NCBI RefSeq assembly: GCF_000026545.1
Contig: NC_011601.1
From: Escherichia coli O127:H6 str. E2348/69
GTDB taxonomy: Bacteria > Pseudomonadota > Gammaproteobacteria > Enterobacterales > Enterobacteriaceae
Reading direction: 5' to 3' (one strand)
DNA: 64,000 bases
Shown here: positions 1-64,000 of the stretch, piece by piece
Numbering within the stretch: position 1 is the stretch's first letter
How the letters are laid out: every line of letters begins with the position of its first letter
The notes under the pieces: model-generated
What the model was told of the DNA's origin: nothing
The model's database searches: none
What the model saw: only the letters and a program-made list of their open reading frames with translations
Program-made: the position numbers and the translations under genes

Positions 1-18370: not shown

Positions 18371-19081
18371 AAATGCGCCTATAAGGCTCTCTTACCAGCC
18401 GCGCCCTAACAGGCGCACACGATCTGACATTTGCATCCAACTTCGTTACTTACGGCCCGTAAACGGGCTGCCCGGATAGGGAATCGATAACTGCTCTCCC
18501 ATTTTATCCTCTTCAAGCTGGTGCTTTATGTAATCCTGTATCTTCGCCGTGTTCTTACCCACCGTATCGACGTAATACCCTCTGCACCAGAACTCCCTGT
18601 TCCTGTACTTGAATTTCAAATCACCAAACTGCTCGTAAAGCATCAGACTGCTTTTCCCTTTCAGATATCCCATAAAGCCGGATACGCTCATTTTGGGCGG
18701 GATCTCCACAAGCATATGGATATGATCTGCACAGCATTCAGCTTCCAGAATCCGTACACTTTTCCACTCACACAGCTTTCTCAAAATACAGCCTATTGCT
18801 CTACGCTTCTCTCTGTAGAACACCTGTCTTCGGTATTTTGGCGCAAATACTATGTGATATTTACAGTTCCATCGGGTGTGCGCTAAGCTCTTTTCGTTCC
18901 CCATTGGGACCCCCTTTTGATTTCTTGTTTGACACTTGCAGTTGCCAGACCGCAAGGTGTTTTAACAAATCAAAAGGGGTTTTAATAACTGGCTCAAAGC
19001 TGAAAGCTTTCCGGAACCCCCAGCCTAGCTGGGGGTTTTCTGTGCACAAAAATGGATGGTGCTAATTGCACCATCCCCTTT
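18371..19081 (-). mobile_element. IS200 insertion sequence (IS200/IS605 family); boundaries approximate, about +/-20 bp
   Basis: About 0.7 kb carrying a single Y1-transposase gene, with the two left-end hairpins typical of IS200 (19054..19077 and 19015..19037); fills an add-ydgJ spacer that is short in K-12 as I recall. Confidence 0.8.
18446..18904 (-). CDS. tnpA: IS200 transposase TnpA (HUH/Y1 family)
   Basis: 152 aa from MGNEKSLAHTRWNCKYHIVFAPKYRR...HIHMLVEIPPK; closely resembles Salmonella IS200 TnpA; the ORF track gives a longer 169-aa frame. Confidence 0.9.
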   Translation of the reverse strand: MGNEKSLAHTRWNCKYHIVFAPKYRRQVFYREKRRAIGCILRKLCEWKSVRILEAECCADHIHMLVEIPPKMSVSGFMGYLKGKSSLMLYEQFGDLKFKYRNREFWCRGYYVDTVGKNTAKIQDYIKHQLEEDKMGEQLSIPYPGSPFTGRK

Positions 19082-20122
19082 TCACGCAAGGCACAAAGTC
19101 ACGCGATGTTTGGCGGATTCGATGCCCAGCTCAATCAACTCCATTACCTGGATTGCCTGACTTGCCGGAACCGGATTTTCACCATCGCCATTTAACGCAT
19201 CACGAATAGCCGCATAGTAAGCCGGATAATTCCCCGGCACTGTCAACAGCGTTTCTTCGACACGTTCCTCACCTTCCACGCGGGTAAGTACGCCATCACG
19301 CATATCGTAGCCCCAGTCTTCCTGCGGCAGACGCTCGCCATTTTTCAGACGTTCTTCCTGTGGATCGAGGCCATATTTCACATAACTGCCTCGGGATCCA
19401 TGCACGATATACCGTGCTGACTCGGCTGCTGCCAGCATGGTGCCGTGTAAAATCACTCGCCGCTGCGGATAGGACAAGATAGCGTGGAAATAATCGGTCG
19501 ACTGCGCTCCGGGCCGTAACTGTGCCAAATCTACCGTCATGCTAACCGGTAAACCAAATAACGTAATGACCTGATCAAGAAGGTGCGGTGCTAAATCGTA
19601 CCAGATACCGCTGCCTGGGCCGCCCTGTTCACGCCAACGATCGCGCACCTGCGGACGGAAGCGGTCAAAATGGGACTCAAAGTAAGCAATTTCCCCCAGC
19701 ACGCCTTCCGCGAGCAAACCTTTTAGCGTCAGGAAATCGCTATCCCAGCGACGGTTATGGAATACAGACAGCACTCGCCCCAGGCTTTTTGCCAGCGCTT
19801 CCAGCTCTCGTGCTTGTGACAGTGTCACGGTAAAGGGTTTATCAACGACCACATGTTTACCCGCCTCAAGCGCCGCTTTGGCTAACGGAAAATGGGTATC
19901 GTTGGGTGTAGGAATGACAATCAGGTCTATGTTGGGATCGTTAAACAGATGCTTCGGCTCAGAGACAACCGTAACCGTTGGCCAGTCAGCTTTTACTTTT
20001 GTTTCATCGCTGCTGGAGATTACCGCCAGCTCCAGCCCGGGCGTGCCCGCAATCAGGGGCGCATGGAAGGTTTTGCTCGCATAACCATACCCAATCAACC
20101 CAACACGGATGTTGTCGCTCAT
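19082..20122 (-). CDS. ydgJ: predicted NAD(P)-dependent oxidoreductase (Gfo/Idh/MocA family)
   Basis: ORF track gives 359 aa; recognised N-terminus MSDNIRVGLIGYGYASK at 20122 (346 aa). Confidence 0.9.
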   Translation of the reverse strand: MSDNIRVGLIGYGYASKTFHAPLIAGTPGLELAVISSSDETKVKADWPTVTVVSEPKHLFNDPNIDLIVIPTPNDTHFPLAKAALEAGKHVVVDKPFTVTLSQARELEALAKSLGRVLSVFHNRRWDSDFLTLKGLLAEGVLGEIAYFESHFDRFRPQVRDRWREQGGPGSGIWYDLAPHLLDQVITLFGLPVSMTVDLAQLRPGAQSTDYFHAILSYPQRRVILHGTMLAAAESARYIVHGSRGSYVKYGLDPQEERLKNGERLPQEDWGYDMRDGVLTRVEGEERVEETLLTVPGNYPAYYAAIRDALNGDGENPVPASQAIQVMELIELGIESAKHRVTLCLA

Positions 20123-20364
20123 GTCATTGCCTCTCATTGAAGTATGATGGCTATTTGACACTATCCTTTACCCTCGCTCAACAGTTTAATAACCTGCCAG
20201 CAATAAGGGATGTTGTTTAACTTAAGTCAAAAAAATAGCGATTTTTCCAACGACAAAAGCTAAATATTGCAAAAACCTCAGTAAAAATCTTGCTGGAGCT
20301 ATTATTGCTAAGTAACATTTACCCCCTGAAGTTAATGGATCAATCAACAGAGATGTGGGCTGTA

Positions 20365-20490
20365 ATGAATCGTCTTATTGAATTAACAGGTTGGATCGTT
20401 CTTGTCGTTTCAGTCGTTCTTCTTGGCGTGGCGAGTCACATTGACAACTATCAGCCACCTGAACAGAGTACTACAGTACAACACAAGTAA
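20365..20490 (+). CDS. blr: small membrane protein Blr (41 aa)
   Basis: MNRLIELTGWIVLVVSVVLLGVASHIDNYQPPEQ... inside the larger ORF 20290..20490. Confidence 0.8.
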   Translation: MNRLIELTGWIVLVVSVVLLGVASHIDNYQPPEQSTTVQHK

Positions 20491-20762
20491 GCTCTGCACT
20501 TGTTGAGCGACATGCTGCCCGTCCGGGTGCATGTTTTCACTTGTCGGATATTAAACCAGGAATTTATTATCTTGTTCGATGTTGTTGATGATTGTCAGGG
20601 ATAGTAAAGCGCGTTACTCTTTCCAGAGCAGTTTTTCATCCCTGAATATTTGCCATCAGCACATTCTTATTATTGTAATAACACAAGCATTCACTTTTGG
20701 TGAAATTTTATCATCACTAATAATACCTACCCCTTTGGTATTAATTATTTTATGGACCTTTT

Positions 20763-20978
20763 ATGACTGTTCAGGACTACTTATTAAAATTTCGCAAAAT
20801 CAGTTCACTCGAAAGTCTGGAAAAACTCTACGACCATCTTAATTACACCCTGACGGACGATCAGGAACTGATCAATATGTATCGTGCTGCCGATCACCGT
20901 CGCGCAGAGCTGGTTTCTGGCGGGCGTTTGTTTGACCTCGGCCAGGTACCGAAGTCCGTCTGGCACTATGTCCAGTAA
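20763..20978 (+). CDS. cnu: Hha/YmoA-family H-NS modulator Cnu (YdgT)
   Basis: 71-aa ORF, recognised sequence, AT-rich upstream region. Confidence 0.92.
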
Positions 20979-21063
20979 AGAAAGTAGCGATCGGTTATAA
21001 AAGCCTTATAATAACGCCCCTAAAATTAGATTTGTCTGTTTGCGCCGCTATTCTGGAGAACCT

Positions 21064-21504
21064 ATGACCACCACAACGCCACAACGTATTGGAGGCTGGT
21101 TGCTTGGCCCGTTGGCCTGGCTTTTAGTCGCTCTGTTGAGTACGACGCTGGCATTGTTGCTGTATACCGCTGCGTTATCTTCTCCGCAAACATTTCAAAC
21201 GCTCGGCGGACAAGCACTGACGACACAAATCTTATGGGGCGTTTCTTTTATTACCGCTATCGCCATGTGGTATTACACACTGTGGTTGACCATCGCTTTC
21301 TTTAAACGTCGGCGTTGTGTTCCTAAACACTATATTATCTGGCTGCTTATTTCCGTATTGCTGGCAGTAAAAGCGTTCGCTTTTTCACCCGTAGAAGATG
21401 GCATAGCCGTTCGCCAGTTGCTGTTTACTTTGTTGGCAACCGCATTGATCGTCCCCTATTTCAAACGCTCGTCGCGGGTGAAAGCGACGTTTGTGAATCC
21501 GTAA
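21064..21504 (+). CDS. ydgK: inner membrane protein YdgK
   Basis: 146 aa from MTTTTPQRIGGWLLGPLAWLL; four predicted TM segments. Confidence 0.88.
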   Translation: MTTTTPQRIGGWLLGPLAWLLVALLSTTLALLLYTAALSSPQTFQTLGGQALTTQILWGVSFITAIAMWYYTLWLTIAFFKRRRCVPKHYIIWLLISVLLAVKAFAFSPVEDGIAVRQLLFTLLATALIVPYFKRSSRVKATFVNP

Positions 21505-21580
21505 TAACCTTACAGTTAACCTGTTGTCGCCTGCTCTGAATTAACGGATAATAGGCGGCTTTTTTATTTCAGGCCGAAAA

Positions 21581-22161
21581 ATGACTGACTACCTGTTACT
21601 GTTTGTCGGAACTGTACTGGTCAATAACTTTGTACTGGTCAAGTTTCTCGGTCTCTGTCCGTTTATGGGGGTTTCCAAAAAGCTGGAAACCGCGATGGGC
21701 ATGGGGCTGGCAACAACGTTTGTGATGACGCTGGCGTCTATTTGCGCCTGGCTTATCGATACGTGGATTTTGATCCCACTTAATCTGATTTACCTGCGCA
21801 CCCTGGCGTTTATTCTGGTGATTGCTGTGGTTGTGCAGTTCACCGAAATGGTGGTGCGCAAAACCAGCCCGGTACTTTACCGTCTGCTGGGGATTTTTTT
21901 GCCGCTTATCACCACCAACTGTGCCGTGCTCGGCGTGGCGTTGCTGAATATCAATCTCGGGCACAATTTCTTGCAGTCAGCGCTGTACGGTTTTTCCGCC
22001 GCTGTCGGTTTCTCGCTGGTGATGGTGCTCTTCGCCGCCATCCGCGAACGCCTTGCTGTGGCTGATGTCCCGGCACCTTTTCGCGGTAATGCCATTGCGT
22101 TAATTACCGCAGGTCTTATGTCTCTGGCCTTTATGGGCTTTAGTGGTTTGGTGAAGTTGTA

Positions 22162-22162
<1 letters not shown>
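21581..22162 (+). CDS. rsxA: Rnf-type electron transport complex subunit RsxA
   Basis: 193-aa polytopic membrane ORF, first gene of rsxABCDGE. Confidence 0.95.
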
Positions 22163-24958
<2,796 letters not shown>

Positions 24959-26017
24959 ATGGTATTCAGAATAGCTAGCTCCCCTTATACCCATAACCAG
25001 CGCCAGACATCGCGCATTATGCTGTTGGTATTGCTCGCAGCCGTGCCAGGAATCGCAGCGCAACTGTGGTTTTTTGGTTGGGGTACTCTCGTTCAGATCC
25101 TGTTGGCGTCGGTCAGTGCTCTTCTGGCCGAAGCTCTCGTCCTCAAACTACGCAAGCAGTCGGTAGCTGCAACGTTGAAAGATAACTCAGCATTGCTGAC
25201 AGGCTTATTGCTGGCGGTAAGTATTCCCCCCCTCGCGCCATGGTGGATGGTCGTGCTGGGTACGGTGTTTGCGGTGATCATCGCTAAACAGTTGTATGGC
25301 GGTCTGGGGCAAAACCCGTTTAATCCGGCAATGATTGGTTATGTGGTCTTACTGATCTCCTTCCCGGTGCAGATGACCAGTTGGTTACCGCCACATGAAA
25401 TTGCGGTCAACATCCCTGGTTTTATCGACACCATACAGGTTATTTTCAGTGGTCATACCGCCAGTGGTGGTGATATGAACACGCTACGCTTAGGTATTGA
25501 TGGCATTAGTCAGGCGACACCGCTGGATACATTTAAAACCTCTGTCCGTGCCGGTCATTCGGTTGAAGAGATTATGCAATATCCGATCTACAGCGGTATT
25601 CTGGCGGGCGCTGGTTGGCAATGGGTAAATCTCGCCTGGCTGGCTGGCGGCGTGTGGTTGCTATGGCAGAAAGCGATTCGCTGGCATATTCCCCTCAGCT
25701 TCTTAGTAACGCTGGCGTTATGCGCAACGTTGGGCTGGTTGTTCTCACCAGATACTCTGGCAGCACCACAAATTCATCTGCTGTCTGGTGCGACCATGCT
25801 CGGCGCATTCTTTATTTTGACTGACCCGGTTACTGCTTCTACGACCAATCGTGGTCGTCTTATTTTCGGCGCGCTGGCGGGCTTATTAGTCTGGTTGATC
25901 CGCAGTTTCGGCGGCTATCCTGACGGCGTGGCTTTTGCCGTCCTGCTGGCGAACATCACGGTTCCTCTGATCGATTACTACACGCGTCCGCGCGTCTACG
26001 GCCATCGCAAAGGGTAA
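24959..26017 (+). CDS. rsxD: Rnf-type complex subunit RsxD
   Basis: 352-aa membrane ORF. Confidence 0.95.
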
Positions 26018-26020
26018 ACC

Positions 26021-26641
26021 ATGCTGAAAACTATCCGAAAACACGGCATTACGTTGGCGCTCTTTGCAGCGGGTTCAACAGGGTTAACTGCGGCCATCAA
26101 CCAGATGACCAAAACGACAATTGCTGAACAGGCCAGTCTGCAACAAAAGGCGTTATTTGATCAGGTGCTGCCAGCTGAACGCTATAACAATGCGCTGGCA
26201 CAGAGTTGCTATCTGGTCACTGCGCCAGAGTTAGGTAAAGGTGAGCATCGGGTTTACATCGCCAAACAGGATGACAAACCGGTAGCTGCCGTTCTGGAAG
26301 CAACCGCGCCAGATGGCTATTCAGGTGCGATTCAGCTGCTGGTAGGAGCCGATTTTAACGGCACGGTACTTGGCACGCGCGTGACTGAGCACCACGAAAC
26401 GCCAGGGCTTGGCGATAAAATCGAACTGCGCCTTTCTGACTGGATCACCCATTTTGCGGGTAAAAAAATCAGTGGTGCGGATGATGCGAACTGGGCGGTG
26501 AAGAAAGATGGTGGTGATTTCGACCAGTTCACCGGCGCGACGATTACTCCCCGCGCGGTGGTTAATGCGGTAAAACGCGCCGGATTGTACGCTCAGACGT
26601 TACCGGCACAACTTTCTCAACTTCCTGCCTGTGGAGAATAA
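26021..26641 (+). CDS. rsxG: Rnf-type complex subunit RsxG (FMN-binding)
   Basis: 206-aa ORF. Confidence 0.95.
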
Positions 26642-26644
26642 AAC

Positions 26645-27340
26645 GTGAGCGAAATTAAAGACGTTATTGTTCAGGGGTTGTGGAAAAACAACTCTGCGCT
26701 GGTCCAGCTGCTCGGCCTTTGTCCTCTGTTGGCGGTCACGTCCACTGCCACTAACGCTCTGGGTTTAGGACTTGCGACTACGCTGGTACTGACGCTAACC
26801 AACCTGACCATTTCGACGCTGCGTCACTGGACACCCGCCGAGATCCGCATTCCCATTTACGTGATGATCATCGCCTCGGTGGTCAGCGCTGTACAGATGC
26901 TGATCAACGCCTACGCCTTTGGCCTGTATCAATCATTAGGGATTTTTATTCCGCTGATTGTCACTAACTGTATCGTTGTGGGCCGCGCTGAAGCCTTCGC
27001 CGCCAAAAAAGGTCCGGCGCTTTCGGCACTGGACGGCTTTTCAATTGGTATGGGCGCAACCTGCGCCATGTTCGTGCTGGGTTCACTACGCGAAATTATC
27101 GGCAATGGCACGTTGTTTGACGGTGCAGATGCGCTGTTAGGTAGCTGGGCAAAAGTATTACGCGTGGAGATTTTCCACACCGACTCCCCTTTCCTGCTGG
27201 CGATGCTGCCACCAGGTGCATTTATTGGCCTGGGACTGATGCTGGCAGGAAAATACCTGATTGATGAAAAAATGAAAAAGCGCCGTACTGAAGCAGCTGC
27301 CGAACGTGCATTGCCAAACGGTGAAACAGGGAATGTCTGA
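26645..27340 (+). CDS. rsxE: Rnf-type complex subunit RsxE
   Basis: 231-aa membrane ORF. Confidence 0.95.
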
Positions 27341-27975
27341 TGAACAAAGCAAAACGCCTGGAGATCCTCACTCGCCTGCGTGAGAACAATCCTCATCCCA
27401 CCACCGAGCTTAATTTCAGTTCGCCTTTTGAATTGCTGATTGCCGTACTGCTTTCCGCTCAGGCGACCGATGTCAGTGTTAATAAGGCGACGGCGAAACT
27501 CTACCCGGTGGCTAATACGCCTGCAGCGATGCTTGAACTGGGCGTTGAAGGGGTGAAAACCTATATCAAAACGATTGGCCTTTATAACAGCAAAGCAGAA
27601 AATATCATCAAAACCTGCCGTATCTTACTGGAACAACATAATGGCGAGGTTCCGGAAGATCGTGCTGCGCTTGAAGCCCTGCCTGGTGTAGGTCGTAAAA
27701 CAGCCAACGTCGTATTAAACACTGCATTCGGCTGGCCGACTATTGCTGTCGACACGCACATTTTCCGCGTTTGCAATCGTACTCAATTTGCGCCGGGGAA
27801 AAACGTCGAACAGGTAGAAGAAAAGCTACTGAAAGTGGTTCCGGCAGAGTTTAAAGTCGACTGCCACCATTGGTTGATCCTGCACGGGCGTTATACCTGC
27901 ATTGCCCGCAAGCCTCGCTGTGGCTCTTGTATTATTGAAGATCTTTGTGAATACAAAGAGAAAGTTGACATCTAA
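27340..27975 (+). CDS. nth: endonuclease III (DNA glycosylase/AP lyase)
   Basis: 211 aa; C-terminal Cx6CxxCx5C iron-sulfur motif; start overlaps the rsxE stop. Confidence 0.96.
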   Translation: MNKAKRLEILTRLRENNPHPTTELNFSSPFELLIAVLLSAQATDVSVNKATAKLYPVANTPAAMLELGVEGVKTYIKTIGLYNSKAENIIKTCRILLEQHNGEVPEDRAALEALPGVGRKTANVVLNTAFGWPTIAVDTHIFRVCNRTQFAPGKNVEQVEEKLLKVVPAEFKVDCHHWLILHGRYTCIARKPRCGSCIIEDLCEYKEKVDI

Positions 27976-28585
27976 AGATCAGGGGTAACACCGATTACCC
28001 CATTCATAACCTTTCTTTATCCTCTTTTAAAACATCTTTTTAACGTCAATGATGCCATTGCTTAGCGTTATCATCAGGTAATCCGTTTGCAGATAACCAA
28101 AAATGCAGGTTAATTGTTTTTTTAATAGCGAAATTTTCTATTCATTCGTGATCAAGATCACGATGCTGTGGCAATGTAAAAACATTGCAAGAATCAGGTT
28201 AAAATCATTTAAATTTACACACGCAACAAATATTGACCTACAAAACATTACACTGGCTATTTTTCAGAAACTGGACTATCTCACTAGGAAAAACGCCAAA
28301 TAGTAGAACATATCGCCATTGAGCCATCATCACCCTCTCAGGGTAGTGAAAAAATCTGCCGTTACGTTTTTTGAAAAATTTAACGCTGGATAACATTTCC
28401 CGGAATGGTTGAATTCCCCGCCTCAGTTATATGTAACAGATTATTACAAAGGACTTGTCTGAAAGTGCAAGATAGTGAACATTACCTGCCGTTTCCCCTC
28501 CCACTATAACAATTGCGCGTATGTTTTTTAGGCATAACGCGAGAAAGCACCCCCGTTAATATGGGATGTAAAAAAAGAGGTAAAA

Positions 28586-30088
28586 GTGTCCACTGCAAAC
28601 CAAAAACCAACTGAAAGCGTCAGTTTGAACGCTTTCAAACAACCGAAGGCGTTCTATCTCATCTTCTCGATTGAGTTATGGGAACGTTTTGGTTATTACG
28701 GCCTACAAGGAATTATGGCTGTTTACCTGGTTAAACAACTGGGTATGTCTGAAGCGGATTCAATCACCCTTTTCTCTTCCTTTAGTGCCCTGGTTTATGG
28801 TCTGGTCGCTATCGGCGGCTGGTTAGGTGACAAGGTACTGGGTACTAAACGCGTAATTATGCTTGGCGCTATTGTGCTGGCGATTGGTTATGCTCTGGTT
28901 GCCTGGTCTGGTCACGACGCCGGTATCGTTTATATGGGTATGGCGGCTATTGCGGTCGGTAACGGCCTGTTTAAAGCTAACCCGTCTTCTCTGCTTTCTA
29001 CATGCTATGAGAAAAACGACCCGCGTCTGGACGGTGCATTCACCATGTACTACATGTCCGTCAACATCGGCTCTTTCTTCTCTATGATCGCCACCCCGTG
29101 GCTGGCCGCGAAATACGGCTGGAGTGTTGCGTTTGCGTTGAGCGTTGTAGGCCTGCTGATCACTATCGTTAACTTCGCCTTCTGCCAACGCTGGGTTAAA
29201 CAGTACGGTTCAAAACCAGACTTCGAGCCTATCAACTACCGTAACCTGCTGCTGACCATTATTGGTGTTGTGGCACTGATCGCTATCGCCACCTGGCTGC
29301 TGCACAATCAGGAAGTTGCGCGTATGGCGCTGGGCGTTGTTGCATTCGGTATTGTGGTTATCTTCGGTAAAGAAGCTTTCGCGATGAAAGGTGCTGCGCG
29401 TCGTAAAATGATCGTTGCCTTCATCCTGATGCTCGAAGCCATTATCTTCTTCGTGCTTTATAGCCAGATGCCAACGTCACTGAACTTCTTTGCGATTCGT
29501 AACGTTGAACACACCATTCTGGGCCTGGCCGTAGAACCTGAGCAGTATCAGGCACTGAACCCGTTCTGGATCATCATTGGTAGCCCGATTCTGGCCGCTA
29601 TCTATAACAAGATGGGCGATACCCTGCCAATGCCAACCAAGTTTGCTATCGGCATGGTGATGTGTTCTGGTGCGTTCCTGATTCTGCCGCTGGGTGCGAA
29701 ATTCGCGTCTGACGCTGGTATCGTGTCTGTAAGCTGGCTGGTCGCGAGCTATGGCCTGCAGAGTATCGGGGAACTGATGATCTCTGGCCTGGGTCTGGCA
29801 ATGGTTGCACAACTCGTTCCGCAGCGTCTGATGGGCTTCATTATGGGTAGCTGGTTCCTGACCACTGCCGGTGCAAACCTGATTGGTGGTTATGTTGCAG
29901 GTATGATGGCTGTGCCGGATAACGTTACCGATCCGCTGATGTCACTGGAAGTCTATGGTCGCGTATTCTTGCAGATTGGTGTCGCTACTGCCGTTATTGC
30001 AGTACTGATGCTGTTTACCGCGCCGAAACTGCACCGCATGACGCAGGATGACGCTGCAGACAAAGCGGCGAAAGCAGCCGTAGCGTAA
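28586..30088 (+). CDS. dtpA: proton-dependent di/tripeptide permease (POT family)
   Basis: 500-aa ORF, 12-14 TM, recognised sequence; long AT-rich 5' region. Confidence 0.95.
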
Positions 30089-30110
30089 AATTCAGGGAAA
30101 CTCTTTTACA

Positions 30111-30143
30111 AGCCGCTAACTTTTCGTTAGCGGCTTTTTTTTT
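30111..30143 (+). terminator. intrinsic terminator of dtpA
   Basis: agccgctaac-ttttc-gttagcggct hairpin followed by a run of nine T. Confidence 0.8.
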
Positions 30144-30193
30144 GTTCAGCAACGCACTACCATACTTTAAACCACAGACAAAAGGAGTTACCG

Positions 30194-30799
30194 ATGAAAT
30201 TGTTCTACAAACCGGGCGCCTGCTCTCTCGCTTCCCATATCACCCTGCGTGAGAGCGGAAAGGATTTTACGCTCGTCAGTGTGGATTTAATGAAAAAACG
30301 TCTCGAAAACGGTGACGATTACTTTGCCGTTAACCCTAAGGGACAGGTACCTGCATTGCTGCTGGACGATGGTACTTTGCTGACGGAAGGCGTAGCGATT
30401 ATGCAGTATCTTGCCGACAGCGTCCCCGACCGCCAGTTGCTGGCACCGGTAAACAGTATTTCCCGCTATAAAACCATCGAATGGCTGAATTACATCGCCA
30501 CCGAGCTGCATAAAGGTTTCACACCTCTGTTTCGCCCTGATACACCGGAAGAGTACAAATCGACAGTTCGCGCGCAGCTGGAGAAGAAGCTGCAATATGT
30601 GAACGAGGCACTGAAGGATGAGCATTGGATCTGCGGGCAACGATTTACAATTGCTGATGCCTATCTGTTTACGGTTCTGCGCTGGGCATACGCGGTGAAA
30701 CTGAATCTGGAAGGGTTAGAGCACATTGCGGCATTTATGCAACGTATGGCTGAACGTCCGGAAGTACAAGACGCGCTGTCAGCGGAAGGCTTAAAGTAA
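30194..30799 (+). CDS. gstA: glutathione S-transferase
   Basis: 201-aa ORF starting [20 protein letters not shown]. Confidence 0.95.
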
Positions 30800-30842
30800 T
30801 AGCCATCGGCCCACAGGTCGTTGTGGGCCGAAATGAGATATT

Positions 30843-31706
30843 TCAGAGCTTTGTTGCGCTGAAATAATGTTCTGGATTGGCAATACGATCCTGAGCAGCA
30901 ACCACTTGCAGCTCATATTCCTGCATTGCTTTTGTGGTCACCATGATTTCGTATACTGCAGCGGTCACATGTTCCAGGGCCTCCTGCAGCGTTGCCCCCT
31001 GAAGCAGTTTCACCAGCAGTAAACCGCTCGTCACATCACCAACACCTACCGGCTGGCGCATACCAAAATCCACCAGCGGACGGCTGATATGCCAGGCTTC
31101 ATCGGTGGTGACTAGCAGCATTTCAAAACGGTCACGGCTGTAGCCAGCTCGCGCCAGGTGTTTAACCAACACAATTTGTGGCCCTTGCGCAATGAGTTCG
31201 CGCGCTGCCAGAACCGCTTCTTCGACGTTATTTACCGGATGCTCACAGAGTATTTCCAGCTCAACCAGATTCGGCGCAATGATATCGCTGGCAGGCAAAC
31301 CGTGCCGCACATGAAACTCTGCGACACCCGGTGCAACGATACAGCCTTTTTCCGGATGACCCATTACCGGATCGCAAAAATATTTCGCCTGTGGATTCGC
31401 TGCTTTCACCTGACGAACGATACCGAGGATATGTTCACCCTGCTCCGCCGATCCCAGATAGCCACTTAATACGGCATCACAGGTGTGTAATTTATCAATG
31501 GCGGCAATGCCTTGCACAATTTCGGTTAAATGGCTGGGCGGCATCACGCAACCGGTCCATTTGCCGTATTGGGTGTGATTAGAAAATTGAACGGTGTTCA
31601 GCGGCCAGACGTTCGCGCCCAGGCGGCGCATCGGAAACTCTGCCGCACTGTTACCCGCATGACCATAAACAACGTGAGACTGGATAGCGAGAATATTTTT
31701 CATCAT
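30843..31706 (-). CDS. pdxY: pyridoxal kinase 2
   Basis: 287-aa ORF, ribokinase-like fold. Confidence 0.93.
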
Positions 31707-31764
31707 GTTCCCTGTATAAAAACCAGGGGGAGTGATTTCTCACTCCCCCTTTCCACTTAATGCA

Positions 31765-33039
31765 TTATTTCCAGCAAATCAGACAGTAATTCTTTTTGCC
31801 GCGACGCAGTAAGGTAAAACGACCAAACAGACGATCTTCTTCTTTAAAGAAGTATTCAGGATCGGACTGTTTTTCACCGTTAATGGTGATGGCATTGGAG
31901 GCGATAGTTTTACGCGCCTGACCACGGGAAGGTTGCAGTTCAGAATCGACCAGCGCCTGCATCAGGTCTGCGCCCTTTTCCATCTCAACCATCGGTACGC
32001 CGTCCTGCGCCAGCTGTTCGAAGTCCGCTTCACTCAGCGCACTCAAGGAACCGCTGAACAGGCATTCGGTAATACGTTTTGCCGCCTGCAAACCGTCTTC
32101 ACCATGCACCAGACGTGTCACCTGTTCTGCAAGCACATACTGGGCGCGCGGTGCTTTACCGCTGTTTTTATCTTCTTCTTCCAGGGCGTTGATCTCTTCA
32201 ATGCTCATGAAGGTGAAGAACTTCAGGAAGCGGTAAACGTCGGCATCCGCAGTGTTGATCCAGAACTGGTAGAATTTGTACGGGCTGGTTTTCTTCGGGT
32301 CCAACCAGACTGCGCCGCCTTCAGTTTTACCAAATTTGGTGCCGTCTGCTTTGGTGATCAGCGGAACGGTCAAGCCAAACACCTGATTCTGATGCAGACG
32401 ACGGGTCAGGTCGATACCAGAAGTGATGTTACCCCACTGGTCAGAACCACCGATTTGCAGCACCACACCGTACTGTTTGTTCAGACAGGCGAAGTCATAA
32501 CCCTGCAACAGGTTGTAGGAAAACTCAGTGAACGAAATCCCCTGATCTTCACGGTTGAGACGCTGCTTAACCGCTTCTTTGTTGATCATCTGGTTAACGG
32601 AGAAGTGTTTGCCAATATCGCGCAGGAAGGTCAGCACATTCATATTGCCGAACCAGTCATAGTTGTTCGCCGCGATAGCAGAGTTTTCTCCACAGTCGAA
32701 ATCGAGGAACGGGGCAACCTGCTTGCGGATTTTGTCCACCCACTCCTGAACAGTTTCTTCAGTGTTCAGCTTACGCTCGGCAGCTTTGAAGCTCGGGTCG
32801 CCAATCAGACCCGTCGCGCCGCCTACCAGCGCAACCGGCTTGTGGCCCGCCTGCTGGAAGCGTTTCAGGCATAACAATGGAACAAGATGCCCCAAATGCA
32901 AGCTGTCAGCGGTAGGATCGAAGCCGCAATAGAGCGCGATCGGGCCTTGCGCCAGTCGCTCTGCTAACGCTTCCTCGTCCGTCACCTGGGCTACCAGCCC
33001 CCGCTCTTGCAATTGTTTAATCAAGTTACTGCTTGCCAT
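31765..33039 (-). CDS. tyrS: tyrosine--tRNA ligase
   Basis: 424 aa from [19 protein letters not shown] (HIGH-type) motif present. Confidence 0.96.
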
Positions 33040-33167
33040 CAAAATCTCCATGTATATAACGACTGCACCTTTGCCGGTACACGACTTTTCGCCAGATGCG
33101 AAAGAGACATAGAATAAAGTGCCAGAATCAGGAGTACCAGCGATTAAAGCAAGATTTTTGCATCTTT

Positions 33168-33824
33168 TCAGGGTGCAAGACGATCAATCTTCCACGCATC
33201 ATTTTCACGCTGGTACAAAAAGCGGTCATGCAGGCGATGCTCACCGCCCTGCCAGAACTCAATCTGTTCAAGGCTGACGCGAAAACCACCCCAAAAACTT
33301 GGCAATGGCACTTCGCCCTGTTGAAACTTCTGCTTCAGCTCCAGGAATTTACTTTCAAGGATACCGCGGGCAGAAATGCGACTGGACTGCTTCGAAACCC
33401 ATGCACCAATCTGGCTATCACGCGGGCGGCTATGAAAATATTTCATCACTTCGAGAGTCGAAAGTCGTTCCGCTTTACCGATCACCATCACCTGGCGTTC
33501 AAGGGTATGCCACGGGAACAGCAGGCTAACGCGCGGATTATTTTCGATTTGATGTGCTTTACGGCTGCCGAGGTTGGTGTAAAACACCATGCCTTTTTCG
33601 TCGTAATGTTTGAGTAAAACGATGCGCTGATAAGGCTGACCATGTTCATCCACGGTAGCGACCACCATCGCGGTAGGGTCAGCCAGTTTGGCTTCACAAG
33701 CCTGAGAGAGCCAACGTTCAAAAAGGGTTAATGGATCGGCGGGTAGATCGCGGCGGCGTAACCCGCCTTTGGTGTATTCACGGCGCAGATGCGCGATTTG
33801 CTGCAATTCGTCGTTATCAGACAT
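33168..33824 (-). CDS. pdxH: pyridoxine/pyridoxamine 5'-phosphate oxidase
   Basis: 218-aa ORF, recognised sequence. Confidence 0.95.
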
Positions 33825-33882
33825 GGTTTTCTTTACGGATTGTCAGTGGGTGACGCTATTGTGCGCCGCCCCTGGAAAAATC

Positions 33883-34212
33883 TCAACGCTGCGGATTTTG
33901 TAACTGACAGTTATTCAAGACGATGCGGTCGCGTTTATAGACAGTCGCTTCCTCGCCTTTCGACCAGAAAACATAGATTCCGTCAGTGTAACGTGCACCA
34001 GATGCTGAAATGCCCTGTTTGAGATGCAGCAGTTGATTATCGTAAACAAAACTGACTTCCTGGCGCGGATTATTCAGTTTGACCGTCAACGGTTTTTCAT
34101 CACACTGGTATTCCAGCGTGTCGGTTTGCATGCGCTCAACCAGTTGATTGAACGCGCTACAGCCGGTGAGAAGCACCGGCAAACAGATCAGTAACAGTTT
34201 TTTCATAGACAT
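33883..34212 (-). CDS. mliC: membrane-bound lysozyme inhibitor of C-type lysozyme (lipoprotein)
   Basis: 109 aa with a lipobox LLTGC signal sequence. Confidence 0.88.
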
Positions 34213-34309
34213 ATCCCGAAGACTTTCCTGGTCTGGAGGGCAATACGCCCTCCCTAACGTTCCAAGTGTAACGGCAGACGCGGTAAGAAAAATTCAGTTA
34301 ACTCTGATA

Positions 34310-35419
34310 TCACGGGTTAGCGGGGAAAATAGCCCCCAGTACCGTCTCCTGGCTTGCGCCAGTGACGGAAGGCAGATTTCCTGGTAATCCCGCCAGCGTT
34401 CGCCAGGCAAGCCAGGCGAACGCCAATGCTTCCATGTCATCGCCACTAATGCCAACGGCATCGGTGGTGGTGACTTCTGTGCCTGGCAGTAATGCCGCCA
34501 GACGCGCCATGAGTAGCGGATTACGACTACCTCCACCACATACCATCAATCGTTCGCAGCCACCGCTCAACAAAACTTGTTCAGAAATGGTCACGGTGGT
34601 GAGTTCTGCCAGTGTGGCCTGCACATCACGGGGATCAACACCCGGAAAATGGCGCAAATGGCGCTCCAGCCAGCCGTAGTTAAAGTATTCGCGTCCGGTG
34701 CTTTTCGGTGCGGGTTGCGAGAAATATGGGTCGCTGAGCATATTTTGCAGCAGTGGGAGAATAACTTTACCCGCCCGTGCCCACTCGGCATCTTTATCGT
34801 AAGGTTTACCGGCCTGACGCCAGATCCAGGCATCCATCAGCATGTTACCAGGACCGGTATCGTAGCCCCCAACCGGCTGGCCAGGAATGAGCAGTGACAG
34901 ATTGGCGATGCCGCCAATATTGAGCACCATTCGTCGCTCGGTTGGGTGAGCCAGCAGCGCATGATGGAACGCAGGTACCAGCGGTGCGCCTTGTCCTCCC
35001 AAGGCAATATCGCGACGGCGAAAATCACCGACAACCGTAATTCCGGTGCGCGCCACAATTTGATTGTTATCGCCAATCTGTAAAGTGTGTGGTGCCACGC
35101 CCATCGGTTCATGCCAGACGGTTTGACCGTGACAGCCGATCGCAACTATATCTCTCGCCTGCAGGTTTTGTTCCTTAAGCAAGGCATTGACCGCATCAGC
35201 AAAAAGTCGCCCGAGTTGAGTATCAAGCTGTCCAAACTGCGAAAGTGTAAGCTGCTGGCCCTGGCAAATATCCAGTACAGCCTGTTTCAGAGACACCGGG
35301 ATCGGCCAGCTCAAACTTGCCAGCTGTGCGACCCGGTGTTCATCAATTGTCGCCAACACAACATCAACACCATCAAGGCTGGTGCCTGACATAACGCCAA
35401 TAAAGCGGCCCGATTTCAT
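34310..35419 (-). CDS. anmK: anhydro-N-acetylmuramic acid kinase
   Basis: 369-aa ORF starting [19 protein letters not shown]. Confidence 0.95.
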
Positions 35420-35552
35420 AGTTCATCCTTTTTCAATCTGACGTTTGCGCACCACTCAAACATAAACTTTTCGTGAATACCATGCGGAATGACCAATTTT
35501 TACCGTTGGTAGTAAAACATTATCTTCAAATCAATAATCATCATGAATATTT

Positions 35553-35569
35553 TGTTTATAATTGGTTGA
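35553..35569 (+). promoter_or_regulatory. candidate PhoP box upstream of slyB
   Basis: tGTTTA-taatt-gGTTGA direct repeat about 140 bp upstream of slyB; slyB is a known PhoP regulon member. Confidence 0.4.
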
Positions 35570-35692
35570 TCCTACTTTCATTATGATTTGCTCATATTTG
35601 GTAGAACATGTAACCATGGATTCACATATGCCATATACTTTGACCATGAGGGATGCTTGCGTGGCGTTTCATGGTGAACAGGAGATTTTTCA

Positions 35693-36160
35693 ATGATTAA
35701 ACGCGTATTGGTTGTTTCAATGGTAGGTCTGTCTCTTGTCGGTTGTGTTAATAACGACACCCTGTCAGGGGATGTTTATACCGCTTCTGAAGCGAAACAA
35801 GTACAGAATGTCAGCTATGGCACCATCGTTAATGTACGTCAGGTACAGATTCAGGGCGGTGATGATTCCAACGTTATCGGCGCAATTGGCGGTGCTGTAC
35901 TTGGTGGTTTCCTGGGAAATACTATTGGTGGCGGAACCGGGCGTTCTCTGGCTACTGCAGCAGGGGCTGTTGCAGGTGGTGTAGCCGGTCAGGGCGTACA
36001 GAGTGCAATGAACAAAACGCAGGGTGTCGAGCTGGAAATTCGTAAAGATGATGGCAACACCATCATGGTGGTACAGAAACAAGGGAACACTCATTTCTCT
36101 CCAGGCCAACGTGTCGTACTGGCCAGCAATGGCAGTCAGGTGACCGTTTCCCCGCGCTAA
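35693..36160 (+). CDS. slyB: outer membrane lipoprotein SlyB
   Basis: 155 aa, lipobox LVGC, glycine-zipper region. Confidence 0.95.
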   Translation: MIKRVLVVSMVGLSLVGCVNNDTLSGDVYTASEAKQVQNVSYGTIVNVRQVQIQGGDDSNVIGAIGGAVLGGFLGNTIGGGTGRSLATAAGAVAGGVAGQGVQSAMNKTQGVELEIRKDDGNTIMVVQKQGNTHFSPGQRVVLASNGSQVTVSPR

Positions 36161-36168
36161 TTAAGTTT

Positions 36169-36196
36169 GCGTGTGGTCAGGTTACTGACCACACGC
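36169..36196. terminator. bidirectional hairpin between convergent slyB and slyA
   Basis: Perfect 12-bp inverted repeat gcgtgtggtcag / ctgaccacacgc with a 4-nt loop. Confidence 0.6.
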
Positions 36197-36206
36197 CCCC
36201 TTCATT

Positions 36207-36647
36207 TCACCCTTTGGCCTGTAACTCAATGATATTATGCTCAAGTTTTGCGATGAGCTTAATCAGTTGTTCCAGTTCCTCTGCGGAGATGCCATGTAAA
36301 ATTTCCGCGCGGGTTTTGTTAATAACAGCTTCCATTTCGCTGATCAGCGGCTCTGCCTTTTCCGTCAGTTTAATACGTTTAGCCCGACGATCGCTGGCAC
36401 AAGTTTGACGCGAAATTAACCCTTTTTCTTCCAGTTGGTCCAGCGTACGGACCAGTGATGGCTGCTCGATGCCAATCGCTTTTGCCAGTTGAATTTGCGA
36501 CTGGTCTGGAGGTAACTGATGGATATTGTGTAACGTAACCCAATGGGTTTGTGTTAACTCCAGCGGTTTCAGGCGATGGTCTATCAGAGCACGCCATATG
36601 CGCACCAACCGTGCCAGATCAGAACCTAGTGGCGATTCCAATTTCAT
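36207..36647 (-). CDS. slyA: MarR-family transcriptional regulator SlyA
   Basis: 146-aa ORF with winged-helix region, recognised sequence. Confidence 0.95.
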
Positions 36648-36658
36648 CTCCTTATAAT

Positions 36659-36670
36659 TAGCTTGCTAAG
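36659..36670. promoter_or_regulatory. SlyA-box palindrome in the slyA promoter (autoregulation)
   Basis: ttagcttgctaa is a perfect 12-bp palindrome immediately upstream of the slyA start. Confidence 0.55.
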
Positions 36671-36841
36671 ATATTATGCGGCTTTTAGAATAGTGTGCAG
36701 CAATTGTATTGCTAAAACAAATGTATTGCTGCATTTGGTTACCGTCAGACATATTTTTCAGAAATTGCGCGTAAATTTTTCGCACTTAAAGAATATTTAT
36801 TAATCTAACGCAATATATTCTGTCGTAAAGGAATCTACTTT

Positions 36842-37078
36842 GTGAAGTTTATGCTCAATGCAACAGGATTGCCCTTACAAGATCTGGTGTTCGGTGCGTC
36901 CGTCTACTTTCCTCCGTTTTTCAAAGCCTTCGCGTTTGGATTCGTCATCTGGCTTGTCATACACCGCCTGCTTCGTGGCTGGATCTACGCTGGTGACATC
37001 TGGCATCCCTTGTTAATGGATTTATCGCTGTTTGCGATTTGCGTTTGCCTTGCTCTGGCAATACTGATTGCGTGGTAA
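36842..37078 (+). CDS. ydhI: small inner membrane protein YdhI (DUF1656)
   Basis: 78-aa ORF with two TM segments, divergent from slyA. Confidence 0.85.
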
Positions 37079-37080
37079 CT

Positions 37081-37938
37081 ATGTCAATTAAAACAATTAA
37101 GTATTTCTCAACAATCATTGTAGCGGTAGTTGCGGTTCTTGCCGGATGGTGGCTGTGGAATTATTACATGCAATCTCCGTGGACACGCGACGGGAAAATA
37201 CGCGCAGAACAGGTTTCTATCACCCCACAGGTGTCGGGACGTATTGTTGAGCTGAATATAAAAGACAACCAGCTGGTTAACGCGGGGGATCTTCTGCTCA
37301 CGATCGATAAAACGCCCTTTCAGATCGCCGAGCTGAACGCACAGGCTCAGCTGGCGAAAGCGCAATCTGACCTCGCAAAAGCCAATAACGAAGCGAATCG
37401 TCGTCGTCATCTCTCACAAAATTTTATTTCTGCCGAAGAACTCGATACCGCTAACCTCAATGTTAAAGCGATGCAGGCCAGCGTTGATGCCGCACAGGCG
37501 ACGCTGAAACAGGCACAATGGCAACTGGCGCAAACGGAAATTCGCGCCCCGGTGAGTGGATGGGTGACTAATCTCACTACCCGCATCGGCGACTACGCTG
37601 ACACCGGGAAACCGCTGTTTGCCCTTGTTGACAGCCACTCGTTTTACGTCATTGGTTATTTTGAAGAAACCAAATTGCGCCATATCCGCGAAGGTGCACC
37701 AGCACAAATTACCCTCTATAGTGATAACAAAACGTTACAGGGTCACGCGTCCAGTATCGGTCGGGCGATTTATGATCAGAGCGTTGAAAGTGACTCAAGC
37801 CTTATTCCGGATGTGAAACCTAACGTCCCCTGGGTTCGCCTCGCCCAACGCGTTCCCGTCCGCTTTACGTTGGATAAAGTCCCAGGCGATGTCACGCTGG
37901 TGTCGGGCACCACCTGTAGCATTGCCGTAGGTCAATAA
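37081..37938 (+). CDS. ydhJ: membrane fusion protein (HlyD family) YdhJ
   Basis: 285 aa from [17 protein letters not shown]; coiled-coil periplasmic adaptor. Confidence 0.88.
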
Positions 37939-39950
37939 TGAACGCATCGTCATGGTCCTTGCGCAATTTGCCCTGGTTCAGGGCCACGCTGGCGCAATGG
38001 CGTTATGCGTTACGCAATACCATTGCCATGTGTCTGGCGCTGACGGTTGCCTATTATTTGAATCTGGATGAACCCTATTGGGCGATGACCTCGGCTGCGG
38101 TGGTTAGCTTTCCCACCGTTGGCGGTGTCATCAGCAAAAGCCTCGGACGCATCGCTGGCAGTTTGCTCGGAGCCATTGCGGCACTGCTTCTTGCCGGACA
38201 TACGCTCAATGAGCCGTGGTTTTTTCTATTGAGCATGTCGGCGTGGCTTGGCTTTTGTACCTGGGCCTGTGCGCACTTCACGAATAACGTCGCGTATGCA
38301 TTTCAACTGGCGGGCTACACGGCTGCCATCATCGCCTTTCCGATGGTTAATATTACTGAAGCCAGCCAGCTGTGGGATATCGCTCAGGCGCGTATTTGCG
38401 AGGTGATAGTCGGTATTTTGTGCGGCGGCATGATGATGATGATCCTGCCGAGCAGTTCCGATGCTACAGCCCTTTTAACCGCATTGAAAAACATGCACGC
38501 CCGATTACTGGAACATGCCAGTTTACTCTGGCAGCCTGAAACAACCGATGCCATTCGTGCTGCACATGAAGGGGTGATTGGGCAGATACTGACCATGAAT
38601 TTGCTGCGTATCCAGGCTTTCTGGAGCCACTATCGTTTTCGCCAGCAAAACGCACGCCTTAATGCGCTGCTCCACCAGCAATTACGTATGACCAGTGTCA
38701 TCTCCAGCCTACGACGTATGTTGCTCAACTGGCCCTCACCGCCAGATGCCACGCGAGAAATTCTCGAACAACTGCTGACGGCGCTCGCCAGTTCGCAAAC
38801 AGATGTTTACACCATCGCACGTATTATCTCCCCACTACGCCCGACCAACGTCGCCGACTACCGGCACATCGCCTTCTGGCAGCGACTACGTTATTTTTGC
38901 CGCCTTTATCTGCAAAGTAGTCAGGAATTACATCGTCTGCAAAGCGGTGTAGATGATCATGCCAGACTCCCACGGACATCCGGCCTGGCTCGTCATACCG
39001 ATAACGCCGAAGCTATGTGGAGCGGGCTGCGTACATTTTGTACGTTGATGATGATTGGCGCATGGAGTATTGCTTCACAATGGGATGCCGGTGCCAATGC
39101 TTTAACGCTGGCAGCAATTAGCTGCGTACTCTACTCCGCCGTCGCGGCACCGTTTAAGTCGTTGTCACTGCTGATGCGCACGCTGGTGTTACTTTCGCTA
39201 TTCAGCTTTGTGGTCAAATTTGGCCTGATGGTGCAGATTAGCGATCTGTGGCAATTTTTACTGTTTCTCTTTCCACTGCTGGCGACAATGCAGCTTCTTA
39301 AATTGCAGATGCCCAAATTTGCCACACTGTGGGGGCAACTAATTGTTTTTATGGGTTCGTTTATCGCTGTCACTAATCCCCCGGTGTATGATTTTGCTGA
39401 TTTTCTTAACGATAATCTGGCAAAAATTGTTGGCGTCGCGTTGGCGTGGTTAGCGTTCGCCATTCTGCGTCCAGGATCGGATGCTCGTAAAAGCCGCCGC
39501 CATATTCGCGCGCTACGCCGGGATTTTGTCGATCAACTAAGCCGCCATCCAACACTGAGTGAAAGCGAATTTGAATCGCTCACTTATCATCACGTCAGTC
39601 AGTTGAGTAACAGCCAGGATGCGCTGGCTCGCCGTTGGTTATTACGCTGGGGTGTAGTGTTGCTGAACTGTTCTCATGTTGTCTGGCAATTGCGCGACTG
39701 GGAATCGCGTTCCGATCCGTTATCGCGAGTACGGGATAACTGTATTTCACTGTTGCGGGGAGTGATGAGTGAGCGTGGCGTTCAGCAAAAATCACTGGCG
39801 GCCACACTTGAAGAATTACAGCGGATTTGCGACAGCCTTGCCCATCATCATCAACCTGCCGCCCGAGAGCTGGCGGCAATTGTCTGGCGGCTGTACTGCT
39901 CGCTTTCGCAACTTGAGCAAGCACCGCCGCAAGGTACGCTGGCTTCTTAA
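37938..39950 (+). CDS. ydhK: putative efflux transporter YdhK (FUSC family)
   Basis: 670-aa membrane ORF, translationally coupled to ydhJ. Confidence 0.88.
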
Positions 39951-40472
39951 TTACTTAATTACACCACAGGCATAGCGTTCACCGCCACCGCCCAGCGGTT
40001 TGGGTTGATCGGACATATTATCGCCGCCAACGTGGACCATCAGCGCTTTGTCTTTGACTTCATCCAGTGATTTCAGACGAGGCGCGATGACGGCATCGGT
40101 CGCCTTGCCGTCATTATTGACTACCAGTGCAGGCAGATCGCCTAAATGCCCGGCACCTTCTGGCCCTTCATGTTTACCGGTATTTTGTGGATCAAGATGC
40201 CCGCCTGCGGATTCTGCGGCGCTGGCTTTGCCATCTTTGGTGGCTGGCTGGCAGCTTCCTTTGGCATGAATATGGAAGCCATGTTCACCGGGAGGTAATG
40301 CTTTCAGATCGGGCGAAAACTCCAGACCTTTATCGGTTTCAGTAATGGTGACGCTACCAATTGACTGCCCAACTCCTTGCGACGTGACGAGGTTCATCTC
40401 GACTTTTTCACTGGCAGCTTGTGCGCCGGTCGCAACAACCAGCGCCAGAATGGCCAGACTAAAACGTTTCAT
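39951..40472 (-). CDS. sodC: periplasmic Cu/Zn superoxide dismutase
   Basis: 173 aa from MKRFSLAILALVVATGAQA; conserved GFHIH and GGGGERYACGVI motifs. Confidence 0.95.
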   Translation of the reverse strand: MKRFSLAILALVVATGAQAASEKVEMNLVTSQGVGQSIGSVTITETDKGLEFSPDLKALPPGEHGFHIHAKGSCQPATKDGKASAAESAGGHLDPQNTGKHEGPEGAGHLGDLPALVVNNDGKATDAVIAPRLKSLDEVKDKALMVHVGGDNMSDQPKPLGGGGERYACGVIK

Positions 40473-40552
40473 AGGACCTCCGTTCATTGTGCATTCCTGA
40501 ATAAGTGTAACCCAGTGACACATTTTTGAACGGCGGCTATTCCTAAAAGTGC

Positions 40553-41449
40553 TTACGGTACGTCGTAACCTAGTGCCGCTTTACGGATACGAAACCATTG
40601 TTGACGGGTCATTTTCAGTGTTTCTGCTTCGACAGCTGCCCGTACGCGCTCAATTTTACCTGAGCCGATAATTGGCAGCGGCTGCGACGGTAAACGTAGT
40701 ACCCAGGCGTAAACTACCTGTTCAATCGAGCCCGCGTTTAACTCCTCTGCCACCACAGCCAGTTCATCACGCAGCGGCTGGAAATAATCATCATTAAACA
40801 GACTACCACCACCAAGGCAGGACCACGCCATCGGACGAATACGCAGTTGTTGCAGTTGGTCGAGCGTGCCATCCAGCAGTAACGGCTGATGCACCGGGGA
40901 TATTTCCACCTGATTAGTGGCAAGAGTAAATGGCAGGCGTGATTGCAACAGCGCAAATTGCGCAGGTGTAAAGTTCGATACACCAAAATGACGCACTTTG
41001 CCGCTCTGATGCAGATGTTTAAAGGCGTCCGCCACTTCATCGGCATCCATTAACGGGTCTGGTCGGTGGATTAACAGCAGATCCAGATGATCGGTCGCGA
41101 GATTAATTAGCGACTGTTCGGCGCTCTTAATGATGTGATCGCGGTCAGTGATGTAATGGCCAATGACGTTTTCTTCACGCGCGGTCGTCGCGATACCGCA
41201 TTTACTGACGATTTCCATCCGTTCACGCAGGTGAGGTGCCAGTTTCAACGCCTCGCCAAACGCCGCTTCGCACTGATAGCCACCATAAATATCAGCATGG
41301 TCCACGGTGGTCACGCCGAGATCCAGATGCTCTTCAATAAAACTGACCAACTGGCGGGCGGACATGTTCCAGTCCATCAATCGCCAGTAGCCCATCACAA
41401 AACGGGAAAACTCCGGGCCTTGCGGCGCAATAGTAATACGCTGAACCAT
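40553..41449 (-). CDS. ydhF: aldo-keto reductase family oxidoreductase YdhF
   Basis: 298-aa ORF. Confidence 0.9.
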   Translation of the reverse strand: MVQRITIAPQGPEFSRFVMGYWRLMDWNMSARQLVSFIEEHLDLGVTTVDHADIYGGYQCEAAFGEALKLAPHLRERMEIVSKCGIATTAREENVIGHYITDRDHIIKSAEQSLINLATDHLDLLLIHRPDPLMDADEVADAFKHLHQSGKVRHFGVSNFTPAQFALLQSRLPFTLATNQVEISPVHQPLLLDGTLDQLQQLRIRPMAWSCLGGGSLFNDDYFQPLRDELAVVAEELNAGSIEQVVYAWVLRLPSQPLPIIGSGKIERVRAAVEAETLKMTRQQWFRIRKAALGYDVP

Positions 41450-41497
41450 AATCGCTTCCTCTTATCAGATATGAGAGGAGTATACGCAAGATTAGGC

Positions 41498-41737
41498 TCA
41501 AAAGAGTGATGGTTGCTCCGGTTCGTCTGATGGCGCTGGCTTATTTACACGTAATTTGCGCATTAATCGCTGCCGACAAAGGCGCAACACTTCTTGTTTT
41601 TCGCCATCGCTCATCTTATTCCAGTTAAAACGCTCATCCCGGCTACGAAAACAGCCGCGACAAAATCCCCGTTCGTCAGACTGGCAAATTCCCCGGCACG
41701 GGCTCTGGACGGGAAAGAACTCTAATTGCTCCGTCAC
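41498..41737 (-). CDS. ydhL: DUF1289 cysteine-rich protein YdhL
   Basis: About 79 aa from a probable GTG start, CxxxC...CxxC pattern; the ORF-track 136-aa version would run across the nemR promoter. Confidence 0.7.
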   Translation of the reverse strand: MTEQLEFFPVQSPCRGICQSDERGFCRGCFRSRDERFNWNKMSDGEKQEVLRLCRQRLMRKLRVNKPAPSDEPEQPSLF

Positions 41738-41809
41738 CTCGCCCTCCTCAGATAAGATTATTACCATTATTGAAGCTGTTAATGTCCAAAGTAGCAACTT
41801 TGCTTGCAC

Positions 41810-41825
41810 TAGACCGACTGGTCTA
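41810..41825. promoter_or_regulatory. NemR operator box
   Basis: TAGACC-gact-GGTCTA inverted repeat about 15 bp upstream of the nemR start. Confidence 0.65.
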
Positions 41826-41839
41826 CTACACTCCAACGC

Positions 41840-42439
41840 ATGAACAAACACACCGAACATGATACTCGCGAACATCTCCTGGCGACGGGCGAGCAACTTT
41901 GCCTGCAACGTGGATTCACCGGGATGGGGCTAAGCGAACTCCTAAAAACCGCTGAAGTGCCGAAAGGGTCCTTCTATCACTACTTTCGTTCTAAAGAAGC
42001 GTTTGGCGTTGCCATGCTTGAGCGCCATTACGCCGCATATCACCAGCGACTGACTGAGTTGCTGCAATCCGGCGAAGGTAACTACCGCGACCGCATACTG
42101 ACTTATTACCAGCAAACACTGAACCAGTTTTGCCAACATGGAACTATCAGTGGTTGCCTGACAGTAAAACTCTCTGCCGAAGTGTGCGATCTGTCAGAAG
42201 ATATGCGCAGCGCAATGGATAAAGGGGCTCGCGGCGTGATCGCCCTGCTCTCTCAGGCGCTGGAAAATGGCCGTGAGAACCATTGTTTAACCTTTTGTGG
42301 CGAACCGCTGCAACAGGCACAAGTGCTTTACGCACTGTGGCTTGGCGCGAATCTGCAGGCCAAAATTTCGCGCAGTTTCGAGCCACTGGAAAACGCGCTG
42401 GCCCATGTAAAAAACATTATTGCGACGCCTGCCGTTTAG
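41840..42439 (+). CDS. nemR: TetR-family electrophile-sensing repressor NemR
   Basis: 199-aa ORF with N-terminal TetR HTH. Confidence 0.95.
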   Translation: MNKHTEHDTREHLLATGEQLCLQRGFTGMGLSELLKTAEVPKGSFYHYFRSKEAFGVAMLERHYAAYHQRLTELLQSGEGNYRDRILTYYQQTLNQFCQHGTISGCLTVKLSAEVCDLSEDMRSAMDKGARGVIALLSQALENGRENHCLTFCGEPLQQAQVLYALWLGANLQAKISRSFEPLENALAHVKNIIATPAV

Positions 42440-42475
42440 CAGGCATTTTTTATCACCAGACGACCGGGAGCCTTT

Positions 42476-43573
42476 ATGTCATCTGAAAAACTGTATTCCC
42501 CACTGAAAGTGGGCGCGATCACGGCGGCAAATCGTATTTTTATGGCACCGCTGACGCGTCTGCGCAGTATTGAACCGGGTGACATCCCTACCCCGTTGAT
42601 GGCGGAATACTATCGCCAACGTGCCAGTGCCGGTTTGATTATTAGCGAAGCCACGCAAATTTCTGCCCAGGCAAAAGGATACGCAGGCGCACCTGGCATC
42701 CATAGCCCGGAACAAATTGCCGCATGGAAAAAAATTACCGCTGGCGTTCATGCTGAAAATGGTCATATGGCCGTACAGCTGTGGCACACCGGACGCATTT
42801 CTCACGCCAGCCTGCAACCTGGCGGTCAGGCACCGGTAGCGCCTTCAGCACTTAGCGCGGGAACACGTACTTCTCTGCGCGATGAAAATGGTCAGGCGAT
42901 CCGTGTTGAAACATCCATGCCGCGTGCGCTTGAATTGGGAGAGATTCCGGGTATCGTCAATGATTTCCGTCAGGCCATTGCTAACGCGCGTGAAGCCGGT
43001 TTTGATCTGGTAGAGCTCCACTCTGCTCACGGTTATTTGCTGCATCAGTTCCTTTCCCCTTCTTCAAACCATCGTACCGATCAGTACGGCGGCAGCGTGG
43101 AAAATCGCGCGCGTCTGGTGCTGGAAGTGGTCGATGCCGGGATTGAAGAATGGGGTGCCGATCGCATTGGCATTCGCATTTCGCCAATCGGTACTTTCCA
43201 GAACACGGATAACGGCCCGAATGAAGAAGCCGATGCACTGTATCTGATTGAACAACTGGGTAAACGCGGCATTGCTTATCTTCATATGTCAGAACCAGAT
43301 TGGGCGGGAGGTGAACCATATACTGATGCGTTTCGCGAAAAAGTACGCGCCCGTTTCCACGGTCCGATTATCGGCGCAGGTGCATACACAGTAGAAAAAG
43401 CTGAAACGCTGATCGGCAAAGGGTTAATTGATGCGGTAGCATTTGGTCGTGACTGGATTGCGAACCCGGATCTGGTCGCCCGCTTGCAGCGCAAAGCTGA
43501 GCTTAACCCGCAGCGTGCCGAAAGTTTTTATGGTGGCGGTGCTGAAGGTTACACTGATTACCCGACGCTGTAA
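42476..43573 (+). CDS. nemA: N-ethylmaleimide reductase (Old Yellow Enzyme family)
   Basis: 365-aa ORF, FMN-dependent OYE fold. Confidence 0.95.
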
Positions 43574-43653
43574 TCCAACATTGCGAGCGGCGCAAAGCCG
43601 CCGCTATACTAAAACAACTTTTTGAATCTGTTAGCCATTTTGAGGATATAAAG

Positions 43654-44061
43654 ATGCGTCTTCTTCATACCATGCTGCGCGTTGGCGATCTGCAACGCTC
43701 CATCGATTTTTATACCAAAGTACTGGGCATGAAACTGCTGCGTACCAGCGAAAACCCGGAATACAAATACTCACTGGCTTTTGTTGGCTACGGCCCGGAA
43801 ACCGAAGAAGCAGTGATTGAACTGACCTACAACTGGGGCGTGGATAAATACGAACTCGGCACTGCTTATGGTCACATCGCGCTTAGCGTTGATAACGCCG
43901 CTGAAGCGTGCGAAAAAATCCGTCAAAACGGGGGTAACGTGACCCGTGAAGCGGGTCCGGTAAAAGGCGGTACTACGGTTATCGCGTTTGTGGAAGATCC
44001 GGACGGTTACAAAATTGAGTTAATCGAAGAGAAAGACGCCGGTCGCGGTCTGGGCAACTAA
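43654..44061 (+). CDS. gloA: glyoxalase I (lactoylglutathione lyase)
   Basis: 135-aa ORF starting [21 protein letters not shown]. Confidence 0.96.
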
Positions 44062-44163
44062 TCTCCTGCCGGGCGTGAACTCCTCGCGCCCGCATCTTTA
44101 CTGCATCGACAAGTAATATTTGTCATAATGCGCGCTGCAATTTATCCGTATTAAGAGAATCAG

Positions 44164-44811
44164 ATGTCCGATAACGCTCAACTTACCGGTCTGTGCGACC
44201 GTTTTCGTGGTTTTTATCCTGTTGTGATCGATGTTGAAACAGCCGGATTTAACGCCAAAACCGATGCGCTGCTTGAGATTGCCGCCATCACCCTGAAAAT
44301 GGATGAACAAGGCTGGCTGATGCCGGACACCACATTACATTTCCACGTCGAACCATTTGTCGGCGCAAATTTGCAACCAGAGGCCCTTGCCTTCAACGGT
44401 ATTGACCCGAACGATCCCGATCGCGGCGCGGTCAGCGAATACGAGGCGCTGCACGAAATTTTTAAAGTTGTACGTAAAGGTATTAAAGCGAGCGGCTGTA
44501 ACCGCGCCATTATGGTGGCGCACAACGCCAATTTCGATCACAGCTTTATGATGGCCGCCGCAGAACGCGCCTCACTGAAACGTAACCCGTTCCACCCTTT
44601 CGCCACTTTTGACACTGCGGCACTGGCCGGGCTGGCACTCGGACAAACCGTATTGTCAAAGGCTTGCCAGACAGCTGGCATGGACTTCGACAGCACCCAG
44701 GCGCACTCCGCGCTGTACGACACCGAACGCACTGCTGTGCTGTTTTGTGAAATCGTCAACCGCTGGAAACGTCTGGGAGGCTGGCCACTACCTGCCGCCG
44801 CAGAGGTGTAA
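44164..44811 (+). CDS. rnt: ribonuclease T
   Basis: 215-aa ORF, DEDDh exonuclease fold. Confidence 0.95.
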
Positions 44812-44903
44812 TCGAGTCGATGCCTGATGACATGCAATGATTCAGGCATCTATAGTGAGGCTATTCCACGCATCATGCATGATATTCACGGGGAATAGCG
44901 TTA

Positions 44904-45132
44904 ATGGCAAATAATCCAAACCCTTCATCGCCCCTGCCGGACGTGTTTTCACCGGCGACCCGCGACTGGTTTCTTCGCGCCTTTAAACAGCCGACAGCTG
45001 TCCAGTCGCGAACCACGGCTGCGCTTTACGCTAACAGAAGTGAATGACCTACCGGTCCGGCAAACGCCGATGTTTACGCGGTTACGTGAGGCGGGATTTT
45101 CAAGTTCGCCACAAGGGCTGGATTGGGGATAG
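44904..45132 (+). pseudogene. lhr: remnant of ATP-dependent helicase Lhr: 5' 102 bp and 3' ~127 bp joined out of frame
   Basis: ATG at 44904 encodes MANNPNPSSPLPDVFSPATRDWFLRAFKQPTAVQ, the Lhr N-terminus as I recall it, then stops after 47 codons; the +1 frame gives a C-terminus-like ...VRQTPMFTRLREAGFSSSPQGLDWG* ending at 45132. Confidence 0.7.
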
Positions 45133-45140
45133 AGAAAGGA

Positions 45141-45167
45141 CTGACGGATGCCCGTTCGCATCCGTCA
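45141..45167. terminator. bidirectional hairpin between the lhr remnant and grxD
   Basis: ctgacggatg ... catccgtcag inverted repeat. Confidence 0.5.
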
Positions 45168-45182
45168 GTATTGCAGGACGGA

Positions 45183-45530
45183 TTATTCCGCGTCCGGCTC
45201 TTCAGACTTGTATTTAGCGGCAGTTTCTTTGATCAGCTGCTGCAGTTCACCACGCTGATACATTTCGATCACGATATCACAACCGCCCACCAGCTCGCCG
45301 TCAACCCACAGTTGCGGGAAGGTCGGCCAGTTCGCATATTTCGGCAGTTCCGCACGAATGTCCGGATTCTGCAGAATATCAACATAGGCAAAACGTTCGC
45401 CACATGCGGCAAGCGCCTGGACTGCCTGGGCAGAGAAACCGCAGCTCGGCAGTTTCGGTGAACCTTTCATGTACAGCAGGATCGGGTTTTCAGCAATCTG
45501 GCGTTGGATTTTTTCGATAGTGGTGCTCAT
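45183..45530 (-). CDS. grxD: monothiol glutaredoxin Grx4
   Basis: 115 aa, CGFS active-site motif (..PSCGFSAQ..). Confidence 0.96.
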   Translation of the reverse strand: MSTTIEKIQRQIAENPILLYMKGSPKLPSCGFSAQAVQALAACGERFAYVDILQNPDIRAELPKYANWPTFPQLWVDGELVGGCDIVIEMYQRGELQQLIKETAAKYKSEEPDAE

Positions 45531-45864
45531 TGTCTTGCTTCCTCAAACTTCTTTACGGCAGTAATCTGACATTGTAGCGGGTCAGTGCGGCATCGGAAAA
45601 TAACATTTTCATCACGCTTTTGCTATTTTATCCCTTTGCTCTATTTGTTGCATTTCAAATATTCGTTTCTTCCCTGATGCACGGCAAACTGGCGTATTTA
45701 TAACCATTTTTAGCTTTCACTGCTGCATTTTTTTGCGCTCGCCGACGAAACGTATTTTTTAACAATAAAAGCTATTAACTTTCTCTTCTTCTATGCATTA
45801 GAATCATCAAGTTTTGTGAATCAGACGCAGGCATGATAGACCTGCCTTAACAGAGGGACGCTCA

Positions 45865-46692
45865 GTGGCGCGGATAAACCGTATTTCGATCACGCTCTGT
45901 GCTTTACTTTTTACCACCCTGCCTTTAACGCCTATGGCCCATGCTTCAAAGCAAGCCAGGGAGAGTTCTGCTACCACTCATATCACCAAAAAAGCAGATA
46001 AAAAGAAAAGCACGGCAACCACCCAAAAGACCCAGAAAGCCAGCCAGAAAACAGCGAAAAAAGCCGCCAGTAAAAGTACGACCAAAAGCAAAACCGCTTC
46101 TTCCGTTAAAAAATCTTCCATTACCGCTTCTAAAAACGGCAAAACTCGCAGCAAACACGCCGTCAATAAAACGGCCTCAGCCAGCTTTACCGAAAAGTGT
46201 ACCAAACGTAAGGGCTATAAATCGCATTGTGTGAAAGTCAAAAATGCCGCGTCAGGAACCCTTGCCGACGCGCACAAAGCGAAGGTGCAAAAAGCCACAA
46301 AAGTGGCAATGAATAAACTGATGCAGCAAATTGGTAAGCCATATCGTTGGGGTGGCAGCTCACCGCGTACCGGTTTTGATTGCAGCGGTCTGGTTTATTA
46401 CGCTTATAAAGATTTGGTGAAAATTCGTATTCCGCGTACGGCGAATGAAATGTATCACCTGCGCGATGCAGCGCCAATCGAACGTAGTGAACTGAAAAAC
46501 GGCGACCTGGTCTTCTTCCGTACTCAGGGACGCGGTACAGCCGATCATGTCGGCGTGTATGTCGGCAACGGCAAATTTATTCAGTCACCGCGCACGGGCC
46601 AAGAAATTCAAATCACTTCTCTCAGTGAAGACTACTGGCAGCGCCACTATGTTGGCGCTCGCCGGGTAATGACCCCAAAAACACTTCGCTAA
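45865..46692 (+). CDS. mepH: NlpC/P60 peptidoglycan DD-endopeptidase MepH (YdhO)
   Basis: 275 aa: signal peptide, K/T/S-rich low-complexity linker, C-terminal NlpC/P60 domain. Confidence 0.9.
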   Translation: MARINRISITLCALLFTTLPLTPMAHASKQARESSATTHITKKADKKKSTATTQKTQKASQKTAKKAASKSTTKSKTASSVKKSSITASKNGKTRSKHAVNKTASASFTEKCTKRKGYKSHCVKVKNAASGTLADAHKAKVQKATKVAMNKLMQQIGKPYRWGGSSPRTGFDCSGLVYYAYKDLVKIRIPRTANEMYHLRDAAPIERSELKNGDLVFFRTQGRGTADHVGVYVGNGKFIQSPRTGQEIQITSLSEDYWQRHYVGARRVMTPKTLR

Positions 46693-46819
46693 AACTTTAC
46701 CCTGTTGTTACGGCAACAGGGTAAGTTCATCTTTTGTCTCACCTTTTAATTTGCTACCCTATCCATACGCACAATAAGGCTATTGTACGTATGCAAATTA
46801 ATAATAAAGGAGAGTAGCA

Positions 46820-47401
46820 ATGTCATTCGAATTACCTGCACTACCATATGCTAAAGATGCTCTGGCACCGCACATTTCTGCGGAAACCATCGAGTATCAC
46901 TACGGCAAGCATCATCAGACTTATGTCACTAACCTGAACAACCTGATCAAAGGTACCGCGTTTGAAGGTAAATCACTGGAAGAGATTATTCGCAGCTCTG
47001 AAGGTGGCGTATTCAACAACGCAGCTCAGGTCTGGAACCATACTTTCTACTGGAACTGCCTGGCACCGAACGCGGGTGGCGAACCGACTGGAAAAGTCGC
47101 TGAAGCTATCGCCGCATCTTTTGGCAGCTTTGCCGATTTCAAAGCTCAGTTTACTGATGCAGCGATCAAAAACTTTGGTTCTGGCTGGACCTGGCTGGTG
47201 AAAAACAGCGATGGCAAACTGGCTATCGTTTCAACCTCTAACGCGGGTACTCCACTGACCACCGATGCGACTCCGCTGCTGACCGTTGATGTCTGGGAAC
47301 ACGCTTATTACATCGACTATCGCAATGCACGTCCTGGCTATCTGGAGCACTTCTGGGCGCTGGTGAACTGGGAATTCGTAGCGAAAAATCTCGCTGCATA
47401 A
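46820..47401 (+). CDS. sodB: iron superoxide dismutase
   Basis: 193-aa ORF starting [36 protein letters not shown]. Confidence 0.98.
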
Positions 47402-47513
47402 TAACTGATGGCAAATGCAACATTACCTGATGCGCTTCGCGCGCCATGCCAACACGGATGAGGCGTTAACAGCGCATTCGGCAAGATAAATCGCACGTTG
47501 CCAGCAACTGTAA

Positions 47514-47542
47514 CGCAGAAGGTTATCCTTCTGCGTTTTTGT
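47514..47542 (+). terminator. intrinsic terminator of sodB
   Basis: acgcagaagg-ttat-ccttctgcgt hairpin followed by TTTTT. Confidence 0.75.
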
Positions 47543-47546
47543 TTAA

Positions 47547-48716
47547 TTAGCTGTTGGCAACGCAAACTGTTTCAGGTTGTTTTCTGACTGACATAAACAC
47601 CAGCAATAATGCCAGTCCCGCGACAATCGCCCCCATCACCGGCACAAAACTGTATCCCAGCCCAGCGGAAATTACCGCACCACCAGCAGCGGCTCCCAGC
47701 GCATTTCCAAGATTAAAGGCACCAATATTGACTGATGAAGACAGACCTGGCGCTTCACTGGCGACACGCATCACGCGCATCTGTAACGGCGGTACGACCG
47801 CAAAGGTTGCAGCTCCCCACACCACCATGCTAATAGCTGCGCCGAACTCATTGCGGGCCAGGAACGGGATTGCCAGCATAATCACCATCAGCAACAACAA
47901 AAAGCCTTTCAACGTGCCGTTAACTGAACGATCTGCCAGTTTGCCGCCGAGATAGTTACCGATAGAAAATCCGACACCAATCAGCACCAGCATTGCCGTG
48001 ACGAACACCGGCGTTACGTGGGTAATACTTTGCAGTACCGGAGAGATATAGGTGTAGAGGGTAAACATTGCACCAGCCCCCAGTACCGTCGTCAGCAAGG
48101 CTGATAACACCTGCGGACGCATCAATACCGCCAGCTCTTTTTTCACTTCCGGTCGCGCCCCTGCGCCACCTTTAGGTAATGAGAAGAACAGACTTACCAT
48201 TGAAATCACGCCCAGCCCCGCTGTTGCCAGAAATGACATCCGCCAGCCGATGGTTTCGCCCAACCAGGTCGCCGCCGGCACGCCACCGATATTTGCCAGG
48301 GTTAACCCCATAAACATAGTGGCAACTGCGCTGGCTTGTTTATGTTTTGGCACTACGCTTGCGGCCACGACTGAACCCAAACCAAAAAATGCCCCGTGAT
48401 TCAGGCTGGTCAAAATGCGTGAAAGCATCAGGGTCATATAATCCGGCGCGATGGCGGAAAGTACGTTGCCAAGCGTGAAAATCGCCATCAGGAAAATCAA
48501 CGCACTGCGGCGGGCACGATGAGAAAGTAGAAGCGTCATCAGCGGCGCGCCAACCATTACGCCAACTGCATAAGCACTGATTAACATTCCGGCAGCGGGA
48601 ATCGAGACATCCACACCGCGCGCAATGACGGGCAACAAGCCCATTGGCGAGAACTCCGTTGTCCCGATACCAAACGCGCCAATCGCCAGCGCCAGCAACG
48701 GATAGTTAATTTTCAT
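47547..48716 (-). CDS. ydhP: MFS transporter YdhP
   Basis: 389 aa, 12 TM. Confidence 0.9.
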   Translation of the reverse strand: MKINYPLLALAIGAFGIGTTEFSPMGLLPVIARGVDVSIPAAGMLISAYAVGVMVGAPLMTLLLSHRARRSALIFLMAIFTLGNVLSAIAPDYMTLMLSRILTSLNHGAFFGLGSVVAASVVPKHKQASAVATMFMGLTLANIGGVPAATWLGETIGWRMSFLATAGLGVISMVSLFFSLPKGGAGARPEVKKELAVLMRPQVLSALLTTVLGAGAMFTLYTYISPVLQSITHVTPVFVTAMLVLIGVGFSIGNYLGGKLADRSVNGTLKGFLLLLMVIMLAIPFLARNEFGAAISMVVWGAATFAVVPPLQMRVMRVASEAPGLSSSVNIGAFNLGNALGAAAGGAVISAGLGYSFVPVMGAIVAGLALLLVFMSVRKQPETVCVANS

Positions 48717-48881
48717 GCCTTATCTCCACCTCTTAGCGTCATTACGCGATATTCATTAAAGTGGCGAAAGCATGACAGTAATCACAAAAAAATGAAAATA
48801 ACAAAAAGAGAAAACACTTTTGCCATTTTGCTAACAAACAGGAAGGAGATGCGAGGGAGAACGCGCTCCCTCGAGAGGAAA

Positions 48882-48971
48882 TCAGTGCAGCGCGGCAGTC
48901 AAACCCACGGCTACGATCAAACCGAGGACGATAATCGTTGTTACCAGTGAAAATTTAAGGTCGGTGCTCAT
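48882..48971 (-). CDS. ynhF: small membrane protein YnhF (29 aa)
   Basis: Minus-strand MSTDLKFSLVTTIIVLGLIVAVGLTAALH*, below the ORF-track size cutoff; followed by hairpin gagggag..ctccctc at 48853..48872. Confidence 0.7.
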   Translation of the reverse strand: MSTDLKFSLVTTIIVLGLIVAVGLTAALH

Positions 48972-49209
48972 CAAGTTTTCTCCTTTTTTATTACCACACA
49001 AAAAGTGATATTACGCATTTTTACACACTGTGATGAAAAAATCTCCCGTCATTTATAATGATAAGTGTTTTTACTACTTCCCCTTTTCGTCAAGATCGGC
49101 CAAAATTCCACGCTTACATTATTTGCGTACTGGCCATTGACCCCTTCCTGACGCTCCGTGTCGTTTTTCCGGCGTACCGCAACATTTTTGTTGTGCGTAA
49201 GGTGTGTAA

Positions 49210-49225
49210 AGGCAAACGTTTACCT
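49210..49225. promoter_or_regulatory. PurR box O1 (purR autoregulation)
   Basis: aggCAAACGTTTacct matches the PUR-box core, about 50 bp upstream of the purR start. Confidence 0.6.
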
Positions 49226-49269
49226 TGCGAATTTGCAGGAGCTGAAGTTAGGGTCTGGAGTGAAATGGA

Positions 49270-50295
49270 ATGGCAACAATAAAAGATGTAGCGAAACGAG
49301 CAAACGTTTCCACTACAACTGTGTCACACGTGATCAACAAAACACGTTTCGTCGCTGAAGAAACGCGCAATGCCGTGTGGGCAGCAATCAAAGAATTACA
49401 CTACTCCCCTAGCGCGGTGGCGCGTAGCCTGAAGGTTAACCACACCAAGTCTATCGGTTTGCTGGCGACCAGCAGCGAAGCGGCCTATTTTGCCGAGATC
49501 ATTGAAGCAGTCGAAAAAAATTGCTTCCAGAAAGGTTACACCCTGATTCTGGGCAATGCGTGGAACAATCTTGAGAAACAGCGGGCTTATCTGTCGATGA
49601 TGGCGCAAAAACGCGTCGATGGTCTGCTGGTGATGTGTTCTGAGTACCCAGAGCCGTTGCTGGCGATGCTGGAAGAGTATCGCCATATCCCAATGGTGGT
49701 GATGGACTGGGGTGAAGCAAAAGCTGACTTCACCGATGCGGTCATTGATAATGCATTCGAAGGCGGCTACATGGCCGGGCGTTATCTGATTGAACGCGGT
49801 CATCGCGAAATCGGCGTTATCCCTGGCCCGCTGGAACGTAACACCGGCGCAGGCCGCCTTGCCGGTTTTATGAAGGCGATGGAAGAAGCGATGATCAAAG
49901 TGCCGGAAAGCTGGATTGTGCAGGGTGACTTTGAACCTGAATCCGGTTACCGCGCCATGCAGCAAATCCTGTCGCAGTCGCATCGCCCTACTGCCGTCTT
50001 CTGTGGTGGCGATATCATGGCAATGGGCGCACTTTGTGCTGCTGATGAAATGGGTCTGCGCGTGCCGCAGGATGTTTCGCTGATCGGTTATGATAACGTG
50101 CGCAACGCCCGCTATTTTACGCCGGCGCTGACCACGATCCATCAGCCAAAAGATTCGCTGGGCGAAACAGCGTTCAACATGCTGTTGGATCGTATCGTCA
50201 ACAAACGTGAAGAACCGCAGTCCATTGAAGTGCATCCGCGGTTGATTGAACGCCGCTCCGTGGCTGACGGCCCGTTCCGCGACTATCGTCGTTAA
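49270..50295 (+). CDS. purR: purine repressor (LacI family)
   Basis: 341-aa ORF starting [33 protein letters not shown]. Confidence 0.97.
49298..49313. promoter_or_regulatory. PurR box O2 (inside the purR coding region)
   Basis: gagCAAACGTTTccac, a second PUR-box-like site 29 bp into the CDS. Confidence 0.55.
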
Positions 50296-51224
50296 TCACC
50301 CGTTGCGGGAGTCTCTTCCGGCTCCCGCAGCCACTCCTTATTCAGCGTCTCACTATCGCCGAGATACTCAAGCAACCAGGTTAACGCAGGCGACATATCA
50401 TTTTGCTGCCATGTCAGACAACATGCCGAATCCGGGAAGGGGTTTTCCAGTTCTAGTGCTACCCACTTCCCCTCATTAAGCCACGGTTTGGCGAAATGTG
50501 TTGGCACCATCCCTATGCATAATCCTGCCGAGATACAGGTTGCCGATGATTCCCAGTCAGGCACGACAAGTCTTTTTTGGTTATCCAGCAACCAGGTAAT
50601 ACGTTTAGGTAGCGTTCGCGAGGTGTCTTCGCGCACCAATGACGGCCAGTTGCGCAACGTATCATCGCTGAACGGGCCATCCATCAACGCCAGCGGGTGG
50701 TGGCTGGCAACAACGCAACTCCAGCTTAACATCCCCATATCCCGGAAGGCATAACGACCGCCTACCGGAATCGCGCGTGTTGCGCCAATCGCCAGTTCCA
50801 CGCGCCCGTCGGAAAGTGCATCCCAGACACCGTTGAACACTTCCTGAAAGACAAGAAGTTCGACATCATCAAAATGGCGATAAAAATCAACGATCATCTG
50901 CCGTGTTCGCTCTGGCCTGACAATATTATCCACTGCGATAGCTAACTGACCGCGCCAGCCGTTCGCTATCTGCTGACATTGCTGGCGGGTGATCTGCATT
51001 TTTTTGACAACAGAGCGTCCTTCTTTGAGAAACCACGCCCCGGCAGCGGTCAGTTCCACATCACGGTGACGTCGTTCAAAAAGCGGCACCGCCAGCCACT
51101 CTTCCAGCTGACGCACGGTATAGCTGACCGCAGAAGGGACGCGATGCAACTCCTGGGCTGCGGCGCTAAAACTACCATTACGCGCTACCGCATCAACAAC
51201 TTCCAGAGAATATTCTGACCACAT
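50292..51224 (-). CDS. punR: LysR-family transcriptional regulator PunR (YdhB)
   Basis: 310 aa with LysR HTH; divergent from punC; stop codon overlaps the purR stop. Confidence 0.9.
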
Positions 51225-51336
51225 AGTCTGCCTGCAAAATTTTTGAAACCAATCATCAAATATTACCGTTTCACAACACTAATTTCACTCCCTACACTTT
51301 GCGGCGGTGTTTAATTGAGAGATTTAGAGAAAATAC

Positions 51337-52548
51337 ATGCAACCTGGGAAAAGATTTTTAGTCTGGCTGGCGGGTTTGAGCGTACTCGGTTTTCTGGCAA
51401 CCGATATGTATCTGCCTGCTTTCGCCGCCATACAGGCCGACCTGCAAACGCCTGCGTCTGCTGTCAGTGCCAGCCTTAGTCTGTTCCTTGCCGGTTTTGC
51501 CGCAGCCCAGCTTCTGTGGGGGCCACTCTCCGACCGTTATGGTCGTAAACCGGTGTTATTCATCGGCCTGACAATTTTTGCGTTAGGTAGTCTGGGGATG
51601 CTGTGGGTAGAAAACGCCGCCACGCTGCTGGTATTGCGTTTTGTACAGGCTGTGGGGGTCTGCGCCGCAGCGGTTATCTGGCAAGCGTTAGTGACGGATT
51701 ATTATCCTTCACAGAAAGTTAACCGTATTTTTGCGACCATCATGCCGCTGGTGGGTCTATCTCCGGCACTGGCTCCTCTGTTAGGAAGCTGGCTGCTGGT
51801 CCATTTTTCCTGGCAGGCGATTTTCGCCACCCTGTTTGCCATTACCGTGGTGCTGATTCTGCCTATTTTCTGGCTCAAACCCACGACGAAGGCCCGTAAC
51901 AATAGTCAGGATGGTCTGACCTTTACCGACCTGCTACGTTCTAAAACCTATCGCGGCAACGTGCTGATATATGCGGCCTGTTCAGCCAGTTTTTTTGCAT
52001 GGCTGACCGGTTCACCGTTCATCCTTAGTGAAATGGGTTACAGCCCGGCAGTTATTGGTTTAAGTTATGTCCCGCAAACTATCGCGTTTCTGATTGGTGG
52101 TTATGGCTGTCGCGCCGCGCTGCAGAAATGGCAAGGCAAGCAGTTATTACCGTGGTTGCTGGTACTGTTTGCTGTCAGCGTCATTGCGACCTGGGCTGCG
52201 GGCTTCATTAGCCATGTGTCGCTGGTCGAAATCCTGATCCCATTCTGTGTGATGGCGATTGCCAATGGCGCGATCTACCCGATTGTTGTCGCCCAGGCGC
52301 TGCGTCCCTTCCCACATGCAACTGGTCGCGCCGCAGCGTTGCAGAACACTCTACAACTGGGTCTGTGCTTCCTCGCAAGTCTGGTAGTTTCCTGGCTTAT
52401 CAGTATCAGCACGCCATTGCTCACCACCACCAGCGTGATGTTATCAACAGTAGTGCTGGTTGCTCTGGGTTACATGATGCAACGTTGTGAAGAAGTTGAC
52501 TGCCAGAATCATGGCAATGCCGAAGTCGCTCATAGCGAATCACACTGA
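51337..52548 (+). CDS. punC: MFS purine nucleoside transporter PunC (YdhC)
   Basis: 403 aa, 12 TM MFS. Confidence 0.9.
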
Positions 52549-52832
52549 TCTATATCGATATACTTAGGCTGCTAACAAAATTTTGTTGTATGATTGAAAT
52601 TAGCGGCCTATACTAATTTCGAGTTGTTAAAGCTACGATAAATATTATGTTTTTACGGGGACAGGATCGTTCCCGACTCACTATGGATGGTCATTTCGGC
52701 AAGGGTTCCTCCTTTCCCTCTGTTCTACGTCGGATTATAGACTCGCGGTTTTTTCTGCGAGATTTCTCACAAAGCCCAAAAAGCGTCTACGCTGTTTTAA
52801 GGTTCTGATCACCGACCAGTGATGGAGAAACT

Positions 52833-53981
52833 ATGAGTTCATCGTGTATAGAAGAAGTCAGTGTACCGGATGACAACTGGTACCGTATCGCCAACGAATT
52901 ACTTAGCCGTGCCGGTATAGCCATTAACGGTTCTGCCCCGGCGGATATTCGTGTCAAAAACCCCGATTTTTTTAAACGCGTTCTGCAGGAAGGTTCTTTG
53001 GGGTTAGGCGAAAGTTATATGGATGGCTGGTGGGAATGTGACCGACTGGATATGTTTTTTAGCAAAGTCTTACGCGCAGGTCTCGAGAACCAACTTCCCC
53101 ATCATTTCAAAGACACGCTGCGTATTGCCGGCGCTCGTCTCTTCAATCTGCAGAGTAAAAAACGTGCCTGGATAGTCGGCAAAGAGCATTACGATTTGGG
53201 TAATGACTTGTTCAGCCGCATGCTTGATCCCTTCATGCAATATTCCTGTGCTTACTGGAAAGATGCCGATAATCTGGAATCTGCCCAGCAGGCGAAGCTC
53301 AAAATGATTTGTGAAAAATTGCAGTTAAAACCAGGGATGCGCGTACTGGATATTGGCTGTGGCTGGGGCGGACTGGCGCACTACATGGCGTCTAATTATG
53401 ACGTAAGCGTGGTCGGCGTCACCATTTCTGCCGAACAGCAAAAAATGGCTCAGGAACGCTGTGAAGGCCTGGATGTCACCATTTTGCTGCAAGATTATCG
53501 TGACCTGAACGACCAGTTTGATCGTATTGTTTCTGTGGGGATGTTCGAACACGTCGGACCGAAAAATTACGATACCTATTTTGCGGTGGTGGATCGTAAT
53601 TTGAAACCGGAAGGTATATTCCTGCTCCATACCATCGGTTCGAAAAAAACCGATCTGAATGTTGATCCCTGGATTAATAAATATATTTTTCCGAACGGTT
53701 GCCTGCCCTCTGTACGCCAGATAGCTCAGTCCAGCGAACCCCACTTTGTGATGGAAGACTGGCATAACTTCGGTGCTGATTACGATACTACGTTGATGGC
53801 GTGGTATGAACGATTCCTCGCCGCATGGCCAGAAATTGCGGATAACTACAGTGAACGCTTTAAACGGATGTTTACCTATTATCTGAATGCCTGTGCAGGT
53901 GCTTTCCGCGCCCGTGATATTCAGCTCTGGCAGGTCGTGTTCTCACGCGGTGTTGAAAACGGCCTTCGAGTCGCTCGCTAA
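52833..53981 (+). CDS. cfa: cyclopropane-fatty-acyl-phospholipid synthase
   Basis: 382 aa, SAM-binding motif VLDIGCGWG. Confidence 0.96.
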   Translation: MSSSCIEEVSVPDDNWYRIANELLSRAGIAINGSAPADIRVKNPDFFKRVLQEGSLGLGESYMDGWWECDRLDMFFSKVLRAGLENQLPHHFKDTLRIAGARLFNLQSKKRAWIVGKEHYDLGNDLFSRMLDPFMQYSCAYWKDADNLESAQQAKLKMICEKLQLKPGMRVLDIGCGWGGLAHYMASNYDVSVVGVTISAEQQKMAQERCEGLDVTILLQDYRDLNDQFDRIVSVGMFEHVGPKNYDTYFAVVDRNLKPEGIFLLHTIGSKKTDLNVDPWINKYIFPNGCLPSVRQIAQSSEPHFVMEDWHNFGADYDTTLMAWYERFLAAWPEIADNYSERFKRMFTYYLNACAGAFRARDIQLWQVVFSRGVENGLRVAR

Positions 53982-54020
53982 AGGCTATTCTATCGCCCCC
54001 TCTCCGGGGGCGATTTCAGA

Positions 54021-54662
54021 TCAGGCTTCTGTACCTGGTTGATTCATGGCATTTTCTCGTGCCGCCAGCACACGTTCTACCGTATCTACCACTGCCTGAG
54101 TTTGTGGATCGATTTCAATGTTGACGCGTGCGCCGAGTTTTTTCTTCCCAAGAGTCGTGCGTTCCAGTGTTTCCGGAATTAAATGGACGCAAAAACGCGT
54201 TGGCGTGACTTCGCCGACGGTCAGGCTAATACCGTCGATGCCAATAAATCCTTTGTACAGGATATATTTCATCAACTGACTATCCTGGACTTTAAACCAG
54301 ATCTGACGATTATTTTCCGAGGTTAATATTTTCGCCACTTCAGCGGTGGTCATAATATGACCTGACATTAAGTGTCCGCCAATTTCATCGCTGAATTTCG
54401 CCGCACGCTCAACGTTTACCCAATCCCCCACTTTTAAATCGCCAAGATTAGTAATGCGTAACGTTTCTTTCATCAGGTCAAAACTGACATGGTTGCCGTT
54501 AATTTCCGTCACAGTCAGGCAGCAACCGTTATGCGCCACGGACGCACCGGTTTCCAGTCCGTCCAGCATGTGGTCGGGTAACTCCACCACATGCGTGCGA
54601 AAATTTGGTTTCTCGTCAATCGACACCAGTTTTGCGGTGCCCTGTACAATCCCCGTAAACAT
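54021..54662 (-). CDS. ribC: riboflavin synthase alpha subunit
   Basis: 213-aa ORF starting [21 protein letters not shown]. Confidence 0.95.
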
Positions 54663-54855
54663 ACTTACAACTCCTGAAATCAGTTAAGACATTCTGTTCA
54701 GCACAATAGCAGGTGGAAAACGCCCTTACCAGTGAAGGGGTAAGAATGGCTATTTTTTCACTGGAGAATTAATAAATCCTCGCTACAATAGACTGAATTT
54801 CCCCTGCTTCTTCTTTTTGCTGCCCATTCAGGCGGCTTTTTAGTCTCTCATATAA

Positions 54856-56250
<1,395 letters not shown>

Positions 56251-56258
56251 TAAAGACA

Positions 56259-56292
56259 AGGCGCAACCTTCACGGGTTGCGCCTGTGTTTTT
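56259..56292. terminator. bidirectional terminator between mdtK and ydhQ
   Basis: aggcgcaacc-ttcacg-ggttgcgcct hairpin followed by a T-run. Confidence 0.75.
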
Positions 56293-57547
56293 ACGCAGGC
56301 TGGAGCGTTGCGCCAATCCCATCTTCGTCTGGCTGTAGTTTCAGTGCGTTACACAGAGTTTGCCGACTGGCATCTGTTATCTCAACGTTTATATCACCAG
56401 TAACTTCCCCTTTCACATTGATGAAGTCAGGTGAAATTTCTTTCGCACTGGTTTGCAGGCAAATCGCTCCCTCTCCGCGCAGGCGTTTCACTTTCAGTTG
56501 CACATGCGTTGCCGTACCAGTGATTAGCCACAGTTTTCCGCCATTGAGATTGATGTTACCAACACTGAAAGTGACACCGTCACCTTTTACCGTACTGCCG
56601 TCGAGAATCAATACACCGCCCTGCTGTACAGTAATCGTTGATTGTTGCAGATCTGCGCCATAGCCAATAATCATTGAAGCGCCGTCCAGTAATGCAACAC
56701 TCCCGGTCAGTTCAACCGGTGCGCGATCTTCCTCTACGACAAAATTTTCGTCCGCGCTGGTGGGGGACAACAGGATGACTGTCCCACCTTGTATTACCGC
56801 ATTTTCCAGCGTACCGGCATGCACTTCAGCCCGACCACCCACATTAACGGACAGGTTTTGCGTCTTACCGGAACTGTAGAGCTGAAGACCATCCGTCCCC
56901 AGACGATAAGTGGATCCATTCTCAACAATAGTGTCAGAGTCTTCACCACCGAGATTATTCATGGTGCCACCAGCAAGCAATGTATCACTGGCTTTCCCCG
57001 CCAGCATAAAAACGCCGCCCTGATTAATCTCACAATTGCTGGCTTCCCCACCTGGATACACCAACAATTCACCACCTTCATCTACCACGACCGCTGAGGT
57101 TGTCCCATTGACCAACAGGCCACCCTCTTGATCGAGAATAATTTTTTCCGCGCGATGGCCTTCCAGTACACGCAGGTTACCGCCGTTTTCCAGCAACAAA
57201 CCGCAGGCATAACCTTTATCAACGCTGAATTCACCTTCGGGATGGCGGCCATTAACCGTAGCGAGAGTAGAGAGACTAATTGCGCCTCCCTCGGACTGAA
57301 CAATATCTGTGGCAATGGCACCGTCGCTGACCGATAGCGTGCCATTGTTACCGTACTGTGTGCATTTGGCTATCCCACCGGTTGCCACTTTCAACCAGCC
57401 AGCCCCCGTGACCACGGTATTTTCGGCTCTTCCGCCAGCTTCAACAATCAACTCGCCTTCAGTAAGTTGCGTCGCGCCAATAACCTCGCCGGTCTTAACA
57501 ATTTGCACGTTCCCGTCGCTCATCAAGTTTTTCGCATCAGATCCCAT
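56291..57547 (-). CDS. ydhQ: autotransporter-adhesin-related protein YdhQ (beta-helix repeats)
   Basis: 418 aa, Gly/Thr/Asn-rich repetitive passenger-like sequence. Confidence 0.85.
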   Translation of the reverse strand: MGSDAKNLMSDGNVQIVKTGEVIGATQLTEGELIVEAGGRAENTVVTGAGWLKVATGGIAKCTQYGNNGTLSVSDGAIATDIVQSEGGAISLSTLATVNGRHPEGEFSVDKGYACGLLLENGGNLRVLEGHRAEKIILDQEGGLLVNGTTSAVVVDEGGELLVYPGGEASNCEINQGGVFMLAGKASDTLLAGGTMNNLGGEDSDTIVENGSTYRLGTDGLQLYSSGKTQNLSVNVGGRAEVHAGTLENAVIQGGTVILLSPTSADENFVVEEDRAPVELTGSVALLDGASMIIGYGADLQQSTITVQQGGVLILDGSTVKGDGVTFSVGNINLNGGKLWLITGTATHVQLKVKRLRGEGAICLQTSAKEISPDFINVKGEVTGDINVEITDASRQTLCNALKLQPDEDGIGATLQPA

Positions 57548-57854
57548 GATTTATTCCTTTGCTGCATCTGTGTGCCTTTATTGCTACCTAAGTGTAAAGG
57601 CTACGAAGGATTTATCCACGACTGATTTGAGATGGTGGCAAACAACTCTGTTAAAACTCTAATACACGGATTATTGGGTTGTGTCAGATGTAAATGCGAT
57701 CCTGAATAAAAATCACCCTTGCAAATCAACAAAATATAGCCAATTTGTTTAAAAGCTCTGCAAACGGTCGAAATACCGCAGAAAATTACATTTTGCCTCT
57801 TGCCACCTTCCCACTCTGCCGCTAATATTCGTCCCCGTTGTCACCTACAACGTT

Positions 57855-57931
57855 GCGTTCATAGCTCAGTTGGTTAGAGCACCACCTTGACATGGTGGGG
57901 GTCGTTGGTTCGAGTCCAATTGAACGCACCA
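57855..57931 (+). tRNA. valV: tRNA-Val (anticodon GAC)
   Basis: 77 nt with acceptor stem GCGTTCA/TGAACGC, anticodon loop cTTGACAtg, TTCGAGTCC T-arm, 3' CCA. Confidence 0.95.
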
Positions 57932-57935
57932 TCCT

Positions 57936-58012
57936 GCGTCCGTAGCTCAGTTGGTTAGAGCACCACCTTGACATGGTGGGGGTCGGTGGTTCGAGTCCAC
58001 TCGGACGCACCA
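57936..58012 (+). tRNA. valW: tRNA-Val (anticodon GAC), tandem second copy
   Basis: 77 nt, near-identical to the preceding copy (acceptor stem GCGTCCG), 4-nt spacer. Confidence 0.95.
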
Positions 58013-58045
58013 GATTTTCTTAATCTGGTCTTCTCTCTTCTTTTT
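58009..58045 (+). terminator. terminator after the tRNA-Val pair
   Basis: accagatt-ttctt-aatctggt hairpin followed by a T-rich tract. Confidence 0.6.
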
Positions 58046-58123
58046 TCCTCTGTTTCTTCCCTGTATCCAATGCGTTAAAAGATTTACACTGTCTCCTTAT
58101 GCGTTATCAGAAGGAGAATCGCT

Positions 58124-58429
58124 ATGGCAACTTTGTTACAACTTCATTTTGCTTTTAATGGCCCATTTGGAGATGCAATGGCTGAGCAGCTTAAACCGCT
58201 TGCTGAGTCGATTAACCAGGAACCTGGTTTTCTCTGGAAGGTATGGACCGAAAGTGAAAAGAACCACGAAGCCGGTGGGATCTACCTTTTCACTGATGAA
58301 AAAAGCGCCCTTGCCTATCAGGAAAAACGCACTGCCCGACTGAAAAATCTCGGCGTTGAGGAAGTGGTCGCCAAAGTTTTCGATGTCAATGAGCCTCTGA
58401 GTCAACTCAATCAGGCAAAACTCGCCTGA
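58124..58429 (+). CDS. ydhR: putative monooxygenase YdhR
   Basis: 101-aa ORF starting [22 protein letters not shown]. Confidence 0.9.
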
Positions 58430-58441
58430 CAGATTTTAATC

Positions 58442-58463
58442 AAGGGCGGTTAGCGCCCTTTTC
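58442..58463 (+). terminator. intrinsic terminator of ydhR
   Basis: aagggcg-gttag-cgccctt hairpin followed by TTTT. Confidence 0.7.
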
Positions 58464-58554
58464 ATCCCTGTCTGAAATTTCTCAAATTCTAAAAATTTCA
58501 ACCAAACTTATCTGATAACACTAAATTCGAAAGAATGCGTACAGGTAAGTAACA

Positions 58555-60159
58555 ATGAAAAAAATTGCTATTGTGGGTGCCGGGCCTACGGGGATCTACA
58601 CCTTATTCTCGCTTCTACAGCAACAAACGCCACTTTCAATTTCTATCTTCGAGCAGGCTGACAAAGCCGGTGTCGGGATGCCATACAGTGATGAGGAAAA
58701 CTCAAAAATGATGCTGGCAAATATTGCCAGTATTGAAATCCCGCCGATTTATTGTACGTATCTCGAATGGCTACAAAAGCAAGAAGCCAGCCATCTCCAA
58801 CGTTATGGCGTTAAAAAAGAAACCTTGCACGATCGTCAATTTTTACCGCGAATTCTGCTGGGCGAATATTTCCGCGATCAATTTTTACGATTAGTAGACC
58901 AGGCACGACAGCAAAAATTTGCAGTGGCTGTTTATGAATCATGCCAGGTTACCGATCTGCAAATTACAAATGCTGGCGTCATGCTCGCTACAAATCAGGA
59001 TTTACCCAGCGAGACGTTTGATTTAGCGGTGATCGCAACGGGGCACGTCTGGCCTGATGAAGAAGAAGCAACCAGAACGTATTTTCCCAGCCCGTGGTCA
59101 GGCCTGATGGAAGCAAAGGTCGATGCGTGTAACGTGGGTATTATGGGAACATCCTTGAGCGGACTGGATGCGGCAATGGCAGTGGCTATTCGGCATGGTT
59201 CGTTCATTGAAGATGATAAACAACACGTCACTTTTCACCGCGATAACGCAAGTGAAAAGCTAAATATTACGTTAATGTCGCGCACAGGTATTTTACCCGA
59301 AGCCGATTTCTATTGCCCTATTCCCTACGAGCCCTTACACATCATCACTGATCAGGCATTAAATGCTGAGATTCAAAAAGGCGAAGTGGGCCTTTTGGAT
59401 CGGGTATTTAGATTGATAGTAGAGGAAATCAAGTTTGCTGATCCAGACTGGAGCCAACGCATAGCCTTAGAGAGCCTGAATGTCGATTCCTTTGCTCAAG
59501 CCTGGTTTGCCGAGCGCAAACAACGCGACCCATTTGACTGGGCAGAAGAAAATCTCCAGGAAGTCGAACGCAATAAACGAGAAAAACACACTGTTCCCTG
59601 GCGTTATGTCCTTCTGCGCATGCATGAAGCCGCACAGGAAATTGTTCCGTATCTGAATGAACACGACCATAAACGGTTCAGTAAGGGCCTTGCCCGGGTT
59701 TTCATCGATAATTATGCCGCAATCCCTTCAGAGTCTATTCGTCGACTACTGGCCTTGCGTGAAGCAGGAATCATTCATATTCTCGCTCTCGGTGAAGACT
59801 ACGAAATGGAAATTAATGAGTCGCGCACCGTCCTGAAAACGGAAGACAACAGCTACTCGTTTGACGTTTTTATTGATGCCCGCGGGCAGCGTCCGCTTAA
59901 AGTGAAAGATATTCCTTTCCCAGGGCTACGCGAACAATTACAGAAAACAGGCGATGAAATACCGGATGTTGGCGAAGATTATACATTACAGCAACCCGAA
60001 GATATTCGTGGGCGCGTAGCGTTCGGCGCGTTGCCCTGGTTGATGTACGACCAGCCTTTCGTTCAGGGACTTACGGCATGTGCAGAAATTGGTGAGGCGA
60101 TGGCTCGGGCGGTCGTAAAACCTGCATCCCGTGCGCGTCGGCGTCTTTCGTTTGATTAA
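58555..60159 (+). CDS. ydhS: FAD/NAD(P)-binding protein YdhS
   Basis: 534 aa, N-terminal dinucleotide-binding motif IAIVGAGPTG. Confidence 0.9.
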   Translation: MKKIAIVGAGPTGIYTLFSLLQQQTPLSISIFEQADKAGVGMPYSDEENSKMMLANIASIEIPPIYCTYLEWLQKQEASHLQRYGVKKETLHDRQFLPRILLGEYFRDQFLRLVDQARQQKFAVAVYESCQVTDLQITNAGVMLATNQDLPSETFDLAVIATGHVWPDEEEATRTYFPSPWSGLMEAKVDACNVGIMGTSLSGLDAAMAVAIRHGSFIEDDKQHVTFHRDNASEKLNITLMSRTGILPEADFYCPIPYEPLHIITDQALNAEIQKGEVGLLDRVFRLIVEEIKFADPDWSQRIALESLNVDSFAQAWFAERKQRDPFDWAEENLQEVERNKREKHTVPWRYVLLRMHEAAQEIVPYLNEHDHKRFSKGLARVFIDNYAAIPSESIRRLLALREAGIIHILALGEDYEMEINESRTVLKTEDNSYSFDVFIDARGQRPLKVKDIPFPGLREQLQKTGDEIPDVGEDYTLQQPEDIRGRVAFGALPWLMYDQPFVQGLTACAEIGEAMARAVVKPASRARRRLSFD

Positions 60160-60170
60160 AGGTAAATCTA

Positions 60171-60983
60171 TCAGCACTCAACAAACTGATGTTGTTCATT
60201 AAGACGATAGCGGACTCCGGCTCGAATATTGTTTTCACCTTCAATGGCGACGGCGAAGCGAACTCTTTCGCCGTCATGATATGCCAGTGCGGCGCATCCC
60301 CCTGGCCCGAGAATAATTGAGTCGACCACGCCCGTGCTCACTACTGTTGAATTTTCACCGCTGGCAATGATGTGTACATTGTCGCCGCTGTTGGCAATTC
60401 TGGCGTTTGCGCCAAAGCTGGCGATTTGCACCAGGTCACCATTACTGGCGACATGACACCGTTCACCCAATGTACAAACGCGTACTCGCATTCCGGTATT
60501 CGCAATCCGACTGCTATCTCCAGCGCTGCTTATCCGCGAAGAATTACCGGTTACAGCAACCCGTGCGCGTGCACCGGAGCTGCCAATGTGACTGTTAAAG
60601 CCGACACATCCAATCCGCACGCTATAACCCATACTGGCAATTTGCGCGGCATACCCAGCGGTTGCGATTCTGGCGTTATCCTCACAACAGCCGATGCGAG
60701 CATGATCGTCGCTGCGGGCAAACTGACTGCAAAATAGTCGTTCTCCGGGATCTGTGGCCAGTTTTTGCATAGAAGAAACTTCCTGATGCGCGAAGTTTTC
60801 ATCCGCCAGCCATTTTTTCCACGCATACTCAACCAGACTCTCCGCCCAGTCCGTATATCCTTCCTCAATTAGTGCATGATGAATATCGGCATAACTACCG
60901 CCACGTGGGAAATGGCGCAGAAACCAGCGATACATCACCGCTCCGATACGCCATTCTCGCAGGTCTGCTCGTGTAATGATCAT
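60171..60983 (-). CDS. ydhT: FNR-regulated protein YdhT
   Basis: 270-aa ORF at the conserved position in the ydhYVWXUT cluster. Confidence 0.85.
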   Translation of the reverse strand: MIITRADLREWRIGAVMYRWFLRHFPRGGSYADIHHALIEEGYTDWAESLVEYAWKKWLADENFAHQEVSSMQKLATDPGERLFCSQFARSDDHARIGCCEDNARIATAGYAAQIASMGYSVRIGCVGFNSHIGSSGARARVAVTGNSSRISSAGDSSRIANTGMRVRVCTLGERCHVASNGDLVQIASFGANARIANSGDNVHIIASGENSTVVSTGVVDSIILGPGGCAALAYHDGERVRFAVAIEGENNIRAGVRYRLNEQHQFVEC

Positions 60984-60986
60984 TCG

Positions 60987-61772
60987 TTAGTGCCGGTGAT
61001 AGCCATCGACCATGCTTTTAAAGGTTTCGTGTGGCGTACGCCCCGTGGTGCAAAGATAAAGATGACCGAAGATAAAAAAGAGGCTTATAAATGCCAGAGC
61101 AAAATGCGCCTGCAATAACCAGTATCTTACGCCAGGAAACATATCTCCCACGGCTTGCGGATAGAGACACAGCAGCCCCGTCAATAGTAACAATGGCAGC
61201 AATCCATACATGACACCAACATAGGCGACCTGCTGTAAGGGATTAAATTTAGACTGGGTTGTTGCCGGGAAAGGATGTTCTTCCCCCTGCATAATGCCAA
61301 ACAAATAAAATCGCGTTTGTTTTGCCGCTCGATCCAGCCAACCCTGACGACGAATGCGATAGTGGTGACCATTACCCCCAACGGCATTGATCAGAACAAA
61401 GCCAAGCCAGCATGCCAGTAACAAAAATCCGCAAACTTCATGCACCGCAACCAGACTTTTAACCGCAGTTGCGCCCACCAGCGCAAAGTGATTTATCAGC
61501 CCACTTGCCAGCAACAATACAAAGAGTAACGCATTCGACCAGTGCCATAATCTGACCGCTTTGCTGTAAAGATAAATCCTCTCACCATGATCGGTGGCTG
61601 ATTTCTTCACGCCACGAGCACGAAGCAAGGCATGTAGCCCCAGCACCAACCACATCCCAACCAGCAATAGTCCGGCAATGATCAACCACACCGGCCAAAA
61701 TTGGGGGGTGAACTGTGGCACATAGTTCGCCAACTGGCTCTGAAACTGTTCAGCATGTTGCGACGGGTTCAT
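60987..61772 (-). CDS. ydhU: PhsC-like membrane cytochrome b YdhU
   Basis: 261 aa with multiple TM helices. Confidence 0.85.
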   Translation of the reverse strand: MNPSQHAEQFQSQLANYVPQFTPQFWPVWLIIAGLLLVGMWLVLGLHALLRARGVKKSATDHGERIYLYSKAVRLWHWSNALLFVLLLASGLINHFALVGATAVKSLVAVHEVCGFLLLACWLGFVLINAVGGNGHHYRIRRQGWLDRAAKQTRFYLFGIMQGEEHPFPATTQSKFNPLQQVAYVGVMYGLLPLLLLTGLLCLYPQAVGDMFPGVRYWLLQAHFALAFISLFFIFGHLYLCTTGRTPHETFKSMVDGYHRH

Positions 61773-62437
61773 ACATTTTCCTTTTTAATCAAATGTTGAC
61801 CGAACCGGCGATACAGATGCGGTTTCCCGGCGCCAAGTAGCTGATATTGATAGTATTTATTTTCCTGCAACCACGCCTGAATTTCTGGGCTATCTTCGTG
61901 ACCAAAGATCAATGCGTGTTCCGGGCAGGCACTGACGCAAATGGGCGGAAAGCCTTTTGCCAGTCGGGTCTCAGCGCAGAAATCACATTTATCTGCCACT
62001 TTAGTGACAGGGTTAAGGTAGCGAACCTGGTACGGGCAAGCGCCAATGCAATAACTGCAGCCGATGCACTGCGATTTTTCTACCCGCACGATCCCCTGCT
62101 CATCACGCCACGACGCCCCTGTCGGGCAAACGTCGATGCAAGGAGCATCTTCGCAGTGCTGACATGACTGGCGAAAAAAGTGATACTGCGTTCCATTGTC
62201 GTTATCGATGACTGGAATGTGTGCTATCGATAAACGGCTTCCCTGAGCGGGGACGTGGTTAGTTTTACGGCATGCGCGGGCGCAGATATTACAGCCATTG
62301 CACCGTGACTCGTCATGAATCATGGCATACCGAACTTCCTTTTCTTGCCTCGTATTCGCTAACAGAGAAGACGCAGAACCAGTAAAAAAGATTACTGTTC
62401 CCATCCTCAGAACAAATTTGCGTCGAGTGAAGGACAT
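61769..62437 (-). CDS. ydhX: 4Fe-4S ferredoxin-type protein YdhX (Tat signal)
   Basis: Start chosen at MSFTRRKFVL (twin-arginine motif); multiple CxxCxxCxxxCP clusters; the ORF track extends 17 codons further upstream. Confidence 0.85.
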   Translation of the reverse strand: MSFTRRKFVLRMGTVIFFTGSASSLLANTRQEKEVRYAMIHDESRCNGCNICARACRKTNHVPAQGSRLSIAHIPVIDNDNGTQYHFFRQSCQHCEDAPCIDVCPTGASWRDEQGIVRVEKSQCIGCSYCIGACPYQVRYLNPVTKVADKCDFCAETRLAKGFPPICVSACPEHALIFGHEDSPEIQAWLQENKYYQYQLLGAGKPHLYRRFGQHLIKKENV

Positions 62438-62500
62438 CTGATTATCCCCTAATGCAGTGGCTGCAACTGTCCACCCTATCCATGACATCCCCCTGAAATT

Positions 62501-63148
62501 TCAGGGGTTCTGAAACTGCTCTACCTCGAACCATTCGCATAAGCCATACGCCTTGCCATAGGTCATAAATCGCTCGCTAAACAAGTACAACACTGCCGTC
62601 GATGACTCCACCTGCCGTATATCGGCATATTCAGGTGCAACATCCATCGTGGCGATCGCGGCTTCAATCTGCGCTTCCTGGAAGTAATATGGCGCTTGCA
62701 TCAGCATGGCGACTTTGTAAGGACGAGGATACGTCTGGCACTCAAAACGAACGGCGTGTGCAATGGCGCGACAAATGTCCTGCTCCACAACTTGCAAAGA
62801 CATCGCTGCGTAGTTTTCACTCATGGCCTGCGTTGAGTAATAGTAATCATCCTGGCTTCCCGTCATACAAGCGATATCCGCGTAGTCTCCGTTCTGCTTA
62901 ATGTTTTCCAGCAAAACTGACAGTTCCTCTTCTGCAACCGAATAGGGTGGCGAGAGAAACACGGCGCGCGCCACCAGCTGCCCAGCCGCAGAATGCTGGC
63001 GAATGAACTCTGCCAGAATTTCAGCCGGTTCTGGTTCGGTTACCGTATCAACGGGGTGACGCATCCCCTGCAACCATTGCCGCTTCGCCTCATCAATTTC
63101 GCTGACTTCCGCTAACGGCAATTCATCCTGATGGTTCATCTCTCCCAT
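62501..63148 (-). CDS. ydhW: protein YdhW
   Basis: 215-aa ORF at the conserved position. Confidence 0.85.
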   Translation of the reverse strand: MGEMNHQDELPLAEVSEIDEAKRQWLQGMRHPVDTVTEPEPAEILAEFIRQHSAAGQLVARAVFLSPPYSVAEEELSVLLENIKQNGDYADIACMTGSQDDYYYSTQAMSENYAAMSLQVVEQDICRAIAHAVRFECQTYPRPYKVAMLMQAPYYFQEAQIEAAIATMDVAPEYADIRQVESSTAVLYLFSERFMTYGKAYGLCEWFEVEQFQNP

Positions 63149-63151
63149 TCC

Positions 63152-64000
<849 letters not shown>

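Follow-up and report, generated by a model that had tools for sequence, protein, structure and literature searches.

The DNA between add and ydgJ in Escherichia coli O127:H6 E2348/69 holds a structurally intact copy of IS200C, belonging to the tnpA-only subgroup of the IS200/IS605 family, which inserted in the lineage of this strain into the 33-bp spacer separating the two genes; the probability of this reading is put at about 95%. The locus itself is already known, as the element is an ordinary IS200C copy that has been annotated: RefSeq lists its tnpA ORF in E2348/69 as an 'IS200/IS605-like element IS200C family transposase', with add on one side and ydgJ on the other, and the name IS200C is taken from this RefSeq/PGAP product line. 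The 831 bases spanning the element are 100% identical in three assemblies of E. coli O127:H6 E2348/69. No other transposase or integrase appears in the RefSeq annotation of the whole window (the 64,000-nucleotide stretch of the E2348/69 chromosome analyzed here, running from tus to ydhV), and the original prediction that this is the sole mobile element within it therefore holds at the level of annotation.

Transposase, ends and RNA structures of the element

The element carries a single ORF on the minus strand (tnpA, 18446..18904), with its ATG at 18904 and its stop at 18446-18448, encoding the 152 aa product that had been quoted in the original prediction. The protein begins MGNEKSLAHTRWNCKYHIVFAPKYRR and contains HIHMLVEIPPK; its HUH motif is H61-I-H63, and the catalytic tyrosine Y125 and Q129 are both present. 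The Y125F substitution renders Salmonella IS200 TnpA catalytically dead (PMC4513863). The protein had been named an IS200 Y1/HUH transposase from its sequence, and this identification is now backed by the RefSeq annotation, by NCBIfam transpos_IS200 (NF033573; 145.9 bits, E 6.7e-43, cut-off 55), by Pfam Y1_Tnp (PF01797; E 1.9e-37) and by an Rfam match upstream of the ORF, where the model of the IS200 5'UTR, STnc490 (RF01405), aligns to minus-strand positions 19037-18914 (146.4 bits, E 3.5e-31, gathering score 56). Relatives of the transposase with solved structures include IS608 TnpA (2A6M/2VJV, E 1e-18) and ISDra2 TnpA (2XM3, E 4e-16); taken together, the NCBIfam, Pfam, PDB and Rfam matches exclude chance. 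The further characters of the IS200 group are also seen: a Y1 HUH transposase of ~150 aa, tnpA without tnpB, a length of ~0.7 kb (711 bp, with one ORF), two ends that lack terminal inverted repeats and carry subterminal hairpins instead, and the 5'UTR RNA structure of the group (the STnc490/5'tnpA/art200 region) with a sequestered Shine-Dalgarno (SD) sequence. No target-site duplication is found, as the junctions referred to below as type A' and type B give back the exact sequence of the empty site.

The 711-bp unit occupies 18339..19049 on the minus strand, as determined by alignment to the empty site of K-12 and to the IS200 copy at pepD, by comparison of 14 occupied loci, and from a dimer in strain Ch1. 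On the tnpA-sense strand (the minus strand of the window) its ends read 5'-TTGTGCACAGAAAACCCCC...GGAGGATATTTA-3'; as much as 2 nt of rotation is possible at these ends, and the flanking A-runs leave an ambiguity of 1-3 nt. At add/ydgJ in Ch1, two copies lie head to tail, and from their junction, GTGCACAA|TAAATATCC, the length of the repeating unit is set at 711 bp. In K-12 MG1655 the site is empty of IS200 and the gap between the two genes measures 33 bp, in agreement with the few tens of bp given for K-12 in the original prediction, the spacer consisting of one hairpin in the arrangement TAA-C-AAAATGGATGGTGCAAATGCACCATCCATTTT-TCA. Alignment to this empty site, as proposed in the original prediction, gave the boundaries: the insertion point in E2348/69 lies just past the add stop codon and the following C, and the native hairpin lies to the right of the insertion. 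The element had been placed at 18371-19081, and both the empty sites and the dimer put the true unit ~32 bp further left. Positions 19050-19081 are native DNA outside the element and include the hairpin of the ancestral terminator between add and ydgJ (GGATGGTGCAATTAGCACCATCC, then ATTTTT; 19054..19076, minus strand). This bidirectional terminator, present in K-12 and in all empty sites, scores as terminator-like when the minus strand is scanned, and its T-run contains the start of the IS left end. The stop codons of both neighbors are intact, that of add being TAA at 18332..18334 on the plus strand, with the insertion beginning 1-4 nt past it, and that of ydgJ at 19082..19084 on the minus strand (TCA on the plus strand) in both the sequence and RefSeq.

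Empty sites with flanks like those of E2348/69 read GTAAC-AAAAA-TGG, and most occupied genomes (type A'; DSM111506 and others) read C-AA[IS]AAATGG, which is a clean insertion without duplication. Comparison of the junctions shows three A residues (18336..18338) between the add stop codon plus C and the IS unit in E2348/69, which with AAA at 19050-19052 makes six A against five in the related empty sites. E2348/69 thus belongs with XJ6.1 and CS18F to the type A junctions, which have one more A than type A'. The extra A is ambiguous but is not a duplication; it may reflect variation in the length of the homopolymer run or cleavage shifted by one base.

The right-end subterminal hairpin, CCTCCGGCTATGCCGGAGG (18346..18364, minus strand), folds as ssDNA at -12.9 kcal/mol and is terminator-like on both strands. 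In the tnpA sense this end consists of AAAAA, the hairpin CCTCCGGC-TAT-GCCGGAGG (18364-18346) and then ATATTTA; on the plus strand it reads as a hairpin followed by TTTTT. A terminator of add had originally been placed at 18346..18369, and a plus-strand hairpin with a T-run to 18369 does exist there, but it is the right-end hairpin of the element rather than a structure of add, since no empty add/ydgJ site has it and IS200 copies elsewhere do, such as the IS200C copy beside pepD in another strain. An Rfam match to Ysr202 at 18297-18369 was rejected, as it scores 28 bits against a gathering score of 315 and captures only the generic hairpin and T-run of the right end. Another candidate, transduction of flanking add DNA to the pepD site, was likewise rejected, as the shared sequence consists of the GCGAAGTAA gene ends and the IS right end. 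Both add (18325-18334) and pepD (locus L002, ~1519-1528) end in GCGAAGTAA, encoding Ala-Lys-stop, which is a coincidence; the IS200C right end lies a few bases downstream of each gene, and the BLAST match consequently ran into the gene.

At the other end, the left-end subterminal hairpin AACCCCCAGCTAGGCTGGGGGTT (19015..19037, minus strand) has AAAA on its 5' side and folds as ssDNA at -11.7 kcal/mol; in the tnpA sense the end reads TTGTGCACAG-AAAA followed by the hairpin AACCCCCAGC-TAG-GCTGGGGGTT at 19037-19015. This hairpin is the first helix of the STnc490 match, its counterpart in Salmonella IS200 is the bidirectional terminator at nt 12-34 (PMC4513863, PMC5435999), and it is presumed to be the TnpA binding site. 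Aligned in direct orientation, the two end hairpins agree at 19 of 26 positions and show compensatory changes in the stem, and each has an A-tract (A4-5) at its 5' foot. Between the left end and the ORF, the tnpA 5'UTR forms a stem-loop (18911..18979, minus strand) supported by RNA folding (-40.9 kcal/mol, z -4.2) and by the Rfam alignment, with the SD AAGGGGGU paired inside the stem. A 5'UTR stem pairing the SD has been described for IS200, where the opposite strand encodes the antisense RNA art200 (PMC4513863). The STnc490 model matches the tnpA-sense strand, covering the left-end hairpin and the 5'UTR stem (18914-19037, minus strand), and STnc490/art200 has been described as antisense to the tnpA 5'UTR (PMC4513863); the strand of the Rfam model may therefore represent 5'tnpA RNA rather than art200.

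The element could also be viewed as an immobile relic in E2348/69, retained for its RNAs (5'tnpA, art200) or by neutrality. IS200 transposes only very rarely and is regarded as nearly dormant (PMC4513863), RNA derived from its 5'UTR regulates host genes in Salmonella (PMC4513863, PMC5435999, PMC12594629), and no sigma-70-like promoter was found in a sequence scan of the region. The E2348/69 copy differs from the commonest E. coli IS200C at 5 nt, bearing one amino-acid change (S39C) and four further substitutions of uncertain effect. However, the sequence shows an intact ORF with its catalytic residues and an intact hairpin at each end, and the presence of IS200 at 1 to 36 places per genome together with repeated recent gains at add/ydgJ indicates that, over evolutionary time, the family does move in E. 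coli. An immobile relic is accordingly regarded as unlikely, and a structurally intact IS200C copy is the preferred reading.

As the element landed between the add stop codon and the terminator shared by add and ydgJ, immediately after the T-run as read on the ydgJ/tnpA strand, its consequences for the neighbors can be predicted from the sequence. The insertion would disrupt no gene. The ydgJ gene would keep its native terminator, which should also shield tnpA from read-through, whereas add probably has no direct access to the shared terminator and its transcripts would meet the IS right-end hairpin and TTTTT instead. In a scan, that right-end hairpin is terminator-like on the plus strand and could serve add; a terminator supplied by the element may well act in this position. 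The locus is a silent annotated IS between convergent genes in the reference EPEC strain, and a lineage marker at most. For annotation practice, a terminator-looking hairpin beside a gene end may be IS-derived in genomes that bear IS200.

In K-12, the position between grxD and rnt is presumably that of the 4.6-kb lhr gene. In the window, the same interval (~44904-45132) holds two overlapping pseudogene fragments in RefSeq, an ATP-dependent helicase lacking its N-terminus and an endonuclease lacking its C-terminus, and lhr of E2348/69 appears to have been deleted down to a remnant of ~230 bp. The glucuronide uptake porin gene uidC (~6679-7944, minus strand) is also a pseudogene in E2348/69, with an internal stop (RefSeq).

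IS200 left ends beside terminator hairpins

One observation here that might be new is a terminator-adjacent rule of insertion. Read on the ydgJ/tnpA strand of E2348/69, the native hairpin and its T-run are followed by the IS left end (GGATGGTGCAATTAGCACCATCC-ATTT|TTGTGCAC), and at pepD the left end likewise comes after GTCCACGCCCGCAGGCGTGGAC-ATTA. To extend this comparison, left-end flanks were sampled with the exact 19-mer of the left-end hairpin, taking one genome per species, which gave at least 120 loci from very diverse taxa; the sample is an arbitrary, limited genome set made up of the matches listed, each with the exact 19-mer. A hairpin was scored when its stem had 6 or more pairs, of which 4 or more were G-C, and it ended 0-9 nt before a junction set at a fixed offset. 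Among the matches listed, a GC-rich hairpin precedes the left end in 88 of 90 unique flanks (98%), and in L136, one of the two flanks lacking such a hairpin, a longer-loop hairpin is visible by eye. As controls in the same loci, again among the matches listed, hairpins precede 232 of all 1,703 same-strand T5 runs (14%) and 69 of the 397 T5 runs outside ORFs of at least 100 aa (17%). The flank itself is T-rich, with T at 87, 63, 76, 80 and 64 of the 88 flanks counting outward from position -1 (76 at -3 and 80 at -4) among the matches listed. The orientation is constant in these listed flanks, running from hairpin to T-run to left end on the tnpA strand. Under a stricter terminator definition (5 or more T among the final 8 nt, relative to a heuristic junction that is misplaced in some flanks), 62 of 88 flanks are retained among the matches listed.

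Approximately 14 of the 19-mer matches (L045, L048, L101-L111 and similar) were left out of the flank analysis, as they belong to another repeat. In that repeat the same 19-mer hairpin is found in the context ...AATAAGCAT-hairpin-TATTTCTT, and in the reverse, and no IS200 left end is present. The exact 19-nt left-end hairpin occurs in Vibrio, Brenneria, Oxalobacter, Mailhella/Desulfovibrio, MAGs of Bacillota and Peptococcaceae, Saccharibacteria and Elusimicrobia, often at contig ends; this distribution suggests a wide horizontal spread of closely related IS200 elements.

Head-to-tail IS200 dimers were seen at five loci (L016, which is the Ch1 locus, at 1292-2713, and L113, L114, L116 and L130), with the junction ...GGATATTTA|TTGTGC... 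and an extra T in L130. These tandem dimers arose either by insertion into an IS right end that itself served as target or as products that retained the junction.

The pattern could alternatively be produced by selection only, with IS200 entering any T-rich sequence and the surviving copies being those that follow terminators. Insertions after the terminators of convergent genes are harmless, and in the IS608 paradigm a tetranucleotide target alone is required (PMC5027513). The control argues against this explanation without excluding it, since among the matches listed hairpins are found at only 17% of the non-ORF T5 runs compared to 98% of IS200 flanks. Survival would also have to account for the constant order of hairpin, T-run and left end on the tnpA strand in the listed flanks, and for the repeated targeting of the terminator-like IS right end in tandem dimers. 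Selection as the whole explanation is thus improbable, although selection for harmless insertions could contribute alongside target choice. The location of IS1541 between pheL and pheA in Yersinia, an attenuator-terminator region, is a consistent anecdote (PMC3082878). No statement of terminator targeting by IS200 or IS1541 was found in the literature searched, the coverage of which does not extend to the older IS200/IS1541 papers. Within this sample the association is firm (98% against 14-17%). The joint claim, that the pattern reflects true target choice and has also not already been described, is doubtful and is offered tentatively.

A mechanism can be proposed from other members of the family. 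By analogy to IS608 and ISDra2, TnpA would excise the tnpA-sense strand as a single-stranded circle and then integrate it 3' of a short target within DNA that is single-stranded at the replication fork. The natural RE-LE junction in the dimer fits a circle-junction-like product without proving a ssDNA circle. Judging from the flank pattern, the target of the IS200 group would be the T-run of an intrinsic terminator: the A-tract beside the left-end hairpin may pair with the target T-run, in the manner of the guide and cleavage-site sequences of IS608, and the right-end A-tract may similarly pair with the ATATTTA(TT) cleavage site. A terminator, being a hairpin with a T-rich tail, would be preferred as a mimic of the right end of the element. 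Such terminator homing, if true, would explain the little damage caused, the repeated hits at sites such as add/ydgJ, and the head-to-tail dimers; the smallest autonomous IS could thereby persist at high copy number with little harm, and both insertion sites and element ends would become predictable from sequence alone.

Members of the family follow a common rule (PMC5027513): integration takes place on the lagging-strand template, with the left end placed 3' of a short target sequence particular to each element. The start of the window (1-462) lies inside tus, placing the locus just outside tus/TerB at the edge of the replication terminus region. The GC skew of the plus strand is -0.033 in all four quarters of the window, and the colinear position in K-12 is 1.70 Mb, in the left replichore; together these indicate that the minus, tnpA-sense strand is the lagging-strand template. 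This position of the tnpA strand, seen at one locus, is consistent with the family rule rather than a test of it.

Occupied and empty add/ydgJ sites in E. coli

Among 5,426 complete E. coli genomes, a 120-base query across the left junction is covered in 23 and a 160-base query taken across the uninterrupted site of K-12 in 5,400, so that the insertion at add/ydgJ is both derived and rare. The original prediction that the insertion is derived relative to K-12 is borne out by these counts, as neither K-12 nor most E. coli carry the 0.7 kb at this site. IS200 itself is much more widely held: approximately 1,948 of these genomes have at least one near-full-length copy anywhere, with 1 to 36 places per genome and a median of 2, as counted with a query that included flanks, and the E. 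coli collection holds roughly 15,000 chromosomal places in all.

The occupied sites are not uniform. In the type B junction, found in Ec-2939 and A30, the element lies 3 nt further left (TAA[IS]CAAAATGG); the flanks of Ec-2939 are identical to those of empty K-12, and the flanks of A30 show 7 differences from K-12. The flanks of 21AH126, Z142-2 and PRO_A are identical to each other (0 differences) and to those of the empty site in WP5-S18, and yet 21AH126 carries an IS200C-type copy while Z142-2 and PRO_A carry a variant differing from it at 23-28 of 711 positions. Empty flanks differ from occupied ones at 0-3 positions over 1,300 bp; the empty flanks of MS8345 show 3 differences from occupied Es_ST80 and 10 from E2348/69 over this length. 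The two junction registers, the two IS variants within identical flanks, and the empty sites with identical flanks point to recurrent gains at add/ydgJ, of which there would be at least three or four that are independent, and probably more.

These observations bear on whether one insertion event could have spread to all 23 genomes by homologous recombination of the add-ydgJ segment. Most occupied genomes do have the element at the same junction position (type A or A'), and recombination is frequent in E. coli. A single event is nonetheless very unlikely: the type B junction is displaced by 3 nt and in Ec-2939 sits in a flank identical to the empty K-12 site, the copies in 21AH126 and Z142-2/PRO_A differ within flanks that do not, and the flank haplotypes are up to 3-5% apart, each with empty-site twins. 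The notion that the 0.7 kb is ancestral at add/ydgJ and was lost by deletion in K-12 and most strains can draw on the ability of IS200/IS605 elements to excise precisely, by which some empty sites could be secondary, and on the related flanks and related IS copies of E2348/69, DSM111506 and Es_ST80, but it is effectively refuted by the 5,400 of 5,426 genomes that are empty, the lack of a scar at empty sites whose flanks are identical to occupied ones, the two junction registers and two IS variants, and the occurrence of the same 711-bp unit at unrelated loci such as pepD, at up to 36 places per genome. Insertion of an IS200C copy in the E2348/69 lineage is therefore retained as the explanation for this locus.

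Several of the other occupied sites show changes of their own. The copy of Es_ST80 at add/ydgJ (L005, 950-1405) is annotated as a tnpA pseudogene with its C-terminus missing, and in the copy of 21AH126 (L006, ~838) the terminal right-end base is substituted, changing TTTA to TTTT on the top strand; these two copies exhibit decay or variation at the cleavage site. In strain 98192 (L015, ~2282-2319), a 19-bp tandem duplication (TCACGCAAGGCACAGCGTC x2) at the 3' end of ydgJ, beside the IS-occupied site, alters the end of ydgJ in that strain.

Comparison with known systems

The closest system to the E. coli IS200C copy is IS200 of Salmonella. The two have in common a length of ~707-711 bp, a single 152-aa TnpA with HUH and Y125, the left-end terminator hairpin, the 5'UTR stem sequestering the SD, and the art200/STnc490 region, and both lack inverted repeats and target duplication. 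The unit is 711 bp here, as defined by the dimer junction, compared to the 707 bp quoted for Salmonella IS200 (PMC4513863); published IS200 ends are hard to fix because of the T-rich flanks.

IS608 of Helicobacter pylori and ISDra2 resemble the element in having a homologous Y1 transposase, a subterminal hairpin at each end, a short stretch on the 5' side of each hairpin foot with the potential to pair with the cleavage site, and a left end placed 3' of a short target in the lagging-strand-template orientation. They differ in carrying tnpB and in targeting TTAC or TTGAT with no known structural requirement, whereas the IS200 copies studied here are without tnpB and have as their target a T-run after a hairpin, in 98% of flanks among the matches listed.

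A functional parallel is provided by class C (IIC) group II introns, which home just past intrinsic terminator hairpins and thereby follow an analogous safe-haven strategy. These introns consist of a ribozyme with a reverse transcriptase, and the likeness to IS200 is functional only. The locus itself is not a group II intron, as no such family is among the Rfam matches with E<=1 in 17000-20500 and the only ORF is the Y1 transposase.

Lastly, the REP/RAYT system (TnpA-REP) is built on a related Y1 HUH fold and on hairpin-plus-guide recognition (PMC3333891, PMC6006769). The transposase of the element scores 31.4 bits against NCBIfam REP_Tyr_transpos (NF047646), for which the cut-off is 80, and assignment as a RAYT was rejected. 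A RAYT is a single domesticated gene flanked by REPs, whereas the element between add and ydgJ is a discrete multicopy IS.

Follow-up and report, generated by a model that had tools for sequence, protein, structure and literature searches.

A host intrinsic terminator and the left-end hairpin of an IS200C element lie side by side downstream of ydgJ in Escherichia coli E2348/69

Results

The add–ydgJ locus and its two hairpins

The window analysed here is a stretch of 64,000 nucleotides with 100% identity to E. coli E2348/69, and for the region under study RefSeq annotates add on the plus strand followed by the tnpA gene of IS200C and ydgJ, both on the minus strand. The adenosine deaminase gene add (17333..18334, stop codon TAA at 18332-18334, from the ORF list and RefSeq) is convergent with ydgJ, which encodes an oxidoreductase of 346 aa (19082..20122, minus strand, stop codon TGA at 19082-19084, from the ORF list, RefSeq and comparison with K-12). 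Between them lies tnpA (18446..18904, minus strand), an intact gene for a 152-aa Y1 (HUH) transposase that RefSeq names 'IS200C family transposase' and that matches the Pfam profile PF01797 Y1_Tnp over positions 2-121 of 121 (128.7 bits, E 1.7e-37). The ORF list holds no second long reading frame besides tnpA between 18338 and 19048, except an antisense overlap.

An inverted-repeat search recovered two perfect hairpins 3' of ydgJ on its coding strand. The first, AACCCCCAGC-cta-GCTGGGGGTT, has 10-bp arms and spans 19015..19037, exactly as given in a preliminary description of this DNA, while the second, GGATGGTGC-taatt-GCACCATCC, spans 19054..19076 and so ends one base before the 19077 that the same description had given. 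Five bases (19077-19081) separate the ydgJ stop codon from the nearer stem and 16 bases lie between the two hairpins. Neither hairpin is due to chance. Shuffles of the window gave an expectation of 0.00 occurrences for the pattern at 19015..19037, and RNA folds across the hairpin region have z-scores of -4.9 to -5.1.

Both hairpins had been described as IS200 left-end hairpins, but only that at 19015-19037 lies within IS200. The stop-proximal hairpin is host DNA: K-12 and near relatives without the insertion sequence have it too. We estimate a probability of about 0.9 that the two hairpins are different terminators that were brought side by side by a typical IS200 insertion.

The IS200C element and its ends

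The insertion sequence occupies 18338..19048 on the minus strand (711 bp), as delimited by comparison of the filled site with the empty sites of K-12 and KSEC38, by two classes of junction, and by the limits of the match to other copies. On the tnpA-sense strand it reads 5'-TGTGCACAG...GGAGGATATTTAT-3', with ends that are set by the two junction classes in other strains and that are ambiguous by 1-3 nt, the insertion having taken place within an A/T run. These ends are unrelated to each other, so terminal inverted repeats are absent. Other IS200C copies match as far as the two ends, the match on the left fading at about 19048-19052, and the copy in the window is 98-99% identical to other E. 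coli IS200C copies and 87% identical to IS1541.

The preliminary description was right that an IS200 is present with its left end facing ydgJ, as the Pfam match to tnpA and a 146-bit match to the Rfam family STnc490 attest. The latter (RF01405) is full-length, running from 19037 to 18914 with 146.4 bits (gathering score 56, E 3.9e-31), and marks the STnc490 region at 18914..19037 on the minus strand, to which the art200/STnc490 antisense RNA also maps (PMC4513863). A scan of 17000-21000 against Rfam at a permissive threshold returned matches to STnc490 and Ysr202 only. The Ysr202 match, at 18297-18369, scores 28 bits against a gathering score of 315 and involves just the terminal hairpin, and we discarded it as a chance match.

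The left-end hairpin at 19015..19037 corresponds to nt 12-34 of IS200, the numbering used by Ellis et al. for the terminator hairpin of the element (PMC4513863), which places nt 1 of the element at 19048. At the other end of the element a second perfect hairpin, CCTCCGGC-ata-GCCGGAGG at 18346-18364, is followed on the plus strand by TTTTT at 18365-18369, so that the whole feature covers 18346..18369. Seen from the minus strand, this is the hairpin distal to tnpA, and its tail is ATATTTAT. The consensus scan found this hairpin to be terminator-like on both strands, its fold has an energy of -16.5 kcal/mol (z -3.05), and other IS200 copies carry it too, which makes it a part of the insertion sequence. 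An interrupted palindrome also lies in the right end (TGCGCCTATAAGG ... CCTAACAGGCGCA, 18374..18417, inverted repeat I3) and may be a candidate for TnpA binding. The element at 18338-19048 shows every character of the IS200 group of the IS200/IS605 family that can be tested on sequence. By analogy with the family this copy, whose tnpA (152 aa) is intact, would transpose by means of TnpA and single-stranded DNA.

The insertion junction

The empty site of KSEC38 reads TAACAAAAATGG, against TAACAA[IS]AAAATGG in the window. A run of A at 19049..19052, which is a T-tract on the ydgJ strand, was left over at the insertion point; together with the A residues at 18336-18337 it makes up the A5 run seen at the empty site and one A more. 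Subtracting the empty from the filled site leaves a block of 711 bp (712 bp in the window, owing to the one extra A relative to sister strains), with homopolymer ambiguity only, and the comparison of the filled and empty sites reveals no target duplication.

On the ydgJ-sense strand the host side of the junction is ...GCACCATCC-ATTTT, and the element begins directly behind it with TGTGCACAGAAAACCCCCAGC..., which indicates that the element entered at the end of the T-tract of the terminator. The GC skew of the plus strand of the window is -0.033, which places the top strand of the insertion sequence and the target T-tract on the lagging-strand template. Insertion on the lagging-strand template, 3' of a short target, is the established family rule for IS608 and ISDra2. 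The 711-bp IS200C, with tnpA on the ydgJ strand, would have used the 'peel and paste' mode of single-strand transposition typical of the IS200/IS605 family and integrated directly 3' of the T-tract of the native terminator on the ydgJ-sense strand, without duplication, and its left-end hairpin would thereby have come to lie 16 nt behind the host hairpin.

The native add/ydgJ terminator

The hairpin at 19054..19076 has the features expected of the native bidirectional intrinsic terminator of the add/ydgJ pair, judged from the empty sites in other genomes, the terminator scan and the folds. Its 9-bp stem contains 6 GC pairs and closes a 5-nt loop, and A/T arms extend it to 19048-19082. The stem is flanked by a run of A and a run of T, so that stem and U-tract can be read in both directions, with the tail AUUUUU on the ydgJ strand and CCUUUU on the add strand. 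The consensus scan flagged 19076-19054 on the minus strand, in the direction of ydgJ, with the tail ATTTTT; the tail CCTTTT on the add strand falls below the 5-T rule of the scan, while its counterpart in K-12 is ATTTTT. Folds of the region reach -20 to -25 kcal/mol (z -3 to -5). A GC-rich stem, a short loop and a U-tract, placed 5 nt past the TGA, are the sequence characters of an intrinsic terminator, and transcripts are predicted to end at the U-tract of this hairpin. The add-side tail in this lineage (CCUUUU) is weaker than that of K-12 (AUUUUU), and the native terminator may have served add less well before the insertion.

In K-12, which has no insertion sequence here, the site reads TAA-CAAA-ATGGATGGTGC-aaat-GCACCATCCAT-TTTT-CA, and the intergenic region between add and ydgJ is 33 nt long and consists almost entirely of the hairpin (TAA-caaaATGGATGGTGCaaatGCACCATCCAtttt-tCA). 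In the near relative KSEC38 the empty site is TAACAAAAATGGATGGTGCTAATTGCACCATCCCCTTTTCA, with the hairpin and the ydgJ-side flank identical to those of the window. We searched the complete E. coli genomes with a 121-nt query spanning the KSEC38 empty site, counting matches over at least 80% of its length, and found the uninterrupted site in 5299 of 5426 genomes, with a median of one place per genome. In every full-length match listed, the query lies between add and ydgJ.

These counts also bear on whether the hairpin is locus-specific at all. Some insertion sequences target the hairpins known as repetitive extragenic palindromes (REPs; PMC3333891), and the hairpin at 19054-19076 could in principle be a dispersed repeat of this kind, REP-like or a miniature element, or else a flank carried along by the insertion sequence. 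However, the sequence is single-copy and is always found between add and ydgJ, the eight other IS200C copies bear different hairpins at their left ends, and the A and T runs on both sides are typical of a bidirectional terminator. We regard a REP or dispersed-repeat origin as ruled out on copy number and locus specificity, and attach practically no weight to this whole group of explanations.

Consequences for ydgJ

The preliminary description had supposed that the insertion may have altered the last codons of ydgJ and that the element now supplies its terminator. Neither supposition survived comparison with K-12. In K-12 as in the window, ydgJ encodes 346 aa and closes with the same TGA; the C-termini are HRATLCLA* and HRVTLCLA* respectively. 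Five substitutions separate the two proteins, and the only one near the C-terminus, A341V, is a G->A SNP at 19101, 53 nt from the junction; it does not occur in the sister strain ST80, which carries the same insertion. The hairpin adjoining the stop codon is native and stands in K-12 behind the same stop. Thus the ydgJ stop is as in K-12 and the stop-proximal hairpin is present there, while the hairpin at 19015-19037 belongs to the insertion sequence, which K-12 does not have here. For the stop-proximal hairpin this is the outcome that the preliminary description had itself named as refuting.

Filled and empty sites do not differ in the 8 nt that follow the native stem (ATTTTTGT), and since both stem and ATTTTTGT are unchanged, ydgJ should not depend on the hairpin of the insertion sequence to terminate. 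Going by sequence, ydgJ transcripts would still end at their own hairpin with its AUUUUUGU tail, and the left-end hairpin, 16 nt beyond it, would serve at most as a back-up, its main part being to insulate tnpA from read-through out of ydgJ. That the left-end hairpin of IS200 is a terminator shielding tnpA, as had been claimed, is documented by experiment (PMC4513863, PMC5435999). The evidence comes from work on Salmonella IS200, where the hairpin acts as a bidirectional Rho-independent terminator and halts approximately 85% of incoming transcripts (PMC5435999). In the window its plus-strand tail is TTTTCTGT, which is canonical if A:T pairs are excluded from the stem, while the tail on the tnpA/ydgJ strand is TTCCGG, which is poor, and the scan did not flag the hairpin. 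With a UUCCGG tail, it is predicted to be weaker than the host hairpin in the direction of ydgJ.

It follows from the preliminary description that both hairpins would be IS200 left-end hairpins, and that the element inserted at the ydgJ stop codon, perhaps altered the last codons and now terminates the gene. In its favour, an IS200 does lie here with a left-end hairpin known to act as a terminator, and just 16 nt separate the two hairpins. Against this, the hairpin at 19054-19076 is found in K-12, KSEC38 and the 5299 genomes without any insertion sequence at the site and on no other copy of IS200, the match to other IS200C copies ends at about 19048-19052, and the length, stop and last codons of ydgJ are the same apart from the SNP 53 nt from the junction. 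Nor are the empty sites scars of excision with element sequence left in them, as no other IS200 copy has this hairpin. We therefore consider this account refuted by the comparison with empty sites and give it almost no weight. A promoter scan of 18200-19300 found no sigma-70-like site, so an outward promoter of the insertion sequence acting on ydgJ or add is unsupported.

Consequences for add

The gene with a rewired 3' end is add, not ydgJ, and add had not been considered in the preliminary description. The insertion has parted add from its native terminator, and the right-end hairpin with its TTTTT now lies 11 nt past the add stop codon. On this arrangement add transcripts would now end at the right-end hairpin and its UUUUU, which would act as a replacement terminator. 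Any read-through past it on the plus strand would have to pass the left-end hairpin of the element with its canonical TTTTCTGT tail, and then the native hairpin, to enter ydgJ in the antisense direction.

Recurrent insertion at the add/ydgJ terminator

The junction between the insertion sequence and ydgJ is found in 22-23 of the 5426 genomes, at two insertion points 2 nt apart and with differing flank haplotypes. In E2348/69, ST80, EC6868, XJ6.1 and SC418 the insertion follows ...CCATCCATTTT (class A), and in A30 and Ec-2939 it follows ...CCATCCATTTTGT (class B). Flank haplotypes vary within class A as well, and the element of SC418 is only 95.8% identical to the copy in the window. The two insertion points, the differing haplotypes and the divergence of the SC418 element together indicate that this terminator was struck at least twice independently in E. 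coli. One ancestral insertion for all 22-23 carriers is ruled out where class B is set against class A, their insertion points being different. Within class A a single ancestral insertion may suffice, because the family excises precisely.

Targets of other IS200-group copies

An exact-pattern scan of one genome per species for the arms of the left-end hairpin found them in at least 120 contig stretches, with matches in Yersinia pestis (IS1541), Vibrio, Dickeya, Brenneria, Mailhella/Desulfovibrio, Bacillota and Ruminococcus MAGs, Enterococcus and others. These stretches, together with eight E. coli IS200C copies at other loci, yielded a set of 118 unique left-end junctions. Under a strict rule that demanded a perfect stem, a terminator preceded 59 of the 118 junctions, against 9 of 2000 random positions; this rule misses bulged stems, and we therefore replaced it with an energy criterion in which a stable hairpin is one with an MFE of at most -10 kcal/mol in 35 nt.

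By that criterion 98 of the 118 junctions (83%) have a hairpin and at least four T in the last 6 nt, as compared with 8 of 3000 random positions at the same loci. The mean MFE of the 35 nt upstream of the junctions is -16.7 kcal/mol, and that of 35-nt windows at random positions is -5.5 kcal/mol. A stable hairpin occurs in the 35 nt upstream of 6.1% of random positions that are preceded by at least five T in 6, and of 7.4% of T-tract ends outside ORFs. At positions -4 to -1 before the element, T is found in 93%, 85%, 66% (with G in 14%) and 92% of the 118 junctions.

In E. coli, all eight IS200C copies in a tally that includes the one in the window and leaves out one copy at another locus (L131) lie just past the hairpin and T-run of a co-oriented gene; the preceding genes are dsbA, carB, an ldr toxin gene, plaP, ugd, gndA, a hypothetical gene and ydgJ. 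Tandem copies in Y. pestis are arranged in the same way, the left end of one lying directly behind the right-end hairpin of another. The placement of the element behind ydgJ is thus typical for the IS200 group and is ordinary.

Discussion

Targeting or selection

The position of these elements beside terminators is not accidental, and it could have arisen in two ways: the terminator hairpin would either expose or mark the target in single-stranded DNA, or render the insertion harmless. By analogy with IS608, A-rich guide bases 5' of the foot of the left-end hairpin (GAAAA) would select a TT(T/G)T target, and the right end of the element, which also ends in TTAT, would be handled likewise.

A proposal that we hold at even odds is that the transposases of the IS200 group recognise the structure of a terminator, hairpin and T-tract together, in single-stranded DNA, rather than a T-rich tetranucleotide alone. 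On this view host terminators would serve as true attachment sites that are used recurrently, the add/ydgJ terminator being one hot spot among them, and the element would routinely swap the terminator of a gene for its own right-end hairpin.

The pattern could instead be purely selective, with IS200 entering any T-rich site and only those copies persisting that lie behind a terminator, where they are harmless and shielded from transcription. Insertion beside a terminator, past the end of convergent or terminal genes, is plausibly neutral, upstream terminators have been read as favouring persistence of the insertion sequence (preprint 10.1101/2025.07.22.666184), and all the data here are fixed copies, with no de novo events among them. 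However, placement is precise to the nucleotide (85-93% of sites carry T at -4, -3 and -1), and the copies that we examined share the orientation of the terminator; a hairpin stands at 7.4% of ORF-free T-tract ends as against 83% of the insertion sites; the add/ydgJ terminator was struck at least twice at points 2 nt apart; and the Y. pestis copies sit behind the right-end hairpin of another copy. We consider selection without any targeting to be possible but rather unlikely. The nucleotide precision, the approximately 12-fold excess over ORF-free T-tracts and the recurrent strikes favour some enzymatic contribution, as far as this can be read from fixed copies.

Significance

There is nothing new in kind at this site, which is a typical IS200C insertion at which a host terminator had been misattributed to the element. 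The effect on the locus is small: ydgJ is untouched, and the sole plausible regulatory change is that add would end at the right-end hairpin of the insertion sequence. The value of the analysis lies partly in the corrected annotation, which now gives the owner of each hairpin and the exact ends of the element, and partly in a clean example of the rule that IS200-group elements sit with nucleotide precision behind host intrinsic terminators, in very distant bacteria. Annotators can use the rule to place the ends of IS200 and to anticipate insertion hot spots, and it cautions them against assigning a host terminator to the element. Whether it arises from structure-directed targeting or from selection is a question about the family and not a novelty of the add/ydgJ site. 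Odaert and colleagues reportedly proposed, in J Bacteriol in 1998, that terminator-like stem-loops are hot spots for IS1541. A 2025-26 preprint found IS200-family elements to be statistically associated with upstream terminator-like sequences (10.1101/2025.07.22.666184), and an IS1541 between pheL and pheA in Yersinia fits the same rule (PMC3082878); on explicit terminator targeting by IS200, the statistics of that preprint and the pheL-pheA::IS1541 example were all that we found in the literature.

Comparison with known systems

As a terminator between convergent genes, the native hairpin resembles other bidirectional intrinsic terminators in its GC-rich stem, in the A run and T run that flank it, and in its position between the stop codons of add and ydgJ. 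It differs from them in that its add-side tail is degraded to CCUUUU and in that the insertion sequence parts add from the hairpin, which now serves ydgJ only.

The element itself agrees with IS200 of Salmonella, IS200C of E. coli and IS1541 of Yersinia in its length of about 710 bp, in having tnpA as its sole gene, in a left hairpin at nt 12-34, in the STnc490 stem-loop in the 5'UTR and in the right-end hairpin. Like them, it has no inverted terminal repeats, makes no target duplication and has its left end at a T-rich target behind a host terminator. Nothing essential sets it apart; the one difference is the extra A at the junction relative to sister strains.

With IS608 and ISDra2 it shares insertion 3' of a short target that adjoins the left end, the lagging-strand template and the absence of duplication, and its GAAAA is a candidate guide against TT(T/G)T; pairing between guide and target in IS200 would follow by analogy with those elements. 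IS608, however, recognises TTAC and does not need a neighbouring hairpin, whereas 83-90% of the IS200-group copies have a host hairpin in front of the target.

Conservation and strand of the left-end hairpin

The left-end hairpin of the IS200C copy, at window positions 19015-19037, has 10-bp arms (AACCCCCAGC/GCTGGGGGTT). An exact-pattern scan of genome contigs for these arms gave at least 120 stretches (L004-L123), with identical arms in elements of Enterobacterales, Vibrio, Desulfovibrionaceae (Mailhella), Oxalobacter and Enterococcus, and also in Bacillota and Ruminococcus MAGs and in Saccharibacteria MAGs. Outside the arms the identity of these elements falls to 65-80%, a difference that suggests either strong constraint on the hairpin, through TnpA binding together with its function as a terminator, or recent horizontal spread.

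The Rfam family STnc490 matches window positions 18914-19037 on the tnpA-sense strand, while STnc490/art200 has been described as antisense to the tnpA 5'UTR (PMC4513863). The Rfam model seems either to describe the left-end structure of the sense strand or to be ambiguous as to strand.

Variation around the insertion

The A-run at the IS junction (window 18336-18338 / 19048-19052) was compared with that of other E. coli loci carrying IS200 at ydgJ (L132, L133 and L136), and differs by one base within otherwise matching pairs, namely E2348/69 and its sister strain ST80, and XJ6.1 and EC6868. Because of this polymorphism the IS length reads as either 711 or 712 bp; homopolymer slippage, variable cleavage or assembly error could each account for it.

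The terminator hairpin shared by add and ydgJ varies among E. coli strains, which carry several loop and tail haplotypes. In the lineage of E2348/69 and KSEC38, a near relative with an empty site, the loop is TAATT and the add-sense tail (window 19077-19081) is CCTTTT, while in K-12 these are AAAT and ATTTTT (L001 1265-1269). For add, the terminator of this lineage may be a weaker one, whether or not the IS is present.

A G to A substitution at window position 19101 gives ydgJ A341V in E2348/69; it is absent from K-12, KSEC38 and ST80, and has no relation to the IS insertion. In a further strain, 98192 (NZ_CP173596.1, approximately 4506161-4506966, hits H53 and H67), the end of add and the IS200 left-end junction are present. 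The match covers the query up to position 111 of its 131, with no annotated ydgJ beneath it; ydgJ may be truncated or further rearranged beside the IS.

Comparison with Yersinia elements

Window positions 18297-18369 gave a weak Rfam match to the Yersinia sRNA Ysr202, scoring 28 bits where the gathering score is 315 and supported by the terminal hairpin and T-run only, which is the IS200 right-end hairpin. The match could be due to chance, or Ysr202 could itself end in the right end of an IS1541, the Yersinia IS200-group element. In Yersinia pestis NCTC5923 (L099, L100 and L102) IS1541 copies lie in head-to-tail tandem with 710 bp spacing, the right-end hairpin of one copy (CCTCCGGCtatGCCGGAGG-ATAT) being followed at once by the left end of the other, so that the element's own right end acts like a terminator-type target.

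Follow-up and report, generated by a model that had tools for sequence, protein, structure and literature searches.

The stretch of DNA analyzed here, which we call the window, comprises 64,000 nucleotides from Escherichia coli O127:H6 str. E2348/69 (contig NC_011601.1). One segment of it carries the genes rsxG, rsxE, nth, dtpA, and gstA. The product of dtpA, a gene also known as tppB or ydgR, is the main proton-coupled importer of di- and tripeptides, and of peptidomimetic drugs, in E. coli. A first-pass annotation, made from the letters alone, had described two adjacent perfect palindromes in a 610-nt spacer between nth and dtpA. The gene context was right, and both palindromes are real, their sequences being found where they had been placed (Table 1). 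Palindrome 1 is longer than had been recognized, by 1 bp in each arm, with arms of 8 nt around a 2-nt center (TCGTGATC-aa-GATCACGA, positions 28146 to 28163), and palindrome 2 has arms of 7 nt around a 4-nt center. The complete spacer was present at 95 to 100% identity in 5,423 of 5,426 complete E. coli genomes, and a 71-nt segment holding both palindromes (28130 to 28200) was present at an identity of at least 95% in 5,422 of them.

Palindromes as such were common in this DNA. When the spacer was shuffled 2,000 times with its dinucleotide composition preserved, a mean of 0.52 perfect 7 + 7 palindromes with a gap of 0 to 6 nt was expected per shuffled spacer, and the whole 64-kb window contained 65 such palindromes compared to 33.6 ± 6.7 in shuffles. 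Two of them no more than 20 nt apart occurred in 0.5% of the spacer shuffles. Given how common palindromes are in the window, the unusual part is the adjacent pair.

Table 1. Features of the nth-dtpA region and control segments, in window coordinates
Feature	Position	Strand	Basis or remark
nth	27340-27975		Left border of the 610-nt spacer
Control: nth-proximal segment	27976-28103		36% identity to E. coli; 91 to 129 nt; 24 distinct lengths
Hairpin 3' of the nth stop codon, GGGGTAA-N6-TTACCCC	27982..28001	+	Sequence; surroundings poorly conserved in sequence and length; probable nth terminator
Distal-to-proximal dtpA regulatory module, fixed length	28104..28486	+	Alignment, 72 species
Conserved block upstream of the CRP site, CAGGTTAATnGTTTTTTT ... 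AAATTTCTAT	28104..28143	.	Conservation profile
cAMP-CRP binding site, 22-bp footprint frame	28144..28165	.	Matrix match, Footprint-seq, SELEX, orthologs
Position of the putative ancestral ArcA-type array, two to three TGTTA-like direct repeats, 11-bp spacing	28163..28191	+	ArcA matrix
Palindrome 2, GCAATGT-aaaa-ACATTGC	28171..28188	.	E. coli-specific symmetry
OmpR-type tandem 10-bp repeats, TGTAACAGAT TATTACAAAG, abutting the -35	28432..28451	+	Sequence; nearly invariant in orthologs; predicted site
Proximal dtpA promoter: -35 TTGTCT (28455-28460), 17-bp spacer, -10 AACATT (28478-28483)	28455..28483	+	Predicted hexamers
Control: 5' UTR	28487-28585		75% identity to E. coli; 94 to 101 nt; 8 distinct lengths
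dtpA (tppB/ydgR) CDS	28586..30088	+	Presumed regulated gene
Control: dtpA-gstA spacer			101 to 160 nt; 20 distinct lengths

We identify palindrome 1 as a high-affinity cAMP-CRP site, with in vitro binding documented twice in the literature. The core of the CRP site, cGTGA-TCAAGA-TCACg, is the palindrome itself, centered at 28154/28155, and two GATC Dam sites (28150 to 28153 and 28156 to 28159) lie inside it. A CRP matrix was derived from a 2026 Footprint-seq preprint, whose 39 "novel high-affinity" sites other than that of dtpA were used. Positions 28145 to 28164 scored 20.5 bits with this matrix, ranking first in the 64 kb, the training median being 16.8 bits. The second-ranking match, AGCGTGATATTGATCGCATT at 11325 to 11344 (18.1 bits), is found between uidR and uidA, with about 170 bp separating it from uidA, the beta-glucuronidase gene downstream. 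The uidA promoter is a classic case of CRP dependence, and the match presumably corresponds to the CRP site already known for this operon (uid). This runner-up served as a positive control, indicating that the matrix behaves as expected.

The binding itself is on record. Table 1 of the Footprint-seq preprint lists the exact sequence ttCGTGAtcaagaTCACGatg at MG1655 position 1712342, assigns it to dtpA, and gives an estimated Kd of 2.1 nM; the site is labeled novel there, meaning more than 500 bp from any catalogued site, and the authors regard intergenic CRP sites as mostly regulatory. Genomic SELEX had named tppB as a new cAMP-CRP target in 2011. Both binding data sets are in vitro, and our search of the literature found neither in vivo CRP occupancy nor crp-dependent expression of dtpA; the methylome literature likewise yielded no protected GATCs at the dtpA locus. 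The CRP site is an ordinary transcription factor site that is already in the literature. The only new point at this locus, and one that specialists might find surprising, is the rigid spacing described below.

A DtpA-based scan provided a comparison set of 80 species-level loci from about 20 genera of the Enterobacteriaceae, and nth lies directly upstream of dtpA in all 80. Conservation in such upstream regions had been proposed as a check on the palindromes, and palindrome 1 stood up to it, the TGTGA-N6-TCAC core of the CRP site being kept in most of these species. At the outer positions, most genera have T and A/T, which is nearer the consensus than the C and G of E. coli. The site has decayed in Kluyvera, Pseudocitrobacter, Superficieibacter, and several Kosakonia species. 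It is the left half-site that was lost in Kluyvera (loci L020-L022, L026, L027, L030, and L033) and in Pseudocitrobacter (L032 and L035), where the length of the module and the repeat array, both treated below, are kept. Kluyvera carries ATGTTGCATTTATGTTTC, which contains GTTGCATT, a sequence that we take to be the CytR octamer.

Palindrome 2 fared otherwise. The first-pass annotation had suggested that both palindromes might be sites for a dimeric regulator; for palindrome 1 this is borne out by the CRP match and the in vitro binding, whereas palindrome 2 received no support. Its symmetry is absent beyond E. coli, the very finding named in advance as speaking against it. Only the inner five pairs remain in E. 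albertii, E. whittamii and its relatives have a different palindrome with its center shifted by 1 base, and other genera have none. The sequence conserved at the site of palindrome 2 is ATGTTr-N6-TGTTr, often with TGATA 11 bp upstream, that is, direct repeats with an 11-bp spacing. No related copies of palindrome 2 beyond chance were present in the window.

The direct repeats resemble ArcA boxes. Using a matrix made from 115 ChIP-supported ArcA boxes (training range, 9.6 to 21 bits), we found that the best match fell in one alignment column (window position 28174) for 55 of the 70 species; for the other 15, it lay precisely 11 bp upstream of that column. The score was at least 10 bits in 57 of the 70 species, with a maximum of 20.8 bits in Klebsiella michiganensis; Klebsiella and Enterobacter sequences were among those at 15 to 21 bits. 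The mean score peaked sharply at that column, and none of 2,000 column-permuted matrices reached the observed mean. Scoring the opposite strand at the ortholog array position gave nothing. E. coli itself scored 8.0 bits (28174 to 28191) and 6.7 bits (28163 to 28180), the higher value being below all 115 training boxes, and none of the 176 regions in the K-12 ArcA ChIP data lies between fumA (1.686 Mb) and astC (1.830 Mb), so none is near dtpA. The simplest reading of these sequences is that an ancestral ArcA-type array, or that of a related response regulator with 11-bp repeats, degenerated in E. coli, and that palindrome 2 is a lineage-specific by-product. The ArcA assignment comes from the matrix match, and the array may belong instead to another response regulator recognizing 11-bp repeats, such as PhoP. 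The strongest ArcA matrix matches in the window, at 1935 to 1952 (minus strand, 17.0 bits) and 3732 to 3749 (minus strand, 16.8 bits), are the fumC and fumA boxes of the training table, the first with one base different and the second identical, so that the left end of the window holds fumC and fumA.

Published expression data touch on both ArcA and a second regulator. In an arcA mutant, tppB was 2.5-fold lower (Park 2013, PMC3798270), an effect that may be indirect. The same mutant showed ydcI up 15.9-fold and nhaA, gltP, and tppB/dtpA down 2- to 3-fold (Park 2013 Table S5), and these three genes have been reported as bound and "activated" by YdcI (Gao 2018). Since ydcI goes up and the YdcI-bound genes go down in the arcA mutant, the effect of ArcA on dtpA may be indirect via YdcI. 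YdcI may be a repressor rather than an activator of nhaA, gltP, and tppB/dtpA.

The proximal promoter of dtpA is known from the literature to depend on OmpR, being activated at low OmpR and repressed at high OmpR. A dtpA fragment spanning -201 to +15, which is without both palindromes, is already OmpR responsive and shows the repression at high OmpR, so that the distal region is unnecessary for basic regulation. A study of long-term stationary phase reported a recurrent A-to-T change at -108 from the dtpA ATG, "adjacent to the -10," with dtpA mRNA up about 23-fold; three of four populations acquired this identical up-mutation, a sign of strong selection on dtpA expression during starvation. 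The change maps to 28478 in the window and converts AACATT, which is identical in 30 of 30 species, to TACATT, 17 bp downstream of TTGTCT. This suggests that the real -10 is AACATT and not GATAGT just upstream. The start site would lie at about 28483 to 28491.

The position of this promoter bears on what the palindromes can be. They had been thought to lie, perhaps, in a long 5' UTR, a premise for which we found no support; only about 100 nt separate the mapped promoter from the start codon, and this promoter lies downstream of the palindromes, which are therefore upstream DNA, about 320 to 335 bp before the start site, and not leader. The impression that neither palindrome is an OmpR repeat was correct, judged by eye against the consensus: the conserved AC (GTTAC/GAAAC) at 10-bp spacing is missing from both. 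The ortholog repeats at the position of palindrome 2 are 11 bp apart, unlike the 10-bp OmpR units. Consensus sequences for OmpR, TyrR, Fur, Zur, LexA, PurR/LacI-type regulators, ArgR, CpxR, and matS were compared by eye, and none fit.

RNA structure, the other possibility raised by the first-pass annotation, did not hold up in the orthologs. Taken by itself, the E. coli sequence forms two hairpins (-15.7 kcal/mol, z = -3.1). Across 70 species, however, there was no covariation, and the proposed helices were paired in 61.5% of cells, the figure for shuffles being 60.6%. In helix 1, the outer pairs fail to form in 46 and 58 of the 70 species, respectively, and the only positions that "pair" are five belonging to the CRP half-sites, which is plain sequence conservation; for helix 2, 54% of cells are paired. 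Single sequences of the 383-nt module described below fold at about -75 to -88 kcal/mol, and its consensus fold came to -1.36 kcal/mol on the plus strand and -1.25 kcal/mol on the minus strand, with no compensatory pairs. A comparison with Rfam gave no match. The open reading frame at 28103 to 28303 had been called probably noncoding, and this was right: orthologs do not share its ATG, and the longest stretch that any frame keeps open in at least 90% of species is no more than 85 nt. This limit on shared frames also told against a minus-strand frame at 28238 to 28396, which overlaps conserved blocks and was rejected.

The CRP site, the array position, and the promoter are parts of a module of nearly constant length. 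The module is 383 bp long in E. coli, and in the 72 aligned species, from about 20 genera, it measures 382 nt in 64, 383 nt in 6, and 381 nt in 2. The distance from the center of the CRP site to the -10 anchor is 314 bp in 53 species, 315 bp in 7, and 313 bp in 1. Within the module, the 86-nt segment from 28155 to 28240 is only 39% identical to E. coli. Neighboring spacers differ far more in length, by tens of nucleotides (Table 1). The geometry is kept where the CRP site has decayed, and CRP therefore cannot be the sole reason for it. The module length is not explained by an open reading frame, by RNA structure, or by strong helical periodicity; an A/T dinucleotide periodicity at 10 to 10.5 bp, considered as a signature of wrapped or curved DNA, is visible and reaches only the 96th percentile of 383-bp windows in the 64 kb. 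Some spacers are much longer. The nth-dtpA spacer measures about 1,060 to 1,185 nt in Kosakonia (L044, L045, L051, L054-L056, L059, and L069) and Phytobacter (L081), with the eight Kosakonia loci carrying an extra 570 nt or so on the nth side of the module and keeping its geometry. The -10 anchor was not found in Phytobacter.

Other conserved sequence lies within the module. Highly conserved, gap-free blocks are present at 28241 to 28330 and 28345 to 28400, examples being ACACTGGCTATTTTTCAGA, CTATATCACT, AGCAGAACATATCGCC, AGTGAAAAAA, and GAAATTTAACGCTnnATAACATTT; on the minus strand, GAAATTTAACGCTnnATAACATTT can be read as TGTTA/CGTTA repeats with an 11-bp spacing. These blocks may be YdcI or GadX sites, or other sites reported by ChIP-exo. 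An Lrp-like 15-mer at 28126 to 28140 (minus strand) differs from the SELEX consensus YAGHAWATTWTDCTR at one position, the sole match of this quality in the window, where 0.59 would be expected by chance. It has no more than two mismatches in 20 of 30 species and is not significant on its own. A phased array of Lrp sites was not found.

We think it rather probable that the CRP site (palindrome 1) and the decayed ArcA-type array position (palindrome 2) belong to a distal control region of dtpA that acts at a distance. In such a region, palindrome 1 would bind a cAMP-CRP dimer, and both elements would act as DNA, with about 315 bp between them and the -10 region of the OmpR-dependent promoter downstream. 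Because this distance holds to within 1 bp while the intervening sequence diverges, CRP, joined outside E. coli by a repeat-binding response regulator, would most likely act on the proximal promoter from afar. CRP bends DNA sharply and could serve as an architectural element in a bent, looped, or wrapped nucleoprotein complex, with the distal sites keeping a set helical phase relative to the promoter. Peptide uptake would thereby be linked to carbon and redox status. We put forward only tentatively the more specific idea that the module may be held to ±1 bp because the CRP dimer and the adjacent array need about 30 helical turns to the promoter in a looped or wrapped complex. The location of the site near -330, well beyond the positions from which CRP normally activates, argues against long-range action by CRP.

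Comparison with known systems illustrates how the dtpA region both resembles and departs from them. In canonical CRP promoters, the site is at -61.5 (lac) or at -41.5 (galP1). The dtpA site shares with Class I and Class II sites a 22-bp twofold symmetric TGTGA-N6-TCACA, high affinity, A/T-rich flanks, and a location upstream of a transporter gene. However, it is centered about 328 to 335 bp upstream of the only mapped promoter, and no CRP-dependent start is known at -41.5 or -61.5 from it. Its center, at 28154.5, lies 315 bp upstream of the -10 anchor (28470), which agrees with none of the Class I/II spacings (-41.5, -61.5, -72.5, -82.5, and -92.5).

Another comparison is with papBA, where CRP at -215.5 is said to activate only with Lrp and in the correct helical phase. 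The dtpA region likewise has a far-upstream CRP site and GATC sites, and its strict spacing suggests phase dependence. The tppB gene is classically leucine inducible, and the Lrp-like 15-mer, 14 to 28 bp from the center of the CRP site, makes a link to Lrp possible. The distance at dtpA is about 100 bp longer, however, and dtpA is not known to undergo phase variation; Lrp binding and a CRP effect on transcription are only putative there. At ompF, the distal OmpR site F4 (-380 to -350) acts by looping. Similarly, dtpA has a distal site about 300 to 380 bp upstream of an OmpR-controlled promoter, and in both cases there is activation at low OmpR and repression at high OmpR. The distal repeats of dtpA differ from F4 in being of the 11-bp ArcA/PhoP type and not the 10-bp OmpR type, and its repression at high OmpR is seen with the -201 fragment, from which the distal region is missing.

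CytR and CRP together form nucleoprotein operators at deoP2, udp, and cdd. As in those operators, dtpA has a second site directly beside the CRP site, with TTGCA/GCAA in the arms of palindrome 2, but there is a single CRP site and not a tandem pair, and the half-site spacing is about 6 bp wider than CytR prefers. With respect to multi-repeat ArcA sites (Park et al. 2013, PMC3798270), most Enterobacteriaceae show the same arrangement at dtpA, with two to three TGTTA-like repeats at 11-bp spacing and scores of 10 to 21 bits. E. coli differs in its score of 8.0 bits and in having no ChIP peak, and the dtpA array is about 300 bp from the promoter and not over it. Other peptide and amino acid transporters are also under ArcA control, with ArcA ChIP regions reported at oppA, argT, cycA, and cstA.

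The main rival to action at a distance, and one that we consider unlikely, is that CRP drives an unannotated distal promoter, either a second dtpA promoter (P2) or that of a separate transcript, with a start about 40 to 60 bp downstream, the array or palindrome 2 as its operator, and a leader of about 370 to 400 nt. CRP sites beside response regulator repeats are usually at promoters, and the blocks downstream (28241 to 28400) are conserved. A -10-like TAAAAT is present at 28200 to 28205, but only in the Escherichia/Citrobacter/Salmonella clade, relatives having TAAATT, TAAAGT, or TACATT, so such a promoter would be clade restricted; used as a -10, it would put CRP near -57 to -59, off the usual -61.5 phase. 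Across the segment from 28165 to 28260, -10-like hexamers are position conserved in at most 37% of species, compared to 97 to 100% at the proximal promoter. A consensus promoter scan of the spacer, which missed the real, activator-dependent promoter too, shows no promoter-like site there, and the would-be leader is without conserved RNA structure.

Quite unlikely, in our estimation, is a reading in which palindrome 2 is an operator of the E. coli lineage for a dimeric regulator, whether CytR with the adjacent CRP, YdcI, or GadX. A perfect 7 + 7 palindrome 8 bp from a CRP site is striking given the rarity of adjacent pairs in shuffles, and the 71-nt segment is nearly invariant in E. coli, as given above; the symmetry is nonetheless lost within Escherichia itself (the outer pairs in E. 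albertii, the 1-nt shift of center in E. whittamii), and the window holds no related copies beyond chance. The TTGCA/GCAA motifs of the arms presumably resemble CytR half-sites. The spacing is atypical: compared by eye with the octamer GTTGCATT, the arms match at 5 to 6 of 8 positions, with a spacing wider than preferred and no conservation, and no data linking CytR to dtpA were found in the literature. YdcI and GadX have both been reported upstream of dtpA by ChIP-exo. The YdcI motif has inverted repeats 7 nt apart, however, which palindrome 2, being of even length, cannot match.

It is very unlikely that the CRP site is bound yet has no promoter-specific role, as one of many strong sites that bend or organize DNA. 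A position of about -330 that fits no standard activation class, and the loss of the site in several genera, would agree with this, but about 20 genera retain both the core and its exact distance to the promoter, and the site is intergenic, a location that the authors of the Footprint-seq preprint consider mostly regulatory. Finally, the idea that the palindromes fold as hairpins of a long dtpA leader transcript or of an unannotated small RNA, or are part of a small open reading frame (28103 to 28303), is effectively refuted, since the two hairpins of the E. coli single-sequence fold are countered by the absence of covariation, of an Rfam match, and of a shared open frame, and by the known promoter downstream.

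Returning to the distal control region that we favor, a nanomolar CRP site in a constrained module would add carbon-status control to the inputs of dtpA that depend on OmpR, GadX, YdcI, and ArcA. If true, this would be a case of long-range, phase-locked CRP action on an ordinary housekeeping transporter gene. The nth-ydgR spacer is among the most spacing-constrained noncoding regions around, and it is also routinely used in E. coli as a "safe," neutral landing pad for libraries of genomic reporters (Urtecho et al., bioRxiv 207332). Insertions at this landing pad likely uncouple dtpA from its distal control region and place the reporters beside a strong DNA-bending site.

Follow-up and report, generated by a model that had tools for sequence, protein, structure and literature searches.

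The window analyzed here is a 64-kb stretch from E2348/69 (O127:H6, enteropathogenic E. coli), and K-12 lhr served as the reference for comparison. In the window, gloA (43654-44061) is followed by rnt (44164-44811, plus strand), which encodes RNase T as an intact 215-aa open reading frame (ORF) and is annotated at the matching position in E2348/69. Downstream of rnt lies grxD (45183-45530, minus strand), a convergent and intact 115-aa ORF for monothiol glutaredoxin 4, whose protein accession, WP_000108172.1, is annotated in both E2348/69 and K-12. The next genes are mepH (45865-46692) and sodB (46820-47401). The order gloA-rnt-[stub]-grxD-mepH-sodB is identical to that of K-12, in which rnt is the upstream neighbor of lhr, the usual linkage of the two genes (PMC7437997). 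The K-12 interval from the rnt stop to the grxD stop is 4,759 bp long and contains the 4,617-bp lhr, while its counterpart in the window, from the rnt stop at 44811 to the grxD stop codon that begins at 45183, is 371 bp (44812-45182). The first-pass annotation, which had placed an lhr of about 4.6 kb between rnt and grxD in K-12 and had pointed out that the gap here is 371 bp, was therefore correct on both counts. As a separate observation, mepH is 828 nt (275 aa) long in the window and in E2348/69 and 816 nt long in K-12 DH10B; the 12-nt difference presumably lies in the Lys/Ser/Thr-rich low-complexity N-terminal region.

The gap holds both ends of lhr. Rather than failing to align, the 371 bp align with K-12 lhr at the two gene ends, and the alignment, which the first-pass annotation had proposed, maps the junction between them. 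The rnt-lhr intergenic spacer (44812-44903, plus strand) is retained unchanged and is colinear with K-12. It is followed by an lhr 5′ fragment (44904-45004, plus strand), consisting of the start codon and the rest of nt 1-101, that is, codons 1-33 and two bases of codon 34. The 3′ fragment (45007-45132, plus strand) contains codons 1498-1538 and the TAG stop, and lies in the +1 frame relative to the start. In total, nt 1-101 of lhr are retained in the stub and are joined to nt 4490-4617 at window positions 45005-45009, and the retained parts have a DNA identity of ~97-98% with K-12 lhr. When the K-12 Lhr protein was searched against the window by tblastn, aa 1-37 matched at 44904-45014 (86% identity, E 3e-14) and aa 1498-1538 matched at 45007-45129 (97.6% identity, E 5e-19), and the two matches occupy different frames. 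No further Lhr-like sequence was found in the 64-kb window, since the remaining tblastn matches had E values of ~1 or worse.

The residual, frameshifted ORF (44904-45047, plus strand) has the 47 codons that the first-pass annotation had counted for its Lhr-like start: 34 are Lhr codons and 13 are out of frame, and they are followed by a TGA. Its product would read MANNPNPSSPLPDVFSPATRDWFLRAFKQPTAVQ, then SRTTAALYANRSE, and end there. The C-terminus-like tail that had been placed in the +1 frame was also found, with the translation REPRLRFTLTEVNDLPVRQTPMFTRLREAGFSSSPQGLDWG up to the TAG at 45130-45132; it shares 97.6% identity with the C-terminus of K-12 Lhr. Because the deletion is 2 mod 3 in length, the 41-codon tail cannot be translated from the lhr ATG. 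The locus has the marks of an lhr pseudogene, namely significant homology to both gene ends at the orthologous rnt-grxD position, a disrupted reading frame, and signs of relaxed constraint.

Compared with K-12 lhr (b1653; an SF2 helicase / uracil-DNA glycosylase of 1,538 aa), the stub shares the slot between rnt and grxD, the start region, the last 41 codons and the stop; it differs in the loss of nt 102-4489, 95% of the gene, including helicase motifs I-VI and almost all of the C-terminal domain, and in its broken frame. From the functional SF2 helicase core (motifs I, II, III and VI; EcoLhr aa 1-877), what is left in frame is aa 1-34, the deletion having taken motif I (APTGSGKT, ~aa 51-58 in K-12) and all residues from there to aa 1497. 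From the C-terminal domain (aa 878-1538, including the glycosylase residue D1536), codons 1498-1538 remain, out of frame. With all SF2 helicase motifs and almost the entire C-terminal domain lost, the stub can give no Lhr activity. The absence of the helicase core from the stub makes the strains that carry it natural lhr nulls.

We determined the junction by BLAST and by base-by-base alignment to K-12, which gave two colinear blocks: the left block starts upstream of rnt and ends at window position 45014, and the right block starts at 45005 and runs through grxD. The size of the deletion is 4,388 bp (2 mod 3), corresponding to the loss of lhr nt 102-4489 or, equivalently, nt 107-4494. The first-pass annotation had suggested a single internal deletion of roughly 4.4 kb with a junction near 45005 and had recommended a search for microhomology; the size and the position (45005-45009) agree with that suggestion, and a 10-bp imperfect direct repeat with a GTCGC core is present at both breakpoints. 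In K-12, the repeats are GCCGCAAACC at lhr nt 102-111 and GTCGCGAACC at nt 4490-4499, with 8 of the 10 positions matching. The other intact or partly intact alleles that we compared (O145 RM8995-C1, FDAARGOS_1370, EcPNK004, CFSAN004176 and TUM1881) have GTCGCAAACC as the left repeat and GTCGCGAACC as the right one, so that 9 of 10 positions match, including a perfect GTCGC core. The consensus is GTCGC[A/G]AACC, and in intact alleles a distance of 4,388 bp separates the two copies. The window keeps a single copy at 45005-45014 (plus strand), in the right-hand version GTCGCGAACC. Since the base at 45004 is specific to the left side and the base at 45010 is specific to the right side, the crossover took place within GTCGC, at 45005-45009. 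In the alignment to K-12, there is no filler DNA and no insertion sequence (IS) element at the junction.

A repeat at both breakpoints, one copy of which is kept with nothing inserted, is the arrangement of a deletion between short direct repeats. From this anatomy, the event would have been one 4,388-bp deletion between two short direct-repeat copies in an intact lhr, by RecA-independent replication slippage or by illegitimate recombination between short direct repeats, leaving one repeat copy behind and inserting no foreign DNA. The loss of 2 mod 3 nucleotides would then have left a start codon from which 34 Lhr codons, 13 nonsense-frame codons and a stop are read. Deletions of this type were reportedly described for E. 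coli lacI in classic work by Albertini and colleagues in 1982. The lhr junction resembles those of the lacI type in that the repeats flank the deleted segment, one copy is kept in the product, and IS or filler DNA is absent. In contrast to them, the lhr repeat is imperfect, with a perfect core of 5 bp, the deleted span is 4.4 kb, and the mechanism is read from the anatomy of the junction. As the ancestral B2 allele is no longer to be seen, the true microhomology may have been anywhere from 5 to 10 bp long. Nested, successive deletions that ended in one final junction may also have occurred, as they would look the same from a single junction. Taken together, the comparison with K-12 confirms what the first-pass annotation had noticed, and it supports its deletion reading and refines it to the base. 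We are highly confident that 44904-45132 is a dead lhr remnant that arose from one 4,388-bp short-repeat deletion and was inherited by the lineage of E2348/69, 536 and O25b:H4 (phylogroup B2).

On the question of whether the stub has a function, we compared six carrier alleles that belong to different sub-lineages, namely those of the window, 536, O25b:H4, S87, Z135-5 and NQ3. The gap is exactly 371 bp long and has the same junction in all six, and the alleles differ at 10 sites. The lhr N-terminal fragment has the highest density of single-nucleotide polymorphisms (SNPs) at the locus, with 7 of 101 sites variable, followed by the rnt 3′ part (6/252), the lhr C-terminal fragment (2/128), the grxD part (2/277) and the rnt-lhr spacer (0/92). 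In strain 536, TGG is changed to TAG at 44968, which turns W22 into a stop, and there are three amino-acid changes within codons 1-5. In O25b:H4, S87, Z135-5 and NQ3, CAG is changed to TAG at 45003, which turns Q34 into a stop. The 47-codon ORF is therefore not conserved, as different carriers have acquired different stop codons.

The alternative in which the stub is kept as a functional element, either as a 47-aa micropeptide or as a regulatory or 3′UTR-derived RNA of the rnt transcript, has two points in its favor: the start codon, the upstream spacer and a promoter-like site in it are preserved, with none of the 92 spacer sites varying, and the length is invariant among the six carriers. 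Against it are the two truncations of the ORF, at codon 22 and at codon 34, and the SNP density of the N-terminal fragment. In the larger set of carriers described below, moreover, the identity of the junction 100-mer is 95-99% in 559 of 1,039 genomes, compared with 99% or more in 480. The search for a structured RNA was also negative. A scan of 44600-45400 against Rfam at a permissive threshold returned no family, the only hit being a chance hammerhead match at 16.6 bits, where the gathering score is 52, and the rnt-lhr spacer folds no better than shuffled sequence (z = -1.27). A functional stub is thus very unlikely, and a functional micropeptide was rejected because other carriers have acquired independent stops in the ORF. 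We regard the stub as neutral wreckage; it is in decay and is not a conserved small gene, and it has drifted after the deletion, gaining different stop codons in different sub-lineages.

The promoter-like match in the spacer, at 44827-44856 on the plus strand, reads ATGACA-18-TATAGT and is σ70-like, with 10 of 12 positions matching. A 9-bp inverted repeat, with arms at 44819-44827 and 44842-44850, overlaps it. On the basis of the fold z-score of the spacer, we make no claim of an attenuator. The promoter-like site and the inverted repeat could be a retained lhr promoter or a 3′ element of rnt.

Downstream of the tail, a hairpin at 45140-45169 occupies the convergent lhr/grxD spacer. It has a 12-bp perfect stem with 7 GC pairs and a 6-nt loop, and its free energies are -22.7 and -22.0 kcal/mol, with z = -3.1 on the plus strand and z = -4.6 on the minus strand. 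The surrounding spacer, 45133-45182, is identical to that of K-12. The first-pass annotation had described a terminator hairpin after the tail. The hairpin is real, but its T-rich tail, CCTTTCTCTA, is found on the minus strand only, whereas the plus-strand tail is ATTGCAGG, so that on the rnt/lhr strand there is a hairpin without a U-tract. With its T-rich tail on the minus strand only, the hairpin is a canonical intrinsic terminator of grxD. As a result of the deletion, the distance between rnt and this hairpin has shrunk from ~4.8 kb to 371 bp, and rnt transcripts now probably run through the stub to the convergent grxD hairpin.

The survey of other E. coli genomes that had been suggested for this allele was carried out on a collection of 5,426 complete E. 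coli genomes, with a 100-mer centered on the junction as the probe. We found the junction 100-mer in 1,039 of the 5,426 genomes, with one occurrence per genome. Internal lhr DNA is present in 4,385, and at least 80% of it is covered in 4,382 of those. The two classes are essentially complementary, together accounting for 5,424 of the 5,426 genomes, and in these genome counts at most two places were matched per genome. These counts, together with the absence of lhr from E2348/69 in Touchon et al. 2009 (PMC2617782), speak against an intact lhr elsewhere in the genome, which the first-pass annotation had named as a refutation. The rnt/grxD flanks are found in 5,425 of the 5,426 genomes; the one genome left gave no match to the rnt-grxD region at all. 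We also noted that at least 80% of the 3.1-kb locus is covered in 1,041 genomes, compared with the 1,039 that contain the junction, so that a short allele of another kind is present in two further genomes. In a side observation, the sole plasmid match for gloA-rnt-stub-grxD-mepH, a chromosomal housekeeping locus, is NZ_CP090612.1 (420,355 bp, pig), which is probably either a piece of a chromosome deposited under the label of a plasmid or a chromid-like replicon of very large size.

The named junction carriers include E2348/69, 536, O25b:H4 and O25:H4 strains, MP1 and O127:H6. We take E2348/69, 536, O25b:H4 and MP1 to be phylogroup B2 strains. The deletion would then have been a single event in the ancestor of the E2348/69, 536 and O25b:H4 lineage (phylogroup B2), inherited by all sampled descendants. 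In the flanks (252 nt of rnt and 277 nt of grxD), carriers differ from one another at 0-6 positions, compared with 5-11 positions between the groups; the ranges overlap, and these 529 bp hold too few informative sites to establish monophyly of the carriers. The strain names, together with the small strain set of the 2009 study that scored the loss (Touchon et al. 2009, PMC2617782), suggest that the allele may be B2-wide and B2-only.

The distribution also bears on the quality of the assembly. The short gap could be a 4.4-kb collapse or misjoin in one assembly of a strain that is truly lhr-intact, a general possibility that the first-pass annotation had raised and that nothing else favors. The identical junction in 1,039 independently assembled complete genomes excludes a misassembly. 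Among them are three separate assemblies of the E2348/69 / O127:H6 chromosome, to which the window is 100% identical over 43600-46700. In addition, lhr does not contain long internal repeats prone to collapse, the only repeat being the 10-bp one, and an artefact thus has practically no chance of being the explanation.

Outgroup genomes are expected to have an intact lhr between rnt and grxD. The opposite polarity, with the short form as the ancestor and lhr as a later insertion into the rnt-grxD gap of the non-B2 lineages, could appeal to the controversy over the most basal E. coli group noted in Touchon et al. 2009 (PMC2617782), owing to which the E. coli tree does not by itself set the polarity; it is vanishingly improbable because the stub consists of the first 34 and the last 41 of 1,538 codons, at 86-98% amino-acid identity and in two frames, because an insertion cannot create two out-of-frame gene ends, and because the same paper scored lhr as absent specifically in B2. 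The two out-of-frame gene ends fix the polarity of the event as a loss.

Outside the junction carriers, lhr is well kept, with sporadic and independent lesions. Z142-1 has an IS1 (IS1A) insertion in lhr, and O145 RM8995-C1 has an lhr frameshift (494-5109 of the retrieved locus). CFSAN004176 has a 1,798-bp lhr deletion with a 1-bp junction overlap (5578-8395 of the retrieved locus); its rnt-lhr spacer is 15 bp shorter. TUM1881 has a 3,458-bp lhr deletion with no junction overlap (2794-3952 of the retrieved locus) and may be one of the two genomes with another short allele. These non-B2 lesions are natural inactivations of lhr too, but they differ from the B2 deletion in that they are sporadic, have other junctions and are not lineage-wide.

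The loss of lhr itself is already known, annotated and published, and only the base-level junction is new; the first-pass annotation was unaware that the gene loss had been annotated, is lineage-wide and was in print. Table 5 of Touchon et al. 2009 (PMC2617782; PLoS Genet 5:e1000344) gives lhr as specifically absent in group B2; E2348/69 was considered, according to a footnote, and lhr was reported absent from it, and the supplement lists Lhr/ECK1649. In RefSeq/PGAP, the stub is annotated as two partial pseudogenes, 44904-45014 (missing C-terminus) and 45007-45132 (missing N-terminus), with the N-terminal fragment labeled ‘endonuclease’ and the C-terminal fragment labeled ‘ATP-dependent helicase’. 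Both fragments are also annotated in 536, O25b:H4, S87 and NQ3; in Z135-5, the annotation covers only the first. The product name ‘endonuclease’ is misleading, as the alignment gives the first 37 codons of Lhr. Both the published B2 loss and the PGAP fragments concern the identical locus and the identical strain, E2348/69 included. Within the searchable text and supplements of Touchon et al. 2009, we did not find the junction bases, the breakpoint repeat, the frequency of 1,039 in 5,426 or the secondary nonsense mutations. Likewise, our search of the Lhr biochemistry papers (PMC8053096, PMC10953399) yielded no mention of a natural B2 lhr knockout.

The RNA:DNA helicase and glycosylase activities of Lhr were established in 2021-2023 (PMC8053096, PMC10953399). 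EcoLhr is a 3′-to-5′ translocase/helicase that prefers RNA:DNA hybrids, with the activity residing in aa 1-877 (PMC8053096), and it is a uracil-DNA glycosylase that requires D1536 (PMC10953399). Deletion of lhr leaves MG1655 mildly sensitive to AZT and raises its sensitivity to H2O2 10-100-fold (PMC10953399). Roughly a fifth of complete E. coli genomes are natural lhr nulls, and caution is called for when K-12 Lhr genetics is extended to pathogenic E. coli, as lhr is absent in the carriers, including E2348/69, 536 and O25b:H4. The exact junction could be used as a simple PCR or k-mer lineage marker; apart from this use, the stub is a routine and already recorded pseudogene. That the loss of Lhr was adaptive for the B2 ancestor, instead of neutral, seems unlikely to us. 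If it were true, the loss of an enzyme that protects K-12 from H2O2 and AZT might have changed, for example, mutation or recombination behavior or rnt expression in the lineage from which the major extraintestinal pathogens arose, and B2 strains would either have a compensating activity or be intrinsically more sensitive to oxidative DNA damage.

Follow-up and report, generated by a model that had tools for sequence, protein, structure and literature searches.

The window, a 64-kb stretch of DNA from Escherichia coli O127:H6 str. E2348/69, encodes a MepH protein whose predicted disordered, polycationic linker probably works as a tether through its bulk properties and tolerates indels, with one ancestral 12-nt unit lost in K-12. 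What a preliminary description had called a linker comprises three parts: a mature N-terminus that is conserved, a disordered core that keeps its charge, and a hairpin with two invariant cysteines. The 271/275-aa difference between the K-12 and window proteins is a common natural length variant in the disordered part; the ancestral MepH survives in about one third of complete E. coli genomes, this EPEC-type sequence among them, and the laboratory K-12 form is derived. Annotations of mepH, of its two protein alleles, and of the locus already exist in thousands of genomes, so the result matters little as a discovery, but it settles a few small facts.

The mepH locus and the architecture of its product

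The mepH ORF spans 828 nt (Table 1). It is 100% identical to the annotated E. coli E2348/69 gene, with no difference anywhere in the 1289-nt region searched, and the product shares 99% protein identity with K-12 MepH. The gene lies between grxD (45183..45530, minus strand) and sodB (46820..47401, plus strand) in the order grxD-mepH-sodB. Near-identity and synteny with grxD and sodB place the ORF in the MepH/YdhO orthologous group, which bears out the assignment made in the preliminary description. The locus is present in 5425 of 5426 E. coli genomes, and the GTG start is kept in 80 of 80 orthologous loci. An Rfam E-value scan of positions 44800-47600 found no structured RNA above threshold; the same scan gave a sub-threshold match to the SodB 5′UTR (31 vs 98 bits) and one chance match to a snoRNA. 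Terminator-like matches on the minus strand within the linker, which are expected because the plus strand is A-rich, did not exceed shuffled sequences in total.

Table 1. Features of the mepH region, with positions in the window
Feature	Position	Strand	Basis or remark
Shine-Dalgarno-like GAGGGA	45853..45858	+	6 nt upstream of GTG start; read from sequence
mepH (ydhO) CDS	45865..46692	+	275 codons plus stop, GTG start; long allele WP_000101209.1
Predicted signal peptide, aa 1-27	45865..45945	+	MARINR, hydrophobic core, A-H-A then S
Overlapping K/P/R-rich ORF, 97 aa	45941..46234	+ (frame +1)	Composition artefact, not a gene
K/S/T/A-rich polycationic segment, aa 28-107	45946..46185	+	Composition, entropy, AF2 disorder prediction
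Minus-strand ORF	45946..46158	-	Within codon-shuffle null
Minus-strand ORF	45978..46205	-	Within codon-shuffle null
12 nt missing in K-12 (CCAGAAAGCCAG, Q57-K-A-S60)	46032..46043	+	DNA alignment
7-nt direct repeat CCAGAAA, two copies bracketing the indel	46032-46038, 46044-46050	+	Sequence, alignments
Conserved basic β-hairpin, aa 108-126 (FTEKCTKRKGYKSHCVKVK)	46186..46242	+	Conservation and AF2 strands
Long N-terminal helix of catalytic module, aa 133-154	46261..46326	+	AF2
NlpC/P60 catalytic domain, aa 157-267	46333..46665	+	Pfam PF00877
Catalytic Cys173 codon	46381-46383	+	In FDCSGL; invariant in 81 orthologs
Catalytic His228 codon	46546-46548	+	In ADHVG; invariant in 81 orthologs
Terminator-like hairpin, 13-bp stem, then T-run	46696..46735	+	Just past mepH stop codon; consensus scan, pattern match

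Sequence features predict a Sec-type, non-lipoprotein signal peptide, and its cleavage site is well conserved (among 81 orthologs A27 never varies and S28 hardly ever). MepH has been classed as a soluble periplasmic protein (PMC7516022). A lipoprotein assignment was rejected: there is no [LVI][ASTVI][GAS]C lipobox, the sole early cysteine, C12 (I-T-L-C), has Leu at -1 and only ∼3 hydrophobic residues ahead of it, and the signal-peptidase-I site (A-H-A then S, aa 25-28) follows C12.

The catalytic domain matches the whole Pfam NLPC_P60 profile (positions 1-105 of 105; E 8.2e-37, 125.8 bits vs a cut-off of 23) and is identical in sequence to that of K-12 MepH. Besides the two catalytic residues in Table 1, Q240 is invariant in the 81 orthologs, at what we take to be the position of the third polar residue, H131 in MepS. 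K-12 MepH is known from the literature (cited in PMC7516022 and PMC11211486) to cleave D-Ala-mDAP cross-links as a DD-endopeptidase. Carried over from this literature, the same activity would make the window protein a periplasmic NlpC/P60 peptidoglycan DD-endopeptidase. The PDB sequence and fold matches of the catalytic domain are MepS and other NlpC/P60 enzymes; neither MepH nor its linker has a solved structure in the PDB, and the relatives there cover essentially the catalytic module alone. MepS (Spr), an E. coli paralog, has the same catalytic fold (best Foldseek matches 8xup, 8xud, and 7v6t, 29-34% identity), and its alignment with the MepH model extends over 141-149 columns, the extended α1 of MepS included. 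We also considered and rejected MepH as a MepS equivalog, since its score of 85.9 bits for NCBIfam NF008096 (bifunctional murein DD-endopeptidase/LD-carboxypeptidase, the name that PDB depositors use for MepS) stays below the cut-off of 186, and it is a paralog. Pfam detected no LysM or other wall-binding domain in MepH.

Ahead of the catalytic module lies a short basic hairpin, for which AF2 places strands at residues 108-113 and 121-126. Across 81 orthologs C112 and C122 are invariant, and conservation reaches 90% or more at K111, R115, K116, G117, and K119. This invariance and the AF2 strand pairing (moderate pLDDT, ∼60–70) suggest that the hairpin is probably stapled by a C112-C122 disulfide in the periplasm. 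The motif C-x(2-4)-RKG-x-K-x(1-3)-C occurs once in 72 and twice in 4 of the 82 orthologous sequences scanned, and the hairpin, as C-x-x-RKG[H/Y]K-x-x-C, is duplicated in the Klebsiella oxytoca group. K-12 MepH (MEPH_ECOLI, WP_000101193.1) shares the locus, signal peptide, Cys hairpin, and catalytic domain of the window protein.

Composition and evolution of the linker

Positions 45940..46180 correspond to aa 26-106 of MepH, and the ∼80-aa K/T/S/A-rich linker noted there in the preliminary description is readily seen (the string it quoted is aa 42-83). The segment consists of 25% K, 18.5% S, 17% A, and 17% T, or 78% for the four together, and its Shannon entropy of 2.98 bits falls below the first percentile (3.04) of all 80-aa windows in long open frames of the 64-kb window. 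The linker has a net charge of +25, and its low-complexity core is only ∼8% hydrophobic. AF2 assigns residues 28-107 a pLDDT of 26-32 and no secondary structure (no DSSP elements), with pLDDT below 50 across residues 10-108; the linker is thus predicted to be an intrinsically disordered, compositionally biased region. In a PDB sequence search no relative covered the linker as a module of its own; almost all matches start at residue 126 or later, and a LytE chain (8i2e_B) starts at 59.

The low complexity is compositional and not repetitive. Tandem Repeats Finder reported no repeat in the linker DNA at a score of at least 30, a direct-repeat search returned just two short direct repeats (chance level), autocorrelation of K/R positions showed no periodicity within the linker, and aligning one half of the linker with the other scored 41 vs 39.7 ± 5.8 in shuffles. 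With all four analyses negative, a tandem or internal repeat array was rejected. The earlier wording ‘K/T/S/A repeats’ therefore holds as a compositional bias but not as repeats, and the region described there as a linker closes with the conserved Cys-Cys hairpin, which is not of low complexity.

Length and sequence vary in the linker while the catalytic part stays constant. In all 81 species-level orthologs the catalytic part is 140 aa long (87% identity), whereas linkers are 85-126 aa long with a median identity of 33%. Every ortholog indel lies within aa 28-135, mostly in the aa 28-107 segment, in line with the earlier remark that such linkers are prone to indels. Despite this variation the linker is lost in none of the 81 species, its lysine content is 15-26%, and its net charge is +21 to +27. 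Because net charge correlates with length (r = 0.63), it may be a constant charge density, and not a constant total charge, that is maintained. Relatives at 57-83% identity in the catalytic part, counting those with a normal signal peptide and extension, carry basic extensions of 50-176 aa with net charges of +12 to +33; a basic extension remains in more distant relatives despite a completely different sequence. In most relatives below ∼50% identity the extension is short, and about half of the ones listed have a net charge no higher than +4.

Within Escherichia, the linker shows 9-13 non-synonymous vs 11-16 synonymous codon changes and the catalytic domain 1-3 vs 31-46. Variable sites in the Escherichia linker number 12, 13, and 33 at codon positions 1, 2, and 3, respectively. 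The first ∼15 mature residues (including S28, R32, H39, and K42) and the Cys hairpin are far better conserved than the low-complexity core.

Three further ORFs overlap the linker in other frames (Table 1). They are composition artefacts, which arise because the encoding DNA (40% A, 14.5% T) is T-poor and stop-poor. With lengths of 70-97 codons and ATG, GTG, or TTG starts they could pass for real genes, but they almost certainly are not. The open run in frame +1 is 95 codons, compared with 92.8 ± 17.7 in codon-shuffled linkers, 60% of which have a run at least as long, and the minus-strand runs likewise match this null (p = 0.1-0.3). Moreover, variation falls on the third positions of mepH codons, the second positions of frame +1, and the records inspected annotate none of the overlapping ORFs. 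The codon-shuffle null and the mepH-frame substitution pattern (12/13/33) agree with the earlier dismissal of the plus-strand K/P-rich ORF as an artefact. Alternative-frame ORFs over the mepH linker should be left unannotated.

A 12-nt length variant within E. coli

The mepH gene of K-12 MG1655 is 816 nt long and encodes 271 aa, the approximate length that the preliminary description had given, and the 4-aa difference lies inside the linker as it suggested. Alignment with K-12 and O157, at both protein and DNA level, shows that the window and K-12 proteins are not identical: they differ by one 4-aa in-frame indel and by the substitutions K54Q and A92G (K and A in K-12, Q and G in the window), and by nothing else. 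The flanking CCAGAAA repeat leaves the register of the indel uncertain by up to 7 nt. Even without Q57-K-A-S60, the K-12 linker has the same net charge of +25.

All three non-coli Escherichia species compared (E. albertii, E. whittamii, and one other) keep the 12 nt, and the Q57-S60 columns are occupied in every other displayed ortholog sequence, from ∼15 genera. Since the outgroups retain these nucleotides, the comparison identifies the window allele as ancestral and the K-12 271-aa form as derived by a 12-nt deletion between the CCAGAAA repeats. The repeat itself suggests that replication slippage or microhomology-mediated deletion probably produced the shorter form; outgroup Escherichia have AAT at codon 57, and the perfect repeat was found in E. 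coli only. The opposite polarity, in which 271 aa is ancestral and the window carries either a derived 12-nt duplication that arose in the B2 lineage or an error of sequencing or assembly, can hardly be credited. The missing unit CCAGAAAGCCAG is identical to CCAGAAAACAGC at 8 of 12 positions and could resemble an imperfect tandem duplication, but an insertion in the window lineage is ruled out by the same outgroup residues, and the long allele occurs in ∼1875 independent complete genomes, among them strains of diverse phylogroups (for example O26, O111, O103, and 042).

Both alleles are common. Junction probes found the long form in 1845 genomes and the short form in 3521, and haplotype probes found ∼1875 and ∼3548, respectively, so that the long allele accounts for ∼35% and the short for ∼65% of 5,424 complete E. 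coli genomes. Both exact proteins also occur in public collections under the name MepH, on at least 1000 contigs each. The same deletion is seen on K-12-like, O157-like, and B2-like (F11, ATCC 11775) backgrounds, whereas in O26-type strains the long form sits on what is otherwise the K-12 background. Of 22 informative SNPs, 14 are incompatible with the indel. We first suspected recurrent independent deletions, but dropped this idea as unproven: 67 of 231 SNP-SNP pairs are incompatible too, and ordinary recombination therefore suffices for the scattered indel. The alleles are scattered over SNP backgrounds in a locus with abundant recombination, and a single origin with recombination cannot be distinguished by these data from several independent deletions. 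Small linker indels, including this one, are probably tolerated and neutral because only composition, charge, and approximate length would be constrained.

Proposed role of the N-terminal region

The literature searched contains no experiment or paper on the function of the MepH N-terminal region. From the comparisons above, we infer that the region is probably a polycationic flexible tether tolerant of indels, which probably acts through bulk properties and not sequence, as a flexible tail of 85-126 aa with a net charge of +21 to +27. Such a tail would give soluble MepH reach and a non-specific electrostatic affinity for anionic sacculus or membrane surfaces, and would terminate in the conserved, probably disulfide-stapled basic hairpin adjoining the catalytic domain. 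For a targeting role the relevant context is that MepH is soluble, while MepS is a lipoprotein and MepM is membrane-anchored, and that re-targeting MepH to a membrane abolished its complementing activity (PMC7516022). Three enzymes, redundantly essential, cleave cross-links; MepH, the sole soluble member of this trio, is regulated by both NlpI-Prc and BipP, and its N-terminal region may bear on how it finds its substrate.

The disordered N-terminus could alternatively be a proteolysis handle that docks the NlpI adaptor or feeds Prc, as the MepS N-terminus does. Prc degrades MepH, partly in an NlpI-dependent manner (PMC8996183; PMC11789061), and the disordered N-terminal segment of MepS binds NlpI and folds upon binding (PMC11211486). 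In structure the MepH model matches MepS chains of NlpI complexes best (8xup and 8xud), and the conserved S28, R32, H39, and K42 together with the Cys hairpin could be short docking motifs. However, the MepS-NlpI contacts are hydrophobic (L24, F31, L34, V35, and V38; PMC11211486), whereas the MepH core is ∼8% hydrophobic and lacks a conserved sequence. Much of MepH proteolysis is also independent of NlpI (PMC11789061), and the MepH and MepS N-termini share no detected sequence similarity, with MepS structures aligning only from MepH residue ∼149 on. We regard a proteolysis handle as possible but unlikely.

A functionless neutral spacer, with a composition set by mutation and slippage of A-rich DNA, would fit the very low sequence conservation, the frequent indels, the common 4-aa length polymorphism inside one species, and a literature in which the search found no known function. 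This reading is nonetheless improbable. All 81 species retain the linker, none with fewer than 85 aa, and although identity is down to 33%, lysine still makes up 15-26% and the net charge does not drop below +21. A basic extension persists in more distant relatives of completely different sequence. The 12/13/33 third-position excess and a non-synonymous/synonymous ratio well under the neutral value show purifying selection in the mepH frame. On a further reading, by analogy with the PBP1 and RsgI tails described below, the tail and stapled hairpin would be a dedicated targeting or sensing module that steers MepH to particular sacculus sites or to a partner such as NlpI, with the 271/275-aa polymorphism tuning activity and not neutral; we find this highly doubtful.

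The bulk-property tether can be set beside several known systems. MepS and MepH are both NlpI-Prc substrates with a disordered segment ahead of the domain. MepS, however, is an outer-membrane lipoprotein whose first ∼36–40 mature residues are disordered and hold the hydrophobic NlpI contacts (PMC11211486; PMC7516022), whereas MepH is soluble and has an ∼80-aa polycationic low-complexity segment and a Cys hairpin. Brunet et al. 2022 (PMC9732909) propose that the disordered extracytoplasmic tails of Bacillus subtilis PBP1 and RsgI owe their action to physical properties and probe gaps in the peptidoglycan mesh. Like the MepH tail, these are extracytoplasmic, disordered, and of low complexity, and they belong to cell-wall enzymes or regulators, but the proteins, organisms, and compositions differ, and mesh-gap sensing by MepH would be an analogy only.

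Gram-positive NlpC/P60 hydrolases such as B. subtilis LytE also have a low-complexity region before the NlpC/P60 domain, in this case Ser/Thr-rich, and the LytE chain 8i2e_B is the only PDB sequence match that reaches into the MepH linker (residues 59-267). The linkers of LytE connect LysM wall-binding domains; MepH differs in having no LysM domain (Pfam) and a strongly basic linker.

The mepH locus and its low-complexity linker

The 45531-46819 locus is present in 5,425 of 5,426 complete E. coli genomes (megablast) and is 100% identical to E2348/69, in which the ORF is annotated as mepH, encoding peptidoglycan DD-endopeptidase MepH (WP_000101209.1). Residues 157–267 form the NlpC/P60 domain (Pfam, E 8e-37). 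An identity as MepS is ruled out: NCBIfam NF008096 (bifunctional murein DD-endopeptidase/LD-carboxypeptidase, the name that PDB depositors use for MepS) scores 85.9 bits, under its 186-bit cut-off, so the ORF encodes the MepH paralog. Annotation exists for the gene, its protein, the two alleles and the locus, all of which are hence already known.

Coordinates of mepH, its neighbours and features within it
Feature	Position	Strand or frame	Remarks
mepH ORF	45865..46692	+	275 codons, GTG start; from ORF list
Shine-Dalgarno-like GAGGGA			6 nt 5′ of the mepH GTG start
grxD	45183..45530	-	flanks mepH
sodB	46820..47401	+	flanks mepH
12-nt indel	46032..46043		window sequence CCAGAAAGCCAG; encodes Q57-K-A-S60
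Overlapping ORF	45941..46234	frame +1	97 aa, K/P/R-rich; ORF list, with two minus-strand ORFs as well

Two minor features flank the gene. In the sodB 5′ UTR, the Rfam SodB_thermometer (RF02775) matches below threshold at 46745-46849 (+) (31.4 bits, gathering score 98, E 0.003). In the grxD-mepH spacer, some K-12-like genomes are annotated with a 50-aa TTG-start ‘hypothetical protein’, WP_001299740.1 (e.g., positions 382-534 of locus L004). Its window counterpart (~45612-45764, minus strand) is frameshifted through a 1-nt intergenic indel near 45681, and the annotation is probably a spurious gene call.

The signal peptide (residues 1–27) ends in A-H-A before S28 and contains no lipobox; MepH is classed as soluble periplasmic (PMC7516022). 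This signal peptide is unusually conserved across genera (mean column conservation 0.84–0.88, with L11, C12, A13, L14 and F16 invariant), and all 80 mepH orthologs start with GTG.

The preliminary description placed a linker of K/T/S/A repeats between the signal peptide and the NlpC/P60 domain, at 45940-46180. These positions encode residues 26–106 (the string quoted there being residues 42–83), which comprise 25% K, 18.5% S, 17% A and 17% T, or 78% together. Their Shannon entropy is 2.98 bits; among all 80-aa windows in long open frames of the 64-kb window, the 1st percentile is higher, at 3.04 bits. A makes up 40% of the coding DNA and T only 14.5%. The segment is real and unusual, and its placement holds, but the region described as a linker has a conserved structured module at its C-terminal end. 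The richness in K, T, S and A also stands; the repeats do not. Tandem Repeats Finder reported none in the segment at a score of at least 30, a direct-repeat search returned two short pairs alone, at chance level, and its K/R positions have no periodicity. Aligning one half with the other scores 41, compared with 39.7 ± 5.8 for shuffled sequences. The segment is a compositional bias rather than a repeat array. A true tandem repeat at 24388-24909 (96-nt protein-coding units, 5.4 copies, 89% match), presumably akin to the variable C-terminal repeat region of RsxC/RnfC, gives the window's open frames of lowest entropy.

The overlapping K/P-rich ORF had been dismissed as an artefact of this composition, and a codon-permutation null agrees. 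The frame +1 run of 95 codons compares with 92.8 ± 17.7 in permuted linkers, 60% of which match or exceed it, and the minus-strand runs are unexceptional (p ~0.1–0.3). Stop codons and their reverse complements need plus-strand T, so long open runs are expected at this T content. Variable linker sites within Escherichia fall 12/13/33 at mepH codon positions 1/2/3, following the mepH frame, which is not what a frame +1 protein would show. The artefact verdict is supported, and the overlapping ORFs are rejected as genes.

The 12-nt indel and its two alleles

K-12 MG1655 mepH is 816 nt and encodes 271 aa (WP_000101193.1, UniProt MEPH_ECOLI), the approximate length given in the preliminary description. 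The pairwise alignment proposed there reveals three differences alone, in protein and DNA: K54Q, A92G and one in-frame 12-nt (4-aa) indel. Its register is ambiguous by 7 nt because copies of CCAGAAA at 46032-38 and 46044-50 bracket it. Linker net charge is +25 in both proteins, since K54Q offsets the extra lysine. The indel itself is most likely neutral: it alters length by 4%, compared with ~40% variation across genera in this region.

A scan of species-representative genomes yielded 80 orthologous loci. The indel site is occupied by NKAS or NNKAS in E. whittamii (276 aa) as well as in E. albertii and one further non-coli Escherichia species (both 275 aa), and residues fill these columns in all other displayed sequences of the ortholog alignment (~15 genera, including Citrobacter and Salmonella). 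Judged from these outgroups, the window has kept the ancestral sequence and the K-12-type allele has lost the 12 nt. Codon 57 is AAT in the outgroups, and the perfect CCAGAAA direct repeat is exclusive to E. coli, which fits a deletion that may have arisen by slippage or microhomology at the repeat.

Both alleles are common. A 52-nt probe for the long (275-aa) junction matched 1,845 genomes and a 40-nt probe for the short (271-aa) junction 3,521, one of which, strain 042, has the long allele and matched via a variant 9-nt repeat. Two ~220-nt haplotype probes assigned ~1,875 genomes (35%) to the long and ~3,548 (65%) to the short allele (n = 5,424); no genome fell under 90% identity, which suggests that this stretch has no further large indels. 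The cluster members read in a public protein collection are 271 or 275 aa, with each exact allele on at least 1000 contigs.

The short allele is found with K-12-like, O157-like and B2-like backgrounds; its B2-like form was counted in 265 genomes, F11 and the type strain ATCC 11775 among them. With a background otherwise the same as that of K-12, the long allele is present in ~1,080 genomes at or near identity, including O26, O111 and O103 STEC. Of 22 informative SNPs, 14 conflict with the indel in the compatibility test. We considered recurrent independent deletion, but it cannot be claimed: 67 of 231 SNP-SNP pairs are incompatible too, so ordinary recombination suffices to explain the scatter.

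Apparently disrupted copies are rare. The annotation of E. coli FCI23 marks its mepH as frameshifted, and 5 nt are missing at the CCAGAAA repeat. Putative disrupted copies occur in E. coli TUM2805 (19% of the query matched) and Citrobacter amalonaticus AUH_CA_2023_1 (truncation at codon 57).

Linker evolution and the Cys hairpin

The expectation that the linker is prone to indels is borne out among 81 species-level orthologs. All indels lie within residues 28–135, a region of 85 to 126 aa, and the part aligned to residues 136–275 is 140 aa in every ortholog. Compared with the window, the linker has a median identity of 33% and the catalytic part 87%. Linker composition is maintained: lysine at 15–26%, K+T+S+A at 55–73% and net charge from +21 to +27, with ~8% hydrophobic residues and ~2% proline in the low-complexity core. 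Within Escherichia, 9–13 non-synonymous versus 11–16 synonymous codon changes in the linker, and 1–3 versus 31–46 in the domain, indicate linker constraint that is relaxed but real. One ortholog lies in a typical Enterobacteriaceae mepH locus on a contig that bears the title Chryseobacterium sp. 18061 (best segment 64% identical to the window protein); its 271-aa product resembles that of ‘Enterobacteriaceae bacterium 89’ in length and N-terminal sequence, and the assembly is probably mislabelled or contaminated.

We also searched 1.84 billion representative proteins with residues 105–275. Those single-domain relatives at 57–83% identity that possess a normal signal peptide and extension have extensions of 50–176 aa with net charges of +12 to +33 and quite different sequence. 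Below ~50% identity extensions are mostly short, and about half among the matches listed have a net charge of at most +4.

An AlphaFold2 model built on an 81-sequence alignment gives residues 10–108 pLDDT < 50 and no secondary structure (ten-residue block means of 26–32 in the linker), followed by a beta-hairpin (strands 108–113 and 121–126), a long helix (133–154) and the NlpC/P60 core. By fold, its best matches in the PDB are MepS chains of the NlpI complexes 8xup and 8xud (E ~5e-9). PDB sequence relatives cover essentially the catalytic module alone, nearly all alignments starting no earlier than residue 126; that of one LytE chain, 8i2e_B, starts at residue 59.

Hairpin residues C112 and C122, together with K42, are invariant in the N-terminal half, and K111, R115, K116, G117 and K119 are at least 90% conserved. 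A C112-C122 disulfide is likely in the oxidising periplasm. The motif C-x(2-4)-RKG-x-K-x(1-3)-C, restricted to the closest relatives in the 1.84-billion-protein search, occurs once in 72 of 82 orthologous sequences (80 loci, the window and K-12) and twice in Klebsiella oxytoca-group sequences (K. grimontii, K. michiganensis and K. oxytoca) and Enterobacter sp. JUb54. The second loop, CVLRKGYKKLC, lies inside the low-complexity linker ~30 residues upstream of the canonical one, which suggests a self-contained module. This structured module, the deleted state of the K-12 form and bias in place of repeats refine a preliminary description that was essentially correct in observation and interpretation. 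Separately, in a 259-aa representative protein (P0004), the ~100 N-terminal residues of RNase T are joined in frame to MepH precisely where the two share a VRKG(H)K motif. The fusion reflects either a deletion across rnt-lhr-grxD-mepH or a chimera created by assembly or gene prediction.

Candidate roles of the cationic tail

This region of MepH forms a strongly cationic tail, predicted to be disordered, on a soluble periplasmic peptidoglycan endopeptidase; the tail is constrained in composition and tolerates indels, and our literature search found no paper examining it. MepS has a lipid anchor and an NlpI-binding segment, and MepM a membrane anchor (PMC7516022; PMC11211486). We tentatively suggest, at a little short of an even chance, that the MepH tail supplies comparable targeting through its bulk physical properties, which would be its reach and a non-specific electrostatic attraction to the anionic surfaces of sacculus or membrane.

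The main rival is that the N-terminal region serves recognition by NlpI or Prc, given that MepH is among the substrates of that system (PMC8996183, PMC11789061) and that MepS binds NlpI through its own disordered N-terminus (PMC11211486). However, the contacts of lipid-anchored MepS with NlpI are hydrophobic, whereas the low-complexity core of soluble MepH is not, and much MepH turnover is NlpI-independent (PMC11789061). Such docking would more plausibly involve the Cys hairpin or the conserved start of the mature protein than the core. That the linker is a functionless spacer is unlikely, because its composition is persistently kept. The tail, with its conserved charge, and the Cys hairpin, with its invariant cysteines, are small candidate leads; their likeness to the extracytoplasmic disordered regions studied in B. 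subtilis (PMC9732909) is one of analogy alone.

What the first reader, a model, noticed from the sequence alone, without database searches (positions are those of the whole stretch)
50292..50295. purR and punR converge with overlapping stop codons
The purR stop (50293..50295) and the punR stop (50292..50294, minus strand) share two bases, leaving no intergenic room for terminators. Each transcript must end inside the other gene, giving scope for transcriptional interference or antisense effects. ydhK and sodC are similarly abutted, with stops at 39948..39950 and 39951..39953.
Basis: seen in the sequence. Interest (0 to 1): 0.2.

Follow-up and report, generated by a model that had tools for sequence, protein, structure and literature searches.

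The report
purR–punR overlapping stops, shared hairpin
Two E. coli purine-regulator genes that face each other really do end on the same four bases (TTAA), but this is a common, already annotated kind of overlap: punR's reading frame simply runs through the conserved hairpin that marks the end of the purR message until it meets the mirror image of purR's stop codon.

Summary
purR (49270..50295, +) and punR (50292..51224, -) share TTAA at 50292..50295, and ydhK/sodC abut at 39948..39953. RefSeq annotates the same geometry in K-12, and the junction is nearly invariant across 5,423 E. coli genomes.

It is not unusual. The 4-nt convergent class is described in the literature.

"No room for terminators" is misleading. 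A 12-bp hairpin (50302..50331) lies inside punR's last codons. It covaries across 78 Enterobacteriaceae. Two published 3'-end data sets place the purR mRNA end 2-3 nt after it, 38-39 nt into punR, with about 10% read-through.

In many genera punR stops in the hairpin loop (303 aa), leaving a 14-22 nt spacer. Where that stop is missing, as in E. coli, the frame runs seven poorly conserved codons to the TTAA backstop.

Antisense or interference effects remain untested; the pair is listed in a published RNA-seq "excludon" catalogue. Verdict: real, ordinary, already known, low interest.

The parts
49270..50295 (+). purR coding sequence (341 aa, LacI-family purine repressor); stop TAA at 50293..50295
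   Evidence: ORF list. RefSeq annotation. NCBIfam PurR equivalog NF007979 matched over 1-341/341.
50292..51224 (-). punR (ydhB) coding sequence (310 aa, LysR-family activator of punC); stop TAA is the reverse complement of 50292..50294
   Evidence: ORF list. RefSeq annotation. Pfam HTH_1 at 7-62 and LysR_substrate at 88-290. NCBIfam PunR equivalog NF008294 covers residues 1-300 only.
50292..50295 (.). TTAA tetramer that supplies both stop codons (a bidirectional stop, or 'backstop')
   Evidence: Read directly in the sequence. The same tetramer class (TTAA/CTAA/CTAG) occurs at this junction in 27 of 78 Enterobacteriaceae loci and in Serratia and Erwinia. The class is described in PMC2174442.
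50302..50331 (+). Hairpin at the 3' end of the purR mRNA. It has a 12-bp stem (50302..50313 with 50320..50331, two G-U pairs) and a 6-nt loop (50314..50319). The perfect 8-bp inverted repeat is 50304..50311 with 50322..50329. It lies inside punR codons 299-307.
   Evidence: Inverted repeat found. Fold energy -26.6 kcal/mol on the + strand, z = -5.9, 0 of 200 shuffles as stable; the - strand version is weaker (-21.7, z = -2.4). Covariation across 78 loci: 11 of 14 pairs change on both sides, score 0.296 against 0.143 for shuffles (0/500) and at most 0.107 for slid controls. In the core stem there are 51 G-U cells in purR sense against 9 A-C cells. The sequence is unique in the window.
50333..50334 (+). 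Mapped 3' end of the purR transcript, transferred from K-12 coordinates 1738907/1738908. It lies 2-3 nt after the stem and 38-39 nt past the purR stop.
   Evidence: Term-seq 'primary, antisense' 3' ends in Adams et al. 2021, supplementary file 1. Coordinate transfer checked on identical K-12 sequence. SMRT-Cappable-seq transcript end at 1738908 for the unit starting at 1737687: 120 of 266 reads (M9) and 92 of 143 reads (rich) end there, 24 and 15 pass through, and the median read-through is 36.5 and 30.5 nt.
50295..50315 (-). punR codons 304-310 (E-T-P-A-T-G-D), a poorly conserved tail encoded by the left arm of the hairpin plus the spacer. Codon 304 (GAG, 50313..50315) is the position where 45 other species carry the punR stop, in the hairpin loop.
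   Evidence: Mean pairwise identity is 0.31 for the tail against 0.91 for residues 1-303 among 28 proteins of 310 aa. Stop positions per locus. The PunR family model ends at residue 300.
49113..49113 (+). purR transcription start (K-12 1737687), giving a monocistronic unit 49113..50334
   Evidence: SMRT-Cappable-seq supplementary data. The K-12-minus-window offset of 1688574 holds for cydH, purR, punR and punC.
51253..51253 (-). punR transcription start (K-12 1739827); its 3' end is not mapped
   Evidence: SMRT-Cappable-seq operon table lists b1659 alone from 1739827, reverse strand. The M9 TTS rows read show no reverse-strand end between 1718034 and 1784696. b1659 is absent from the whole TTS file. 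No minus-strand Term-seq end appears at this junction.
39948..39953 (.). Abutting stops of ydhK (+, TAA 39948..39950) and sodC (-, reverse complement of 39951..39953): TAATTA, zero spacer
   Evidence: The same arrangement is annotated in K-12. A Rho termination region at K-12 1723937 (-) lies 197 nt past the sodC stop, antisense in ydhK.
459..462 (.).
   Evidence: Annotation and sequence. A Rho termination region at K-12 1684895 (-) lies 290 nt past the fumC stop, antisense in tus.

Best explanation
The stop-stop overlap is a by-product of tight gene packing around one conserved RNA element. It need not be a device in its own right.

Shown:
(1) Directly after the purR stop lies a GC-rich hairpin that is kept by compensatory changes across Enterobacteriaceae.
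(2) Steady-state purR transcripts end 2-3 nt after it, with little and short read-through.
(3) The right arm of the hairpin is also the codons for the conserved PunR residues W-L-R-E-P. The left arm is either non-coding or encodes a fast-evolving tail.
(4) In about 45 of 78 species punR stops inside the hairpin loop (303 aa), leaving a 14-22 nt spacer before the purR stop.
(5) In E. coli, most Citrobacter, Salmonella and several other lineages that loop stop is absent (TAA/TAG in those species, GAG in E. coli). There the frame continues seven codons to TTAA or TTAG, the reverse complement of 'Y + purR stop'.

Inferred:
- The hairpin acts in the purR-sense RNA, as a 3'-end stabiliser, a weak terminator, or both. 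Polymerases are released at or shortly beyond it, by weak intrinsic termination, Rho or collision. 3'-5' exonucleases then trim back to the stem.
- The loop stop has been lost or regained repeatedly, because loop mutations do not harm the hairpin.
- The 4-nt overlap appears only when the spacing puts punR in the one frame that the purR stop can catch.
- punR transcripts, which are rare, probably run untranslated into antisense purR and are stopped by Rho, as seen for sodC and fumC in this window.
For: Geometry and annotation. Hairpin stability. Covariation with shuffle and slide controls. Per-sequence folds of 79 junctions all place a hairpin of 8-14 pairs (median 11) at the same spot. Strand asymmetry of wobble pairs (51 G-U against 9 A-C). 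purR 3' end by Term-seq and by SMRT-Cappable-seq at the same nucleotide, with 9-10% read-through and a median of 30-37 nt. Two stop states and conserved spacing. Tail identity 0.31 against 0.91 for the body. PunR family model ends at residue 300. Backstop logic (8 of 12 loci with a 17-nt spacer would land on TTAR if the loop stop were lost; most loci with 16-, 18- or 19-nt spacers would run 23-330 codons into antisense purR). At least 9 state changes on a rough tree. Independent -4 overlaps with different tails in Serratia (CTAG, 314 aa) and Erwinia (CTAA, 304 aa); a 138-nt overlap in a Yersinia genome where the frame misses the backstop. Published generalities: the 4-nt convergent class and its origin by stop-codon mutation; stable U-poor stem-loops at the 3' ends of Rho-dependent transcripts, also inside downstream coding regions, with C>G downstream. 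The first ~100 nt after the purR stop are 36-38% C and 18-21% G.
Against: The mechanism that releases polymerase is not resolved. There is no U-tract, so the consensus terminator scan does not call the hairpin. No bicyclomycin-sensitive region is listed for purR or ydhB. The very short read-through could instead mean efficient local termination. The covariation alignment was registered using each sequence's own fold, which leans towards the structure, and its cells are not phylogenetically independent. The direction of evolution (loop stop ancestral) rests on midpoint rooting of a two-protein NJ tree, and the outgroups are heterogeneous. The punR 3' end is unknown. Nothing here excludes an added regulatory role for the overlap.
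Confidence: 0.8

Rival explanations
1. Regulatory excludon. The overlap exists to make purR and punR expression mutually antagonistic, through polymerase collisions and/or RNase III cleavage of the sense-antisense duplex. This would link repression of purine synthesis (PurR) to activation of purine-nucleoside uptake (PunR/PunC).
For: purR-punR is in the ExcludonFinder catalogue of 165 E. coli convergent excludons. Both proteins regulate purine metabolism, and the purR-punR-punC context is conserved. purR transcripts demonstrably cover punR's last 13 codons. PurR-regulon genes and punC are reported as inversely correlated.
Against: No experiment on this pair was found. The catalogue's criterion is met almost automatically by overlapping CDSs. 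The purR-side overlap is short (39 nt, about 10% read-through). Both genes are low-expression regulators, and punR ends were not detectable. The stop-stop overlap itself is evolutionarily labile. The inverse correlation is already explained by PurR and PunR/Nac acting at promoters.
Confidence: 0.12
2. Bidirectional collision terminator of the Ju/Wang type. The hairpin forms on both strands, pauses polymerases coming from either side, and head-on plus trailing collisions release them. This would give both genes overlapping, defined 3' ends without a U-tract or Rho.
For: The element lies between convergent genes, lacks U-tracts on both strands, and folds on both strands (-26.6 and about -20 kcal/mol). 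The published description of such terminators matches this anatomy. No Rho-dependent region is listed here.
Against: G-U against A-C asymmetry indicates selection on the purR-sense RNA only, and the minus-strand fold is weak (z = -2.4). In E. coli the punR-sense hairpin lies inside translated codons, where ribosomes would unwind it. No punR 3' end is mapped. punR is so weakly transcribed that collisions should be rare, yet purR ends are sharp. The SEnd-seq site list could not be consulted.
Confidence: 0.15
3. Ordinary intrinsic (Rho-independent) terminator of purR that happens to sit in punR coding sequence.
For: A strong GC-rich stem-loop directly after the stop. A sharp 3' end in two data sets with low read-through. 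In about a third of E. coli convergent overlaps one gene has such a terminator inside the partner's coding sequence. Pantoea and Yersinia have U-tailed hairpins at the homologous position.
Against: The nine bases after the stem (CACUCCUUA) have 3 U, so the consensus scan does not report it. The mapped end is only 2-5 nt after the stem, not 7-9 nt. The downstream sequence is fixed by PunR codons.
Confidence: 0.2
4. Annotation artefact: one of the two stops is not the true end of the protein.
For: The last 10 PunR residues lie outside the curated family model and are poorly conserved.
Against: There is no in-frame stop in punR before 50292..50294. PurR is full length against its equivalog. The 111-nt junction is at least 99% identical in 5,393 of 5,423 E. 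coli genomes.
Confidence: 0.02
5. The inverted repeat is a DNA binding site for a dimeric regulator, not an RNA structure.
For: A perfect 8-bp inverted repeat with a 10-bp spacer, next to two regulator genes.
Against: The arm sequences change freely between genera while complementarity is kept. Loop length varies and G-T pairs are tolerated on one strand only, which is the signature of RNA pairing rather than sequence-specific DNA recognition.
Confidence: 0.03

Closest known systems
Four-nucleotide convergent (tail-to-tail) gene overlaps using CTAA/TTAA/CTAG/TTAG (Lillo & Krakauer 2007, PMC2174442)
   Same: Exactly this geometry: two stops sharing two bases in a TTAA tetramer. The proposed origin, loss of one gene's stop and extension to the next available one, matches the comparative pattern here. 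E. coli was counted as having 58 convergent overlaps.
   Different: Nothing essential. Here the earlier stop position can be pinpointed in the loop of the neighbour's 3' hairpin, and the toggling can be followed across genera.
Protective 3' stem-loops of Rho-dependent transcripts (Dar & Sorek 2018, PMC6061677)
   Same: A stable GC-rich stem-loop without a U-tract. The steady-state 3' end lies immediately after it. It can sit inside the downstream gene's coding region, with C>G composition downstream.
   Different: Rho dependence and exonuclease trimming are not shown for purR. No bicyclomycin-sensitive region is listed, and read-through is short.
Overlapping bidirectional terminators between convergent genes, e.g. 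ynaJ-uspE (Ju et al. 2019; Wang et al. 2023; bioRxiv 10.1101/2022.10.23.513370)
   Same: A convergent pair, a hairpin in the overlap, no canonical U-tract, and no evidence of Rho dependence.
   Different: Only one of the two 3' ends is mapped. Wobble-pair asymmetry points to function on one strand. The hairpin is translated in punR.
Convergent excludons (Sesto et al. 2013 concept; ExcludonFinder 2025, PMC12288877); arfA-mscL tail-to-tail antisense regulation in E. coli (PMC10070815)
   Same: Overlapping 3' transcription of neighbouring convergent genes. This pair, ydhK-sodC, tus-fumC and ydhS-ydhT are all listed in the catalogue.
   Different: Reciprocal expression or RNase III processing has not been shown for purR-punR, and the overlap on the purR side is only about 39 nt.

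Membership tests
4-nt convergent stop-stop overlap | Two real protein-coding genes on opposite strands whose CDSs overlap by exactly 4 nt | tested here: met
   ORFs and RefSeq annotation in two strains. Family models for both proteins.
4-nt convergent stop-stop overlap | The tetramer is one of CTAA, TTAA, CTAG, TTAG | tested here: met
   TTAA at 50292..50295. The class is defined in PMC2174442.
4-nt convergent stop-stop overlap | Arises by loss of one gene's stop and extension to the next in-frame stop | tested here: met
   Forty-five species have the punR stop 21 nt upstream at the homologous codon, with the same spacing. The added 7 codons are poorly conserved. The state changed at least 9 times. 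The direction of change is inferred.
Intrinsic (Rho-independent) terminator | GC-rich stem-loop downstream of the stop | tested here: met
   12-bp stem, -26.6 kcal/mol, z = -5.9.
Intrinsic (Rho-independent) terminator | U-rich tract of 7-8 nt immediately after the stem | tested here: not met
   The stem is followed by CACUCCUUAUUC. The consensus scan, which needs 5 T in 8, does not report it.
Intrinsic (Rho-independent) terminator | Factor-independent release of polymerase in vitro | not testable with these tools
   Needs in vitro transcription.
Protective 3' stem-loop of a Rho-terminated transcript | Steady-state 3' end immediately after a stable stem-loop that lacks a U-tract | tested here: met
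   The 3' end is at 50333/50334, 2-3 nt after the stem.
Protective 3' stem-loop of a Rho-terminated transcript | C-rich, G-poor sequence downstream (rut-like) | tested here: met
   C is 0.36-0.38 and G 0.18-0.21 in the 78-nt windows that start 0-26 nt after the purR stop. This is a weak criterion.
Protective 3' stem-loop of a Rho-terminated transcript | Read-through increases with bicyclomycin, and longer 3' ends appear in pnp/rnb mutants | tested here: inconclusive
   No purR or ydhB entry in the Rho-region table of Adams et al.. Coverage may be limiting. No exonuclease-mutant data were available.
Bidirectional collision terminator | Located between convergent genes, with a hairpin able to form on both strands | tested here: met
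   -26.6 kcal/mol (+ strand) and about -20 kcal/mol (- strand).
Bidirectional collision terminator | Overlapping, defined 3' ends of both convergent transcripts | tested here: inconclusive
   The purR end is mapped. No punR end appears in the Term-seq or SMRT-Cappable-seq tables. SEnd-seq tables are not held.
Bidirectional collision terminator | Termination depends on transcription from the opposite promoter | not testable with these tools
   Needs promoter deletions.
Excludon | Overlapping transcription of neighbouring opposite-strand genes | tested here: met
   The purR mRNA covers 39 nt of punR. The pair is listed in the catalogue.
Excludon | Expression of one gene lowers expression of the other, via interference or RNase III | not tested
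   No data on this pair were found.

The most novel reading that the evidence does not exclude
The conserved hairpin is more than a purR 3'-end cap. It would be a shared pause and termination element through which purR and punR transcription exclude each other, so that cells switch between repressing purine synthesis and activating purine-nucleoside uptake. On this reading the loop-stop/TTAA toggle tunes how far ribosomes on punR mRNA invade the structure.
Probability: 0.08. Interest if true: 0.4.

Novelty: already known. Interest (0 to 1): 0.13.

Why it matters
It matters little. The overlap is annotated, its class has been described since the 2000s, the purR 3' end inside punR is in published 3'-end tables, and the pair is in a published excludon list. 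This check adds a clean worked example of how such overlaps arise. A neighbour's 3' hairpin is under RNA-level selection, the other gene's stop sits in its loop, and when that stop is lost the frame is caught by the palindromic TTAA. The example is useful for annotation, because variable C-terminal tails of convergent genes can be hairpin-encoded by-products. It is also a caution against reading regulatory meaning into zero-spacer convergent junctions.

Tried and rejected
- A plain MAFFT alignment of the 78 junctions (A1) anchored the coding right arm but put the left arms out of register, so it was not used for pair counts.
- A first gapless-register alignment chosen by maximum pair count mis-registered bulged Klebsiella/Raoultella stems. 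It was replaced by a register taken from each sequence's own fold, padded with N so that MAFFT kept it.
- The consensus promoter/terminator scan does not call the hairpin. It gives minus-strand terminator-like sites at 50172..50156 and 50166..50154, 120-140 nt past the punR stop. I considered these as punR terminators but set them aside: 7 sites were found against 4.2 expected, they lie in conserved purR codons, and no 3'-end data support them.
- Supplementary tables were not held for ExcludonFinder, Choe 2022, the Rend-seq annotation paper or Dar & Sorek 2018. Ju et al. 2019 and Wang et al. 2023 (PMC versions) are not held. Whether this site is on the SEnd-seq bidirectional-terminator list is therefore unknown.
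- Counting TTAA in the window was uninformative: 270 found against 270.5 expected.
- Rfam has no family at the junction.
- The repeat-element reading (REP-like) was rejected because the hairpin sequence is unique in the window.

Full report
**1. Observation**

The window is the E. coli E2348/69 chromosome, 100% identical to NZ_LT827011.1. At 50287..50299 the + strand reads CGT CGT TAA TCA C.

- purR is the ORF 49270..50295 (+). punR is the ORF 50292..51224 (-).
- The purR stop is TAA at 50293..50295. The punR stop is the reverse complement of TTA at 50292..50294. Both stops come from one TTAA, and the CDSs overlap by 4 bp.
- RefSeq annotates exactly these ends in E2348/69 and in K-12 MG1655 (purR 1737844..1738869, punR 1738866..1739798).
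- PurR matches its NCBIfam equivalog end to end (1-341/341). PunR matches its equivalog over 1-300/300 and has no earlier in-frame stop. Neither end is an artefact.
- A 111-nt stretch around the junction is at least 99% identical in 5,393 of 5,423 complete E. coli genomes.
- The side remark is also right. The ydhK stop (39948..39950) and the sodC stop (39951..39953) abut as TAATTA, and K-12 has the same arrangement.

**2. Is it unusual?**

No. The annotated window holds 12 convergent junctions with spacers of -4, 44, 111, 43, 46, 0, 50, 145, -4, 39, 40 and 11 nt.

- Lillo & Krakauer (PMC2174442) counted 58 convergent overlaps in E. coli.
- They attribute convergent overlaps mainly to stop-codon mutation.
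- They note that in about a third of the E. coli overlaps one gene has a Rho-independent terminator inside the partner's coding sequence.
- TTAA itself is not enriched in the window.

**3. What lies at the junction**

Eight nucleotides after the purR stop, a perfect 8-bp inverted repeat begins (50304..50311 with 50322..50329).

- As RNA it extends to a 12-bp stem, 50302..50313 with 50320..50331, with a 6-nt loop.
- The fold energy is -26.6 kcal/mol on the purR strand (z = -5.9; 0 of 200 shuffles as stable). The punR-strand version is weaker (z = -2.4).
- The sequence is unique in the window, and no Rfam family covers it.
- It is not followed by a U-tract, so the consensus terminator scan ignores it.
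- On the other strand the hairpin is punR codons 299-307 (L-R-E-P-E-E-T-P-A).

**4. Published 3'-end data**

- Term-seq (Adams et al. 2021, PMC7815308, supplementary file 1) lists a 'primary, antisense' 3' end for purR at K-12 1738907 in one tab and 1738908 in another.
- On the identical K-12 sequence these map to window 50333/50334. That is 2-3 nt after the stem and 38-39 nt past the purR stop.
- SMRT-Cappable-seq (Yan et al. 2018, PMC6131387, Supplementary Data 1) independently defines a monocistronic purR unit from TSS 1737687 to TTS 1738908.
- In M9, 120 of 266 reads end exactly there, 24 pass through, and the median read-through is 36.5 nt. In rich medium the figures are 92 of 143, 15 and 30.5 nt.
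- So the purR message does end inside punR, but cleanly and only about 39 nt in.
- No punR 3' end appears in the tables searched. punR has a mapped start at 1739827 only.
- For the two other zero-spacer pairs, the same Term-seq study lists bicyclomycin-sensitive (Rho) termination regions on the minus strand. One is 197 nt past the sodC stop, antisense in ydhK. The other is 290 nt past the fumC stop, antisense in tus.

**5. Comparative evidence**

A scan of species-representative genomes returned 80 punR loci, of which 78 also hold purR convergent to it.

- Two main states occur. In 27 loci PunR has 310 aa and overlaps purR by 4 nt (TTAA or TTAG). These include Escherichia, most Citrobacter, Salmonella, Trabulsiella, Silvania, Leclercia and Pluralibacter gergoviae.
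- In 45 loci PunR has 303 aa and its stop lies 21 nt upstream, leaving a spacer of 14-22 nt (45 nt in one locus). These include Klebsiella, Raoultella, Enterobacter, Kosakonia, Kluyvera and Lelliottia.
- A few loci have 307-309 aa with spacers of 1-5 nt.
- Every junction folds into a hairpin of 8-14 pairs (median 11) at the same place, although the arm sequences differ widely.
- In the 303-aa state the punR stop sits in the hairpin loop.
- On a structure-registered alignment of 78 junctions, 11 of 14 pairs change on both sides (100 cells). The covariation score is 0.296, against 0.143 ± 0.008 for shuffles (0/500) and at most 0.107 when partners are slid. Cells paired are 74.7%, against at most 47% when slid.
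- Right-arm changes that alter PunR (REP to RAP, RTP or QEP) are matched by left-arm changes, including where the left arm is non-coding. Protein coding therefore cannot explain the pairing.
- In the core stem there are 51 G-U cells in purR sense against 9 A-C cells, which would be G-U in punR sense. This indicates that pairing is selected in the purR transcript.
- Caveats: the register came from each sequence's own fold, and cells are not phylogenetically independent.

**6. The PunR tail**

- Among 28 proteins of 310 aa, residues 304-310 have a mean pairwise identity of 0.31, against 0.91 for residues 1-303. There are 7 different residues per column, against 1.6 for residues 1-296.
- The curated PunR model ends at residue 300, and the LysR substrate domain ends at about residue 290.
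- The recurring Pro-Ala in the tail is simply the complement of the Leu-Arg-Glu codons of the other arm.
- The tail therefore looks like a by-product of reading through the left arm of the hairpin.

**7. Why exactly TTAA**

- All 78 aligned purR genes end in CGY plus a stop, TAA in 73 of them, so the opposite strand usually carries TAA or TAG in one frame.
- If the loop stop is removed in silico, 8 of the 12 loci with a 17-nt spacer land on that backstop after 7 codons.
- Most loci with 16-, 18- or 19-nt spacers would instead run 23-330 codons into antisense purR.
- A rough NJ tree with Fitch parsimony needs at least 9 changes of state.
- Outside the family, Serratia plymuthica (CTAG, 314 aa) and an Erwinia (CTAA, 304 aa) also show the 4-nt overlap, with unrelated tails. 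A Pantoea has a 72-nt spacer with a U-tailed hairpin.
- One Yersinia pseudotuberculosis genome has a 376-aa annotated PunR that overlaps purR by 138 nt, because its frame misses the backstop.

**8. Mechanism**

Shown: the hairpin is conserved by compensatory change, and the purR mRNA ends at it with little read-through.

Inferred: it works in the purR RNA as a 3'-end stabiliser and/or weak terminator. How polymerase is released is open, and three readings remain.

- *Efficient local termination.* The short read-through and the absence of a listed bicyclomycin-sensitive site would also fit this.
- *Collision-driven bidirectional terminator.* The anatomy resembles the published description. The strand asymmetry, translation of the punR-sense hairpin and the rarity of punR transcripts argue against it.

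**9. Interference or antisense effects**

purR-punR, ydhK-sodC, tus-fumC and ydhS-ydhT are all in the ExcludonFinder list of E. coli convergent excludons. The criterion there is overlap of RNA-seq-defined transcript boundaries, which overlapping CDSs nearly guarantee. Convergent cases could not be validated with p19 dsRNA capture. The PunR paper discusses no coupling with purR beyond conserved context. The idea is therefore plausible, already catalogued, and untested.

**10. Verdict**

The finding is a real but ordinary, already annotated feature. The only modest addition from this check is the covarying hairpin with a stop codon that toggles between its loop and the TTAA backstop.

Noticed in passing
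window 459..462: tus (+) and fumC (-) also share a TTAA stop-stop overlap, as in K-12 (1685185..1688). A published Rho termination region lies 290 nt past the fumC stop, antisense in tus.
   Followed up: partly
window 60159..60171: ydhS (+) and ydhT (-) are convergent with only an 11-nt spacer. The pair is also in the published excludon list.
   Followed up: no
window 48879..49269 (-): A full-length Rfam match to sRNA STnc550 (388 bits) covers the cydH (ynhF) small-protein gene and runs up to the base before the purR ATG. The purR 5' UTR (TSS at about 49113) therefore overlaps a divergent transcript. Term-seq also lists 3' ends 11 nt upstream of the purR ATG and 108 nt inside purR (K-12 1737833 and 1737952).
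   Followed up: no
window 44904..45132: Two short pseudogene fragments (endonuclease; ATP-dependent helicase) lie between rnt and grxD. The K-12-minus-window offset changes by about 4.4 kb between ydhK (1684183) and purR (1688574). This is consistent with loss of most of a large gene here in E2348/69; a published K-12 table row places lhr in this interval.
   Followed up: partly
window 18446..19037: An IS200C transposase gene with an adjacent Rfam STnc490 (Hfq-binding RNA) match lies between add and ydgJ.
   Followed up: no
window 6679..7944 (-): uidC is annotated as a pseudogene (internal stop) in this strain.
   Followed up: no
window 49396..50235 (-): A 279-codon stop-free antisense ORF lies inside purR. 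It is not evidence of a gene. It illustrates why a punR frame that misses the TTAA backstop can run far into purR.
   Followed up: partly
L089:2501-3631 (Yersinia pseudotuberculosis): punR is annotated as 376 aa and overlaps purR by 138 nt. The frame reads through two hairpins and the purR stop (TCA in frame). It is unclear whether this is typical of Yersinia or a strain variant.
   Followed up: partly
L036 (Enterobacter sp. kpr-6), junction region: The purR-punR spacer is 45 nt because of an insertion that carries a second hairpin (GCCTGCGG...CTGCAGGC) upstream of the conserved one.
   Followed up: no
window 57974..58140 (-): An Rfam match to 'HPnc0260 antisense RNA' lies opposite and just downstream of the second of the two tRNA-Val genes. 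It is probably a tRNA-antisense family artefact.
   Followed up: no
window 39947..39950: The ydhK stop is also preceded by T (TTAA), so it too is a bidirectional stop. sodC does not use it, because its own stop comes one codon earlier in its frame.
   Followed up: yes

Follow-up and report, generated by a model that had tools for sequence, protein, structure and literature searches.

The Escherichia coli core gene ydhQ: an intact autotransporter-passenger interior that probably encodes a cytoplasmic protein

Ag43 (Flu), a self-associating autotransporter of type Va, is a protein of roughly 1040 amino acids, compared with 418 for YdhQ. The two have in common AIDA-type repeats in a right-handed β-helix and a pertactin-type junction region that starts at its C-terminal end, and Ag43 (4kh3, 7ko9, 7koh, 7kob) provides the best matches of YdhQ in sequence (E 2e-25 to 4e-22) and in structure (E ~1e-11). 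However, YdhQ has no signal peptide, be it extended or Sec, no linker helix and no PF03797 β-barrel; its autochaperone/pertactin domain (PF03212) is cut to model positions 1-78 of 121; it has a conserved 26-residue tail and an acidic loop of its own; and it is cytoplasmic in a published assay. Its scores against the NCBIfam models auto_Ag43 (88.9 bits) and auto_AIDA-I (51.3 bits, a partial match) do not reach the cutoff of 1200 that applies to each. The glycosylated TibA and AIDA-I share the repeat family (PF16168, TIGR04415) with YdhQ, which lacks their export modules and has mdtK and tRNA-Val genes as neighbors, with no adjoining heptosyltransferase gene. Small autotransporters of the P0098 type (two AIDA domains, Pertactin, barrel) are colinear with YdhQ, residues 72-486 of P0098 matching residues 2-392 of YdhQ at 28% identity, but P0098 retains an N-terminal extension, a complete Pertactin domain and the β-barrel. 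In this and two other complete relatives (P0154, P0157) PF03212 is matched over positions 2-120 and is followed by the PF03797 barrel; on sequence comparison, the architecture of P0098 is probably that of the gene ancestral to ydhQ. AIDA-repeat ORFs that have, like YdhQ, lost one or both ends include yejO, ydbA and fragments of Ag43. These are strain-specific and variable in length, whereas the length of YdhQ is fixed, its start and stop are conserved and its dN/dS ratio is ~0.1. Of the features that define type Va, then, YdhQ has the β-helical passenger and is without signal peptide, barrel and complete autochaperone.

The DNA analysed here (the window) is a stretch of 64,000 nucleotides from E. 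coli O127:H6 str. E2348/69. A sequence-only reading had placed a gene for a 418-residue, β-helical, adhesin-like protein in it, and the ORF list agrees with that position and length: an ATG-initiated frame of 418 codons and a stop, on the minus strand (Table 1). This is the longest possible ORF, because the listing starts at the first start codon past an upstream stop; there is no room for an upstream extension. RefSeq names the gene at identical coordinates ydhQ, "AIDA repeat-containing protein", and annotates its K-12 counterpart likewise. DNA identity is 100% to the annotated E2348/69 gene and 97.2% to K-12, whose protein differs by 7 residues, and the product is an equivalog of NCBIfam NF007409/PRK09945 (935.4 bits, cutoff 830, over model positions 1-418 of 418). 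The name ydhQ, as read from the letters, is thus correct; the gene was already known and its function is uncharacterized. The accompanying description of the protein as rich in Gly, Thr, Asn and Val holds for Gly (15.6%), Val (9.1%) and Thr (8.4%); Asn, at 5.7%, is only mildly raised, and Leu (10.5%) had been overlooked. Ala contributes 7.9%.

Table 1. Features of the ydhQ locus (positions and strands are those of the window)
Feature	Position	Strand	Basis
GC-rich hairpin, terminator-like on both strands, between convergent ydhQ and mdtK	56259..56284	.	Terminator scan, consensus match
ydhQ CDS (42.7 kDa, pI 4.4, net charge -26)	56291..57547	-	ORF list, RefSeq in E2348/69 and K-12, PRK09945 equivalog
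YdhQ-specific C-terminal tail, residues 393-418	56294..56371	-	tblastn autotransporter homology ends at 56372
Partial pertactin/autochaperone-type domain, residues 329-403	56339..56563	-	PF03212, E 1.3e-5, 25.6 bits
Conserved acidic loop, residues 261-280, SPTSADENFVVEEDRAPVEL	56708..56767	-	Ortholog alignment, AF2
AIDA-type strand-loop-strand repeat region, ~residues 12-260, rungs of right-handed β-helix	56768..57514	-	PF16168, TIGR04415, Ag43/TibA matches, AF2, periodicity
Intergenic region, divergent ydhQ/valV	57548..57854	-	Sequence reading, 7-lineage alignment
valV and valW, tandem tRNA-Val(GAC)	57855..58012	+	ARAGORN, Rfam RF00005

The gene is carried in an insertion of ~1.45 kb that extends from mdtK to valV/valW, the tRNA pair forming one of its edges. 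The gap between mdtK and tRNA-Val is ~1600 bp in Escherichia as against ~155 bp in most other genera, Salmonella and species of Citrobacter and Enterobacter included, and ydhQ is confined to Escherichia among the best 80 Enterobacteriaceae mdtK loci (E. fergusonii is not among these loci). The idea that other genera might hold the ancestral autotransporter at this place was rejected: the gap is empty there or is occupied by unrelated cargo (SDR, LOG-like protein, ZinT, porin). The single weak match (28% identity) lies ~1.5 kb past the tRNA genes of a Kosakonia locus (L074). At the mdtK end, 40 bp separate the stop codon of ydhQ from mdtK, and the hairpin has a stem of 10-11 bp with 7 GC pairs. 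At the other end, a Shine-Dalgarno sequence, AAGGA, is found at 57558-57562, and when the intergenic region is aligned across 7 Escherichia lineages, ~75 nt adjoining ydhQ and a block adjoining the tRNA are conserved, while the center varies. This conservation also singles out the putative promoter of ydhQ, TGGATA (57618-57613) and TACACT (57596-57591) with a 16-nt spacer. A standard σ70 scan yields no promoter on the ydhQ side, its sole find being on the valVW side (57800-57829, plus strand). Rfam matches across the locus are limited to the tRNAs and, close to ydhR, a family of antisense RNAs; none concerns ydhQ.

The degenerate repeats that had been noticed in the protein sequence belong to the AIDA family, whose strand-loop-strand units measure ~19 residues. 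Three separate parts of YdhQ match PF16168 (E 8.7e-29; 99.8 bits, cutoff 27), joined by the partial match of PF03212, while Pfam AC_1 has no match; the TIGR04415 strand-loop-strand repeats (NCBIfam) score 44.2 bits (cutoff 30); and the autocorrelation of residue similarity, with peaks at lags 17-19, 36 and 54 (z ~4, compared with 3.5 for the 95th-percentile maximum of shuffled sequences), gives a repeat period of ~18 residues. The crystal structures of Ag43 and TibA are matched in sequence by residues ~2-212. In the AF2 model (pLDDT 87.6, pTM 0.80; strands of the repeat region mostly at pLDDT >85) the protein is an unbroken all-β solenoid that has no barrel and no helix of at least 4 residues; so modeled, YdhQ is a right-handed parallel β-helix, pectate-lyase-like, of stacked three-stranded rungs, which the DSSP strand pattern fits. 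Foldseek places Ag43 (7koh, 7kob, 7ko9, 4kh3) and TibA (4q1q) at the top of its PDB matches (E 1e-11 to 1e-8), residues 55-350 of TibA providing the best local superposition (rmsd 3.7, target TM-score 0.77). Weaker matches are those to IgA1 protease, EspC and pertactin, and those to PL6 lyases, tailspikes and polygalacturonases (E 6e-3 to 1e-1 for the latter group). The passenger-like architecture proposed from the letters is therefore borne out, and the nearest solved folds are those of Ag43 and TibA, not a clear non-adhesin fold.

Two segments of the protein are its own. Of the 20 positions of the acidic loop, 17 are invariant in 10 orthologs down to 72% identity, and the loop exceeds the corresponding segment of ordinary autotransporters in length; in P0063 and P0098 the aligned segment has ~9 residues fewer. 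The AF2 model is of low confidence at loop residues 264-268 and 272-274. The loop may be a binding site. The C-terminal tail is without autotransporter homology and has ten residues that are invariant among orthologs (K403, L404, Q405, P406, D407, D409, I411, G412, A413 and L415). In the AF2 model it forms two terminal strands (402-406 and 411-417, pLDDT ~89) that possibly cap the helix.

Both of the ends that an autotransporter needs are missing, as had been claimed. The N-terminus of YdhQ, MGSDAKNLMSDGNVQ, is not of hydrophobic or basic character; the peak 10-residue Kyte-Doolittle mean of residues 1-70 is 1.19, compared with 2.4-2.9 in relatives that bear signal peptides, and the peak 19-residue mean over the whole protein is 1.28. 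Pfam matches no ESPR, SignalP 6.0 is negative (PMC13101318), and every YdhQ ortholog examined is likewise devoid of a signal peptide or hydrophobic segment. At the other end, the PF03797 barrel has no Pfam match in YdhQ at E up to 1, and no linker helix leads up to one. A tblastn search of the 64-kb window with 5 complete or partial autotransporters, for remnants of barrel or signal peptide, found homology confined to 56372-57550, which in YdhQ corresponds to residues 1-392; nothing that could pass for a complete translocator domain lies in the ORF or elsewhere in the window. Because it is without signal peptide and barrel, native YdhQ has no type V path to the cell surface. Its surface exposure, which the head-to-tail passenger contacts of self-associating autotransporters require for aggregating cells, is, to judge from the sequence, unlikely. 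"Adhesin-like" describes the ancestry of YdhQ and not a demonstrated function.

The literature speaks for a cytoplasmic location. YdhQ fusions without an added signal peptide are fluorescent and cytosolic, these being plasmid-borne fusions and not native YdhQ (PMC13101318). YdhQ is also one of 17 unannotated proteins classified as RNase-sensitive, UV-cross-linked RNA binders, a proteome-wide call without individual validation (bioRxiv 10.1101/2023.07.03.547468), and EF-Tu and YdhQ have been co-purified (PMC2672614). Together with the negative SignalP result these observations speak against the proposal that YdhQ is a true surface adhesin aiding early adhesion by self-association of the Ag43 type, the surface being reached by an unconventional route: the barrel of another autotransporter acting in trans, leaderless secretion, or release by lysis followed by binding to neighboring cells. 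The passenger is indeed of the AIDA/Ag43/TibA self-associating type, COG3468, to which YdhQ belongs, is represented in vesicle proteomes (at the level of the COG only), and a passage in a secondary source has ydhQ required for early adhesion (PMC9110714). Surface display has been claimed for YdhQ supplied with a foreign signal peptide (PMC13101318), a result that is hard to explain because YdhQ has no barrel. Against the adhesin proposal, fusions to agarase showed no activity at the surface (same source). The cross-linking to RNA and the co-purification with EF-Tu imply an intracellular pool, and the lack of signal peptide, barrel and linker helix weighs against the adhesin proposal as well. 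Moreover, ydhQ reportedly was not one of the four Ag43 homologues whose induction gave adhesion. We consider a surface adhesin improbable.

Heptosyltransferases of the Aah/TibC/EgtA type work in the cytoplasm, and a cytoplasmic YdhQ might act on the autotransporter pathway from there, as their substrate, decoy or regulator, or else as a template or chaperone for a passenger such as that of Ag43. The TIGR04415 repeat, whose cutoff YdhQ passes, bears the label O_hepto_targRPT and is of the type that these enzymes O-heptosylate, and TibA as glycosylated by TibC (4q1q) is among the closest solved folds. That ydhQ has such a role is nevertheless very improbable: K-12 keeps ydhQ and is not known to have Aah or TibC, and it would be odd for a gene of the core genome to serve an enzyme that is accessory.

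The sequence-only reading had also grouped ydhQ with truncated autotransporter-like genes that are often strain-variable, and here it was mistaken. Of 5426 complete E. coli genomes, 5424 have the gene at a coverage of at least 80% (95-99% identity), and its coding sequence is intact in all 10 genomes sampled (dN/dS within E. coli 0.11). Escherichia orthologs are all 418 residues long, the exception being a 419-residue protein in one divergent lineage (L084, 72% identity). Over all 15 pairs of six Escherichia lineages dN/dS is 0.078-0.114 with not a single indel at dS up to ~1.1; comparison with the L084 lineage gives 0.05-0.11 with dS saturated. These values resemble those of the neighboring enzyme genes ydhS (0.07-0.19) and ydhR (0.05-0.14); mdtK is at 0.00-0.03. 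The ydhQ of the window is an intact gene, core to E. coli and held by selection; by its substitution pattern it evolves under purifying selection, and it is not "truncated" in the sense of decay. Disruption is rare (ISEcp1 in strain AR_0013 is an instance). A second conserved family of short, leaderless, barrel-less AIDA proteins was considered and rejected: its would-be members (P0063, P0113, P0119, P0122, P0125, P0171) are frameshifted or contig-end pieces of yejO- and Ag43-type genes, variable in length.

In published work the ydhQ deletion is a neutral control and also provides a site for integration (PMC6962156; bioRxiv 10.1101/2023.03.28.534373), and no knockout phenotype or cellular function is known; such use is not easily reconciled with purifying selection of this strength, unless the gene has a niche-specific role. 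A dead remnant of a degraded autotransporter, persisting by chance or by hitch-hiking with essential tRNA genes, would account for the two missing ends, for neutrality in the laboratory, for tolerated disruptions and for the company of other decayed E. coli autotransporter genes such as the yejO fragments, but it can hardly be what ydhQ is, and the selection analysis already largely refutes it: a gene with neither indel nor stop at synonymous sites near or past saturation, intact and all but universal, conserved in its start, Shine-Dalgarno sequence, proximal upstream block, tail and acidic loop, and seen as protein in proteomes (PMC6561319), is poorly described as dead.

What ydhQ probably is, instead, is a selected, intact interior of an autotransporter passenger that now makes a cytoplasmic binding or scaffold protein. 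It originates from the inner part of a self-associating passenger of the AIDA-I/Ag43/TibA type. Next to complete relatives it is short of ~70 N-terminal residues, signal peptide included, and of everything past the middle of the autochaperone: the remainder of the autochaperone itself, the linker helix and the barrel of 12 strands; the conserved tail and acidic loop stand in the place of these parts. The insertion would date from the common ancestor of the sampled Escherichia or from an earlier time, the length of the protein being fixed ever since. With no Sec signal and no translocator to export it, native YdhQ would remain in the cytoplasm, folding there as a soluble and very acidic β-solenoid. 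Ancestry, architecture, core status, selection and insertion site come from the present analysis; location, EF-Tu and RNA come from the literature.

The role as a binding protein or scaffold we infer. Its partners would be cytoplasmic, the translation machinery or RNA being the only ones for which there are experimental hints; EF-Tu often contaminates affinity purifications. No PADLOC family of anti-phage defence matches YdhQ at E up to 0.01. A more specific version of the cytoplasmic reading, that YdhQ has been exapted as an acidic solenoid acting on RNA or the translation apparatus (EF-Tu, tRNA, ribosomes) in a niche-specific role, is possible and rather doubtful; YdhQ would then perhaps be a scaffold or a mimic of nucleic acid, and laboratory knockouts would not reveal what it does.

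Found in essentially every E. coli genome, ydhQ is commonly tagged "adhesin" or "autotransporter", and selection scans count it among genes for biofilm or resistance; positively selected sites have been reported (PMC9110714). Since two defining features of an autotransporter are absent, the "adhesin" and "autotransporter" tags state the ancestry of ydhQ only; since purifying selection on it is clear, it is neither junk nor assured to be neutral. Should its binding role in the cytoplasm be confirmed, YdhQ would be a clean case of intracellular re-use of a domain from a secretion pathway, and deletion of ydhQ as a neutral control would call for caution.

The open reading frame that the sequence-only reading called beta-helix adhesin-like is borne out by the ORF listing: it starts at ATG, encodes 418 aa and is the longest possible in its frame. 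Window DNA is 100% identical to ydhQ, "AIDA repeat-containing protein", of EPEC E2348/69, comparison with K-12 ydhQ confirms the counterpart (97.2% DNA identity, proteins 7 residues apart), and the product scores 935 bits on the YdhQ equivalog model (cutoff 830), aligning from end to end. The gene has a host-like GC content (51%) and stands in the standard arrangement cfa, ribE, mdtK, hairpin, ydhQ, spacer, valV/valW, ydhR, ydhS. Nothing supports the 128-aa, TTG-initiated ORF antisense to its 3' part, which most likely just reflects opposite-strand codon structure. Rfam places a full-model match to RF02194, "bacterial antisense RNA HPnc0260" (104.6 bits, gathering score 59; E 3e-14), antisense to the valW 3' end, the spacer beyond it and the ydhR 5' end. 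The ribE gene of E. whittamii stops 8 codons early relative to E. coli (position 206 of 213), probably a natural shorter C-terminus.

Coordinates of ydhQ, its surroundings and related features in other genomes
Feature	Record	Position	Strand	Remark
mdtK	window	54877-56250	+	convergent with ydhQ
mdtK-tRNA-Val gap	window	56251-57854
mdtK-tRNA-Val gap	L008-L082 (fetched loci)	around 7372-7530
GC-rich hairpin	window	56259-56284		between mdtK and ydhQ
Antisense ORF	window	56277-56663	+
ydhQ	window	56291-57547	-
Acidic loop, YdhQ 261-280	window	56708-56767	-	SPTSADENFVVEEDRAPVEL
ydhQ-valV spacer	window			307 bp, intergenic
valV + valW, tRNA-Val(GAC)	window	57855-58012	+
RF02194 match	window	57974-58140	-
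Split ydhQ	L083 (E. coli AR_0013, NZ_CP032204.1)	1753-4670
Segment 3' of mdtK	L003 (Escherichia sp. MOD1-EC7003)	4722-5672		951 bp
ribE	L004 (E. whittamii)	5147-5785

The degenerate repeats noticed in the sequence are real: Pfam AIDA is matched in three stretches (E 8.7e-29), TIGR04415 scores over its cutoff, and there is a periodicity of ~18 residues (z ~4). The AIDA repeats are followed by Pertactin (PF03212) at model positions 1-78 of 121 only. The Pfam search of YdhQ finds no match to ESPR, AC_1 or the PF03797 barrel, and hydropathy reveals neither signal peptide nor membrane segment, so the translocator and leader said to be missing are indeed absent; tblastn with complete autotransporters finds no leader or barrel remnant across the 64-kb window. 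The protein is rich in G (15.6%), L (10.5%), V (9.1%), T (8.4%), A (7.9%) and N (5.7%), with a pI of 4.4 and a net charge of -26. When 1.84 billion representative proteins are searched exhaustively with HMMER, 531 relatives emerge, the close ones being, besides the YdhQ cluster and short fragments, large autotransporters of 600-6000 aa. A second conserved family of short AIDA-repeat proteins was considered and rejected; the proteins concerned are variable-length yejO-/Ag43-type gene fragments. Residues 2-392 of YdhQ are colinear with residues 72-486 of a small complete autotransporter among these relatives (P0098), which then runs into a complete Pertactin domain and beta-barrel; YdhQ is therefore an inner piece of a passenger domain, missing ~70 residues at the N-terminal side and breaking off midway through the autochaperone region. 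Its last 26 residues lack autotransporter homology but are conserved in orthologs, and the model gives them two terminal strands.

AlphaFold2, given a 10-ortholog alignment, returns a confident all-beta solenoid (pLDDT 87.6, pTM 0.80), with low confidence limited to residues 1-11 and the loop at 264-274. The top Foldseek ranks against the PDB are Ag43 (7koh, 7kob, 7ko9, 4kh3) and TibA (4q1q), which the PDB sequence search also retrieves; other autotransporter passengers, polysaccharide lyases and tailspikes rank far lower. The acidic loop at residues 261-280, the sole internal region of low AlphaFold2 confidence, is near-invariant in all orthologs and ~9 residues longer than its counterpart in ordinary autotransporters. 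As candidate functional surfaces, this loop and the C-terminal tail peculiar to YdhQ stand out most.

With neither Sec signal nor translocator, native YdhQ is barred from the type V pathway. A cytoplasmic location fits the published evidence: SignalP 6.0 is negative, and YdhQ fusions lacking an added leader are fluorescent and cytosolic by microscopy, while agarase fusions are inactive on the surface (PMC13101318); YdhQ is detected in proteomes (PMC6561319), was co-purified with EF-Tu in an affinity screen of the whole proteome (PMC2672614) and belongs to a set of 17 unannotated proteins assigned to the RNase-sensitive, UV-cross-linked RNA binders (bioRxiv 10.1101/2023.07.03.547468). The missing export modules and these cytoplasmic data lead us to favor the explanation that an autotransporter passenger was taken over as a cytoplasmic, acidic beta-solenoid, which would work by binding cytoplasmic partners. 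Action specifically on RNA or translation is a tentative refinement that we consider possible, at well short of even chances. Counting against the favored explanation are that no ydhQ knockout phenotype is known and that the deletion serves as a neutral control (PMC6962156; bioRxiv 10.1101/2023.03.28.534373). Surface display of YdhQ is reported once a foreign signal peptide is added (PMC13101318), and nothing in the YdhQ sequence accounts for it. That YdhQ is a genuine surface adhesin arriving by an unconventional route is improbable, since YdhQ lacks the export modules and the cytosolic data speak against it. Slightly less probable still is a putative role in the cytoplasm as a substrate, decoy or helper, whether of autotransporter heptosyltransferases or of related passengers, for which the TIGR04415 repeat match and the similarity to TibA are the only hints.

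Regulatory hints are weak: ydhQ is a predicted CsrA target, and an FlhDC SELEX peak lies in the ydhQ-valV spacer. The ydhQ-proximal 75 nt of that spacer are conserved in all seven aligned lineages and hold TGGATA, a 16-nt spacer, TACACT and an AAGGA Shine-Dalgarno; TGGATA-16 nt-TACACT is a candidate ydhQ promoter.

The expectation that ydhQ would be strain-variable fails, since megablast finds it at ≥80% coverage in 5424 of 5426 complete E. coli genomes, with 95-99% identity in 5419 of the 5425 records with a match. The 1257-nt CDS is intact in 10/10 E. coli genomes picked evenly along the megablast ranking, and dN/dS within E. coli is 0.11. Orthologs in E. ruysiae, E. marmotae, E. whittamii, E. 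albertii and cryptic clades (80-90% protein identity) are all exactly 418 aa. In AR_0013, the one low-coverage match examined among complete genomes, ISEcp1 (IS1380-family) splits ydhQ into two pseudogene halves. One match in complete genomes falls in a plasmid sequence record, and in at least one genome the gene matches at three places. In MOD1-EC7003 the segment 3' of mdtK has no ydhQ homology and the contig end resembles a transposase reverse strand; ydhQ may be displaced or deleted, or the contig may be broken at an IS element.

"Truncated" in the sense of decay likewise does not hold: between lineages, pairwise Nei-Gojobori dN/dS is 0.078-0.114 in 15/15 pairs, and the alignments contain zero indels, even at dS ~1.0-1.15. 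Flanking genes give 0.07-0.19 (ydhS), 0.05-0.14 (ydhR) and 0.00-0.03 (mdtK). The C-terminal windows are least constrained (0.29-0.36, E. coli vs E. albertii, where dS is low). A published scan reports positively selected sites in ydhQ (PMC9110714); the gene-wide ratios found here leave room for a few of them. Set against the variable yejO/Ag43 fragments, the presence, fixed length and low dN/dS of ydhQ mark it as an ordinary working gene, not a pseudogene; a non-functional remnant, contradicted by this selection analysis, is very improbable.

Among the best 80 mdtK loci of Enterobacteriaceae species, ydhQ adjoins mdtK in Escherichia only. The distance from mdtK stop to tRNA-Val is ~1600 bp in Escherichia against ~155 bp in most other genera (Salmonella enterica subsp. 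arizonae, Enterobacter, Lelliottia, Leclercia, Trabulsiella and several Citrobacter species). Elsewhere the gap is filled by unrelated cargo: Pseudescherichia has a short-chain dehydrogenase (SDR), Klebsiella pneumoniae a LOG-like protein, Yokenella an Rce1-like protease, Pseudocitrobacter ZinT, Kosakonia a 2-hydroxyacid dehydrogenase and one Citrobacter species a porin. These findings make the mdtK-valV junction an insertion hotspot, with ydhQ as a ~1.45-kb insertion common to the sampled Escherichia lineages. An Escherichia-like lineage present in two Logan assemblies (SRR26188688/SRR26188687) has an mdtK that is 83% identical to that of E. coli at the nucleotide level and 95% at the protein level. 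These read-archive assemblies, the only source for the lineage, hold a 419-aa YdhQ ortholog (72% identity) in the same place, with dN/dS of 0.05-0.11 at saturated dS; the lineage is farther than E. albertii and extends the age of the insertion.

YdhQ is thus a member of the YdhQ equivalog family with a passenger of the same type as the self-associating AIDA/Ag43/TibA autotransporters. Unlike a classical autotransporter it has no signal peptide, no beta-barrel and no complete autochaperone domain; for it, "autotransporter" or "leaderless autotransporter" therefore denotes descent, not mechanism. Because databases and the literature already record the gene, its adhesin-like annotation and the missing leader, the finding itself is known; what is added here is core-gene status, purifying selection, the exact truncation points, and how the insertion, at a hotspot next to tRNA-Val, is distributed among Enterobacteriaceae.
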